Shown: in pieces, positions 1 to 64,000 of the stretch
Numbering within the stretch: position 1 is the first letter of the stretch
How the letters are laid out: each line of letters starts with the position of its first letter
From: Eledone cirrhosa
Lineage: Eukaryota
Assembly (NCBI GenBank): GCA_964016885.1
Contig: OZ024742.1
Span: forward strand, 212,846,001 to 212,910,000
Direction: 5' to 3'
Length of the DNA: 64,000 nt
The notes under the pieces: generated by a model
What the model saw: the letters and a program-made list of their open reading frames with translations, nothing else
What the model was told of the DNA's origin: nothing
Database searches by the model: none
Translations under genes and position numbers: made by a program

Positions 1-2030
1 AACTAATAATTTATATGGTGTATCTAGGGATAACTATAATAACCTCATCCTTAAGGAACTAAGGAAGAATTATCGTAAGACTAACCATGACAATTTGGAA
101 TCTATAAACTTTGAAGCTTCTGAGATTATGTCAAAACCTGGCATAGAAAAAAAGACCGAACCATTCCTCCCAAGAACTCCGAGGATAAATCTCAAGGATC
201 ATAAAAGTAATTTTCGAACGGAACTACCTGTTAGACTAATCGCCCCCTCTAAATCAGATCTGGGGGTTGTTAGTAAAGCCATCTTGGATAGAATGATCCC
301 ACAGGTTCGTTCTAATTGCTCTATTTCTAACTTAAATTTATGGTTTGGTACATCTGAAGTAATTGGCTGGTTCAACAACCTGAATAAGAAAAACAAACAA
401 AAATTTATTCAATTTGATATTGCCAGCTACTATTCTTCTATTTCGCCTTCACTTCTCAACAATGCTCTATCTTTCGCATTTAAATATTCTGACATCACCA
501 CAGATGAACTTAACATCATTCTCACCGCAAGAAACAACATCTTAGAATTCAACAATGAATACTGGACTAGAGCCGAACTTCCAACAACTTTGATATCAGA
601 ATGGCTGCTTCCGATTCATCGCAATTGACTGATTTGATTGGTATTTTTATTTTGAATTCTTTAAATCGGAAAATTCCTCAACTTCGCGGTGGAATTTATC
701 GTGACGATGGACTTTTTACTATCTTAAATTGCAACTTAGTTAACCTTAATATTATTAAGAACAATATACGTGATCTCTTTAAGCAACATAACCTTAAAAT
801 TGAATTTGATAACAACGTCAAACTAGCTAACTTCTTGGATGTATCCCTTAATCTTGACACTGGCCTATATTACCCTTACCATAAAAACAATGAGAATCTA
901 AATTATGTTAATTTTAAATCTACCCACCCCACTAACATTAAAAATGCTATAGTCAGTAATATTGGAAAAAGAATATCAAACCTATCCTCTAATAAATATA
1001 TCTTCGATGCTAACGCCAATTACTATAATAATGCGCTTTCTAAAGCCGGTTATCCTGATAAAATTAAATACAGTAAAGAAACCTAGAAGGTCTTAGAGTA
1101 AAATAATTAATTATGAACATTCCAATAACTTAAATAAAAGACCTAGATACAAAAATATAATCTGGTATAATGCTCCTTTCTCTATTTCTATTAATAATAA
1201 TATTCCTAAACTATTCTTTAGGGCCTTAGATAAATGCTTCCCTCCCTCACATATCTATAGTAAAATCTTTAACAAACACAATAACATTTTCTTATTTCAC
1301 CTCTTCCAACATCTCTAACATTATCTCTAAACACAACAATAAAATATTAAATATTAAATCACATCCTTCCAACACTGAGCGTCATAATAATAGCAATAGT
1401 ACTCCCGACGTCATTGTTAACTCTAGGCTAGATTCTGTAAACTTAAATACGACGTCAAACGTAACTTCGTTGAATGTTCATAATACCAATCTAAATCAGG
1501 AAACTATTATTCCTATCGTAAATAACTGCTCCAATCCAATTCCTCCTATAAATAATACCAGGTCACTTGTTAATAACTCTGTTAATTTCTCTAATCGTAA
1601 TTGTAATTGCCCTGTTAGAACTAAATGTCCTCTTAATAACCATTGTCTTGATAAAAACTTAGTCTATGAATGTAAGGTTATAACTGATACTAATTCCTTT
1701 ACCTATTTCGGTTCCACTTCCACCTCCTTCAAAGCTAGATTTTATAATCACAATTCGTCTTTTAAATACCAACTTAAAAGAACTAACACGGCACTCTCGG
1801 AACTCATATGGTCCTTGAAAGACAAAAATATTAACTATAACACCTCTTGGAGAAAAGTTTGTTCTGCCTCTCCTTACTTGAATTCCTCCCTATCCAGAAC
1901 ATATAATCTCTGCCTAGCTGAGAAATTTACCATTATATCTAATTTCAATTCTATAATAAATAGACGCACGGATTTATTTTCTCTCTGCTTGCATAAATTC
2001 CACAGAACATTCCATAAAGTATACAGCTAA
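1..2030 (+). pseudogene. PLE reverse transcriptase + GIY-YIG endonuclease (frameshifted, with stops)
   Basis: ORF-track pieces 95-628, 601-1086 and 1470-2030 are consecutive parts of one RT-EN polyprotein. Confidence 0.9.
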
Positions 2031-3194
2031 TATCTAATACCTTACTAGTTTAAAATCCTTTTTCTCAAAGGCTTATATATCTTTTAAAAATATACCCATC
2101 TTTCTACCTTATTTCAATATTATTTATTATATATTATATAATACAATTTACTCATTCTATATCATTCCTCTTTCTCATTTTCCTTTCTTCCTCTTTTCTT
2201 TTTAATTTCTAACCTCTAATCTGTACCTTTTCTTCCTAACTACTTCTCAATTCTTATTATTACTCACCACAACATTACCCATTCTTCCATCTTTCCTCAT
2301 ATCATTGGCCATAAAAATTATTTAAAAAAAAATACATTATAGTATTACCACTAGAAGTCCTTCGTAAATAGATAATTTTTCTGACGTTAGATTTTTTCTT
2401 CCTTAAATTTCTCTTATCTCATCCATCCTTTCATGCTCGTTTGACTTTTACATATTACAATACATAAAAACAAACTTAAACCCTAACTAATTTCTTTTAA
2501 TATATTATATTATTACCATTAGAAAATATTTCGTAAACATATATATTTTTTTATGTTAGATATTTTCTTCCTTAAACATTCTTTTCTTCTTTGCCTTCTG
2601 CGCTCATTTTTAAACAAGTTATTTACGTACACATATTACGTACACATATTACATTACATAAAAACAAACTTAAACCCTAACTAATTCCTCTAAATTCATA
2701 ACTCATTCATTCTTCTCCTTCTTTTCACATTATATCCTTAATAACATTAATATTTTTATTTTAATAATACATATTAATAATTTCTTTCCTCGCACATATT
2801 ATTGAACCCTTCAATATACAAACCTTAATTTAATATTATTCTTAATTCCTTTTTCTCTTCATGCATAAACCTCATTAACTTTTAATTTCAAATTCTTTTA
2901 AATTATCTATTATCTTCCAACGGCTTTTTAATTTCTCTCTGTGAGACAATATATATATTTTCTCAGTTGTAAAGGCTATCTCTCTCTCTCTATCACCCAT
3001 CTCTCCTCCTCTCTCATCCTTCCTTCTTATACTCCTCCCCCACCATTCTTTACTCTCATCTCCTCCTCTTCCTTACCTTTTCCACCCCCTCACTTTTTCC
3101 CAATCTCATACATCAATCTTAATTTATTTTTCATATGTTGACTTAAAACTTCGCTATTCACAAGTGTTTTTTAAGCTTCATATCATGTATCCCT

Positions 3195-3263
3195 ATTTTA
3201 TCTGATGAGAGCGCAGATATCATCTCATGATGATATTTGTTTTTGAAATGCGCATAATAAAAT
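3195..3263 (+). ncRNA. Type I hammerhead ribozyme (PLE pLTR)
   Basis: Stem I attttat/ataaaat; CTGATGA at 3202-3208; long stem II (cagatatcat/atgatatttg); GAAA at 3245; palindromic stem III atgcgcat; cleavage triplet AUA. Confidence 0.85.
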
Positions 3264-3294
3264 ACTTGGAACTCTTTTAACTATCTTTTGATCT

Positions 3295-3379
<85 letters not shown>

Positions 3380-3418
3380 TATCATATATGTATACATATA
3401 ATATATATATACGTATAA

Positions 3419-3514
3419 TTGTTTCTACTTTTGGCACAAAGCCAGCAATTATCCCAGTACATTACTGGTACCTATTTTATCGACCCCATAAGGGTGAAAG
3501 GCAAAGTTAACCAT
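3419..3514 (-). mobile_element. 5'-truncated Meta-domain SINE with TSD
   Basis: Reverse complement of the SINE body and tail, flanked by tacgtataa at 3410-3418 and 3515-3523. Confidence 0.8.
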
Positions 3515-5260
3515 TACGTATAACAATACTAATCATACCGTTTCTCTAAACAACAATTTTAGAAAATGTAATTGCAGAAATAAGATATCATGCCCTTTAC
3601 AGAATAATTGCCTAGATACAAATTTAGTATACAAATGCACCATAAAAACTAGAGATAGATTATATAATTATATAGGAGTTACTTCTACAAAATTTAAGGA
3701 CCGTTCGTTAAATCATAAACATTCTTTCAAACGATCGGACAAAAAATTCTCAACCTCGCTATCACAATTAATTTTTGTCTTTAAAAGACAGTAATACTGA
3801 CTATTCGACCTCTTGGCGAAGGATATCGAAAGTGCCTGTTTACCAGAATATGCCTCTCTCAAGAATTTGTCATCTCTGTATTGAAGAAATCTTTCATATA
3901 ATTACCAATCCTGGTAATATTATTAACAAAATATTTAATTCTTGTTTGCATAGGTTCTCCAGAACATTTCACAATATTTACAATTTATAGAAAATACTAC
4001 ACATGCCCTGTATAAGTTGCCTATGTTCAATATATATATATATCTTCGGTTGTTTTTAAAAGTTCTTAAATTTATACATACAAATACTTAATATTATCAA
4101 ATTTATACATGGATATATTTATTGTTATCAAAATCTATACATAGACATTTTTATCTTTTTATTAATATCTAGACCATATTTACTATATGGTGCTCTGTAA
4201 TCATATATGAATTTTTACTTATATTATAATATAAATTATGATTAATTATTAGGTTAAACATTAGATCAAACAATATATCTTCAAATAATTTGAATTCTTT
4301 AAATTACTAAACACTAGAGTTATCTTTTCCTTTAATAAAAGCTTATTTACATTTCACCTATACGAGACATTCAAACTTTACATAAATGTTTAAAATTTAA
4401 ATTTATATATCTAACCTTATACAATAATAGATTATACATAATTATACATAATATTATACATCTTATTATACATCTTCTCTACAAAAAATATAATTATTTT
4501 GACATTCTTAAGCTATATATAGAAAATGCATATATATCTTCGCTCGGCATATCCTACCTGTTTTCATAAGTAAACAAAATCTATATTACACGCATAACTA
4601 TTTATGTATTAAATAAATTTTTAAATAACGTTATACAATAATCTCTTATACTACAATACATTATATTTATAACTGCACTCAACATAATATTGAAATATAC
4701 CCGTAAAATACATCCAATAGTATATATAAATACAGGATATCTTTCACATATTAAATTAATAGTTCTCAATTTAATATATTAATTTATAGTTCTCACCTAA
4801 ATATTATAAATACTTCCACATTATAAAATTAAATAAATAAAAATAAATATAATTATTTCATTCTTTCTATACCCATGTAAATATGTTTGGGTGTATATAT
4901 GCATATTTCTATAAATATTCCTAAATGAACTTGAAATATTTTTTTCAATTTTAATAGCAAACCTCTTTTAAAAAACAATTTAGATAAATATTTAAAATCT
5001 ATCTAGCGTCTAAACTTAACGGTCCTTTCAGTTTTAAGGTTATCCTCATTAGCATATTTATCCTGAGTTTTGAAAATTTATTCACTATCTTCAATGAACG
5101 TATAACATGAAGTTCATATGAAGATATGTCACTATCTTTAAACCAAATATTGTCTTTTATCTGACGAAAGCGTTCTAAAATATTGGTACCCTTGAAATAT
5201 GTATAATAAAATAAATATGGTTTTATAAAGATATTTTCCATTTATTAATATTATTGATAT
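3515..5260 (+). mobile_element. 5'-truncated Naiad-type PLE (GIY-YIG remnant + 3' UTR)
   Basis: From ~3567 it reads CNCRNKISCPLQNNCLDTNLVYKC...YIG; ORF 3775-3990 has CHLCIEE and SCLHRF; there is a 3' HHR. Bases 4092-4178 recur at 63846-63930. Confidence 0.8.
5155..5211 (+). ncRNA. Type I hammerhead ribozyme
   Basis: Stem I ttttat/ataaaa; CTGACGA at 5161; stem II closed by aag/ctt; GAAA at 5194; short stem III; cleavage triplet AUA. Confidence 0.75.
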
Positions 5261-5714
5261 TATATATATACATATATATATAATACACACACACATATAT
5301 ATAATATATGTGTGTGTGTATGTATGTGTATGTATATATATAAAGTTGAGCGCACAGCAACCGATGTATACGATAAAGTTATATAGGTATGTATACAGTA
5401 TAGTGTCAACCAAAACTTCGTAAATGTCTCTATAAATTAACGCATTTTTATGTAGTACATATAAACATGCCAAATGTATATACATATATATATACATAGT
5501 GCCAAGAAACTCTCAGGAGAGCTGGACAACAAAAGCTCTTCAGTGAAGAAACCACCCCCTCAAGTATGTGTTTCGGCTCTTAACTTCTTACACTCTAAGG
5601 GAGCCGGACCGCATCCAGGTCATGACCCATAGGTGCTCTTCCACTTGAATATCGGAGACTTGTTGTGTATTCAAGTTGTATGGAGATTTTGTCGACAAGA
5701 TCTATCTGGAATCT

Positions 5715-5769
<55 letters not shown>

Positions 5770-6189
5770 ACACGCACACACACACACACACAGAGATCCT
5801 CGTGATGAAGCGACAATTTATTACCGATGTGTTTGAATTTACAATTAGCCTAGTGCACCTATTGTTAATATTTTGGTAACTCAACAAACCGGTTGTTAAT
5901 ATTTTTGCAGCTCATCGTTTGCCTTATGAGGCATTACTGAACACTTTTACTGCATAGGGTCCATTTTGGATGACTGACCATCGTGTAGCCTTTATCACAC
6001 CTAACTAAAGCAACAAGAACAATTGGATATGGTACAGCGAACTAAAAACACCACTTTAATATCACGAGTCTGATAGAAATGCCACCCAAATCTCCTTCAA
6101 TTATAATTTACTGTCTTAAAAAAGGGGGAAAAAACAATGTGTTGGTTACGACTAGAATGTCGTTGAATTTAGGCCTTGTGTCAATGTTA

Positions 6190-6310
6190 TGACGCGGGGC
6201 TTAGTGGTTAGAGAAGTGGATTCGCAATCGCCAGGTTTGTGAATTCAATTCCCGAAACAGGTGATGCGTTATGTCCTTGAGCAAGACACTTTATTTCACG
6301 TTGCTCTTTC
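6190..6310 (+). mobile_element. tRNA-derived SINE with V/CORE-like central domain
   Basis: A-box-like ggcttagtggttaga, B-box-like gaattcaattcc, then tgtccttgagcaagacact. Related copies lie at ~7575-7870, 24330-24660 and 58105-58222 (all minus strand). Confidence 0.7.
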
Positions 6311-7574
6311 TGCCAGGAGTTGCGACCGGTGGATAGTATTAGCAATGGAAAGACCAATGAAAACCTGGTCCGATTTGACGAGTTCCACCTCACGTTTCGA
6401 TCGATATCTTCCCTTTTTTCAATGTTAGAACGAATTTTGTAGTACTTCTGTCAGGGCGGGGAATCTTTCCTATTTTGTGTTATCGATTTCAGGTAGGTGG
6501 TCTAGGTTATTTAGGAATTAGATGTCACTGCCATGAACACAGCGCAGTACGAGTTTTTAACCCTATTGTTATTCTATGAGTAGTAGAATACTATGATGAT
6601 CTTACGAGTACACTGGCACAACACCATATATTTTTAGATGTGGGGTATATTAGATTAATCCTCAGCATGTCCTGACCAATATAGTATTATAACAGAATTG
6701 TAAAGTTCCAGTCCAGTGTGGTGGATACCTGCATTATGGTGTGGTATATAATCATATACATATACACCAGGTCCGAACACAATGGGACCAAGCTCCTACT
6801 GTCATTGTCCTCGTCTTTTCCGCTCTCCCTATTTCTCACTATTATATATTGGCGGACCAACTTTCATGAGATTTGAAATCAGAATGTAAGTTGTCGTAAC
6901 TAAAGTACAGTCTCATGAATCAACAGTTTTGTAAATATTGAATTACATTGTAAATTCTTGAATACAGACTTGCAATTATCATGCTTACCACGAAAAATAA
7001 TTTTGGGTCACATCGATCAAGTTTGTGAATGAGAAACCAGTAAATACTAAGCAGTGAAGTATAAGATTGAACACAGTCGATATCTTTTATCCTAAACTTA
7101 GAACATTTGTTTTGTAGAATACGTGCTTGTATCATAGTCAGATGAATCTGAACATATGATAAGAACTTTGTCGGATCATCGGCGTTACTAAGGTGCAAGA
7201 ATCACGTCACTATAGAATGATGAGAAAAAATATGCTTAAAGTGATAAAATGTCGTGTTCTATTATAATATAGAGAGGCAAGCTGGGTAGAAAAATGTTCT
7301 TCTCTCGAATAAGTTTATTGAATTGATAAACCTTTCATGATTGTAAATATTGAGATTTTTTGTACAATATTAATATAAGGTTGGGATCGTTTGTGTACGT
7401 CTATATGTTATGTGTCAATCTGTATGGGTATAATATTCGTAAAAAATAACAGCATTCCAGGTCACCGAGTTATGATATCGGTCTGGTGTCGTGGTGTATT
7501 TCTTCCATTGTCAACCAAGCTGTAAATAAGTCAGTGGTGGAGGATTCACTTCATTTTTCTAAGTAGTGTGTTGG

Positions 7575-7870
7575 TCCTCCGTCGGTTCTGACGACCAATG
7601 TTCTAGTTGATTTGAGTAAACAACCTGATCGTGAAATTAACGAACTAGTGGCTGAGAATATCACAGGCACGTGTACTTTTAACGTAGTTCTCAAGGAGAT
7701 TCAGTGTGACAAGATTGGCTGTTTGAATTACAAATACAACGACCGCCAGCTTAGTAGACTGGTAAAACACAAAATGAAGTATTTCGCTCAAGTATACAAT
7801 GCGTCGCCGGGAATCGAACTTACACCCTTACGGTCATGAACCAAACATCACTAAACCACACCTCTTCACT
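7575..7870 (-). mobile_element. V/CORE-like tRNA SINE, diverged copy
   Basis: Collinear with 24330-24660 and 58310-58500 (cgtgaaattaacg...gagattcagcgtgac...gaaccaaaca..actaaaccac). Confidence 0.6.
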
Positions 7871-7949
7871 ACGGAAGCAATACTATGCTGGTAAAAGTAC
7901 ACGAACTACTGATTTTCGGCTGCTATCATATACCTATAGGCAATGAAAT

Positions 7950-8160
7950 GGCAGTCTAGTACTGGGGTCAATTCTTCCTCTATATCTCTTTCTAACATCC
8001 CCTCTCTCTCACTTTCTAGCCTTCTCTGGAAGAATTCTGCTGTATTCAGACCTGGAGAAGGATGGGCTCCGCCAAGCTTAAAATTCCTAAGAAACGCCGT
8101 ATGTCACTACAGCATCCCCACGACTTCCGCATGAGTTACGGGACCATATCATGCCATCAT
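7950..8160 (+). mobile_element. 3' part of a composite SINE (Meta SINE junction + ~190-nt alternative tail)
   Basis: Same junction and tail as 22296-22475 (+) and 50925-51130 (-). Confidence 0.7.
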
Positions 8161-8804
8161 ATGCTTGTTAAAACGAATCTAAAATTGTATGGAGTTGTCG
8201 CCTCTATTATAAATAAGAACATAGCTTTTCCTTGTGACTCGGTACAATAATAAATCCGAGACTTGGTTTCAGTTATTCGTTTCAACCACTCACGAACTTA
8301 TCGAGTAGGTGAATGAGATTATGTTACAATCATGTCTTTAACATAAGAGTACAACTGTATAAGCGTAGTTGTGAATTTATTTCAACCAAATACTGAAGAC
8401 AAATTTGTAGGCCTTTCTTGTTCCTAGCTTACATATTTTTTCTGTAGAGCTCTTTAACTACCTTTCCTAATCCCTTCCGGAATTTGAAAGAACTATACGA
8501 TTCGATACTGATCTTCGGTTTCTATAGTATTAAGAGAATGATACTCTATCCAACTACCTCGTTCCATACTGGATTAGACTGTGGCCTACCGTAATTAATG
8601 TTACTCTCGGAAGGAATTGAACCGGGCGTTACAAGCCAATTCACCATTCGGTGATTCCACAGCTTTTATTCCTAATTTTACTAATTAAAAAAAAAAAAAA
8701 TCTATAAAAGTGTAAACCTTTGCCCATTCACTCTAGTCAAAACCCTATGACACTCAGTCTGCTATGACACATTCAAGTCTCACGAGAAATCATTATTTTG
8801 ATTG

Positions 8805-9382
8805 GGTGGTTGATTGGCAGTATCGGTAGAGGGTTGGACGCCATGCTTTCTAGCATAGAGTTACGGCCCTTGCCATTCTGAGTTCAAATCCCGCCGAGGT
8901 TAACTTTGCCTTTCATCCTTACGGGGTCGATAAAATAAAGTACCAGTAATGTACTGGTTAATTGCTGGCCTTGTGCCTAAAGTAAAAACAATTATTTTGA
9001 TTGCGGTGAATTGGCAGTATCGGTAGAGGGTTGGACGCCATGCTTTGACGCATAGAGTTACGGCCCTTGCCATTCTGAGTTCAAATCCCGCCGAGGCTAA
9101 CTTTGCCTTTCATCCTTACGGGGTGTCGATAAAATAAAGTACCAGTAATGTACTGGGTGATTGCTGGCCTTGTGCCAAAAGTAGAAACAATTATTTTGAT
9201 TGGCAGTATCGGTAGAGGGTCGGACGCCATGCTTTGCAGCATAGAGTTACGGCCCTTTATGGTCTGAGTTCAAATCCCGCCGAAGTTAACTTTGCCTTTC
9301 ATCCTTACGGGGTCGATAAAATAAAGTACCCGTAATACACTGGAATAATTGCTGGCCTTGTGCCTAAAGTAGAAACAATTAT
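8805..9382 (+). mobile_element. Three head-to-tail Meta-domain tRNA SINEs
   Basis: Each ~190-bp unit has an A box (tggcagtatcgg), a B box (gagttcaaatcc), a Meta-like domain (gcctttcatccttacggggtcgataaaataaagtaccag) and a tail ending aaacaatta. Units are separated by attattttgattg. Confidence 0.9.
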
Positions 9383-9454
9383 TTTGTTTTGCTTTTACTG
9401 ATTGCAATTTTACTGGATAGCAGCATGACTGGAATACAAGCACACACATACACT

Positions 9455-9612
9455 CACAAACATATCCATACACGAAGAATAGCCTCCACCCCGTGCGCAC
9501 ACAAACATATTCATACACGAAGCATAGTCTCCACGCCGTGCGCACACAAACATATTCATACACGAAGCATAGCATCCACGCCGTGCGCACACAAGCATAT
9601 ACACATACGAAA
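9455..9612. repeat. 45-bp minisatellite (~3.5 copies)
   Basis: Unit cacaaacatattcatacacgaagcatagtctccacgccgtgcgca; it produces the spurious 15-aa repeat ORFs. Confidence 0.85.
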
Positions 9613-10299
9613 GACAGCTTCTCCGCTACACGCGTGTGCACATACACACTCTTATTTTTTTATTCACACACACAAACAACACAACTCAATACAAAACAAG
9701 CAAAATTAAACACTGCACTCTAGCTTTTGAAAAATTGCACAAACAAATACTAAAATGTTTACTCTGTAAACTAATTAATTCAAATTTAAATTTCTGATCA
9801 ATCATTATACAAGCGACCTTTTACTTTTTTCTCTCTTTTTGTCTTCTTAATTTTTGTTCGTTTTTAACTACAAACGTTCTAGTTTTTTTCTTCTGTGATT
9901 TCTTTCATCACGGACAAGGCTTAATGACATTTTAGGAGACAGTAAATCAGGTAACGTATGTTGAAGGACCACATATTCATTAGAGAAATTGACATGAAAT
10001 TTGCTTTAGAAAATGCAACCTTGAAGAGAAGACAATTAATAAAGCTACTAATATGATGTGAGATTAAAAAAGTTAGGAGAATTAAGTGAAATATAGATCT
10101 TCATATACACAGGAATTAGTTAACTAAACGGAATAAAAAGAACTCAAATGAATAAAAAGGCTAGGAAGGAAACTATATTCGAATTAATACTGAAAACCGA
10201 ACAAATATAAGGCTGGTGTGTGTGTGTGAGATGGAGGAACGAAAGAAACACTGACAAAACAAACAAAAATCTTCAACAGGAAATGGGATTACAGTATAT

Positions 10300-10640
10300 T
10301 AAGTGGGGCGTATTTGGACCCCGTATAGTCGAGCTCCTCCGCAAGATCGGAACGTCAGCGGCCTGTCAGCGGGTTTCGCTGGACATTGTTCGCGGGAATA
10401 TTTTTGCGGGCTTGTCAGTGGGGCACAACCCCAACACCACCGCTCCCTAGGCCCCGGGCCCATCACCCTCTCCCTTTTCCTTCCCTATTCTTCTGTGACA
10501 CTAGAGCCCTTGCCTTTCCCTTCCTTTTCCGTTTTTATATTTTCTTATTTTACATTCCATTCTTTCATCTCAATCTATTTTTTTCTTTTTCTATTAAATT
10601 GTTTTTACTACTATAAACATCAGTTTGAATAAATAAATAT
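10300..10640 (+). mobile_element. 3' end of a CRE-like (restriction-like endonuclease) non-LTR retrotransposon
   Basis: Translates GVFGPRIVELLRKIG...QRVSLDIVRGN, matching the C-terminal G-x-x-GP...QR-x-S-x-x-I-x-RGN motif of CRE-clade elements. Homologous to 11178-11285 and 23725-24060. Confidence 0.65.
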
Positions 10641-11177
10641 TACCCATATTGCATATATAATTTAATTTAATATTCTTTATTTACATTTGTAATTATATTT
10701 CGTAAAAATAGAGCGAGAAAACATTTTGCAAACCGTAGCTTCATTGGATGTGGAGTAAGTTCAATGAGGCTTTCCCGCATTAAAAAAAATGAAACAAAAT
10801 TCCTTGCTCTAGATACACAATATCAAACAAGAAAGTAGAAACAGATAAAGAAAAACAATCAGAACTAAACTGATTAAAAGTGTAAGACTGAAAACTTAAA
10901 CTGAACTATGTTTTAATTACAATCCATGGTCTAAGATTTTTTTTTCCCCACTAGAAATAAGCAAAATACGAGAACATATATGTAGGTTAATATAACGAGT
11001 GGTGTGCTCATGTGTGGAGATGTTATAAAATAGCTTATAAAATAGGATGAAGACCTTTAAAGACGGAAAAAGAAATTACCATCGACCGCGGCTAATTTTC
11101 CGTCTCTGCTATTTTATAGCATCTCCGCGCATGAGCACATCACTCTTTATATTAAATTTATCAGAGATTCGTAAAAT

Positions 11178-11285
11178 TCCTCTGACAGGCCGCTGACGTT
11201 CCGATCTTACGGAGGAGCTCGACTATACGGCCTCTCTATATCCTACTACAGTATTTTTTACTTTGAAACTACAAATATTTTCATC
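11178..11285 (-). mobile_element. CRE-like 3' fragment, internally deleted
   Basis: ctgacaggccgctgacgttccgatcttacggaggagctcgactatacgg is the reverse complement of 10320-10369. Confidence 0.65.
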
Positions 11286-11929
11286 TTCTGTAAAGAACGA
11301 CAAGGTTCTCCATCCCCTCCTTATCTTTTGAACCCCTGGGGTGTGGGGGAGATATTTCTTTTTTGTTGAATTATTTGACTGGAGTTTTAAATATGTGGTG
11401 GTGTAGGGTGGTGGTGGTTGTAGTGGTGGTGTAGAGGGTGGTGGTGGTAGTTGTGGTGTAGAGCAAAGGTTTTGGCCAAACTCCTCGAAATCACGAAACG
11501 TCCCTCTACCCAATTTTTCCATTTTTCAATATACTACTGATTTTGATATCAGTAGATTACTGGGCCAAATCAAGTTATCTTAGATTCTTTAAAAAATACT
11601 CGTACGAATTAAATACAAAAAAAGTTTCAGTCCAAAACAAAAGCAAGCTATTTCAAATTATATATTTTTGAAATAAAAAAAAACATTTGATCTCAGTCGA
11701 AAAAGCTTTTTTTTTTTTTAAATTCTATAGTTCACTGTTAGCTACTGTAATATTTTGAGTGGATGGACAATTGAAACTGCAAAGTCAAAATACAAAAGAT
11801 GCAAAATATGAAGAATTTCTTACCTTTCTCTGAAATCACAAACTCAGGGGAAAAATAGTACCTTGCAAAATAATATACCTCGTAGCAAAATAAGTAGTAA
11901 GGAATGAATTGAGAAGCTTGGTGACTGAG

Positions 11930-12190
11930 AAAACGATAAATGTAATAGAATGAAACGAAATTTCATTTCTCACCCTTAGTGTTGAAATTTCATTTCTCAC
12001 TCTCAGTGTTGAATAAAAAAGTGACGTGGTTGCCTAAACACTGTACGGCATAATTCGGGCTGTTTGTTTGTTTGTTTACAAACAAACCGAGCATTATAAT
12101 AAATGTTCGGTAAACCGATACGTGCATATATATATGTGTGCATGTATGTATATATATACATACTATTGTACGTCTGTATACATACATACA
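11930..12190 (+). mobile_element. Truncated copy of the small PLE-type family at 43935-44482
   Basis: 12003-12190 aligns with 44224-44400 (cagtgttgaa...ggttgc.taaacactg...tgtttgtttacaaaca..ccgagcattata..aaatgtt...tactgtacgtctgtatacata). It is preceded by an inverted terminal piece (gaaacgaaatttcatttc). Confidence 0.65.
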
Positions 12191-12410
12191 TACTTATATA
12201 TATATATAAATCTACATATATACATACATTTACGTATGTATATAGCTATGAATTTGTATATATACATTTGTATATATACATGCATTTATATTTAAGTGTG
12301 TAAGGTTGTTGATATGATCTATGTCTTCTTTTTTTGGTAAGGAGAACATTTTTGTCGCCAGATTTTATTACCTAGGGAGTTTAAATATCACACTTCTGGC
12401 TGAAAGCTGA

Positions 12411-12868
12411 CCAGGTTCTCAACTTCATCAAACACTAACGCCGGCCTGTGTGTGTATATATATATATGTGTGTGTATGTATGTGTATATATGTGTGTGTG
12501 TGTGTATATATGTATGTGTGTGTATGTTTACCACCATTGCTTCTTCTTGTCATTTCTGTTTAAATAGTCCTTACTTTCATTCTATTTGATTTCTTTTGAT
12601 TTTCCTTTATCTCCCTAGGGAATTCGTCGACAAGCTTCTTTAATTTATTTTCTTTGTTTTCTTCATTCAAATCAATGACTGTCCATGAGACGTACTAATA
12701 TGACTTATAAAACTTACCAAACTAAAGGAGCTTCTAGCGCCCTCAAAGTTTCAAACGCTCCCTTACTACATAACGGCCCCCTAACGCCCCCTTGCTGCAT
12801 AACGCCCCCTGGGGCTACTAAACGCCACCCCCACCCCCGAGGGGTGTGTGTGCCCCCGTTGAGAACCT
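12411..12868. mobile_element. Degraded hAT-type MITE
   Basis: Terminal inverted match aggttctcaac (12413) / gttgagaacct (12858), with internal short aacgcccc repeats near the right end. Confidence 0.4.
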
Positions 12869-12936
12869 TTAGTGTAGAGCATGGTGGTGTTTGTTTATTT
12901 TGAATCTATCTATCTATCAATCTATCTATCTATCTA

Positions 12937-13278
12937 TGGAGAGGATGGAGAGAGAAGTGCTTGGCCCCAGACAGTTTTATGAAAGGTGGGTGAAAGAAGC
13001 GAGAATGGCTCGTGTAAATGGGCCTTCTCTCTACATTGCTCTGTAGGTGAAGAAGTGAAGAGGAAAAGGGGAGCGCCTCCTCTCTGGGCTTCCCCCGCGA
13101 AAAGGGTTGCACACTTTTCGGGGGTATGTGCAATCCCCAACACGCCCCCTCCCTTTTGAGGACTTTTTATTATTATATTATTCTTATTGTTATGCCTTCT
13201 TCTTTACTCGCATTTATGTAAACTTCCCCCTGTGTATTTGTCCCTTTCTCTTGTGCCCTAGTGGCAAATAAAGAAATA
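12937..13278 (+). mobile_element. 5'-truncated Tx1/L1-like LINE (ORF2 end + 3' UTR)
   Basis: Homologous to 13951-14284; ends aataaagaaat and is flanked on both sides by (TATC)n. Confidence 0.75.
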
Positions 13279-13295
13279 TATCTATCTATCTATCT

Positions 13296-14284
13296 GCAGA
13301 CCTGGGTCAAGCAAAGACCGAGGAAAATGGGCGACTGGCATATCGAATGTGCTCAGGCGCTCACAGTCCTCTGGCAAACGGACCCGGCGATCAGTGGAGA
13401 CTCCACTTCGACATTCTATAGAGGGTTGGTCCGCAGCAAGTGCGACGACACGCTCGGAGAAACTCTAGGCGTAGAGGAGGACGAACTGGCCAGTATGTTC
13501 GGTAGGACCTTCCGCCCGGGACCAATGGACAACTTCCAAAAGTTCCTGGCCTGGTAGTGCTACCGAGGAGCTCTACCAGTTCGAGACAAGCTCTACAGAC
13601 ACGGGAGCCCGGGTAGGCACCCTTCGAAAAAGATCTGTCCGAGATGCGTGCGCGACGAGGAAATCGTCACACACGAATTTGTACACTGCCCGGGCGTTAC
13701 CGACCTGTGGGGCTATATAGAACGATTATTGTCGCGAGTGGGACCAATCAAGTTGACCACCGAGTCCATTGTCATGATCAAACCGCCACCCTCCTTCAAA
13801 AACGAGGGAGAGGCGGTTTTCCTATGTGTTATGGCTATGGTGAAAGAGGTTATACGGTGGATGAGGTTAAAAGGGCTGAGGTCAGACACCTTTCTCTCCG
13901 GCGAGCAACTGATTCGTTTTTTCAAATATCATTTTGGAAGAAGAATCAGGATGGAGAGAGAGGTACTGTACCCCAGCAAATTTTATAAAAGGTGGGTGAA
14001 TGTGGCAAAGATGGCCCCAGTGGTTGGGCCTTCTCTCTATATAAGCCTGTAGGTTGAGGAAAAAGAGGAAGAGAGGAAGGGAGTACTCACTCTTGATGTT
14101 CCTGGAGATGAGGGTTGTACATTTTTTCGGGGTGTGTACAACCCCTGTGTAACACCTCCCCCCTATTGGGGATTTCAATTATTATTTGTTGTTTTATTAA
14201 TAGTTTTATTTTCATATACCTGTATGTAAACTCCCCAGTTGTATTTGTCCCCTTCTTTTGTGCCCTTGTGGCTAATAAAGAAAT
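13296..14284 (+). mobile_element. 5'-truncated Tx1/L1-like LINE with C-terminal zinc knuckle
   Basis: One frame from 13296 to 14052 with a single stop reads ...FQKFLAW*CYRGALPVRDKLYRH...CPRCVRDEEIVTHEFVHCP (CX2CX8HX4C). The 3' UTR has AATAAA and ends at tatctat. Confidence 0.8.
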
Positions 14285-14518
14285 TTATCTATATACTACT
14301 AAAACTCTTTGTGATTGTATGATTGTCTATTATTTAATACAGCCCAAACGGCGTATAATGAGAAAATACTTTGAAAGAAGTTGTCCCTTTGGGAATACAA
14401 ATGGAATAAAACAAGTTTCGCGTAAATCGGAGCACAGGTTCCCTAGATACTGAGTTTTTCTGGGTACCTTCATAAATAGAGAGAGAGAAAGATGGAGAAA
14501 GAGACAAAGAAGGAACAT

Positions 14519-14569
<51 letters not shown>

Positions 14570-14628
14570 GGTGGTGAGTATACATAGATACAAACATAAG
14601 GACATCTGTTTGTATCTATGTATACTCA

Positions 14629-14710
<82 letters not shown>

Positions 14711-14986
14711 TATATATGTGTATGTGTGTGTGTGTATATGTATATATATGTGTATGTATGTATATATGTGTGTATATATATATGTGTATGTATGTGTATG
14801 TATATATATGTATGTATATATATATATAAGTAATTATTTTTACCCCCTAACCTTACGTTCTGCACCAGTGTGTATATTTTTCTTTTATTTTATTTTATAT
14901 TTTTTTTATTTTAATTTTATTTCAGCCTCGTTTTCAATTGTAATACCCTTTGTTTTTAATCTCATATCTTACATCCATATTAAATT

Positions 14987-15059
14987 TTCCTTTTTGATGA
15001 ACGATTTCAGACCTCTCTGTTGAGCTCGCCTGTCTTCGTGAAACCTTTGGTAAATGGAA
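14987..15059 (+). ncRNA. Hammerhead ribozyme, degraded (U3 with G8), 'GAAACCTTTGGTA' family
   Basis: TTGATGA at 14994; stem II acga/tcgt; GAAA-CC-ttt-GG-TA; same downstream tail as the 48422 and 52672 copies. Confidence 0.65.
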
Positions 15060-16300
15060 TAATTGTATTGTGTTGTTTATTAGATAATTTATATATATAT
15101 AGGCCTTCCAATTTCATTTTACATTATATACATGTCTGTATATATTTTGATTATTTAAAAATTATCCTTAAGTGAACGTGATCCAATGGGTAACGGGTGG
15201 TCTAGTATCAATTACCACCAAACTCTACCCCTCCCTATATCTATGTTTCTCTCCCATATGTCTCTACATAACATGTACATAAATTGTAACTAATTTTCGA
15301 ATGGCTTTCTTAACATTTCACAGTGTTTTATTTTTCTCGTTCATATCATTATTCGTAATTTCCTTGAAAGGATCCGTTAGTAACCAAAGACTAGGAATAA
15401 TATTAATATTCTACAGTTTAATTCCTTTGCAAAGTAACTGAAACTGATTTAGTCAACGAATCAATTAATATTATGTTTAATATATTTTTCTTGATCGTTA
15501 ATAGCTTGCTAATGATCAAAGACATCGATGGGTGTTTATTTCTCCAACATCGATCGCCCTATCCAAACAAAACAAAACAACAAAACAAAGCAAACACTAG
15601 AAAATAAACAAAACGTGCGAAAACACAATGAAATTTAATTAATAAATTAAATTATTGGAAATTGGCAATTTCTCTAATAAAGTGAAAATTTATAAAGGCT
15701 AATATATTGACGATATTTATATTAAATTGCATATTATTTGATAGCAGCCTTAAGTTATTGCTAAATATTACGTGATTAAATTGGTTGAAATCAAAAATGA
15801 CATATTAACTATATTTCAATCTTCTAAATTAATATTTCTTAATAAAAGAATTTCAAAAAGTCTGTGAAATTGTTGAAACTTGATTTCATTCACCCCACCA
15901 CCTCTCTCTGTATTATTATTTTTTTTTTTGACAGAATCATGAAAATGCTGAACAAAATACCCTCGTTATTTGCTTATACGTTCAAATCGCATCAAGGTCC
16001 ACTTTATCATTCATTCTTCAGAGATCGATATTATTACTGAAGTCGATTTCATAGAATATGCCTTTAGAATATAGTTTTTTAAACTTCTCCGCTACACATT
16101 TTTCCTTAAGAATTTTCTCTGGATCCTCTTTCAGTATTAATAAATTCAATAAGTAATGAAACAATAGGAAACACGTGTGATTATATAAAATAATGAAAAA
16201 ATTGAATCATATGGAGTTGTACAAAATACAAAATAATTAATAACTCAGAAAATGTAAAACGTTGTATATACAAGATAAAACCACACAACATTTTACTAAT

Positions 16301-16376
<76 letters not shown>

Positions 16377-16605
16377 CAGGGTGCGGACAATATTTGTTCG
16401 CAATTTTCAACTGCTAATTTTATGCAAATTTTTTTAACTTCCGTTGTCACTCTTGTCTTCATAAAAACAGTGACTATATTTCCATTATTTATTTTCAGAA
16501 TAATTGATTATGAATAATTTTGAACCTCCAAATTTGTTGAAGAGACACAGAGTTCTTCTTGGAATCCGCGCCGGGAGGACAAATAAGGAAATTTCAGACT
16601 TTCTC
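16377..16605 (+). mobile_element. Left end of a Tc1/mariner transposon with transposase N-terminus, truncated
   Basis: TA|CAGGGTG TIR start. ATG at 16510 gives MNNFEPPNLLKRHRVLLGIRAGRTNKEISDFL (HTH-like), cut off by a microsatellite and the next PLE. Confidence 0.6.
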
Positions 16606-16668
<63 letters not shown>

Positions 16669-16719
16669 AAATATTAACAAATGAAGGATATTCACATAAT
16701 CAAAATAGATTACTAATAA

Positions 16720-19040
16720 ATGATGGAATTCTTTAGGATTTCTACATCTCTCATAGATATACCTCTACCATCTAACGAAGAATATATGAAACAACTTATT
16801 GGAAAAACCAACTCCTTCATAAGAAGACTGCGGTGGCGTGCTTTCCACTTTGAAAATAAAGAGAAAATGGATAAGAAAAACAACAACAATAATTTTGATC
16901 ACATCTTTAAATCTAGGAAATCTTCCTTACAACAAACTCTTGGCTAATTTCGAAAATGAAATTATAAATATATTAAGGAATATTAAATTTAAAAAAAAAA
17001 ACATATAGAGGCCAGGAATACCTCAGAGGTCTAAAGGAAAAAATTAAGTACATGCAAAAAATAAATAAAATATTAGTAAAATCAGACAAAACGAACAACC
17101 TATATGGGATTGAAAGAACAAAATATAACGACTTAATTTTAAAAGAATTGCGGACAAATTATAAAAAAGCCCCAATTAAGGATTTATTGGATATTAATAA
17201 TGATGCATTTGAAATTATCATCAATCTTGGAATGGAGCGGAAAACCGAACCCTTCATACCAAAGCGACCGCGGATAAATTTTAAAGACCATAAAAGAAAT
17301 TTCGAGGAGGACCTGCCAGTTAGACTTATAGCACCTTCAAAATCAGATCTTGGAATAATTAGTAAAAATATAATAGATAGGATTTTACCAACTCTTAAAT
17401 TTAGGTCATGGCTAAACCTATGGAAAGGCACTAGTGAAGTCATAGATTGGTTCAATAATATCAAAAATAAAAATAATTATAAGTTCATTCAAATAGACAT
17501 GAGTTATTATTCCTCGATAACTCCTAATCTGTTAAATAAGGCGTTATCATATGCATATATAAACATACTGACTTATCTAGTGATGAGATAAATATTATAT
17601 TAACAGCAAGGCGAACCTTGATTGATTTTAATAATGATCTTTGGACTAGATCAGATAGACAGAAGGATTTTGACATTACTATGGGTTCGTCTGATTCGGC
17701 GCAAGTTACCGATCTTGTGGGAATGTTATCCTTAACATGATAAATAGAAAACTGCCGGAGATTACCGGAGGTTTATATAGAGATGACATACTATTTATTG
17801 TAGAAAAACATAATAATAGCGAATTAAATAGAGTAAAGAAAGTAATTATAGCATTTTTTTAAAATTACGACCTGAAATTAGAAGTAGAAAATAATAATAA
17901 AATAGTTAATTTTTTAGACGTGACTCTTAATTTGAACTCAGGCCTTTATTATCCCTTCCATAAACTCAAGAGAATTTTAATTATGTTAGCTTTTATTCTA
18001 ATCACCCTAAAAGTGTTAAGAATGCAATTGTTAACAGTGTACAACAACGAATATCCAGGCTATCTGCTAATAGATCCATATTTGATAGTAAAGGTGTATA
18101 TTATATTGAAGTGTTGCATAAAGCTGGATATAACAATAATATTGAGTATATAGAAAAAACAGTGAAAATAATATTAATTATAATCAAACTAATTATAATA
18201 AAAATGAATATAGAAACAACAACTTGAGGAATAAATCTTAGAAAAAAATAAGAACTAGATCTATAATTTGGTATGCCCCGCCTGCATCTTTAGCTATTAA
18301 AACACCGGTAGCACACTTACTTTTTAAAGCTTTGGATAAATGCTTCTCTAGGTCACATAAATATTACTTATTTTCAATAGACACACAGTTAAACTTTCTT
18401 ATTCAACAACTATGAATATTGCTCAAAATATAGCAAAAATAAATAGTAAAAATCTTAATTTGAACCAACATATAATTAGCAATAATAACAATAATAATAA
18501 CAATACATTAGTTAATGGGAATAACAATAATAGTTTAAATACTAATAATAGTAGAACACCTGTAAATAATAATGTGAAGTGAATAGTTTAAGGTCTGGAA
18601 ATAACATTGAGAAGAAATGTAATTGTAGAAAGAAGTCCGAATGTCCTTTACAAAATAATTGCCTTGACAAGAATATAGTATATAAATGTACCATCAAGAC
18701 AAATATATTGGTGCCACTTCATCTAACGTTGGTATAATCACAGACAGTCTTTTACTAAACCAGATAAGAAATTTTCAACTTCACTTTCGCAATAATATGG
18801 TCTTTAAAGGACAATAATATTAAATACTTCATCTTTCGGACCAAGTTAAAGAAAACCAATTCCTATCAGAACGCTACTTTTTCACAAAATTGCAATCTCT
18901 GTAATTTCGAGACTCTACAGATAATTACAAATTATGACAATTTAATCAACAAAAAAAAAAACAACTATTCAGTAGTTGTCACCATAAAATTGGTAAAAGT
19001 TTCCAAGCATTGTACAAGTTTCGAAAAAATATTGACAATT
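16720..19040 (+). pseudogene. PLE RT + GIY-YIG polyprotein, multiply frameshifted
   Basis: ORF pieces 16720-16947, 17052-17591 and 17920 onward are homologous to the element at 1-2030. Confidence 0.85.
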
Positions 19041-20231
19041 AATAATTTAATATATATATGTTTTTGCCTTATTATGGTAATAATCTATTGATATTTATAT
19101 GTATTAGAATTATTTTATTAAGAGTCTCGTTATCCTATGTTTTGATTAGGACAGTTCAACATCTAACTAGATATCTTCTATGATATTTGCAATAGATGAT
19201 TTATGGTTTTCAAAATATCGCTGAATGTGTGAGTAGAGATATGTTATAAATGTTGTATATGGTGAATGAGTTATCTTCCTTTTGTTTACATTGTCCGTAA
19301 AATTTACTTTCTTTTTGACTTGCTTGTTGAATTATATTAGTTTTGAAATATGTAGACTAATAAAATACAGACTATCATTAAAATGAAACTATATAAATAA
19401 GTAAATGCAGAAGTAAATATAACCTTTCAGTAAATTAATGAAATTAACTTTTGTGAGTAAATGTAACTGCAGTTTAATCCTAGAAATTAAATGAAAATTA
19501 AAGAATAGTGAAGATTTTATAAAGAGAATATCATAATTAAATAGTTTGAGTAATATATGATCTAAATATATTATACCGTAAGTATTGATGGTGACTTATG
19601 TATGGTATTAGATCTTAATACATATTTAATAATTATTCCAATACGCTTTAATGATTAATTCTTTTAAAGTTGTAACAAAATATTTAAAGAATATCTTACC
19701 TTAAAATTAAAAATAATAATCTATATTGAGTTAAATTAAATTATATAAATGTTTAATTAAACTATATATGTGATTGCTATAGAAAATAATATATACTGAT
19801 TAATTTTGATATAATATATAAGTATAATTAGCTAAGGCATAATCAAATACTAAAGATTTTCAATTGTTTAGTTGAATTGATTGGATGTCCTATTTGATCC
19901 AGTATTTGAAAACAACGGTTTTTTCTATACCCCCCTCTATTTGATGTTTCCTTTATTTTCTTTATTTTCTTTATCCACCTCTGTTCCCCTTACTTTCCTT
20001 ACACCTTCCCTCTTTTGTCGTTATTCCTCTTTTCTATTTTATATATTTCTTTTACTCATTCATCCTTTTATTTTTTATTTTTTATTCATTTATCTATTTA
20101 TGTATGTATTTATGTATTTATTTATTTATATTTTCTTGCCTTTCCTCTTCTTTACACACTCTCTCATACCTCTAATTTGCTCTATGTCCTTTAAGTTTAT
20201 CATATTATTTGTGGTATATAAACATTGAGAT

Positions 20232-20322
20232 TTGATGAAATAAATCACTGCCAATACTGGAATTGTATAATCAAGACGTACTGAAAAAACAACACAGTAC
20301 CTTTGAAATATATATAATAAAG
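20232..20322 (+). ncRNA. Possible degraded hammerhead at the PLE 3' end
   Basis: TTGATGA at 20232 ... gtacctttGAAAtatataTAataaa at 20305, resembling the 3' half of the 5155 HHR; stem I is poor. Confidence 0.35.
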
Positions 20323-20609
20323 CATATATTTTGATTATGTGAATATCCTTGATTTGTTAATATTTAGAATAATATTAAAAACTCTAGGAAAACTTTCCGT
20401 TGAGTGCTTTTAATCTATTGTAAAATTGTATTCATTGAGTAATCAACAAAGCATAGTAATCTTTGGTCATATATATATAGGAGTATCTTCAGTGGGACGG
20501 CTTTGTTTATTTCGATACAATGCATAGAATTGCATATTGATATCTGTCAGTGATGTTCTTAAAAGAATTTATATTTCCTAATACTTAGACAGTATTTTGT
20601 CTCTATTAT

Positions 20610-20780
20610 TAAGCTCGGCGGGATTTCTGAGTTCAAATCCCGCCGAGGTTAGCTTTACCTTTCGTCCTTACGGAGTCGAAAAAAAAATGTACCAGCAATG
20701 CACTGAGGTCGATTTAATCGACTTTTCCCTCGAACATTTCGAAAATTGCTGGTCTTGTGCCTATAGTAGACATCATTATC
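20610..20780 (+). mobile_element. Meta-domain SINE, 5'-truncated
   Basis: B box gagttcaaatcc, Meta domain and ttgctggtcttgtgcct tail. Confidence 0.75.
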
Positions 20781-21189
20781 AACGCTGAATATGTGTAAAT
20801 ATGTGTAAAGAAATGGTAGAAGAGCTGCCGTTGTTAATTCAGATGGTATTGGAAGTTCTAATTTGACATCCAGCAAAAAAAAAAAAAAAAAAAAAAGAAA
20901 CGCCTAATTTTGTTTTTGAAAAGCATATCTCTGCAAATTCTTCAGTATCGCTTCCTCAATTCATGATCTTATTCCATGTCATTTAAAACTATCTTATACA
21001 CACCATTTACCTCAACACCATCCCTAAATCCCCCTTACCTTCCCTATCTAAGTTTTATTTTATTTTCAACGCTACTTACAACCATTGTGAAAATTTATCA
21101 CCAATTAAACAATAGCCATATCCCACTCCAATTATCAACAGAAACAGTTCCACAGGAAATCAGTTTCACAATTCTTATGACAATTCTTT

Positions 21190-21400
21190 CTCATTTAGGC
21201 ACAAGGCCAACCATTTTGAGGGAGGGGAAAGTCGATTAAATCGATCCCAGTGCGTTACTGGTACTTATTTTATCGACCTCGTAAGGATGGAAGGCAAAGC
21301 TAATCCTGGTGGGATTTGAACTCAGAACGTAAAGGGACATAACTATATGCCGCAAAGCATGGTGTACTATGTTCTACTGATACTGTTAATCGACTGCCCT
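21190..21400 (-). mobile_element. Meta-domain SINE (subfamily with gtcgatttaatcgac hairpin)
   Basis: Reverse complement of the SINE consensus; same subfamily as 54318-54535 and 52361-52583. Confidence 0.8.
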
Positions 21401-22169
21401 AATGATAGTAAATAATTATAACAAATATATGGGAAATAACATTCAATCACCGCTACTTCAATGATACGAGCCTGGATGTATTATCTAGTTAACCATCCAA
21501 TCTTTTTACTTTCAAACAAACCTTACCTACTCCCGTTAATCTCTAAGGTAAATATTTCGATAAATTACTACTCATAAACCAACGTCTCTACTGGAATATT
21601 AGCGATTGAACTCGAGTACTAGTCAACCGGTGTAACTTGAATTGTGATTTAAGTATTTTTTAAATCTTTTAATAGTAATTGGTATTCTCGGGTGGGGAAC
21701 CACACAAAAGGAATGATTTACGGCGGTTTTATTCGTTCAAAAAAAAAAAGAATCTCACAGGAGAAACATCTGAGATGTTTAATACTGAAATACATTTTTA
21801 AGGACTCGTTTTAACAGGGAAGGAAGAAGGTCTATTAGTTTATTTATGCTAAGAATATAACACCAACTAACTGAGATTTTAAATACGTTTGAAACAACAG
21901 GTGTATAAGGAGTAGGGTGTTATAATATTATATTGAACTATCTGCGGGGATGCCAGCACGTGAGCCCTCGTTCGTTCATAATAGTGAGAGATGGTGGAGA
22001 GCGGGAGTGATAGAGGTAGTGACAGTGGAAGTTTGGTTCCTTTGTGTTCGGACCTGGTGTATATGTATATGTATATGTATATGTTTCACGGACACACGCT
22101 CACACTGAGGCAATCTAATTTGATTTACTGGCTTTGTTTACTATATTATTCCTCTAGTTTGTAATGATG

Positions 22170-22475
22170 AGGCGGCGAATCGGCAGAGTCGTTAGGACGT
22201 CAGATAGACTTTGTTCCGGCTTTCTGCATTCTGAGTTCAAATCCCGCCGAGGTCAACTTTGCCTTTTATCCTTTCGAGGTCGATTAAAAACGTACCAGTC
22301 TAGTACAGTGGTCGATTCTTCCTCTATATGTCTCCCATTTGCTCTCTATCTCTGGAAGAAATCTGCTGTACTCAGGCCTGGAGAGGGATGGGCTCCGCTT
22401 GGCTTAAAATGCCCAGGAAACGCCGTGTGTCAATACGGCGTCCCTACGACCCGACCAGGAGTTACGTGACCATAC
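22170..22475 (+). mobile_element. Full-length composite SINE (tRNA head + Meta domain + alternative structured tail)
   Basis: A and B boxes at 22180-22245, Meta domain, then the tail shared with 7950-8160 and 50925-51130. Confidence 0.75.
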
Positions 22476-22734
22476 ATACAATTAGTAATGAAGCATTTAT
22501 AAGAAGTGTGAGATGAATAAGATACCAGGTACGAATTATACAGTTAATGGATTTTTGTCAAATGTTAGATGTTAAGTGAATGGATCTTACAAACAATAGA
22601 TATGGTTCTAAATATTCAATGTTGCGTGAGATAATGAATGCCTCGGGATGTGTGACAACAATACCGATGAATACATTGATTAAATATTTTAGTGAAGCCA
22701 CTGACCAAATAGCTTTTTATGTAGCTTTATGTTT

Positions 22735-22845
<111 letters not shown>

Positions 22846-23132
22846 TTAAATCTTTTGCTCGTTCACATACATAAATGCTACAAAAACAACCATAATACAC
22901 ATTTAAATAGTACAATTGTTATTCAATTTATACTCATCATAGGATTCCAATTATAACCGAATAAGGCAATTGAACTACAAATATCTTGAATATGAATTTA
23001 TATTTTAGTAATTTTTGTTGTACATCTAAACGGTACATTCATTTTTGCGTATCTCAGTTCAACTAACAATGGAACGAGCCAGCGAAGGAGTCTCTATGTG
23101 ACCATTCAACCTACTAAGAATAGTAGCCAATT

Positions 23133-23318
23133 CTAGACCTACTAACTATCCCCGTCCGACGGGGAGATTTGCAATAGCCTTTGGAGTGGGTGAGAAATGT
23201 GAAAATGGGTATAGTTTTCATTATGTAAAACTCCCCAATTTGTCTAATTTCTCCCCGTTTTGGGGCATTTTCTTTCATAGTACTCTCCGTTTGAGTTTTT
23301 AGAGGCTGGCACGTTTGC
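23133..23318. mobile_element. MITE, degraded copy of 54028-54215
   Basis: Collinear internal sequence (gtgaaaat.ggtat...ttttcatta...tactc.ccgtttgagttttt). Confidence 0.65.
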
Positions 23319-23724
23319 AATTCTCTATCTCAAATAATACTACATGTTGGGTAATGCGGTCCTTGTAGCACACTTCGCCTAAAAAAATATGAGACGGCCA
23401 CGAGTTGGTTACGTTTAACAAAAAATCAACGATGATATTGGACTAAATAACAGCAGTTGCTGCTATCGTTTATGTTAGAAAATAATTATTAGATTTTCTG
23501 GTAGTGTTACAGGCGACTGAGTATTTCATTCAAATGAAAATTTATCTTTCATCTTAAGGCAGAGAGCGAATTCGATTTTAACTATTGGTTTTATGCACTC
23601 GAGAGATTTCTGGAAACATGCAGCTCTCTGTCATTCTATTACCAGTGAGAACGTAAAAGATAAACAGATCTTTGTCGGATCGACTGAACTCTTTGAAATA
23701 GCGTGTAAGAAAAAATAAATGTTT

Positions 23725-24060
23725 TATTGTAAAAACTACAAGTGTCTTTTGTGGTTATGAAAACGGAAAAGGAAGGGAAGGCAAGGGCTCTAGGGTCACA
23801 GAAGAATGGGAGGATGATGGGCTCTAGGCCTAGGGCGCGGCGGTATTGGGGCTGCGCTCCACAAACAAGACGGCAAAAGCATTCTCGTGGACAATGGCCA
23901 GTGACACCAGCTGTTACAGCCACCCCACCTCTCGGAGCTCCTTCCTCAGACGACCTGCTGACGTCCCGATCTTGTGGAGGAGCTCAGCAGTACGGGGTCT
24001 AATTACGCCTGAGGTCTTGACGGCGACCGGCCGAAGAGGAAGCGACCAGACAATTTCCGG
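23725..24060 (-). mobile_element. CRE-like non-LTR 3' end
   Basis: Minus strand reads TSGVIRPRTAELLHKIG...REVGWL*QLVSLAIVHENA; the 3' UTR matches 10440-10530. Confidence 0.65.
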
Positions 24061-24329
24061 TATTTGTTTATCTTAGCGTGTAAGTGTCTGAGTATTCTAC
24101 AGTCACGTGTACCCTTAATGTAATCCTCAAATAAAACTCACGTGACACAGTTTGTGAGAAGGCCAATCTTTTGAATTACAACTATAGTCTATCTGACGGG
24201 CTTCTGCTGCAGTCTCCATCTTATTTCACTCCCAAAGTTTGGGTCAACCTTTGGCTATGCTGAAAGATGCTACACTGTTGGGACGTCATATTTATGAAAC
24301 AAATTTCTTGACCATTCAACCATGCACAC

Positions 24330-24660
24330 ACCATAGACACAGACATATTGAACCGCCATCGACAAATGTTCCGGGTGTGCGAAAAACGAAACAGTTTATT
24401 CTGGAAAGTAACGTGAAAGTGACTGAGCATTCCTCAGACACATGTATCTTTAACGCAGCTCACAGGGAGATTCAGCGTGACACAGTGTGTGACAAGGCCA
24501 GCGCTTTCAATTACAGTACAACTAATTTTTGCCAGCTGAGTAGACTAAAGCAACGTGAAATAAAGTGTCTTGCTCAAGGAAACAACATACCGCCAAGAAT
24601 CAAAGTCATGGCCTTACGATCTTGAACCAAACACCCTAACCACTAAACCACGTGTCTTCA
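24330..24660 (-). mobile_element. V/CORE-like tRNA SINE
   Basis: Reverse complement of ccttgagcaagacactttatttcacgttg at 24551-24580; tRNA-like head at 24590-24655. Confidence 0.7.
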
Positions 24661-25380
24661 GTGCGTCCCCCCCCCCAACACGCGCAAGATTAATAATAAT
24701 AGAGCTTCTATGAATGCCTCTTGGCATGGTTTCAAATGTATTTTCACGTTTACCTCGTATCTACTTCTATAAAAAAAATTGAGAATGTGGATGATAGAGT
24801 CGACAGTACACCTGAACAACCAACAGAAAGTTCGTCTTTTCGTACCGTATCACCAACATTGTATCACATCTGTGATAAATACAGTTAACATTCTAAATGG
24901 TCTAGTGCATCTAATTCAATGTTAAGTTGTGTAAAATCTTACTTGTTAGAGTGTTATAAAATTGGCGAATGTTTTGTTATTTTGTAGTTTCAGTCGGTAT
25001 GATTGAAAAAAAAAAAAAAAAAAAAAAAAATCGCCCTTCACGAGGAAGAGAAAAGTTGAGCGAATTGTTTGCAATTCCTCTCAAGAATGCTGTCGAATCC
25101 ACACACAACGAGGTTTGATTGTGGTGTTGAAAGATAAAATGCATAACATCAAATCGTATGAAATTAAAACTATGTTACCCCCCCCCCCCCCAACAAGAAA
25201 CTACTTGGAAGAAACAAATACACTAACACAACACCATAAATAGGAAGGTAACAAGCAAAAGGAATAATTGTATAATAATTCTAAACGATTTTTAGTGAGA
25301 TGAGAAAATTTTAACTCAGAACGTATTGTATGTATTAAGAAGAAGACGTTTGTTAGATAATATATTGTCGTTAATTATCA

Positions 25381-26051
25381 TCTATATATTAATTTCAACA
25401 ATGTCAGTATTCCGCGTGTCATAATTCTTGATTATCATTGGTTCATAGGTTTCAAATGACTCCGCCCACCTCAACGACGCCAAACTTAAATTAATATGCA
25501 TAATGCCAATGAGGGAGTGAGAGGCGAGTGTAAGAAACAGAGAGGCAAAGTGAACGGTATGTTGGATACACTATCTATATGTGTCAGTGTAGAGACATGT
25601 GTGTGTGTGTGATGTGTGTGGAAATAAGAGGGAAAGGAAAGCAATAACTATTAACATGTGTGCGTATGTATGTTCGTGCGCGTATGTTTATGTGTGTGTG
25701 CGTGCGTGCAGCGTTCCACAGAAAGTAAAAACTATCAACATGTGTGAGTGTATGCGTGTGTGTAAGTGCACGGGTGCGTGTGTAAGTTTGTCTGCGTGTG
25801 GGCGTTTCCATGCGTGTATGTGTGTGTACGTGCGGCATTCAACAATCGCCACGCAGTTTATCTGTCTGTGTGCCTGTCTGTCAGTCTAACATACACAGAG
25901 TTGTGAAGGGAGTAAATAGGGACCTTTTTTTACATTGACGGATATCTTTTATATTTATTATTGTGTCATTTTTTGACAATTGCTCGAAATGAATACTGAT
26001 AATAAAAGCAATTCATCTGTTTACCCGCGCGAAGCTGGGTACGTCAGCTAG
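25381..26051 (+). mobile_element. Non-autonomous Helitron, copy 1 of a tandem pair
   Basis: A|TC start; subterminal hairpin taccc-gcgcgaagct-gggta; CTAG end. Confidence 0.85.
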
Positions 26052-26945
26052 TCTATATATTAATTTCAACAACGTCAGTATTCCGTGTGTCATAATTCTC
26101 GATTATCATTGGTTCATAGGTTTCAAACGATTCCGCCCACCTCAACGACGCCAAACTTAAATTAATACGCATAATGCCAATGAGTGAGTGAGAGGGGAGA
26201 GTAAGAAACAGAGTGTGCCTGTCTGTCAGTCTAACATACACAGAGTTGTGTGATGGGTGTAAATAGGGACCTTTTTTTACATTGACAGACATCTTTTATA
26301 TTTATTATTGTGTCATTTTTTGAAAATTGCTCGAAATGAAAACTGATAATAAAAGCAATTCGACTTTATCAAACAGTGAACTACAGCGGCGACGGCATGC
26401 AGCCAGGAATGAAGAAAAACGGGCTGAACAGCGCCATAGGAACGCCGGACTTCAGAGGCGAAGACGTGCCGCCATGAATGAAGAGGAGCTGGCTGAACAA
26501 CGCCAACGAAACACTGGAGCCAAGCAGCGACGGCGTGCTGAGATGGTTGAAGACGAACTGGCTGAGCATAATCTTTTATATTAATTATCTATATCTATAT
26601 CTACATATAATATAAAAGATTGGAACTTCCATCATCCTTTTGAGAAACGTGGAACAACCACGTCTATGCAAAGATACACGTTTTACAGTCAGGCAGAAGA
26701 TGAACCATCTCCTAGAGGTCACTATTCTAGGTGGGAGCACCTAGAATTGTTCATATACTATGCACAAACGGTACAACGAAGAATCTGGTATATCTGGAAG
26801 ATTTTTTTTATTGTTTTCTGTATCACACAGACACCACGGACTCGCCTCATACTGTAACCAGACAAATATCCAATACAGTCATTTTCTCTTTTACCTGTCT
26901 TCTCTTATCCTCTGTTACCCGGGCGAAGCTGGGTACGTCAGCTAG
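26052..26945 (+). mobile_element. Non-autonomous Helitron, copy 2, retaining a RepHel-like N-terminal repeat
   Basis: TC start directly after the CTAG of copy 1; same termini; ends CTAG|T. ORF 26327-26584 carries charged 24-aa repeats (QRRRRAAMNEEELAEQR) like Helitron RepHel N-termini. Confidence 0.85.
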
Positions 26946-27170
26946 TAATACATAATTATGAATAAAAATAGCGGGGTAGGGTGGGGTTGACTTCCCATTT
27001 CACACTCGCAACTTCTTTTCTTCACAATATTCACTAGTTGTTCTATTCTAGTGTCTAATAAGACCCACACCCGCATACACCACAATATATATATATATGT
27101 CAACATGAAAAAGACATTTTTTCCAATTCCAACCCGCCCGTCCCCTCAATCTATCTTATTTCTCATTCTT

Positions 27171-27206
27171 TCTTCTGATGAAGGACTAGCGTCAGAAACG
27201 TGAAGA
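27171..27206 (+). ncRNA. Minimal hammerhead motif (probably inactive, G at position 17)
   Basis: tctt-CTGATGA-aggactagcgtca-GAAA-cg-TG-aaga. A more degraded relative lies at ~62971-63004 (ggac-caat-gtcc-GAAAcgtt). Confidence 0.55.
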
Positions 27207-27287
27207 CCCTCTTCCTGCTATATCAAGCGTTAATCTAATATATCCCTTCAATATACTGTACCGATTGTGTTGTTATTTCTGTTTACC

Positions 27288-27394
<107 letters not shown>

Positions 27395-27692
27395 AGCAGA
27401 CAGTATTATTGATTTAGGTGTCATAGAAACCCTGCATTTGGATTTTACCATCAATTCCAATGGGTCCAAGTCTGTTTTTATCATTTATTTTGTTTGACCT
27501 GTTTAGCTTGATTTGCTTTTTGGCTTAGGTGGTTAATGCCTTCTTGACCACTTTTTCAGTTTGTATGGCGTTTTAACATATATGTCTAGCTCTGGTTTTT
27601 TAACTATAGAGCGCTTGCCAGCATAACGCTGATTTTGAGTTTCGTTTCGCTTCATCTACCCGCAGAAATGCGATTCTCGCTGAATTTATATA

Positions 27693-27765
<73 letters not shown>

Positions 27766-27769
<4 letters not shown>

Positions 27770-28092
27770 CTGAAATCGAAAATGCAACTGGAGTCTTATT
27801 TTAAAATATATATATATATTTATTTGGTTCCTTTACCGGTTTCGCAGTTCTTCTGCTTTTCAAAAGTAGAGTTAAGATGGAGGGTCTGTGAGAAAAACCA
27901 CAGACCCTCCATCTCAACTCTACCTTTGAAAAGCAGAAGAACAGCGAAACCGGTAAAGGAACCAAATAAATATACATTTAAAAAAAAATAAGACTCCAGT
28001 TGCATTTTCGATTTCATCTTTTCTTCTTTATGCTTTCACTCGTGTAGGACACCTCGGTTATTTTTCATTTTGTAAAAAAACCTCACTTTCTA
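27766..28092 (+). mobile_element. Fold-back PLE-type mini-element in (TA)n
   Basis: Near-perfect inverted arms ~27770-27890 and 27898-28017, followed by a 3' tail near-identical to 48013-48153. Confidence 0.85.
27831..27866 (-). ncRNA. Minimal hammerhead with U3-A8 core
   Basis: Minus strand: ctt-TTGAAAA-gcag(aagaa)ctgc-GAAA-ccgg-TA-aag. The plus-strand mirror at 27923-27958 carries two mismatches. Confidence 0.7.
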
Positions 28093-28106
28093 ATATATAT
28101 ATATAA

Positions 28107-28278
28107 TAATTGTTTCTACTTTAGGCAGAAGGCCAGCAATTACCAAGCACATTACTGGTACTTTATTTTATCGACCCCGTAAGGATGAAAGGCAAAGTTA
28201 TCCTCGGCGGGATTTGAACTCAGACTGTAAAGGGACGTAACTATGCTAGAAAGCATGGCGTCCAACCCTCTACCGATA
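28107..28278 (-). mobile_element. Meta-domain SINE in (TA)n
   Basis: Reverse complement of the consensus seen at 8805-9382. Confidence 0.85.
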
Positions 28279-29165
28279 ATATATATATATAATAATAAAA
28301 TGTGGAGAGGAGGCACACGAGTTAGGATACATATATATATATATATATATATGAAAACAGGGTGAAAGAGACGATTATGAGGAAGAAAAATACATTTTTT
28401 TCTTTTTTTGTTTCTCTCTCTCTTTTTTCTGGCTTAGAAAATGATTAAAACGAAATGTTTTACTTTGTGTGAAGTGTTAAGGTATTAGTTGATTTATTTA
28501 TTATTTAACAATGGCATTTATTTATCTATTTATATATTTAATTATTGTCTATTACCGGTTTCAGCATTTATATGCATAATCAAATGATAGTGAAATGTAT
28601 TAGTATGGTGTCGCACATGTTAAACAGAAGGTGCAGAAAGAATAATGTTATATACAAACAAGGTTTAAGAAGTGAAAAGAAAAAAGAAAAAGGAAAAAAA
28701 AACGTGCATAATGTGGAACGTAAAAAGTCAATGTGGAAGAAAAAATAATGTTATTTACAAGCACAGTCATTGAAGTTAAGCAGTTCAAAATGTGGTAATA
28801 TCGCAAGAGTGCTTAGTTGAACCATGATTCCGTGAAGGAGGCAAATGGTGGACTGGTTTGATATGATTTCCCTTTTTAGAGAGTTAATATGCAGGGGGAA
28901 GCAATTCTTGCTGGGTGATATTTAATTTATTTAAGAAAAAGGATTAGGTAGGGTGTGAGGGAGGTAACTCTTGTAAATGTTTGATGGTTTGTTGCAGTTT
29001 TAGATTGGTCCGATTTTTAGGGCATTGAGTGGTGGTTGAAATTTATTAATGAAATGTGTTTCCTTATTGGTACGTTGGATGAAAATAGCGTTGTCTATGA
29101 ATTTGTAAATGGGGAAAATTTTAAAGTTTGGATGTTGGTTGAGAGCACAATTGGCGATATGTTCA

Positions 29166-30803
29166 CTAAATGCAATCTTTCTGTATTCCTGTATTATAAT
29201 GTGATTTATGGACGGTCATACGTTGACGGAGGCTGTTTTTTGTCTGCCCTATGTAGTGCTCTTGACAACCTGAGCAGGTCAAAACATAGATAAGGTTTTC
29301 AGATGCACATGTAAAATTGTGTTTAACTGTGAAATCTTCTCCTTGTTTAAAATGGAATGTTGAACCTTCTATTAGATTTATGCATATGCCACAGTTGGGC
29401 CTTCCGCGTTTTGTTACTGTAGGGTTCATTGTGAGGGTTTGTTGGATTTTGGCTGGTGTGAGGATGTTTTTTATGGATTTGGGTTGTCTTTTACTCTTTA
29501 TGATGTTGTGTGTTTGGAGGATATTGTTCATTCTTGTGTCTTTTTTTAGTAAAGGAATGTTCTGGAGGATGGTGTCGAATGCCTCATTGTTGAGGGGGTT
29601 GTGTGTGGAGATGTATGGTAGAGTTTTTTGTTGCGGTTCACTCGTGGGTTTGGGGTGTCTGAGTTCCTGGATGTCTAGTTCTAGGGCACGTTGGACTCCA
29701 TTGGTGATTAGGGATGGTGGGTAGTTTCTGCTGATAAGTGTGTTCTTTAATTCTTCTAGTCGTGTGTAGCATGTGTATTTATCTGAAACTATTGTGCAGA
29801 TCCTTCTGGCTAGGTTATAAGGAATTGCCATTTTGGTGTGTCTAGGGTGGCACGAGTTGAATGGAAGGTATTGTTTGGAGTCTGTGGGTTTGAAGTATAT
29901 GTCTGTTTCTATTTTGCTGCTTGTTTTCTTGATGAGGATGTCGAGGAAAGAGATTTCTTCATGGCTGTAATCCATTGTGAATTGTAAGTTAGTGTTGAGC
30001 ACATTCAGAAGGGTTTTGAACTCAAACAGTCTATCTATACTTTCATGCCAGAGGATGAAGCAGTCGTTCAGATATCTCTTCCAGTTCTTTTCTATGTGTT
30101 TGTAGAAGTGGTTGCCGTATTTGTCTAGAACTTTGCGGTAGAGAATGGTTTCCAAATATCCCATGACAAGGTTGGCGTATGAGGGGGCCACTTTCGTGCC
30201 CATGGCAGTCCCAGATTTCTGTCTGTAGTATTTGGCATTGAATTCGAAGAAATTGTTTTGCAAGATGAATTTGTGTCCCTCCAACACAAATTCTTTAGGG
30301 ATGCGCTGTGGAAGTTCACTAGGGAAATTTTCCATCCAGAATTGTATTGCCTCTATACCTAGGTTGTGTGGGATATTGGAATATAAATTGATGACATCAA
30401 AGGTTACTAGTAGGGTATGTTCGTTATTGAGTGTTGTTGGGAGGTGGTTGAGCATGTCAAGGTCGTCCCTTATGAAGCTTTTTATATGTTTTAGGAAAGG
30501 TTTAAGCAGAATATCTAGGAAGTTGCTTAGGCGGTGGGTTTCACATGTGGTGCCTGCTATTATGGGTCTTAATTTAAGGTCATCAGGAGGGGCTATATTG
30601 ATGTAAACGTCTGTGGCTTGCTTGCAGGCCCTGCCTATTACTTCGCTTTTGTGTGTCTTGGGGATACCGTAGAAGAGGCTGGTTCTGCTTTTGAAATTGG
30701 TGAGGTAGTTGTATTCCTTGTCTGTAAGGCCTTCTTTGTAAAGGGTTGTTAGGGATTTTAGGTTTCTCATTATTTTCTGTTGTGTAGTGTTGGGCCTTTT
30801 CAT
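29166..30803 (-). pseudogene. PLE RT + Cys linker + GIY-YIG, inactivated
   Basis: YGIPKTHK; RPII; DVINLYSNIP; GTAMGTKVAPSYANL; catalytic YxDD changed to YLND; GRPNCGIC linker; LIYVLTC-x2-C...YIGQT. Frameshifts lie at both ends. Confidence 0.92.
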
Positions 30804-31158
30804 AATATGTTTGGTTTTCTAGAGTTGAGAGTTCTAGAGTTGTGTAATAATCTGTCTCCAGAACGACTACTGCACTCCCTTTATCTGCCTCTTTGATTGT
30901 TAGGGTTTTGTCGTTTTTTAGACTGTTAAGACCATTCCATTCTTTTTTGCTTAGGTTAGGTTTTTGTTTATGTCTGTGTAGGTGGTGGTATGGGTAATTA
31001 GTAATGTGTTCGCAGAATTGATCGAGGAATTTATTCTTGCCTTTTGGTGGGGTGTAGTTGCTTCTAGTTCTGGCTATTGAGTCATCCTCATTGTATTTGT
31101 TGTATAGTTGTTCGCTGAGTCTTAGTTTTCTACAGAATTCTGCAATATCTTCCTTCAT
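30583..31158 (-). pseudogene. PLE ORF N-terminal part (frameshifted from the RT)
   Basis: FCRKLRL; NLSKKEWNGLNSLKNDKTLTIKEADKGSAVVV (the PLE DKG motif). Confidence 0.88.
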
Positions 31159-32003
31159 TTCGGGGGTAGTTTGGTTGTTGGGGAGTTGGTGTAAATTTTA
31201 GACCTTTGGAGAGTATGTTGATTTGGTCTGTTGTTAATTCTTTGGAGGTTAATTTGACAATTTTTATTGTATTTTGTGTCTCCTGTGTGTTTTGTGTTAT
31301 CTTGTAATCCTGTGTCTGTGTGCTGTGTCTAAAAAATGATTACGGAAGTTGTGATGGCTGTTGAAGTTTGGATCTCTCTTATAGTTGTATTGGCTCCTGC
31401 TGTTGTAAGATGGTGTGTTGCTGTGGTGGTTGTTGAATTTAGGTTGTATCGTGTGGTTGTATTGAGCCCTGCTGATGTTGTTGTAGGGTGTGTAGATTTG
31501 ATGGACGTGGTTATAGGGTGTGAAGTTGTGGTGGTTGTTGAAGTTGGGTTGTATCGTGTGGTTGTGTTGAGCACTGCTGTTGTTGTAGGGTGTGTAGACT
31601 TGGTGGTAGTTGTAATAGGGTTGCCTTGTGTGTTCATATTGAGTCCTGTTGTTGCTGTTATATGGTATGTAGCTATGGTGGTTGTAGTGGTTAGGGTGTC
31701 AGGTGTGGTTGTATTGTCCCCTGCTGGTATTGTTGTAGTAGGCTGTTTTTTGTCTGTCCTATGTAGTGCTCTTGACAACCTGAGCAGGTCAAAACATAGA
31801 TAAGCTTTTCAGATGCACATGTAAAGTTGTGTTTAACTGTGAAATGTTGTCCTTTTTTAAAATGGAATGTTGAACCTTCTATTATGCACGTTTTTTTTCC
31901 TTTTTCTTTTTTCTTTTCACTTCTGAAAACTTGTTTGAATATAACATTATTCTTTCTGCACCTTCTGTTTAACATGTACGCCACCACACTAATACATTTC
32001 ACT

Positions 32004-32043
32004 ATCATTTGATAATGCATATAAATGCTGAAACCGGTAATAG
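32004..32043 (+). ncRNA. Minimal hammerhead with U3-A8 core in the inverted pLTR
   Basis: TTGATAA at 32009; stem II gcat/atgc; GAAA at 32030; ccgg; GUA. The sense copy at 28549-28588 (-) has TTGATTA, which breaks the 3-8 pair. Stem I is short. Confidence 0.6.
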
Positions 32044-32237
32044 ACAATAATTAAATATATAAATAGATAAATAAATGCCATTGTTAAATAATAAATAAAT
32101 CAACAAATACCTTAACACTTCACACAAAGTAAAACATTTCGTTTTAATCATTTTCTAAGTCAGAAAAAAGAGAGAGAGAAACAAAAAAAGAAAAAAAAAT
32201 TATTTTTCTTCCTCATAATCGTCGTCTCTATCTCCTC

Positions 32238-34832
<2,595 letters not shown>

Positions 34833-35022
34833 AATTGTTTCTACTTTTGGCACAAGGCCAGCAATTACCCAGTGTATTACTGGTACTTTATTTGATCGAC
34901 CCCATAAGGATGAAAGGCAAAGTTAACCTCGGCGGGATTTGAACTCAGAATGGCAAGGGCCGTAATCTATGCGTCAAAGCATGGCGTCCGACCCTCTACC
35001 GATACTGCCAATCCACTGGCCA
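34833..35022 (-). mobile_element. Full-length Meta-domain SINE in (TA)n
   Basis: Reverse complement of the consensus. Confidence 0.88.
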
Positions 35023-35034
35023 TTATATATATAT

Positions 35035-35065
<31 letters not shown>

Positions 35066-35151
35066 ATACATATATATATATATATTATATATATATATAA
35101 TATATATATATATATTATATATATATAATATATATATATATATAATATATA

Positions 35152-35194
<43 letters not shown>

Positions 35195-35260
35195 ATAATA
35201 TATATATATATTATATATATATAATATATATATATATAATATATATATATATATAATATA

Positions 35261-36182
35261 TAAATTATTAAAAAAAATAATGAATAAACAAAGAAACAGT
35301 TCCTTATATTAAAAAAATTCATTATTTTACGATCGTTTCTAGGATATATATGTGTTAGAATTGGTATGCATATTCTATAGATCTATGTACAATATTTATA
35401 CAAACTATCAGAGGGAATATACATACCTTCACATATATATGCTGTCTTCAGAAATAATGATACTTGTTTATTGATGAGAACAAAGATTCAATACAATAGG
35501 TCTGTTTGGGAACAGGTTTTGAATTGACCAATCAGGAGATAGTGAGGGTCAAGATAGTGATACAGTATTAGAAGAACGTTAAATTATGGTAGAGGAAGGT
35601 AGATTTCAGTTTTGGATGGAAAAGAGTATTATGAATGAAGGATTACTTTAGGGAAGAAGTAGGTCATATGTTGACCTCAGAAATAATTTTATTTGTTCAT
35701 TGAATAAATAATTTTATTTGTTCATTGAATAAATTATTCAATGAACAAATAAAATTATTTCTGAGGTCAACATATGACCTACTTCTTCCCTAAAGTAATC
35801 CTTCATTCATAATACTCTTTTCCATCCAAAACTGAACTCTACCTTCCTCTACCCATAATTTAACGTTCTTCTAATACTGTATCACTATCTTGACCCTCAC
35901 TATCTCCTGATTCGTCAATTCAAAACCTGTTCCCAAACAGACCTATTGTATTGAATCTTTGTTCTCATCAATAAACAAGTATCATTATTTCTGAAGACAG
36001 CATATATATGTGAAGGTATGTATATTCCCTCTGATAGTTTGTATAAATATTGTACATAGATCTATAGAATATGCATACCAATTCTAACACATATATATCC
36101 TAGAAACGATCGTAAAATAATGAATTTTTTTTAATATAAGGAACTGTTTCTTTGTTTATTCATTATTTTTTTAATAATTTAT
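35261..36182. repeat. ~920-bp near-perfect palindrome of a PLE-type 3' region
   Basis: 35261-~35710 is the reverse complement of ~35737-36182; a ~24-bp direct duplication sits at the centre. Confidence 0.9.
35982..36123 (+). ncRNA. Type I hammerhead with ~105-nt domain II
   Basis: 9-bp stem I tcattattt/aaataatga; CTGAAGA at 35991; GAAA at 36103; palindromic stem III acgatcgt; GUA. Mirror copy at 35319-35460 (-). Confidence 0.75.
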
Positions 36183-36347
36183 CTTGACTCTGTTTTCCGT
36201 TTATTTTTCGTTTTCCGTTTATTTTTCACCGAAAGTAGTTTTTGAATGCATCTTCTCTTTTCATGATATCCGGATTACATTGAGTTCTTCATACGGATTG
36301 GACACTACCGTAAACTTTTGGTAGATTTTATCTACATACTCTATATA

Positions 36348-36398
<51 letters not shown>

Positions 36399-36659
36399 TA
36401 TATTATATATATATATATATATTATATATATATACATATATAATATATATATATATATATATAATATATATATATATATTATATATAAATAATATATATA
36501 TATAATAATATATATATATATAATATATATATATATATATGATATATAAAGAATGAAGTTAATATGTCCAAGGATACTAGGTACTCCTAGAAATACATAG
36601 GTTGTCTATGATTCAAGGTTGTTCAATGGTATTAATTTGATACACCAGAACTTTAATAT

Positions 36660-36853
36660 TAAGATAAGCAGAACAAGTAAAATTCAATCAATTCTTTAAA
36701 ATACATTAAAAAATATAATATAAATATTTACCTCTCCTAGTGGCCCTTACTGATCAGTTTCGCTTTGCCACTAGGAGAGGTAAATATTTATATTATATTT
36801 TTTAATGTATTTTAAAGAATTGATTGAATTTTACTTGTTCTGCTTATCTTAAT
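36660..36853 (-). mobile_element. Fold-back PLE-type 3' end truncated within its HHR
   Basis: ~85-bp inverted arms; the spacer on the minus strand reads aaagc-GAAA-ctgatcag-TA-aggg (3' half of an HHR with palindromic stem III). Confidence 0.7.
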
Positions 36854-37036
36854 ATATGATATATATATATATATAATATATATATATATAATATATATAT
36901 ATATTATATATATATAATATATATATATATATTATATATAAATAATATATATATATATAATATATATATATATATAATATATATATATATATAATATATA
37001 TATATATATATGATATATATATATAATATAATATAT

Positions 37037-38075
37037 AAGAACAAAAGATGGTTAAAAAAGTTCCATGTATTTTATTATGCGCATTTCAAAAACAAATATC
37101 ATCATGCAATAATATTTGTGTTTTCATCAGATAAAACAGGAGGACATGATATGAAGGTTAAAAAACACTTGTGGATAGTTCAGTTTTAAATCAACATATG
37201 AGAAGTAGTTTTAGATTGATGTGTGATATTGGGAAAAATATTTTATTTAGAGGGGGGTGGGGTGGAAAGGATGAAAAAAGAAGGAGATGAGAGTGAAGGT
37301 GGAGAGGGAGGAGTATAATGAGGAAGGATGAGATAGGAGGAGAGATGGGTGATAGAGAGAGAGAGATAGCTTTTATAACTGAGAAAGATATATTGTTTTA
37401 CATAGAGAGGTTGAAAAACCGTTGGAAGATAATGTATAAATTAAAAGAATTTGAAAATTAACGAAGAGAAAAATAATGTAAAGTTAAGGTTTGTATATTG
37501 AGGGGTTTGATAATATGTGCGAAGAAAAAGAAAGAGTTAATATGTATTGAGAATAATGAGTTAGATGAAAGGGAGAAAAGAATAATGAATTGAGGAGGAA
37601 TAATCTAACGTCAAAAAAAACAATGTATATGTTTACGAAGGATTTTTACAAGGTGATATAGAGTAAGAATGTGTTGTATTATGTAATAATTGATTCTATG
37701 TTAGGCAAGAGTGAGAAAAGGTACAGATTAGGGGTTAGATATTTAGAAAGAGTAAACAAGTATTATAGAATTTGAAAATTAACGAAGAGAAAAATAATGT
37801 AAAGTTAAGGTTTGTATATTGAAGGGTTTGATAATATGTGCGAAGAAAAAGAAAATGTTAATATGTATTGAGAATAATGAGTTAGATGAAAGGGAGAAAA
37901 GAATAATGAATTGAGGATGAATAATCTAACGTCAAAAAAAAACAATGTATATGTTTACGAAGGATTTTTACAAGGTGATATAGAGTAAGAGTAATGAGTA
38001 AACAAGTATTATAGAATGTATAATAACCTTTGAAATAAGGTAGAAAGATGGGTATATTTTTTAAAAGAAGTGTAT
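37037..38075 (-). mobile_element. 3' UTR copy of the Naiad element at 1-3298, with HHR at 37069-37136
   Basis: Reverse complement of parts of ~2070-3298 with deletions and an internal duplication (~37447-37670 / ~37767-37990). The HHR core CTGATGA is intact. Confidence 0.85.
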
Positions 38076-38119
38076 ATATATATGTGCCTATTATATATAT
38101 ATATATTATATATATATAT

Positions 38120-38150
<31 letters not shown>

Positions 38151-38249
38151 ATATATATATTATATATATATTATATATCTATATATTATATATATATTAT
38201 ATATCTATATATTATATATATATTATATATATATATATTATATATATAT

Positions 38250-38282
<33 letters not shown>

Positions 38283-38402
38283 ATATATCTATATATTATA
38301 TATATATATATATATTATATATATATATATTTATATATATATTATATATATATATATTATATATATATTATATATATATATATTATATATATATTATATA
38401 TA

Positions 38403-38494
<92 letters not shown>

Positions 38495-38516
38495 ATATAT
38501 ATATTATATATTATAT

Positions 38517-38650
38517 AGTTACGTCCCTTTACGGTCTGATTTCAAATCCCGCCGAGGTTGACTTTGCCTTTCATCCTTACGGGGTCGATAAAATAAAGTA
38601 CCAGTAATGCACTGGATAATTGCTGGCCTTGTGCCTAAAGAAGAAACAAT

Positions 38651-38652
<2 letters not shown>
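38517..38652 (+). mobile_element. 5'-truncated Meta SINE (left arm of giant palindrome)
   Basis: Reads as the exact reverse complement of 39310-39445. Confidence 0.85.
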
Positions 38653-38683
<31 letters not shown>

Positions 38684-38774
38684 ATATATATATTATATTT
38701 ATATTATATATCTATATATTATATATATATATTATATATATATATATTATATATATATATATATTATACATATA

Positions 38775-38847
<73 letters not shown>

Positions 38848-39278
38848 ATTATATATATATATATTATATTATATATATATATATATTATATATATATATA
38901 TAATATATATATATACATATATATATAAATAATATATATACATATATATATATAATATATATATAATATATATATAATATATATATAATATATATATATA
39001 ATATATATATATATAATATATATATATATAATATATATATATATAATATATATATAATATATATATATAATATATATATATATAATATATATATATATAA
39101 TATATATATAATATATATATTTATAATATATATATAATATATATATATATATAATATATATATAATATATATATTTATAATATATATATAATATATAGAT
39201 ATATAATATATATATAATATATATATATATAATATATATATAATATATAGATATATAATATAAATATAATATATATAT

Positions 39279-39309
<31 letters not shown>

Positions 39310-39311
<2 letters not shown>

Positions 39312-39445
39312 ATTGTTTCTTCTTTAGGCACAAGGCCAGCAATTATCCAGTGCATTACTGGTACTTTATTTTATCGACCCCGTAAGGATGAAAGGCAAAG
39401 TCAACCTCGGCGGGATTTGAAATCAGACCGTAAAGGGACGTAACT
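39310..39445 (-). mobile_element. 5'-truncated Meta SINE (right arm of giant palindrome)
   Basis: Same truncation point and private variants as 38517-38652. Confidence 0.85.
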
Positions 39446-39518
39446 ATATAATATATAATATATATATAATATATATATAATATATATATATATATAATAT
39501 ATATATAATATATATATT

Positions 39519-39549
<31 letters not shown>

Positions 39550-39676
39550 ATATATATATATATAATATATATATAATATATATATATATAATATATATAT
39601 AATATATATATATATAATATATATATAATATATATATATATAATATATATATATATATATAATATATAGAATATAT

Positions 39677-39709
<33 letters not shown>

Positions 39710-39908
39710 ATATATATATAATATATATATATATAATATATATATAATATATAGATATATAATATATATATAATATATAGATATATAATATATATATAAT
39801 ATATATATAATATATATATAATATAATATATATATATATAATAATATATATATAATATATATATATATAATATATATATATATATAATATATATTATAAT
39901 ATATATAT

Positions 39909-39939
<31 letters not shown>

Positions 39940-40203
39940 ATATATATCACGATAAATTAACTGAGGCATAGGCCGTCGTTATTCCCTGTAAATAATGTGC
40001 TCAAAGGGGAAGAGATCCTGAGCCCTTTAAAATATAATATGTTGAGAAGGTAACACCACAGAGAGAGATATATAGTGCGTTATCAATAATACAGGGAAAA
40101 AAACCACCAGTGTATGGAATCTATAACCCATGAAAGGCAGACTATAGACACGATAATTAAAAATATAAATTAAAGCGTAAATAAATACCTTTATAACTAT
40201 ATA

Positions 40204-40284
40204 ACACACGTACAAATCCAAAGATATGTTTCACCAAAAAATTTGTTGAAAGAAATGGTCTAGTCTCGGTTCATCAGCGTGTGT
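40204..40284 (-). ncRNA. Canonical type I hammerhead ribozyme
   Basis: Stem I acacacg/cgtgtgt; CTGATGA; stem II closed by acc/ggt; GAAA; stem III ca.atc(tttg)gat.tg; GUA. Plus-strand copy at 40980-41061. Confidence 0.85.
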
Positions 40285-41063
40285 AAGGCCATACATTTCA
40301 GACAACACTAAGAGAATTTTACAATTGACTGTCCAGCTACACGTGGGAGAGAGAAGTCACAGCGTGTTTAAGGGCAGTGAACCAGTGGCCTCTGAGAGAC
40401 GAACTGCTAGAAAGGGCAGCCCAAAGCCACTCAGAGAAGTGTGCTCAACCAAACAGAGATAGGAAAGACTGTTGTTAGGAGCGAAATATCACGATAAATT
40501 AACGGAGGCATAGGCCGTCGTTATTCCCTGTAAATAATGTGCTCAAAGGGGAAGAGATCCTGAGTCCTTTAAAATATAATATGTTGAGAAGGTAACACCA
40601 CCAGAGAGAGATATATAGTGCGTTATCAATAATACAGGGAAAAAAACCACCAGTGTATGGAATCTATAACCTATGAAAGGCAGACTATAGACACGATAAT
40701 TAAAAATATAAATTAAAGCGTAAATAAATACCTTTATAACTATATAACACACGTACAAATCCAAAGATATGTTTCACCAAAAAATTTGTTGAAAGAAATG
40801 GTCTAGTCTCGTTGGTTGAGCACACTTCTCTGAGTGGCTTTGGGCTGCCCTTTCTAGCAGTTCGTCTCTCAGAGGCCACTGGTTCACTACCCTTAAACAC
40901 GCTGTGACTTCTCTCTCCCACGTGTAGCTGGACAGTCAATTGTAAAATTCTCTTAGTGTTGTCTGAAATGTATGGCCTTACACACGCTGATGAACCGAGA
41001 CTAGACCATTTCTTTCGAACAAATTTTTTGGTGAAACATATCTTTGGATTTGTACGTGTGTTA

Positions 41064-41961
41064 TCTATATATATAAAACTGTGGTTGTCTGTCTGTCTAT
41101 CGATTTTTGGCACACATCTCCTCTTAGAATCTCTCACGGAATTGCACCGAAATTGCTATACTTGTACATTGAGCCCTAGCGAAGACATCGGAAAAAAAAA
41201 TTTCAAATTGACCCACCCTATGTGACGAAATCGAATATAATGTATCGATTTTTGAGCGTAAGTTATCAGTTATTTCCCTTTGTTCTGTTTACATTGAGCG
41301 TCTTACGTAAAAAATTACGCTGGCTTTCTCAGCGTTTAAAATGACATTAACACAATACACGAACAGACAGTTGTCGAGCCAGCAAAATATTGACCTGCAA
41401 AATTCATCAGTTCGAACACTAAGCTTCCGTTTTGCTTCATTTCCATTTAAAAGCATTTTAAAACAATATTTTTACTTGAAAACAAGTCTATTTAAAGACT
41501 ACGTAAAACAAGCAAATATTTCGTCGTTAGGCGTGCAGACAGACAGTCGTGCAGAGAGGTGATATACGCGTGCAGACAGACAGTCGTGCAGAGAGGTGAT
41601 ATAGGCGTGCAGACAGATAGTCGTGCAGAGAGGTGATATAGGCGTGCAGACAGACATAACTGATAATTTGGTTACGCTAATGTTTTTCTCTGCGTTGCAG
41701 TGTTTACATTTGCGATCTTTGTTAATAAATAACCAGTGCAGTTTCTATCCCCAGCATCCTCTTTTGTTATAACATTCGGGTTATCGTTATGTTTTCTTAA
41801 CTTCATAAGGCATATTGTTGGTTGAGGGAATATTAATCAAAAACACCACATGCAAGTCTGCACAGTAGACACTACAGTTTTTAAGCCAAGAAAGAAACTT
41901 AACATTGTAACTTTAACACAGCTACTGAGCGACCCCGAGCAACGCCGGGCATTACTGCTAG
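41064..41961 (+). mobile_element. Non-autonomous Helitron
   Basis: TC start; hairpin cccg-agcaacgc-cggg; CTAG end. Inserted at A|T without TSD: the empty site gtgtgtta|tatagttataaagg is seen at 40189-40210 (rc). Contains a 37-bp tandem repeat at 41529-41656. Confidence 0.92.
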
Positions 41962-42670
41962 TATAGTTATAAAGGTATTTATTTACGCTTTAATTTATAT
42001 TTTTAATTATCGTGTCTATAGTCTGCCTTTCATAGGTTATAGATTCCATACACTGGTGGTTTTTTCCCTGTATTATTGATAACGCACTATATATCTCTCT
42101 CTGGTGTGTTACCTTCTCAATATATTATATAATATATATATATAATATATATATATATATATAATATATGTATATAATATATATATATATATATAATATA
42201 TATATATATAATATATATATATATATAATATATATATATATATATAATATATATATATATATAATATATATATATATAATATATATATATATATATAATA
42301 TATATATATATATAATATATATATATATATAATATATATATATATAATATATATATATAATATATATATATATAATATATATATAATATATATATATATA
42401 TAATATATATATATATGTAATATATATATATAATATATAATATATAATATTTATATAATATATATATATATATTATATAATATATATATTTATAATATAT
42501 ATATATAATATATATATATAATATATATATATCTAATATATATATCTAATATATATATATCTAATATATATATCTAATATATATATATAATATATATATT
42601 ATATATATATATATATAATATATATATTATATATATATAATATATATATATATAATATATATATATATAT

Positions 42671-42725
<55 letters not shown>

Positions 42726-42959
42726 TATATATAATATATATATAATATATATATATAATATATATATAATATATTTATATATAATATGTATATATATAAT
42801 ATATATATATAATATATATATAATATATATATATATAAATAATATATATATATATTATATATATATATTATTTATATATATAATATATATATATATATAT
42901 AATATATATATATAAATAATATATATATAAATAATATATATATATAATATATATATGTA

Positions 42960-42994
<35 letters not shown>

Positions 42995-42999
<5 letters not shown>

Positions 43000-43760
43000 G
43001 TATCCACTGTAAGTTGTGGGGTCTATTCTGCATGAAGAACTCGATGTAATCCATATGTTGAAAATGTTAAGATAAATCTCAGAAATGTTAAGATAAATCT
43101 CAGAAAACAATAAAACATTAAAAGTAAAACAGAGTCTGATATAAATTAAAACATTGAAATAAAAAATCAAGTCATTAGAGATATACTTCCCTGGTTTACG
43201 ATCGTTTCTAGATTATGATAATACATTGTATCTATACTCAGTTATTGGTCTGTGTAAGTTTACAAACTATCAGATAGAGAGAATATTTACTAACATGCAT
43301 ATCACCAGCTGTTTTCAAAAGCAATAATAATTTTATTCAATAATAATCTTACTCAGAATTAGTAGCATGTTAGTATCATGTCCTTATTTGGAGGTAGTTG
43401 AAGAACTAACGAATCAAATTGTTTTTTTCATATGGTGTTGAGATGAAAAGTAATACACTTTAGTTGAGGTCATGACCCTTTGAAAGGAATGGTTGAAAGG
43501 TGTTAGTAGAAATGGCATGAAAATTTATTAGGAAGGAAGGGATTGTCAAACTGATAGTTGAATGTATCTTGTATAGTGAATTTAAAAGGAATGTCAAAAT
43601 AAATGGTGATTAGTGTTGCATTGAGTTTTAAGGTGAATATAAATTAATGTTATGGCTAGGAAAGATAGTATATTAAAAGATGAAAATTATAATAAGATAA
43701 TGAGATATAGTAATGCGATAATATATAACTTAACCAACACAATATAGTACGGTGTGGTAA
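42995..43760 (-). mobile_element. PLE-type 3' region related to the 35261 family, with HHR at ~43193-43322
   Basis: Shares tacgatcgtttctag and tacaaactatcaga. Its core is TTGAAAA-cagc where the 35991 copy has CTGAAGA-cagc. Boundaries are approximate. Confidence 0.6.
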
Positions 43761-43934
43761 ATTGTACTTAGTATAATATAACATATTATATGCTCTAAAA
43801 TATTACTAAGTATGTTTATGCATAAACAATCAAACTCAGATAAGTACTTATTGGCATAGTTAAAACATAAACATCATAGTCTACAAAGTGCATATATCCA
43901 CACTATATATATAGAGAGGTACAGTTATATTGAT

Positions 43935-44477
43935 ATTTCCCACTCTTACTACTGTACGTCTGTATACATATATGTATGTACGTATACATAGTTATATTTA
44001 AGTAACAGCCATACTAAGAGTGGGAAATGAAATTTCGTTTCATTTTTTCCGTTTATCGTTTTCGGTGCACCCGGCCGATTAACCCACTCGATATGCAAAT
44101 TGGGCTACTCAGCCGTTAATATGCATAAGGAAAGTATATACTTTCGGACGTTCAACAATCTGGCAGGAAGGTATACGTTGCTGACGATAGCTAACAAGCT
44201 TGAAACTAGTACAGCGTTTCTTTGTCAGTGTTGAACATGCGAGCAACGGTGGTTGCTAGACACTGCGGCTTTATACGGGATGTTTGTTTACAAACACACC
44301 GAGCATTATAATAAATGTTGGTGAATCCATACGTATATATATATATGTGTGCATGTATGTATATATATATACATACTACTGTACGTCTGTATACATATAT
44401 GTTTGTACGTATACATACTTATATTTAAGTAACAGCCGCACTAAGAGTGGGAAATTAAATTTCGTTTCATTTTTTCC

Positions 44478-44482
<5 letters not shown>
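43935..44482 (+). mobile_element. Small non-coding PLE/retrozyme-type element (427-bp period)
   Basis: 14-nt inverted piece at 43935-43948; direct repeat 43947-44053 / 44374-44482; one HHR; ends in (TA)n. Confidence 0.8.
44176..44216 (+). ncRNA. Minimal type I hammerhead ribozyme
   Basis: cgttg-CTGACGA-t-agct(aaca)agct-t-GAAA-ctag-TA-cagcg; stem III actagt is palindromic. Confidence 0.85.
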
Positions 44483-44522
<40 letters not shown>

Positions 44523-44526
<4 letters not shown>

Positions 44527-45320
44527 ATCAAAAGATGGTTAAAAGAGTTCCATGTATTTTATTATGCGCATTTCAAAAACAAATATCATCATGCGATGAC
44601 ATTTGCGTTTTCATTAGATAAAATAGGGAGACATGATATGAAGGTTAAAAAACACTTGTGAATAGTGCAGTTTTAAATCAACATATGAAAAGTAGTTTTA
44701 GATTGATGTGTGATATTGGGAAAAAACAAATTGAGGGTGGGGGTTGGAAAGGATGAAAAAGAGGAGGAGATGAGAGTAAAGAATGGAGGGGGAGGAGTAT
44801 AATAAGGAAGGATGAGATAGGAGGAGAGATGGGTGATAGAGAGAGAGAGATAGCTTTTATAACTGAGAAAAATATATTGTTTTACATAGAGAGGTTAAAA
44901 AACCGTTGGAAGATAATATATAAATTAAAAGAATTTGAAAATTAACGAAGAGAAAAATTTAAGAATAATGTTAAATTAAGGTTTGTATATTGAAGGGTTT
45001 AATAATATGTACGATGAAAAGAAATTGTTAATATGTATTAAGAATAATATTTAAGGGTTTAATAATATGTGCGATGGAAAGAAATTGTTGATATGTATTA
45101 TTAAAAATATAAAAATATAACAATAGTAATGTAATTAAGGATATATTGTGAAAAGAAGTAGAAGAGTGGATGAATGGATGAATATGTGTAATATGTATGA
45201 GTTAGATGAGCATGAAAGGGAGAAAAAAATAATGAATTGAGGATGAATAATCTAACGTCAAAAAAATGTTTATGTTTACGAAGGATTTTTTAAGGTGATA
45301 TTATAAAGGGTAAGGAGAAT
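44523..45320 (-). mobile_element. 3' UTR copy of the Naiad element at 1-3298; HHR inactivated
   Basis: Reverse complement of parts of ~2340-3298; the core reads CTAATGA (G5A) at 44611-44617. Confidence 0.85.
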
Positions 45321-45844
45321 ATTAAGAGGCTAACATTTGTTCATAAATCCTCATAATAATAATGCTTCTGGCTAAAAGATTTATTGATCTGAGACATATA
45401 TTTCACAAGGTATTATGACATAATCACATCGAGTTAATAAAGGAATCTGTAGGTGGCCACTTGAGTTACTAGAACTAGTAGCCAAGTCTTCCACAAACTG
45501 TATCCTATAACCTTTAAAAATGATCCAGCGTCTGAAAAAGTTGTTTCAGACTGTTTCATTTAGAACGTCTTGATCATAAGTGTGTTGGATTAGAACTGAT
45601 CTGAGGCTAAACAACAATATGATCGTATGTTACAGCCTTGTGATTTCACCTGTATAGGCAGGCACGTGGTTGGCTTTGGTTAAATAATACTGCTAATGAA
45701 GTTAAAATGAATTTTAAATGAAATATTTTAATAGCATATGGCACTTGTTTAGTCACATGACACGTCACTTTTGTAGAAACTCATTCTTTTTCAAGAAATG
45801 CATCTTATCATTTGACATTCAATATACTTTCTAGAGAGAAGGAT

Positions 45845-46500
45845 TGCAGTCAGTGGTCAAAAGCTGGAGACTGTGACGCAGTTCAAGTACCTTGACACCA
45901 TCATCAGTCAAAAGTGATCAAAACCACAGGTTCTTGTAAAGAGTACTCTAACAGCCACAACACTCATCAAACTGAAACCTCTCGGGAGAGAAAAGAACAC
46001 CATTCTCAGATGCAAAATAAAACTCCCGCATGCGTTGGTCCTATCCATCTTTCTATACACATGCGAATCGTGGACCTTGGCCGCTGAACTGCAAAGGAAG
46101 ATCCGAACAGTGGAGATGAAATATTATAGAAGAATCCTGGGAATCTCCCACACAGGACACGTGACGACAAAGAAGGTCTGCAAAAGAATCACTGAGCACG
46201 TGAGTCACTTTGAAGAGCTGCTGACAGCAATGGAGGAAGTGGGGGAAGCTGAAGTGGTTTGGGCATGTGAAAAGATCGAACGGACTCTCTAAGACGATTC
46301 TCAAAGGAACAGTGTAGGGGGAAGAGAAGGAGAAACAGACAGAGGAAGCGGTGGGTTGACAAGAGCTGAGTGAACAGGGAAGAACTTGCCACTACCTAAG
46401 AACTTGCTCATGACCGTTAGATATGGAAGCAGTTGGTGCAGCGTTCTGCACTGCAGTGTCCCACGACCCTGAAAGGTGTTAGAGGGCCATGATGATGTCA
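45845..46500 (+). mobile_element. RTE-clade LINE 3' fragment
   Basis: LETVTQFKYL; LVLSIFLYTCESWTL...EMKYYRRILGISH; LKWFGHV; LSKTILKGTV; ends in a gatgat tail. Confidence 0.8.
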
Positions 46501-47772
46501 ATGATAATATCGGTTCGTAAATTGACATGTTTACTAATACTGCAACAAAGCAGCTGCAATTTTTGGACAACATCCCGAGAAAAAAAATGGCAGCTTGTTA
46601 TAGGAGTATTGATAACATTAGGAATTGCTTAGAAGAATTGCGTTATTTTTAGATTTAGAAATGTTTGGCATCGTTATCAGTAAGCGATAGAAATGGTTTG
46701 TTGAGAATTCCTCTAAAATCAATTAAATTATTGCATATTCGTATTCTTGCCACAAAGCTTGGATTGTTGACAAGAACTATCCAACAAAGAACAAATACCA
46801 TGATACAATTATGTGATCTGTCTACTGTCACACAGCGCTGTTGCCAATGTAGTTTTGCAGGCTAGCACCGTCCCTGTAAGAAGATCTGAAGACAATATAT
46901 GACGCCAAAGCCAACAACACATTATCACTGCTATCAGTTTATGTTTCTAAACTGCCCACTGATAGAGATAATATTCTCAAGAGTTAGGATTAACATTTAG
47001 CGATATTTCAGAACGTGATCTTGCAGTCGATTAATAAATAATTACATTCATTCTGTAACATTCAGCGTTGGTTTTATACCAAATGACAATAAGATGGCAA
47101 TAAATCAAGTGTCAAATGAGTAAGCACAATGGAAAAGTAATATGTGAAGGATGTTTTTCATAAAAACCAGCGGTTGCAATTTCTTCAGGTATTTAGATTT
47201 TCAAATCTGTTATCTGCATTCAATAGTAATATAGAATTATATTATTCTCTCGCAATGCTGCTTATTTTTTTTCTTTTATGATTTAGATGAAATATTTCAA
47301 GAACCCCGATGCAGAAAATACATACTAGTCACACACACACACACGATGTGTGGTCCCTAACTCTGATCGAGCATCTTATGGCAAGCATGTAGTTGACAAA
47401 ACAACGAGGTACAACCAACAAATGTGTAGATTCAGATACACTATGCTGAGAACCCAAACATCCACTGTGAATACGAAGAGGTACAGACTTATAAGTCTGA
47501 ACATGTTTCCTCTCTACTGTCTAGTCCATTTTTGTATACCTGCTGTTGTTGTTTAGCCTAAAGTAAATCACGATCAATAGTGCTACAGCGGTGAAGAACA
47601 AGCCTTTTAAAGGGCATATCATGTTATATAATGTGTCTTTTCCTTCTTCTAGTTAGTCAAGTTATCACGCGGAGGCTCCCTCATTGGCTTGTACACATGT
47701 AAATTCTTGTTGTGGTTGTAGCGAAAGCTGATAAGATGAACTCGGTTAGAGGGCAACATTTGATGTTCATAT

Positions 47773-47805
<33 letters not shown>

Positions 47806-47810
<5 letters not shown>

Positions 47811-47900
47811 AAAAAAAGATGAAATCGAAAATGCAACTGGAGCCTTATTTAAAAAAAATATATATATATTTATTTGGTTCCTTATGCTACGCCTACCGTG

Positions 47901-47935
<35 letters not shown>

Positions 47936-48147
47936 CGGATCAGCGGGGAAAGAAGACCCTGTTGAGTTTGACTCTAGTCCGGTTTTGTGAGGGCACACGG
48001 TAGGCGTAGCATAAGGAACCAAATAAATATATATATTTTTTTTAAAATAAGACTCCAGTTGAATTTTCGATTTCATCTTTTTTTCTTTATACTTTCACTC
48101 GTGTAGGACACCTCGGTTATTTTTCATTTTGTAAAAAAAAACCTCAC

Positions 48148-48153
<6 letters not shown>
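47806..48153 (+). mobile_element. Chimeric fold-back retrocopy: 28S rRNA fragment + PLE-type tail
   Basis: Left arm 47806-47901 is the reverse complement of 47995-48090; tail 48013-48153 matches 27956-28092; flanked by (TA)n. Confidence 0.88.
47901..48015 (+). pseudogene. 28S rRNA fragment (~115 nt, retroposed)
   Basis: tctagcgaaaccacagccaagggaacgggcttgg...cagcggggaaagaagaccctgttgag.ttgactctagt...gtagcataag is the conserved eukaryotic LSU segment just 3' of the R1/R2 target region. Confidence 0.93.
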
Positions 48154-48229
<76 letters not shown>

Positions 48230-48301
48230 TTATATATATATATTAGATAATTCCAAAGGAAAAGCAAAGGAAAAAAGAGTGCTATATGTATAGAACAGAA
48301 C

Positions 48302-48516
48302 TATATAATTAGAAAGTGAACAACACAAAATATAATTACTCCATTACCAAAGGTTTCTGGATCACAGACGATAATAATATACGTCTGGATCGTTCGTCAG
48401 ATAGGGATGTTATCATAACATCTCTATCTGACGAACGATCCAGACGTATATTATTATCGTCCGTGATCCAGAAACCTTTGGTAATGGAGTAGTTATATTT
48501 TGTGTTGTTCACTTTC

Positions 48517-48525
<9 letters not shown>
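48302..48525. mobile_element. Fold-back PLE-type mini-element with HHRs on both strands
   Basis: Palindrome centred at 48414. Plus-strand HHR 48422-48489: ctctat-CTGACGA...GAAA-cc-ttt-gg-TA-atggag; mirror at ~48339-48406. Confidence 0.82.
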
Positions 48526-48614
<89 letters not shown>

Positions 48615-48616
48615 TA

Positions 48617-48714
48617 CAGGGTGTCCCCCAAAAAATGTATACACATTTCAATAGCATTCTAATAAATATTGCCTGAAAAGGTAATCAGTGTATACTATAT
48701 TTTGGGACACACTG
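48617..48714. mobile_element. Tc1/mariner-type MITE
   Basis: TA|CAGGGTGTCCC...GGGACACACTG|TA, with imperfect TIRs extending to gtatacac/gtgtatac. Confidence 0.75.
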
Positions 48715-50287
48715 TATATATAATTAGGTAAAATACGCCCCTAAGCACCATCAAATGTGAAGTCCAGAGGATGAGGTGCTGAGCATATGCCAGTGAACTC
48801 CATAGAATAAAATATTAAAACAAGAAAACAAACAAACACAGAGAGAAAGATAAACTGTATTTGTGGACACTAATAGAAAAATATTACCTCTCTCCTATAT
48901 GATAATCTAGATACCACTAAATTTTATTTATTTTCAATGAAATACGAGACTTGACATGATGTTAAAATGAAATAGTCTCTTGAAGCTCTACAAATAGGAA
49001 ACCTAAACAAACAGAAAGAAAAAGTAATCAACGAGTACTGAGAGCGAAGTTTTAAATTAATGGCAATTTGAAAGTAGATAGCACTTTTAGAATGAAAGAC
49101 TGAGACTATGAAAATATTAGAGAAACATATATTAACTTCCCACCTCCAGTTTTATTGAAAAACTAATCTTTTCACCTAGTAGAGACCTGTTAGAAATAGC
49201 AACCAAATTTTATCCAAGCCAACAAAAAAGCTTCTATACAGTGGCTCGACCTGCTTGAAACAGCAGCCAGATTTACGCCAAATCACGTTCTATAACCACA
49301 ATAAACCGGATACATTGGATAATGTAGTCCAAAATACACTGCGTATTGTACTAAAGGCTTGAGTTCCTCTGACTATAAGTCTGCTTGATCAGATTTGATC
49401 TGGGGGTAAACAACATAAACAGCATTACTAATGTGAATAAGAACAAAAAACAAACGAACCAAATTGGAGCAAGAGTTCATCCCTAAAGATATATTTCACA
49501 ATATTGTTTATATAATAACAATTATTGATTCAATGATTTACCTGAATAAATACTAATTCCACAAGTCTTCTTAATTATTATCTCACGGCCATGATGAAAT
49601 TGGCTGAAATTAATAGGGTGAATGGGCCAAATTAATGCATGATAAAGACTTAAATACTTCCAGGCCGAGAGAAAAGAAACTAAAGCTCATTAAGTAGTAA
49701 AAACATCTATTACGTTATAAAACGATTAAATAAATACAAACAGCTCGAAATGAATACAAAGAAAACAATTGATTTGCTGGTAACAAAAAACACGAAAAGA
49801 GATTTCAAAGTATTAGAAAAATAGATTAAGGAAACCAACAGACCGACACACCAGTGTGTGCTAAAGGTAAGCGGTAAGCTTTCGAAGAGCAGAATTTACA
49901 ATGTTTTCAGTTTCCATTTAGTTCGTTGTTATTATTCCGTAAATGTATTTAGTGAATAGTATAAACGCCACAAATGTAATGCCTGCCATGTCTCTGACCT
50001 TTTAACTGCAACTTAGTAACACTGAAATGATGTCTTCGGTCGTGTATTATTGACAAATTTAGAAAAAAGTACTCAAAACCGAAGTAGAGTTTGAATATTC
50101 CTTTAATGGCTAAATGGGAAGCCTCGTTAATCTGGGGCTTCACCTGCATACTTGCAAGATCATCAGATAAGACTATGAACATTTAGTCTTGTGTGATGAT
50201 ATTACAGGTGCGCAGGTGAAACTCCAGAGTAATAAGGCTCACCACTAAGCCATAAAATGAATATATATATATACATATATATGTATA

Positions 50288-50377
<90 letters not shown>

Positions 50378-50381
50378 TATG

Positions 50382-50526
<145 letters not shown>

Positions 50527-50631
50527 GTATATATATGTATATATATATATATGTATATATATGTATATATATATATATACACACATATATATGTATATAT
50601 ATATACATATATATATGTATATATATGTATA

Positions 50632-50865
<234 letters not shown>

Positions 50866-50873
50866 TATACATA

Positions 50874-50924
<51 letters not shown>

Positions 50925-50932
<8 letters not shown>

Positions 50933-51188
50933 GTCCCGTAACTCCTGGTGGGGTCGCAAGGGCACCGTATTGATATACATTGTTTCTAGGTCATTTTCAA
51001 ACCTGACGGAGCCCATCTCGTCTCCAGGTCTGAACACAGCAGATTTCTTCCAAAGAAAGATAGAAAGTGAGAAAAGGGAAGTGAGAAAGAGACATAGAAG
51101 AAAAATCGGTCCCAGTACTAGACTGGTACTTTTTTTTTTTATCTCAAAAGGACGAAAGGCAAAGTTGACCACGGGTGAATTTGAAGTT
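50925..51188 (-). mobile_element. Composite SINE copy (Meta + alternative tail) ending in (TA)n
   Basis: Reverse complement of 22235-22475, diverged. Confidence 0.7.
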
Positions 51189-51189
51189 G

Positions 51190-51702
51190 TATTCCTGTCT
51201 GTTTATTTGTTTGTTTGTTTGTTCACGAACTACTCCTATGGTTTGGGAGATAGACCCCCCCCCCCCCCAACCAGTAATATTCTGAAACTACATTGCCCAG
51301 GGTAATTGGATAAGTATATTTCATTTTAATCAAAGGGTTCCCCGGGGGCACAAAACCCCCGCTGAAAATGTTTTCCCTTCGATTTATATGAAATTTAAAC
51401 CATAGGTAAATGACAAGATATGATGCCTATTCATAAAAGTTTTGAATTGATATTTTAAAAAAAAATTATTTACAAGAAACAAAATAAGAATAAGATTTAA
51501 TAATGTAATTTTGATTTGATATATTACAAAAAATAATGTTTTCCAATTGTTCATGCATTACATTTTACATTGAGTAATATTGAAATGCAGAGTTTTTCTC
51601 CATAAATTATATCACTGTTTTAAAATCAATCATCATTTTCTTAACAAAAAAAAAAAAAAAAAAAATGTTTGAAACGCAGCAAGGCGCGAGTAATTCGGCT
51701 AG
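51190..51702 (+). mobile_element. Helitron-like non-autonomous element (3' end clear, 5' end unclear)
   Basis: (TTTG)n near the start; ends cgcagcaaggcgcg...ggCTAG|T. Confidence 0.5.
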
Positions 51703-51731
51703 TATTTATATATAAAATGTAGCAGAACACG

Positions 51732-51787
<56 letters not shown>

Positions 51788-52154
51788 TGTGGGTTGTTCT
51801 GCCACATTTTTCGTCATATTCTACGTGTATAAATGTATTATTTAAGTTTAAGTATATCATAAAAAGTCTAAAGCATTTATAATAGATGTTATTGCTTTTA
51901 TTCTGGGATTGTCTTAGTTGACATGGAAGTATTCAGTACAAGATCAGGCCTTGTTAGACAACGAGGGGATTGATACGTCAACTGGCAAGTGAAATGAATG
52001 CTCCCTTGCCAGAAAATAATCATGCGACTTGACTGAAGGTAAACAATTGCGGTTTTCCGATCAGCCAATTAAATTCGTTAAACTTTAGGCCCTTCTGTCA
52101 GGTATTTCCGTCATATTTCGCATGTACTAATCCATTGTATTATTTAAACTTATA

Positions 52155-52583
52155 AGGGCGGTGGATTGGCAGTATCGATAGAGGGTCGGACGCCATGCTT
52201 TCCACCATAGTTACTTCCCTTTACGATCTGAGTTCAAATCCCGCCGAGGTTGACTTTGCCTTTCATCCTTACGGGGTCGATAAAATAAAGTACCAGTAAT
52301 GTACTGGGTAATTTGCTAGCCTTGTGCCTAAAGTAGAAACAATTATTTAAACTTATTATAAGGGCGGTGGATTAGCTGAATCAGTAGAGTGTCGGACACT
52401 ATGCTTTGCAGCATAGAGTTACGTTCATTTACTGTCTGAGTTCAAATCCCACCGAGGTTAGCTTAACCTTTCATCCTTACGGGGTCGATAAAATAAAGCT
52501 CCACTAATGCACGGGGTCGACTTGATCGACCCCCCACCACCAAAAAATAAATTAGGTCTTGTGTCTAAAGTAGAAATCATTAT
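52155..52583 (+). mobile_element. Two tandem Meta SINEs of different subfamilies
   Basis: Copies at 52155-52345 and 52361-52583; tatttaaacttat occurs before and after copy 1, and tattcaagcttat follows copy 2. Confidence 0.88.
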
Positions 52584-52671
52584 TCAAGCTTATCATAAAG
52601 AAGCTTTAACCATATACACATACATATGTATATAAATATATATTATGTAAAACTTATATCCAAAACATAAC

Positions 52672-52745
52672 TATTTCATCTGATGAACGGGCTGGACGAT
52701 ACTGTAAGAATCGTCTAGTTTCTTGAAACCTTTGGTAATGGAATA
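52672..52745 (+). ncRNA. Type I hammerhead ribozyme
   Basis: 8-bp stem I tatttcat/atggaata; CTGATGA at 52680; stem II gctggacgat/atcgtctagt; GAAA-CC-ttt-GG-TA. Confidence 0.85.
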
Positions 52746-52765
52746 ATTAATTATATTGTGTTGTT

Positions 52766-52811
<46 letters not shown>

Positions 52812-52926
52812 AATTAATATCTAGTAACATATATATACATACAGATGCATATCAATGCTAGCAAATATATAGGTTTTGTCTTAGTAACATTGTGGTTCAA
52901 TGCATGGGGTTGCAGAACAATAATAT

Positions 52927-53206
52927 GAGAGACGTAAAATAAGAAAATTATAAAATTAACTTACTTACTAAAATATCACTTCCAACTAATTAGTTTCTGG
53001 AATGGAGTAAATATATTTTCCGAAGAAGATATGGAGAAACATTCCGTCGTCAGGGAAGTCTATTCTCAGCTAAGTTTCCAGGCAAAGCGAGGACTCTGGA
53101 AACTTATTAAAAAATAATTCAGTGGATAGGAAATAGCAAAGCGTGGACTGAATTCCTAGCCATTTTAGTAAGTAAGTTAATTTTATAATTTTCTTATTTT
53201 ACGTCA

Positions 53207-53210
<4 letters not shown>
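52927..53210 (+). mobile_element. PLE-type mini-element with ~48-bp inverted terminal copy and degraded HHR
   Basis: 52927-52975 is the reverse complement of 53162-53210; tatttt-CCGAAGA (53020)...GAAA (53099)...TA-aaaaata. Confidence 0.55.
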
Positions 53211-53299
<89 letters not shown>

Positions 53300-53436
53300 A
53301 ACTATCTGGTTGTGGAACCAACCAACCAACCAGAAATTTATAAATTTGTAAATTTATAAATATATAATAAATTAAATTGAAGTGATAGCAACTGGTGCGT
53401 GTGTTTCTTATTGGCAACATGACCCTCCCAAAGTAT

Positions 53437-53569
<133 letters not shown>

Positions 53570-54027
53570 TTGTAAATAAACATTGGAGCGTCGAGTGAAA
53601 ATCTCGAGCGCAGGAAATAGATATGAACACATCTTAGGAAATCGGGTAAAATACTCCTGTAGACGGAAAAAGTGGCCAGCATGTTCGGTGTTCGTTGAAG
53701 ATGGTAGTGTGAGATTTTTGTGAATGCTGGGGTTACTATTTTTAGCAAATGTTGCAATGAGTTAGAGCTCTTTCATTAAATCTAATGCAATTTTTATACG
53801 GTGGAGTATAGTAAACTGGATCGATCTAAGTTTACTTTGGTTAATTTTATCAATTCCGGGTAGTTGAAAGCTAAGTCAGCCCTGTGATAAAAGCTAACCA
53901 AAATTACAAAAGTAAAAAAAAAAAATGTCCTGTAGCGTTGAATCTTTGGTTTCAATAGAGTTGCATTGTAAGGAATGTGAAGAAGACATTGTGACAGAGA
54001 TGTGTCAACAGTGGAGATAGATGTCAA

Positions 54028-54215
54028 CAGACCTGTCAACTTTCCCCGCTCGACAGGGAGATCTCCCACTTTGGGTGGATGAGAGATGTCTTCTCTTGTG
54101 AAAATAGGTATCGCTTTCATTACATAAAATCTCCCTATTTTGCTTCATTTCTCTCCGTTTTGGGCCCTTTTTTCATGGTACTCCCCGTTTGAGTTTTTAT
54201 AGGTTGCCAGGTCTG
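54028..54215. mobile_element. MITE with 13-bp imperfect TIRs
   Basis: cagacctgtcaac / gttgccaggtctg, with tgtcaa on both flanks. Confidence 0.75.
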
Positions 54216-54317
54216 TGTCAACGAAATGGATAAAATTAGCTCATCCAGGAATCGAAACCGCGCCATAAACAACGCTATCTGGAGGCGTACCAGCGATGAC
54301 ACCAGGAGGATATATAA

Positions 54318-54535
54318 TTGGTTTCTTATATAGGCACAAGGCCAGCAATTTTTGGGGAGGGAAAGTCGATTAAATCGACCCCAGTGCGTGACTGGTACTT
54401 TATTTTATTGACCCCGTATGGATGAAAGGCAAAATTAGCCTCGGCGGGATTTGAACTCAGATCACAAAGGGCCGTAACTCTATGTTGCAAAGCATGGCGT
54501 CCAACCCTCTACCGATACTGCCGATCCACCGCCCT
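54318..54535 (-). mobile_element. Full-length Meta SINE
   Basis: Reverse complement of the consensus; imperfect flanking duplication caggaggatatataatt / caggagtatatataatt. Confidence 0.88.
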
Positions 54536-55108
54536 TCAGGAGTATATATAATTAGATACAGTAATGGACCAGAACTATTTTTCAACTCTCCCCCCTCTCT
54601 TTCCCTCTCCATCTCTCTCTCTATCTCTCTCTCTCACACACACAGAAGCTTACCTAGATATACATATATGAACATTTGTCTTGTTTGTCCTGACATTTGT
54701 TTGTTAATAAGTATGTACAGGCTCGAGCAAGTCTGAATTCAAAGAGAGGATCGAAATTTACTTGTCAAGTAGAAGTGATGTATTAGCTGTATGTTACAAA
54801 TGTAATCTATTTGCAGCCAATAAGGGACCCTCAGTCAGTCGCATAACTTGCTAGTAATAACAGCCAAGATTCCCTCAAATCACACTCTACTACTTTTTAA
54901 AAAGAACCCGTTGTATAATGTACATTGCACCTGTAAAAATGACGGAATGGTCATGGTTGGAATGCTTTTACCCAAAGGATTTTTTGATTAGGGTTGACAT
55001 GAAACTAAATATCAAGAATGCTGTTAACGTCCAGTTGTAATTAACTTTAAATATCACTGTAAATAACTAGGTGGACTGTACCGTTGAGAATTGTGTCTTT
55101 GTTATAGA

Positions 55109-56013
55109 CTAGCAGTGTACCTCGGCGTTGTACGGGTAAGAACATTGGTAATAGCACCTCCAATGAGAAACGTTTATTTGTAAGTGCCTGTTAAAAACTC
55201 ACGAAAATATACCGACAGGAAACTTGTTTTATTTGGAGAAAATTAAGAAGTTGAAAGTACAGTTTAGCTGTCTACGTGCATTGTTCATAGAAATATTGTT
55301 GAGCCCCTTCTTTTCATACTCCTTTGTTTTGGCCTATTGGGTAAATGTGAAAGAGAAAGTCACAGGTTAAGTTGGCAGAAGGTTCCAGTGTCATAGCAGT
55401 AAGGCGTAGGCTACTTACCTTAAAAGTTCATTCGCACTCTTATCACTAAGTTACTCTTTCTCTCTATCCCTCTCGGTGCAGTCCCTTGTGAATTTCTCGC
55501 GTAGGCCTGGTGTAGATTTGCACGCGATCCATCTGCCCGATGCATATGTCCGCTTTGTACGGCTTTTGGAGGAAGGAGTGACCAGCAGTACTTTGTTCGG
55601 TATTATTACGAAAGGGTGTAGCAGAGAATCCCACGTGAAGTAACAGCTCGGGAGGAAACTGCTTACCTCGAAGATTCATTCGCCATCGTTCTAGTCAACG
55701 CTCCGTTTAGTTGGTATTTGTTGGTCTACAGTTAGATGAATGGTGCACAATGGGTTAATGTTTATATGCAAGAAGTGGCAACTGGGCTGGCTTGCCTCGC
55801 TTATATTATATATTAAAATAACAGATTAAAGTTTAAGCAAAGAATCGCTGCTTTCACCGGAGATCGATAACCGGCGCCTAACACCCCTTTAACAACAGAA
55901 AATTGAAAAATAAAAGCTGCAGTTAATATCTTTAGACCGCAAGGAATATATAAATGCAAGTTTGAAGTCAATCGGAGTAGAAATGTGGATTTGTATAGAC
56001 TTTGCAAAAATGA

Positions 56014-56050
<37 letters not shown>

Positions 56051-56076
56051 ACTACAGTTTTATATATATATATAGA
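55109..56076 (-). mobile_element. Non-autonomous Helitron
   Basis: Minus strand: A|TCtatatatatataaaactgtagttgtc (same 5' end as 41064) ... cccgtacaacgccgagg...gCTAG|T. The interior appears different from 41064-41961. Confidence 0.8.
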
Positions 56077-57507
56077 TAACGGCAGTGCCAATGAAGGAAA
56101 CCACTTGATAAATTAGGCAGAGGAAGAGAAGGGAAAGTGTCCATGAACCTTACAGACCCTCCTAAACAAGTGAGGTGTCATGTCCAAAGTTCAGCCTGGA
56201 CACCTGAACAAGTCACTGTCTGCATGAAAAACGTGAATAGGAAAGCAATCCTCTGAGTCTTAAAGCTTGGAGTAAATTCCTCTAGCGTTACCCAAAACCA
56301 CACTAAACACGATATACTGTAAACTGTTTTACTTCAATAAGGGGTCTGATTTTGTGTTTTTTTTTTGTTTGGTCAGCAGAGTTATGTGCTTTGCTTCAAA
56401 ATGCCACAAAAATTAAGCCTGTAATAAAAATTTGCATGTAAAATATTTCACAGGAATGTAAAATGCATTTCAAAGTTGCGCAGATATTTTATAGATCTAC
56501 AGGTCTACTTTATGTACAAACAAGGTAAGATTGAGTCAATGGAGATCCTTTATCTGATCAATCTACCTACTCCAAAATGTTTCTAAATTTCCTTTTAATC
56601 ACATTCTATATCTTAAAAGACGGGATGGTTGTGGCTACAAAGGGCTTCATCATATATGCTTAGACGATCATAGCTCAGCTGCGGCCAAACAAAGGCAACA
56701 TCTTCTGTAAAGTCTTTACAGGAATAATTTATTTACAGTTAAATTTACGTTAAGTCTACTTGCTTCATCATAGTTTGTCTGCTGGTTTTGAAAAGGATTG
56801 AATATGCAATTAAAGAAACACTACGAAAACTCACTCTAATTAGTTTTCTGCTTTCATCTATTTCGAGTTCTTTGACTAGATACAGTGTACTTTTAGAGGA
56901 GAGCGGAATACAATTAATTCCATCGGCTTTAGTATATTAGAGGAATTTGCTCTGGAGACTATAGAAGAAGAAAACCAAATACAGAGGATGCAATCAAAAT
57001 TTGTAATCGTAACTGAGAGGAACAAAAGTAAATACTACCCAATTATCTTTTCAATATTTCATTGTTTATCAATTTCTTACTTGATTCTTAACAATTTCTT
57101 TGTTTTCTATGTATCAAATTTTGCGGATAATTGATGACCTGATAAAACATGAATCAAGCGGAGAGAGAGAAAAAAAAAAGCCTAATATACGGCAAAATAT
57201 GAAATATGGAGAATAAATGATATTTTCAAAGCAATTGTTAATGATAACTAGATTATAGACCATGTCCGCCAATTCAAAGAACAGACAACGAAGATTACCG
57301 AATTGATTTACCAACTCAACCGTTACTTTGATCCTCCAACAACTTGGCATAGTACATTGCTGATGTCTGTTTCCATCAACAGAGTTTACTTTTTAAAATG
57401 TAGTTAGAATATTTTTTAAAGCCTCATTCTATAACATAATCAGATGCAGAATAATAAATCGATCGGTTTCTGATTGTACAACAAAATACTTTGATATAAT
57501 TAATTAA

Positions 57508-57580
57508 AAAAGAAAAAGAGTAAAAAAGAGTAAAAAAAGAGTAAAAAAGAGTAAAAAAGAGTAAAAAAGAGTAAAAAAAG
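57508..57580. repeat. 10-bp tandem repeat (aaaaaagagt)n
   Basis: Seen directly, about 6 copies. Confidence 0.85.
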
Positions 57581-58104
57581 ATTGTATTTAATAGTCCATG
57601 CATTTTAATTAGCAAAAGTTAATCTAGTATAGCGGAAATAATAATGAAAAAGGTTTCTCACATAAAAACGATAGTCATTCTCTTTCATTAAACCTTACAT
57701 ATTTTGCTGCAACTAGAAGGATATCCATCATTGCCCGGGAAATAAAACATTAGGATGCTGGCGAGTTTGTTGAATGAGAATCATGGAAATTCAGCATGAA
57801 ATAATTATTTCAAACACATTATTCATATATCTTACAGTGATAACGAGAATGTTATACTTTTTCAATCTGAGCGCCTTTTTTAATAAGTAAATTGTGGTGA
57901 GTCCTTTAGAAGAGGTGGGGTGGGGGTGGGGGTGAGGTTTTGTCGATTCAGTTCCGATTCATAATTGTAACAATTCTTTATAAATTGCCCCACTAAATCA
58001 TTGGCAAACAGTGGGGGGTGGGGGGTGTTAGTCAAATCGGACCAAGGAAATAATGTTTCCATTGCTGGTCTTTCCATTGTTGATACTTTCTACCTGACAG
58101 AAAG

Positions 58105-58222
58105 AGAAAACGTGAAATAAAGTGTCTTACTCAAGGACATAACGCATTACCCGGTCTGGGAATCGAACTCACAACCTCACGATTGCGAATCCAATTCTCT
58201 AATCACTAAGTCTCGCACCATC
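58105..58222 (-). mobile_element. V/CORE-like tRNA SINE head
   Basis: Reverse complement of 6190-6305. A further SINE remnant follows at ~58310-58665. Confidence 0.7.
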
Positions 58223-60119
58223 GCTGTTTTAGAGTTTGCATGACCGGCGACATTAAGTGCAAATATTTTCACAATAGTTCTAGTTCCTCTACTGGAATTG
58301 GTTATTAGTTAGACATCAGAACTCTGTCTACTTCGACGATGAACGTTCGAGTTGTTCCATCAACGGAACAGCCTGATCATGAAACTAACGTGTAAGGGGC
58401 TGAGCATTCCACACACACGTGTAACTAACGTAATTCTCATAGAGATTCAGCGTGACATGACTGGCCCCCTTTCAATTACAGGTTCAGTTCATCTGACAGG
58501 TTTCCAAACGGTTTACATACAATTTCTAAATACCCAATTCCACCCACAAAGCATGGTTCAACCCGAGGCTATGGTAAATGGCACTTGCTAAAGGTGTCAC
58601 ACATGGACTCGAACCTTGGACCTAATGATAGTGAAGCAAACGCCTTAACCATTCAGTCAGGCTGCGTTCCCAAAATCTAAATATACTCTCTTTCCAACTG
58701 CTGTTTCATTGAATATATGGAATGCCAAGTCCACTCAGTCTGCGTCAGCTTCATTAAAAGGTGATGATAACATTGCAGGACGTCGTATATGTAATAAGTT
58801 TATGTGAGTTTTCAAAATACACATTAGACTAGAACTATTTCAAAGGGAAGTAAAAGTGATTGTTGAGCACTCCGATGAAAGTTTGATGTTTATTAGCAAT
58901 TTCCGTCAGCAAATTTGCAAATGCTTTTAAATACTATGGCAGTAAAATGTTTTCTATTGTCATTTCATAGCATATAGAAATGGATCCCTAGCAGGTTAAA
59001 CCACCGTGCATGGGTAAAATAAACGATACACTTGACAATGTAGTTCTTGATTAAAAAAAACTCGCCTTAGTCTAATATTCTGTTGACAGGGAGGTATCAA
59101 AAATTGGAGGCAAGTTCAAATATACCGGGTTACCTTATAGTACTATAACATAGAACATATTTCACACACTTAGCTTTCACAAAGACGGCATTTGGGCCTT
59201 TCCCCATGTATATTAACGGCTTAAAAAGAGTAAAATGAAATTGAAACAGACCACAGACTTGGTTTACTGAATACTTACCCTCATTTTATTATTTTCTTTG
59301 GTGGTGGTTATGGTAGGTGATAGGATATGTCCAGGTGAGGATCTCCTCACCTGGATACATCCGATGTAAGACAAACCGTAACTCAATTATTGCCATCTGA
59401 CAGGTGCAATGTATCCGAACACGGATGAGCCGAACTTCCACTGTCATCGCTTCCATCTTTCTCGCCCTCCAGTCATGCTGTGATACCGTCCTCAAAGTGT
59501 TTTAGTCAATCACATTGGTGGCCTTAGTATTTATTTCAATTTGACACTTATTTTATCGAGTTGTTTCGTTACTGTTTAATTCAAGAACAACTAACTGCTT
59601 TTAATCTGGGCATAGTATTGTGTTAAAAATATAGACACAAATATTTTATAGAGGCTTATTATCTTACAAATTTGCAATGAATGTAGGAACCGATAAATTG
59701 TTATTTATATATCTCAGGCAGTGGGCAGGCAGTAAGATTACAGCATTGAAAAAAACAATTTGTATTATTTTTGTTCTTCATAATCAGTTCTAAACTTTCA
59801 GCTAAAAATCCCATCGGAGTCAATTTTGTATTTCATAATTTAAAATGGGGGAAGAAAAGGGTTGGTAAAATAAATACAAGTTGTTGGTATTGCTGTTTAG
59901 TCCCAGGTAATATTTGATGAAGTAGATCTGTGATATAAGGTGTTTCATCCTTGACCTCCCTTTCTTTTTTTATACCAGGGACGATATTGTCCATTTTATC
60001 CTTCTTTATTGAAGATAGTATGGTGTGGTTTGAGATCGAGATTTGTCTGCTATTTTTAACAAGTTGAGCGACCACGTATAGGTTCCCTCGTTTACTCGAA
60101 TAAGTGCCAGTAATATAAT

Positions 60120-60277
60120 AATTCTTTCTACATTTGGCACAAGGCAAGTATTTTATCGACCCGTAAGAATGAAAGGTAAAAACTAATCTCGGTGGAATTT
60201 GAACTCAGAACTTAAAGGGACGTGACTCTGTGCTGTAAAACATGTTGTCCAACGCTCTACCGATACTGCTAATCCAG
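60120..60277 (-). mobile_element. Meta SINE, internally deleted
   Basis: ggcacaagg...ttttatcgaccc.gtaag.atgaaagg...ggaatttgaactcag...ctctaccgatactgc. Confidence 0.75.
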
Positions 60278-61489
60278 ATAAGGATGTCGGTTCAACGTCT
60301 TCTCAACAAATATGTAACCTCGTATCAATAGAAATACCAATATTTATTTATTTCATGCAGTGGGATAAATATATAAATGTTTCCGGCTTCTCCAATCTTA
60401 GTTTAATGTATCCACCAGTAGAGAAATATCTTTATTCGCACAAGCGTTAATTCGGTAGGGATTATCTCTGTCTAGATTAACATCTATCGATAGAAACTTA
60501 ACTCTATTTACTCCAAGCTTTTGTTCTCGTCTTGAATACAATAGGATGTTATTTGAGGGAGATTTGATTGCTGTTTCATGCAGGTTGAGCAACTTCGTTG
60601 GGTTGAAGGAAGGGACACATTAGATAAATTATTTCTAGATACCCATAAAAAGACGGAATTGTCTCGGTTGGAATGCCTTTCGCCATTCATCTGTTGATCA
60701 AGGTTGAAATAACACTAAACAAATAATCTTTTCAAGTTATATCCAATGTAATGTTTGATCTCAGAATTGCAAGACAAACCAAGCAAAAATCAACCAATGC
60801 TCTCGCCTTTTTATTGCAATTCCTATAAAATGAACCGAGTCAGCGAAAATCAAATAGCTTCGCCGTAGACAAAAATACGGCTTCACGTGGAGATGGTATT
60901 TGAACCGTTGTACCTTGTCCGGCAGTCCGACATTATAAGAAATGCAGCTATCTGTGATTATAATGATGCAACAATAGCTGAATATGACGAACTTTTAGGT
61001 ATGAACTTATTGACCAGATCTTTCTTTCATTCTCTGCTGGAAATGGTTGAGTGAAAGGTAGAAGGAAATAATAATTATGAACGTTCAATGATTATTCGAT
61101 GTAATACATGGTTAAACACAAAACCTTTAACACAAGGAAATTTATGGCGCTAATATACTTTCAAAAACAGAGTTATAAAAGAAAGTAATTTTAGTATAAT
61201 TTTGAATAATTCGATAATTTTGTTATACTTGTTATTGGTATTTCTAAATGTTAACATTTAGATATATAATTATTACATGGAATGTTGCTAAATAACATTT
61301 AATTTTGATCAATTTATTCAATAATTTGAAATATGTCCAGTTAATATTCACAATCCAGAATGTTATTTCAAGATAATTACGATGGAGGAAAAAAAAGTGA
61401 AAGAGACATTTCTTTGTGTTGTTCTAAGCTTCTGTTCCATGATTTGAATAATCAATCGTGTTTTTAACAACTGGAACGTTACAATCTTT

Positions 61490-62330
61490 ACAGGTAAGGA
61501 TCAGTAACTAGAAGAGAAGGTCAGATGTTACCGGCTAGATATAGTCGGGGTTTCCTCAACAGGGTTCCGTGGTTCTGGTACCGTAGATTTGGGTGGACAA
61601 TGGAAACTCCACTATTAAGGTGTAGTGCCAAAAAGATTGCATAGGCGGGTGATGGGATACTCACAAGTTCTCAGCTTTCGGAACGTATTATGGAATGGGA
61701 GTGAGAATTTGCCACTTGAAATATAGGTTGAAAGAAAGGTCTCTGGGGTGGTGCATGTTTATACGCAAAACAGAGTGTCTGAATACAGTTCCTTCCTTGA
61801 GGAAGTCACTGCAGCGTTAGATGTGCTTAAGACTGAGTCATATATCCTAATGTAAGTTTTAATGCGCATGTTAGCGCTGATCACTTAACATGGAAAGGAG
61901 TGATTGGAAGGAACTGTAATCCCCATGTAAACCGGAACGGAGAGGCCTTATTTGACTGTATGAACACCTTTTTCCAGCTCAAAGGTACCCATAAGTATAA
62001 AGGAAATCGGAGACAGAGGTCAGTAAATGATTTTATTATCTTTAATCTCTTGGAGTCTATGCTGGATGTTCGTATTAAGAGATGGGCTGAGCTGTCAACT
62101 GATCACCATCTAGTTATCTGCAACCTGAGACTACCTAAAGTAAAACACACACAAACACACACACACACATACACAAAACCAGTAGGTCCAGCTCGATTTA
62201 CATGATAAAGTAGGAAGCGCTGGCTGATGAGGAGGTCAGGACCAGGTATGCGGATAATATTGCATTGAAATTCAGAAACGTTCCTGAACAAATTGATGAT
62301 GTTGAAATGGGACTGTTCAGATCAGCAGTT
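61490..62330 (+). mobile_element. RTE-clade LINE APE-endonuclease fragment, decayed
   Basis: YRLDIVGVSST...GSGT; YSSFLEEV; FNAHV...TWKGVIGRN; MNTFF; SVNDFI; DVRIKRWAELSTDHHLV. Confidence 0.8.
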
Positions 62331-62392
62331 TCTGCTTCAGATGAAAATTCAGAGTAACAAGACTCAGCACTTTACAACTTTTCGATAATAAA

Positions 62393-62470
<78 letters not shown>

Positions 62471-63845
62471 ATGTTTGTGTGTATACACTAACTACCAAAA
62501 CATGCACTTTGATACCGTTATCAACACCATACACCTAAAATACTTGTACATACTTATAACACAATCTAGATTGTACACACTCAGCCACACATACGTCCAC
62601 ACACACAAACAATCACTGCTGCATCACTATAGAGAAACATTGCCATATCATAGGTCCACTTATCACTTGAAGTCAATGCATCGCAATTAAACGTACACAA
62701 CAGCTCTATTTACTGACTCACACACTCAGCTACCAATACGTCATATACGTCGGTACCAAGTTTGAAAACTCATAATTACACCTGTATACCCCCTCGTCTT
62801 GATGCCACCTCAGATGACGGCGATAGATACCCACCCCTATAATAGTTCCTCTTCCCCACCTTTTATTTAATACCCATCACTCTTCCTTTTCATGTTTTCC
62901 CTTGCTTTGCTTTTTTTCCTATTGTTTCTTTTTATTTTTCCCCAGCTCCATTCTTATTCTATTCGTTTCTTTCTGCTGGAGGACCAATGTCCGAAACGTT
63001 TAGGACTACTAATTTATTTCAATTTATACTTAAGCGTTAAACTAATAACATTCATCGTACTGTGCTCTTCCTGTTTGTTTGTTTTATTGTTTGTGACCTG
63101 TTGTTGACCTTACATTATATACATAATATATGCATTACAAGTCGATATATTTCACTTCGCCCGATCAACGCTCAATGATATACAACATGATTTTGTGTAT
63201 CATGCGATTTTGAAAGGGCTTTGAACAGAGAGGATAGACAATATGTGGAGTTCGGATATAAAATAACAAAACATATCTAGGAAAAGGCATCATATATTTA
63301 CCTAGAGCGTTCGCGGTTTCTATTGCACAAGCTGCGACATGTTAGAAAATATTTAACTGCACATTTACAGTAATTGCAAAAGCAAATGGGACATGGGGTG
63401 AAGTTGTGTGAGCAGATAATTGTTACAGGGGTAGTATATTCTAATCTTGCTAGTGTGAAGTTCCGCTACTACTGAAATAGTTTATTAGACGGGGTTGCTA
63501 TGTTCCTATGTTACTTAATGGAAGGTAAACAGTTTCTATACAATTCTTTTCAGTTTGAATAAATATAACAAATTCAAATTTCAACATTCGATTAATTTCG
63601 AAAAGAATCTAAAATTAGACATGAATACGATTTGGAGATTTATCGAAGCCATAGCCGCAGGAAAGCAACACGGGTTGATATCTCTGATTTACTTTGATCA
63701 ACACGAAATGAATTACTCCAGAGTGGCAGTTACTTATTCGATTTAGAAAGAGTTTTGAATAGAATGCATAGACAGCGTAGGGACTTCGGACCAAAGATAA
63801 CAAGAAATACCCAGGAAAAAAAAAATTATACATAGAAATATCTAC

Positions 63846-63930
63846 TATTATCAAATTTATACATAGATATACTTATTGTTATCAAAATCAATACATAAAA
63901 ATATTTATCTTTTATTATTATCTAGACCAT
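63846..63930 (+). mobile_element. Fragment of the 3515-5260 PLE family 3' UTR
   Basis: Matches 4092-4178 and is interrupted by the SINE at 63931. Confidence 0.7.
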
Positions 63931-64000
63931 AGGCGATGGATTGGCAGTATTGGTAGAGGGTCGGACGCCATGCTTTGACGCATAGAGTTACGGCCCTTGC
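63931..64000 (+). mobile_element. Meta SINE 5' end (runs off the window)
   Basis: ggcgatggattggcagtattggtagagggtcggacgccatgc. Confidence 0.85.

What the first reader, a model, noticed from the sequence alone, without database searches (positions are those of the whole stretch)
47806..48153. 28S rRNA fragment fused to a PLE-type tail at the hammerhead cleavage site
Seen: the intact family member reads ...GAAAccggTA|aaggaaccaaataaat... (predicted cut after 27955). Here the same tail aaggaaccaaataaat...cctcactttctaat (48013-48153) is preceded not by the ribozyme but by ~112 nt of sense 28S rRNA (...gcgtagcat|aagg; aag is possible microhomology). The inverted arm (47806-47901) copies across the junction and ~18 nt into the rRNA, so the chimera existed before integration finished. 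Established: HHR cleavage leaves a 5'-OH on the downstream product, RtcB joins 2',3'-cyclic phosphate to 5'-OH ends, and TPRT RTs can jump templates at RNA 5' ends. Inference: ribozyme-cut PLE tails act as adaptors that capture cellular RNA fragments, by ligation or template jump, and retropose them into (TA)n. This would be a ribozyme-linked retrocopy pathway and is the best candidate for an undescribed system in this window.
Basis: partly seen in the sequence, partly recalled or inferred. Interest (0 to 1): 0.88.

Follow-up and report, generated by a model that had tools for sequence, protein, structure and literature searches.

The report
Ribozyme-cut Penelope ends capture host RNAs
In this animal genome, pieces of ribosomal and messenger RNA and whole U6 RNA sit fused to Penelope jumping genes at the base where each element's built-in ribozyme is predicted to cut, which likely records that these weak ribozymes do cut in germ cells and that the cut end is joined to other RNAs and copied into DNA.

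Summary
Observation confirmed. 114 nt of the host's own 28S rRNA (99% identical) is joined to the tail of an abundant Penelope-like element at its predicted hammerhead cut (+1). One correction: the overlap is one A, not 'aag'. The locus is not unique. In this family, 6 firm rRNA or U6 captures lie among 198 junction hits at the cut, against 0 among 269 hits at three control windows (p=0.006); two mRNA pieces, one spliced, also lie there. Searching from the U6 side, 9 of 62 dispersed U6 3' ends join at predicted cuts of five hammerhead families, all blunt with exactly five T. Capture is rare: 13,678 exact hits keep the ribozyme in place. Most likely RtcB-type ligation of cyclic-phosphate RNA ends to the 5'-OH cut product (0.55); a reverse-transcriptase jump from the cut end is the main rival (0.33). 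The inverted arm cannot decide between them. Cleavage and ligation are untested and no read support for this locus was obtained. Closest known: U6/LINE-1 and 28S/LINE-1 chimeras, which have variable junctions. This scan noted U6 at Penelope cuts before in another genome; rRNA, mRNA and the position controls are added here.

The parts
47777..47807 (.). (TA)n target, left side
47804..47901 (-). inverted arm: tail bases +79 to +1 and the last 18 nt of the rRNA piece; +79 is the upstream of two reverse-transcription start sites (inferred)
   Evidence: plain insertions ending at +79 in L088, L091, L107
47899..48012 (+). internal 28S rRNA fragment, sense, 114 nt; TGT shared with the arm at its 5' end, one A (48013) shared with the tail
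48013..48153 (+). 3' product of the predicted hammerhead cut (+1 to +141) of the Penelope-like terminal repeat; 48092-48153 is the optional 'tail' between the two start sites
48154..48243 (.). (TA)n target, right side
27766..27890 (-). inverted arm of the sister copy, ribozyme included
27922..27959 (+). predicted minimal type I hammerhead: TTGAAAA (27926-27932), stem II, GAAA (27946-27949), palindromic ACCGGT, cut after 27955; this copy has one substitution in stem I and one in stem II against most copies
27956..28092 (+). tail of the sister copy, preceded by its own ribozyme

Best explanation
A 28S rRNA fragment is fused to a Penelope-like element at the predicted hammerhead cut, likely because the cut RNA's 5'-OH end was ligated to a broken rRNA by the host RtcB ligase and the joined RNA was then likely reverse-transcribed into a (TA)n target. 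Shown: the fusion, its position, its recurrence with U6, 18S, 28S and mRNA at +1 in several families, and the element's RT and GIY-YIG coding sequence. Inferred: a minority of element RNAs self-cleave, probably as dimers through the palindromic ACCGGU; RNAs ending in a 2',3'-cyclic phosphate (mature U6, nuclease-broken rRNA) are ligated to +1; the element's enzyme primes one cDNA at +141 and a second at +79 from the other DNA strand, and the two are joined through the TGT overlap, giving the inverted arm. It is a rare by-product, not the main route of transposition.
For: Fusion and position. Family 1, junction window +3..-2: 6 firm rRNA/U6 loci among 198 hits (identified in 38, 43) against 0 among 269 hits in windows -3..-7, -10..-14 and the A/T tract just upstream of about +36 (checked in 66, 87), Fisher p=0.006, and p=0.04 for the best matched classes, 6 of 151 against 0 of 113. 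From the U6 side: 92 hits, 30 in a gene array, 62 dispersed; 9 loci join at predicted +1 of five hammerhead families with different tails (one of the 9, L203, by likeness to family 3 only). All 4 U6 joints to family 1 are at +1; chance 3e-4 under the most generous empirical rate of 12/92. All 9 end in exactly five T with no added bases, against 25 of 43 other examined U6 joints (p=0.02); the genes end in T6-7. Mature U6 ends in five U with a cyclic phosphate and RtcB joins it to 5'-OH RNA (PMC6789731, passages). One 28S end is captured by two families, with a 1-nt overlap in one and none in the other (L164, L313), so a discrete RNA end is being joined. Captured rRNA ends are all internal; no mature 18S, 5.8S or 28S 3' end was seen among the loci compared with rDNA. 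L165 lacks a 1.7-kb intron of its parent gene, proving an RNA donor. RtcB ligates hammerhead-cut retrozyme ends in vitro (PMC7229834, passages) and repairs rRNA breaks (10.64898/2026.05.26.727988, abstract).
Against: 5 of 9 non-U6 captures, the focal one included, share 1-4 bases across the joint; 2.2 expected, p=0.04, as a jump with a short clamp predicts (three of the five are also U|A or C|A steps, which break easily: recalled). L165 ends within one base of an exon end, which suggests a 3'-OH splicing intermediate that RtcB would not ligate. Two pieces joined at or near +1 copy DNA 1.3-1.4 kb away (L113, L319). U6 also joins three times at one base of a repeat with no visible ribozyme, and the shared 28S end joins two non-hammerhead partners, so recurrence alone is not proof of cleavage. 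Self-joints rise broadly from +3 to -4 rather than as a spike (hand tally). Family 2 has GCAA where the core needs GAAA. In the one Penelope protein studied in vitro, uncut RNA was the main substrate and no RNA reads began at the cut (PMC11167929, parts 1-2). 201 of the 269 control hits were classed from 19 printed letters only, and control loci were not tested for mRNA.
Confidence: 0.55

Rival explanations
1. The ribozyme cuts, the reverse transcriptase runs off the new 5' end at +1 and jumps to the 3' end of whatever RNA (or nearby DNA) is at hand, helped by one or a few paired bases; no joined RNA ever exists.
For: 1-4 base overlaps in 5 of 9 non-U6 captures, p=0.04; L165 ends at an exon end; local DNA copied at or near +1 in L113 and L319; +1 is also the commonest single self-joint, 12 of 92. 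The arm can come from snap-back of the first cDNA, so it does not require a joined RNA.
Against: 9 of 9 U6 joints at cuts are blunt T5 without added bases, while U6 joints ahead of an RTE-like tail carry variable linkers; no mature 3'-OH rRNA end was found at +1; L101, L170 and L313 are blunt.
Confidence: 0.33
2. There is no cleavage: the enzyme stalls where it meets the folded ribozyme (stem I is +1 to +4) and switches template by microhomology, so joints cluster near +1.
For: Self-joints are raised over +3..-4 (53 of 92) rather than at one base; L166 has a 4-base AAGG overlap; minimal Penelope hammerheads cut weakly in vitro (PMC4209133, parts 1-2); family 2 has an altered core.
Against: A stall at the foot of stem I would fall at +2 to +5 depending on family, yet U6 joins at exactly +1 in five families with different stems and tails, without microhomology.
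Confidence: 0.08
3. The locus is an assembly chimera or a DNA-level fusion of an rDNA pseudogene with a neighbouring element.
For: Palindromes inside (TA)n are hard to assemble; reads across this locus were not examined.
Against: The same joint stands twice, in arm and main copy, which differ from each other at several bases; independent loci on C1, C3, C4, C6, C10, C11, C12 and C24 show the same rule; one donor is spliced.
Confidence: 0.04

Closest known systems
U6/LINE-1 chimeric pseudogenes made by RtcB ligation (Moldovan et al. 2019, PMC6789731; passages read)
   Same: U6 ending in an oligo(U) tract joined in sense to a retroelement RNA and retrotransposed with it; cyclic phosphate to 5'-OH chemistry.
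   Different: There the 5'-OH comes from variably broken L1 RNA and joints are scattered; here the joint is fixed at one base per family, the predicted cut of the element's own ribozyme, and the carrier is a Penelope-like element.
28S rRNA/LINE-1 and other RNA/LINE-1 chimeras (10.1101/2025.02.02.635956; passages read)
   Same: Sense rRNA fragments at the 5' end of a retroelement insertion; ligation or template switching proposed, not decided.
   Different: No ribozyme and no fixed joint reported in the passages seen ('ribozyme' and 'Penelope' occur 0 times in its text).
Minimal hammerheads in Penelope terminal repeats (Cervera and de la Pena 2014, PMC4209133; parts 1-2 of 4 read)
   Same: Short stem I, palindromic stem III for dimer use, and the U3-A8 core variant described in Schistosoma.
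   Different: That paper states there is no in vivo evidence of cleavage and proposes circularisation; capture of host RNA at the cut is not described in the parts read.
Poseidon element PAc in vitro (Frangieh et al. 2024, PMC11167929; parts 1-2 of 4 read)
   Same: Two RT start sites bounding an optional tail, both DNA strands primed, AT-rich targets, uncut RNA the dominant substrate.
   Different: No reads starting at the cut were found there; here genomic copies start at the cut.
Penelope capture of host genes in Adineta vaga (PMC3846280; passages read)
   Same: Host sequence carried by terminal repeats into new sites.
   Different: There intron-containing DNA-like segments lie between repeats; here processed RNA pieces replace everything upstream of the ribozyme cut.

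Membership tests
Penelope-like element with C-terminal endonuclease (Neptune-like) | RT followed by GIY-YIG endonuclease upstream of the terminal repeat | tested here: met
   L184 6024-7275 reads ...YLDDC... then a GIY-YIG domain; Pfam GIY-YIG E=2e-4, 22.0 bits against cut-off 22.6; no Pfam family hit the RT piece
Penelope-like element with C-terminal endonuclease (Neptune-like) | Extra CX2-5CxxC knuckle ahead of GIY-YIG (PMC8557442, passages) | tested here: met
   CDRSNCGTC in L184
Penelope-like element with C-terminal endonuclease (Neptune-like) | Inverted 5'-truncated copy, optional tail, microsatellite target | tested here: met
   ends at +79 and +141 in (TA)n
Penelope-like element with C-terminal endonuclease (Neptune-like) | RT tree placement in the Neptune clade | not tested
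   no tree was built
Minimal type I hammerhead | Core (C/U)UGAN(G/A)A, GAAA, NUH with stems I and II | tested here: met
   26 of the 30 best tail copies carry TTGAAAA-stem II-GAAA-CCGG-TA directly upstream; stems I and II fold; Rfam gives no hit
Minimal type I hammerhead | Palindromic stem III allowing a dimer | tested here: met
   ACCGGT; co-folding two copies pairs this region between strands
Minimal type I hammerhead | Self-cleavage at the predicted bond | not testable with these tools
   indirect only: U6 joints at +1 in five families; no RNA holder listed
U6/LINE-1-type ligation chimera | Donor with mature U6 end or a broken end, sense, no added bases | tested here: met
   9 of 9 U6 joints at cuts blunt T5; full-length U6 in L171 and L229; focal joint has a 1-nt overlap and no added base
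U6/LINE-1-type ligation chimera | Chimeric RNA forms without reverse transcription and needs RtcB | not testable with these tools
   needs RNA reads or depletion experiments
U6/LINE-1-type ligation chimera | Partner is LINE-1 with variable joints | tested here: not met
   partner is Penelope-like and the joint is fixed; works like it, is not a member
rRNA- or snRNA-headed SINE | The chimera itself is amplified | tested here: not met
   only this locus covers the joint among 40 scored candidates; its exact joint appears only in arm and main copy
Non-LTR retrozyme | Non-coding tandem units each with a canonical hammerhead | tested here: not met
   repeat is the terminal repeat of a coding element and is dispersed

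The most novel reading that the evidence does not exclude
Penelope hammerheads make a fixed 5'-OH adaptor in the germline that RtcB joins to any RNA with a cyclic-phosphate end (U6, broken rRNA, broken mRNA), so every hammerhead-bearing Penelope genome holds a base-exact fossil record of which ribozymes cut, where, and which host RNAs were broken, and has a poly(A)-independent route to retrocopies.
Probability: 0.5. Interest if true: 0.85.

Novelty: new variant of a known kind. Interest (0 to 1): 0.72.

Why it matters
Whether the minimal hammerheads of animal Penelope elements cut in vivo is stated as open in PMC4209133, and PMC11167929 found no RNA reads at the cut. Host RNAs fused at the predicted bond in five families are genomic evidence that they do, and they map the bond to the base, also for odd cores (U3-A8, and one GCAA family). 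The test is cheap and portable: search any genome for U6 3' ends and read the next bases. It also extends RtcB-type chimera formation beyond LINE-1 and gives a route by which coding fragments are retroposed without a poly(A) tail. The effect on this genome is small: about a dozen loci per family at most among more than ten thousand copies.

Tried and rejected
Rfam at gathering score found nothing in the window and no hammerhead at E<=10 in the sister copy. First 30 of 249 hits with a non-A before the tail were mostly point mutants of the ribozyme and held no second capture; a two-mismatch design was needed. 'aag' microhomology rejected. Using the inverted arm as proof of a joined RNA rejected: snap-back of one cDNA gives the same picture, and in L006, L009, L032 and L054 the arm reaches further 5' than the main copy. 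L113 and L319 looked like host RNAs but are repeats with a near-identical copy 1.3-1.4 kb away; left out of the capture counts. L104 (11 nt matching 28S) counted as weak; 11-12 nt matches in L125, L151 and L333 taken as chance. L155, L176, L112, L114, L116-L118, L121, L160, L167, L175 stay unidentified; L115, L119 and L168 match the anchor only. L226 (U6, family 2, about +2) left out as ambiguous. One search used wrong coordinates and tells nothing. No RNA holder listed for the repeat: no evidence either way. DNA contigs and RAD reads hold the family and show many ends at +80 but said nothing on captures. Read support for the focal locus was not obtained. A master copy of the chimera was not found. 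Paper searches found no report of host RNA fused at Penelope ribozyme cuts (85 and 98 returned 0 papers); the library lacks most subscription papers, and no supplements were read.

Full report
The locus. Between two (TA)n tracts lie an inverted arm (47804-47901), 114 nt of sense 28S rRNA (47899-48012) and a 141-nt tail (48013-48153). The rRNA piece matches this genome's rDNA at 99%. The host rRNA continues AGGCGGG where the tail begins AAGGAACC, so one A is shared; at the other end arm and rRNA share TGT. The arm carries the same joint and 18 nt of rRNA and differs from the main copy at several bases. The genome is 3.0 Gb in 1,796 contigs; an earlier AI note calls it an octopus, which I did not test.

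The carrier. The tail is the end of a Penelope-like terminal repeat. L184 holds an RT with YLDD, a cysteine knuckle and a GIY-YIG domain upstream of the repeat. Copies end at +79 or +141 in (TA)n, like the two start sites bounding the tail of the anole element (PMC11167929, parts 1-2 read). In 26 of the 30 best tail copies the tail follows TTGAAAA-gcag-aagaa-ctgc-GAAA-ccgg-TA: a minimal hammerhead with the U3-A8 swap known from Schistosoma Penelope elements (PMC4209133, parts 1-2 read). Stems I and II fold and the ACCGGU palindrome pairs between two copies. Rfam misses it. The 26-mer across the predicted cut has 13,678 exact hits, so nearly all copies came from uncut RNA.

Where the tail starts when the ribozyme is missing. 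I tallied by hand the first 100 of 366 hits of a search covering starts from -14 to +3 and dropped 8 indel variants. Counts were +3:9, +2:2, +1:12, -1:5, -2:10, -3:9, -4:6, -5 to -12: 20 in all, -13:8, -14:11 (the last two largely a CTG overlap with the arm). Most partners were the arm, (TA)n or the element itself. This is a broad rise around the cut, not a spike.

Host RNAs at the cut, family 1. Four searches for starts at +3..-2 with a G or C at set upstream places gave 70, 81, 34 and 13 hits; upstream stretches with A/T at all four places were not searched. Candidates were fetched and compared with rDNA, Rfam and the genome. Firm captures at +1: 28S in the focal locus, L164 (27 nt) and L166 (20 nt, AAGG overlap); 18S in L101 (165 nt, 100%, blunt); U6 in L171 (full length, in arm and main copy) and L172. 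Two mRNA pieces: L165, which reads as a WD40-repeat gene (label from the translated look, recalled) and lacks a 1.7-kb intron of its parent, and L170, 413 nt from one exon of a single-copy gene, blunt. L104 (11 nt) is weak. The element's own ORF also joins near +1 (L088, L099, L111, L120, L125). Control windows -10..-14 (69 and 44 hits), -3..-7 (62) and the A/T tract upstream of about +36 (94) held no rRNA or U6: 68 of these 269 hits were fetched and compared, 201 were classed as element or microsatellite from 19 printed letters. Fisher p=0.006 for 6 of 198 against 0 of 269, and 0.04 for the matched classes. Denominators are hits, so arm and main copy count twice, and the filters differ slightly between windows.

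From the U6 side. A search for the U6 3' end (one letter in four excluded at the last place) gave 92 hits: 30 in a gene array and 62 dispersed. I read 53 of the 62 in context and 9 from the printed letters only. Nine loci join at the predicted cut of a hammerhead: four in family 1 (L207, L171, L172, L239), one in family 2 (L209), two in family 3, which has the canonical CTGATGA core (L229; L203 by likeness), one each in families 4 and 5 (L234, L241). None joins family 1 elsewhere as far as my partial reference reaches. All nine end in five T with nothing added, against 25 of 43 other joints (p=0.02). In family 3, 54 tail-side hits (no matched control) added 234 nt of 18S in both arms (L314) and 13 nt of 28S (L313) ending at the same base as L164. 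That 28S end occurs in 4 hits outside rDNA, 2 at hammerhead cuts and 2 at other partners.

Mechanism. A joint at +1 in five families with unrelated tails is best explained by a real RNA end there, which is what hammerhead cleavage leaves, with a 5'-OH (established chemistry). Mature U6 ends in five U with a cyclic phosphate, and RtcB joins it to 5'-OH RNA before retrotransposition (PMC6789731, passages). RtcB also closes hammerhead-cut retrozymes in vitro (PMC7229834, passages) and repairs rRNA breaks (10.64898/2026.05.26.727988, abstract). I therefore put ligation first (0.55). Against it: 5 of 9 non-U6 captures share 1-4 bases across the joint (2.2 expected, p=0.04), L165 stops at an exon end, and two pieces at or near +1 copy DNA 1.3-1.4 kb away. 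These fit a cDNA that runs off the cut end and jumps (0.33), and both routes may operate. The focal joint, a U|A step with one shared A, fits either. The arm shows only that the joint predates the end of integration. Three U6 joints at one base of a repeat without visible ribozyme and the GCAA core of family 2 are unexplained cautions.

Known and new. U6/LINE-1 and 28S/LINE-1 chimeras are known (PMC6789731; 10.1101/2025.02.02.635956, passages) and have scattered joints. Inverted arms, tails and microsatellite targets are ordinary Penelope traits (PMC8557442, PMC3846280, passages; 10.64898/2026.07.22.740005, part 1 of 5). Searches found no paper on host RNA fused at Penelope ribozyme cuts; subscription papers and all supplements were out of view and may bear on this. 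After I had reached this reading, the scan's index showed an unchecked note of U6 at Penelope cuts in another genome (e1-8159350). Verdict: real, recurrent, a new variant of a known kind; interest 0.72. Left open: cleavage itself, ligation against jump, and read support for this locus.

Noticed in passing
window 48245-48520: Another inverted pair in (TA)n next to the focal locus, with a canonical-looking hammerhead on + (CTGACGA near 48427, GAAA, cut predicted after ...TTTGGTA, stem I CTCTAT/ATGGAG); it ends in CACTTTCTAA like the family 1 tail.
   Followed up: partly
L196, L198, L211, L212, L216, L217 and further rows: About eleven U6 3' ends are fused just ahead of one RTE-like repeat tail (AAGGGCGGTGCCCCAG; label recalled) with variable 0-3 nt linkers; others are fused to 5' ends of tRNA-like SINEs.
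   Followed up: no
L197, L201, L222: U6 joined three times at the same base (…GGTACAAG|CCGAAGC) inside a repeat with 2,763 pattern hits and no visible ribozyme; a fixed break site or copies of one chimera.
   Followed up: partly
L164, L313, L382, L385 (rDNA L161 position 4810): One 28S position is the 3' end of four independent dispersed fragments, suggesting a recurrent rRNA break; no control at other positions was run.
   Followed up: partly
L229 and L009, L013, L014, L059 (family 2): A high-copy hammerhead family with GCAA in place of GAAA still has U6 joined at its predicted cut (L209).
   Followed up: no
L099 (G000:C1:283134393): An uncut repeat plus about 220 nt of the ORF start is joined to a second tail at about +1, a partial tandem that could arise from joining a cut RNA to another element RNA.
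   Followed up: no
L113 and L319: 100-150 nt copied from DNA 1.3-1.4 kb away sit between the target and the tail at or near the cut.
   Followed up: partly
L161 427-3298; G000:C19:31778865-31840348: The 18S rRNA gene is about 2.87 kb, far above the usual 1.8 kb; U6 genes form a tandem array of at least 30 units of about 1.8 kb.
   Followed up: no
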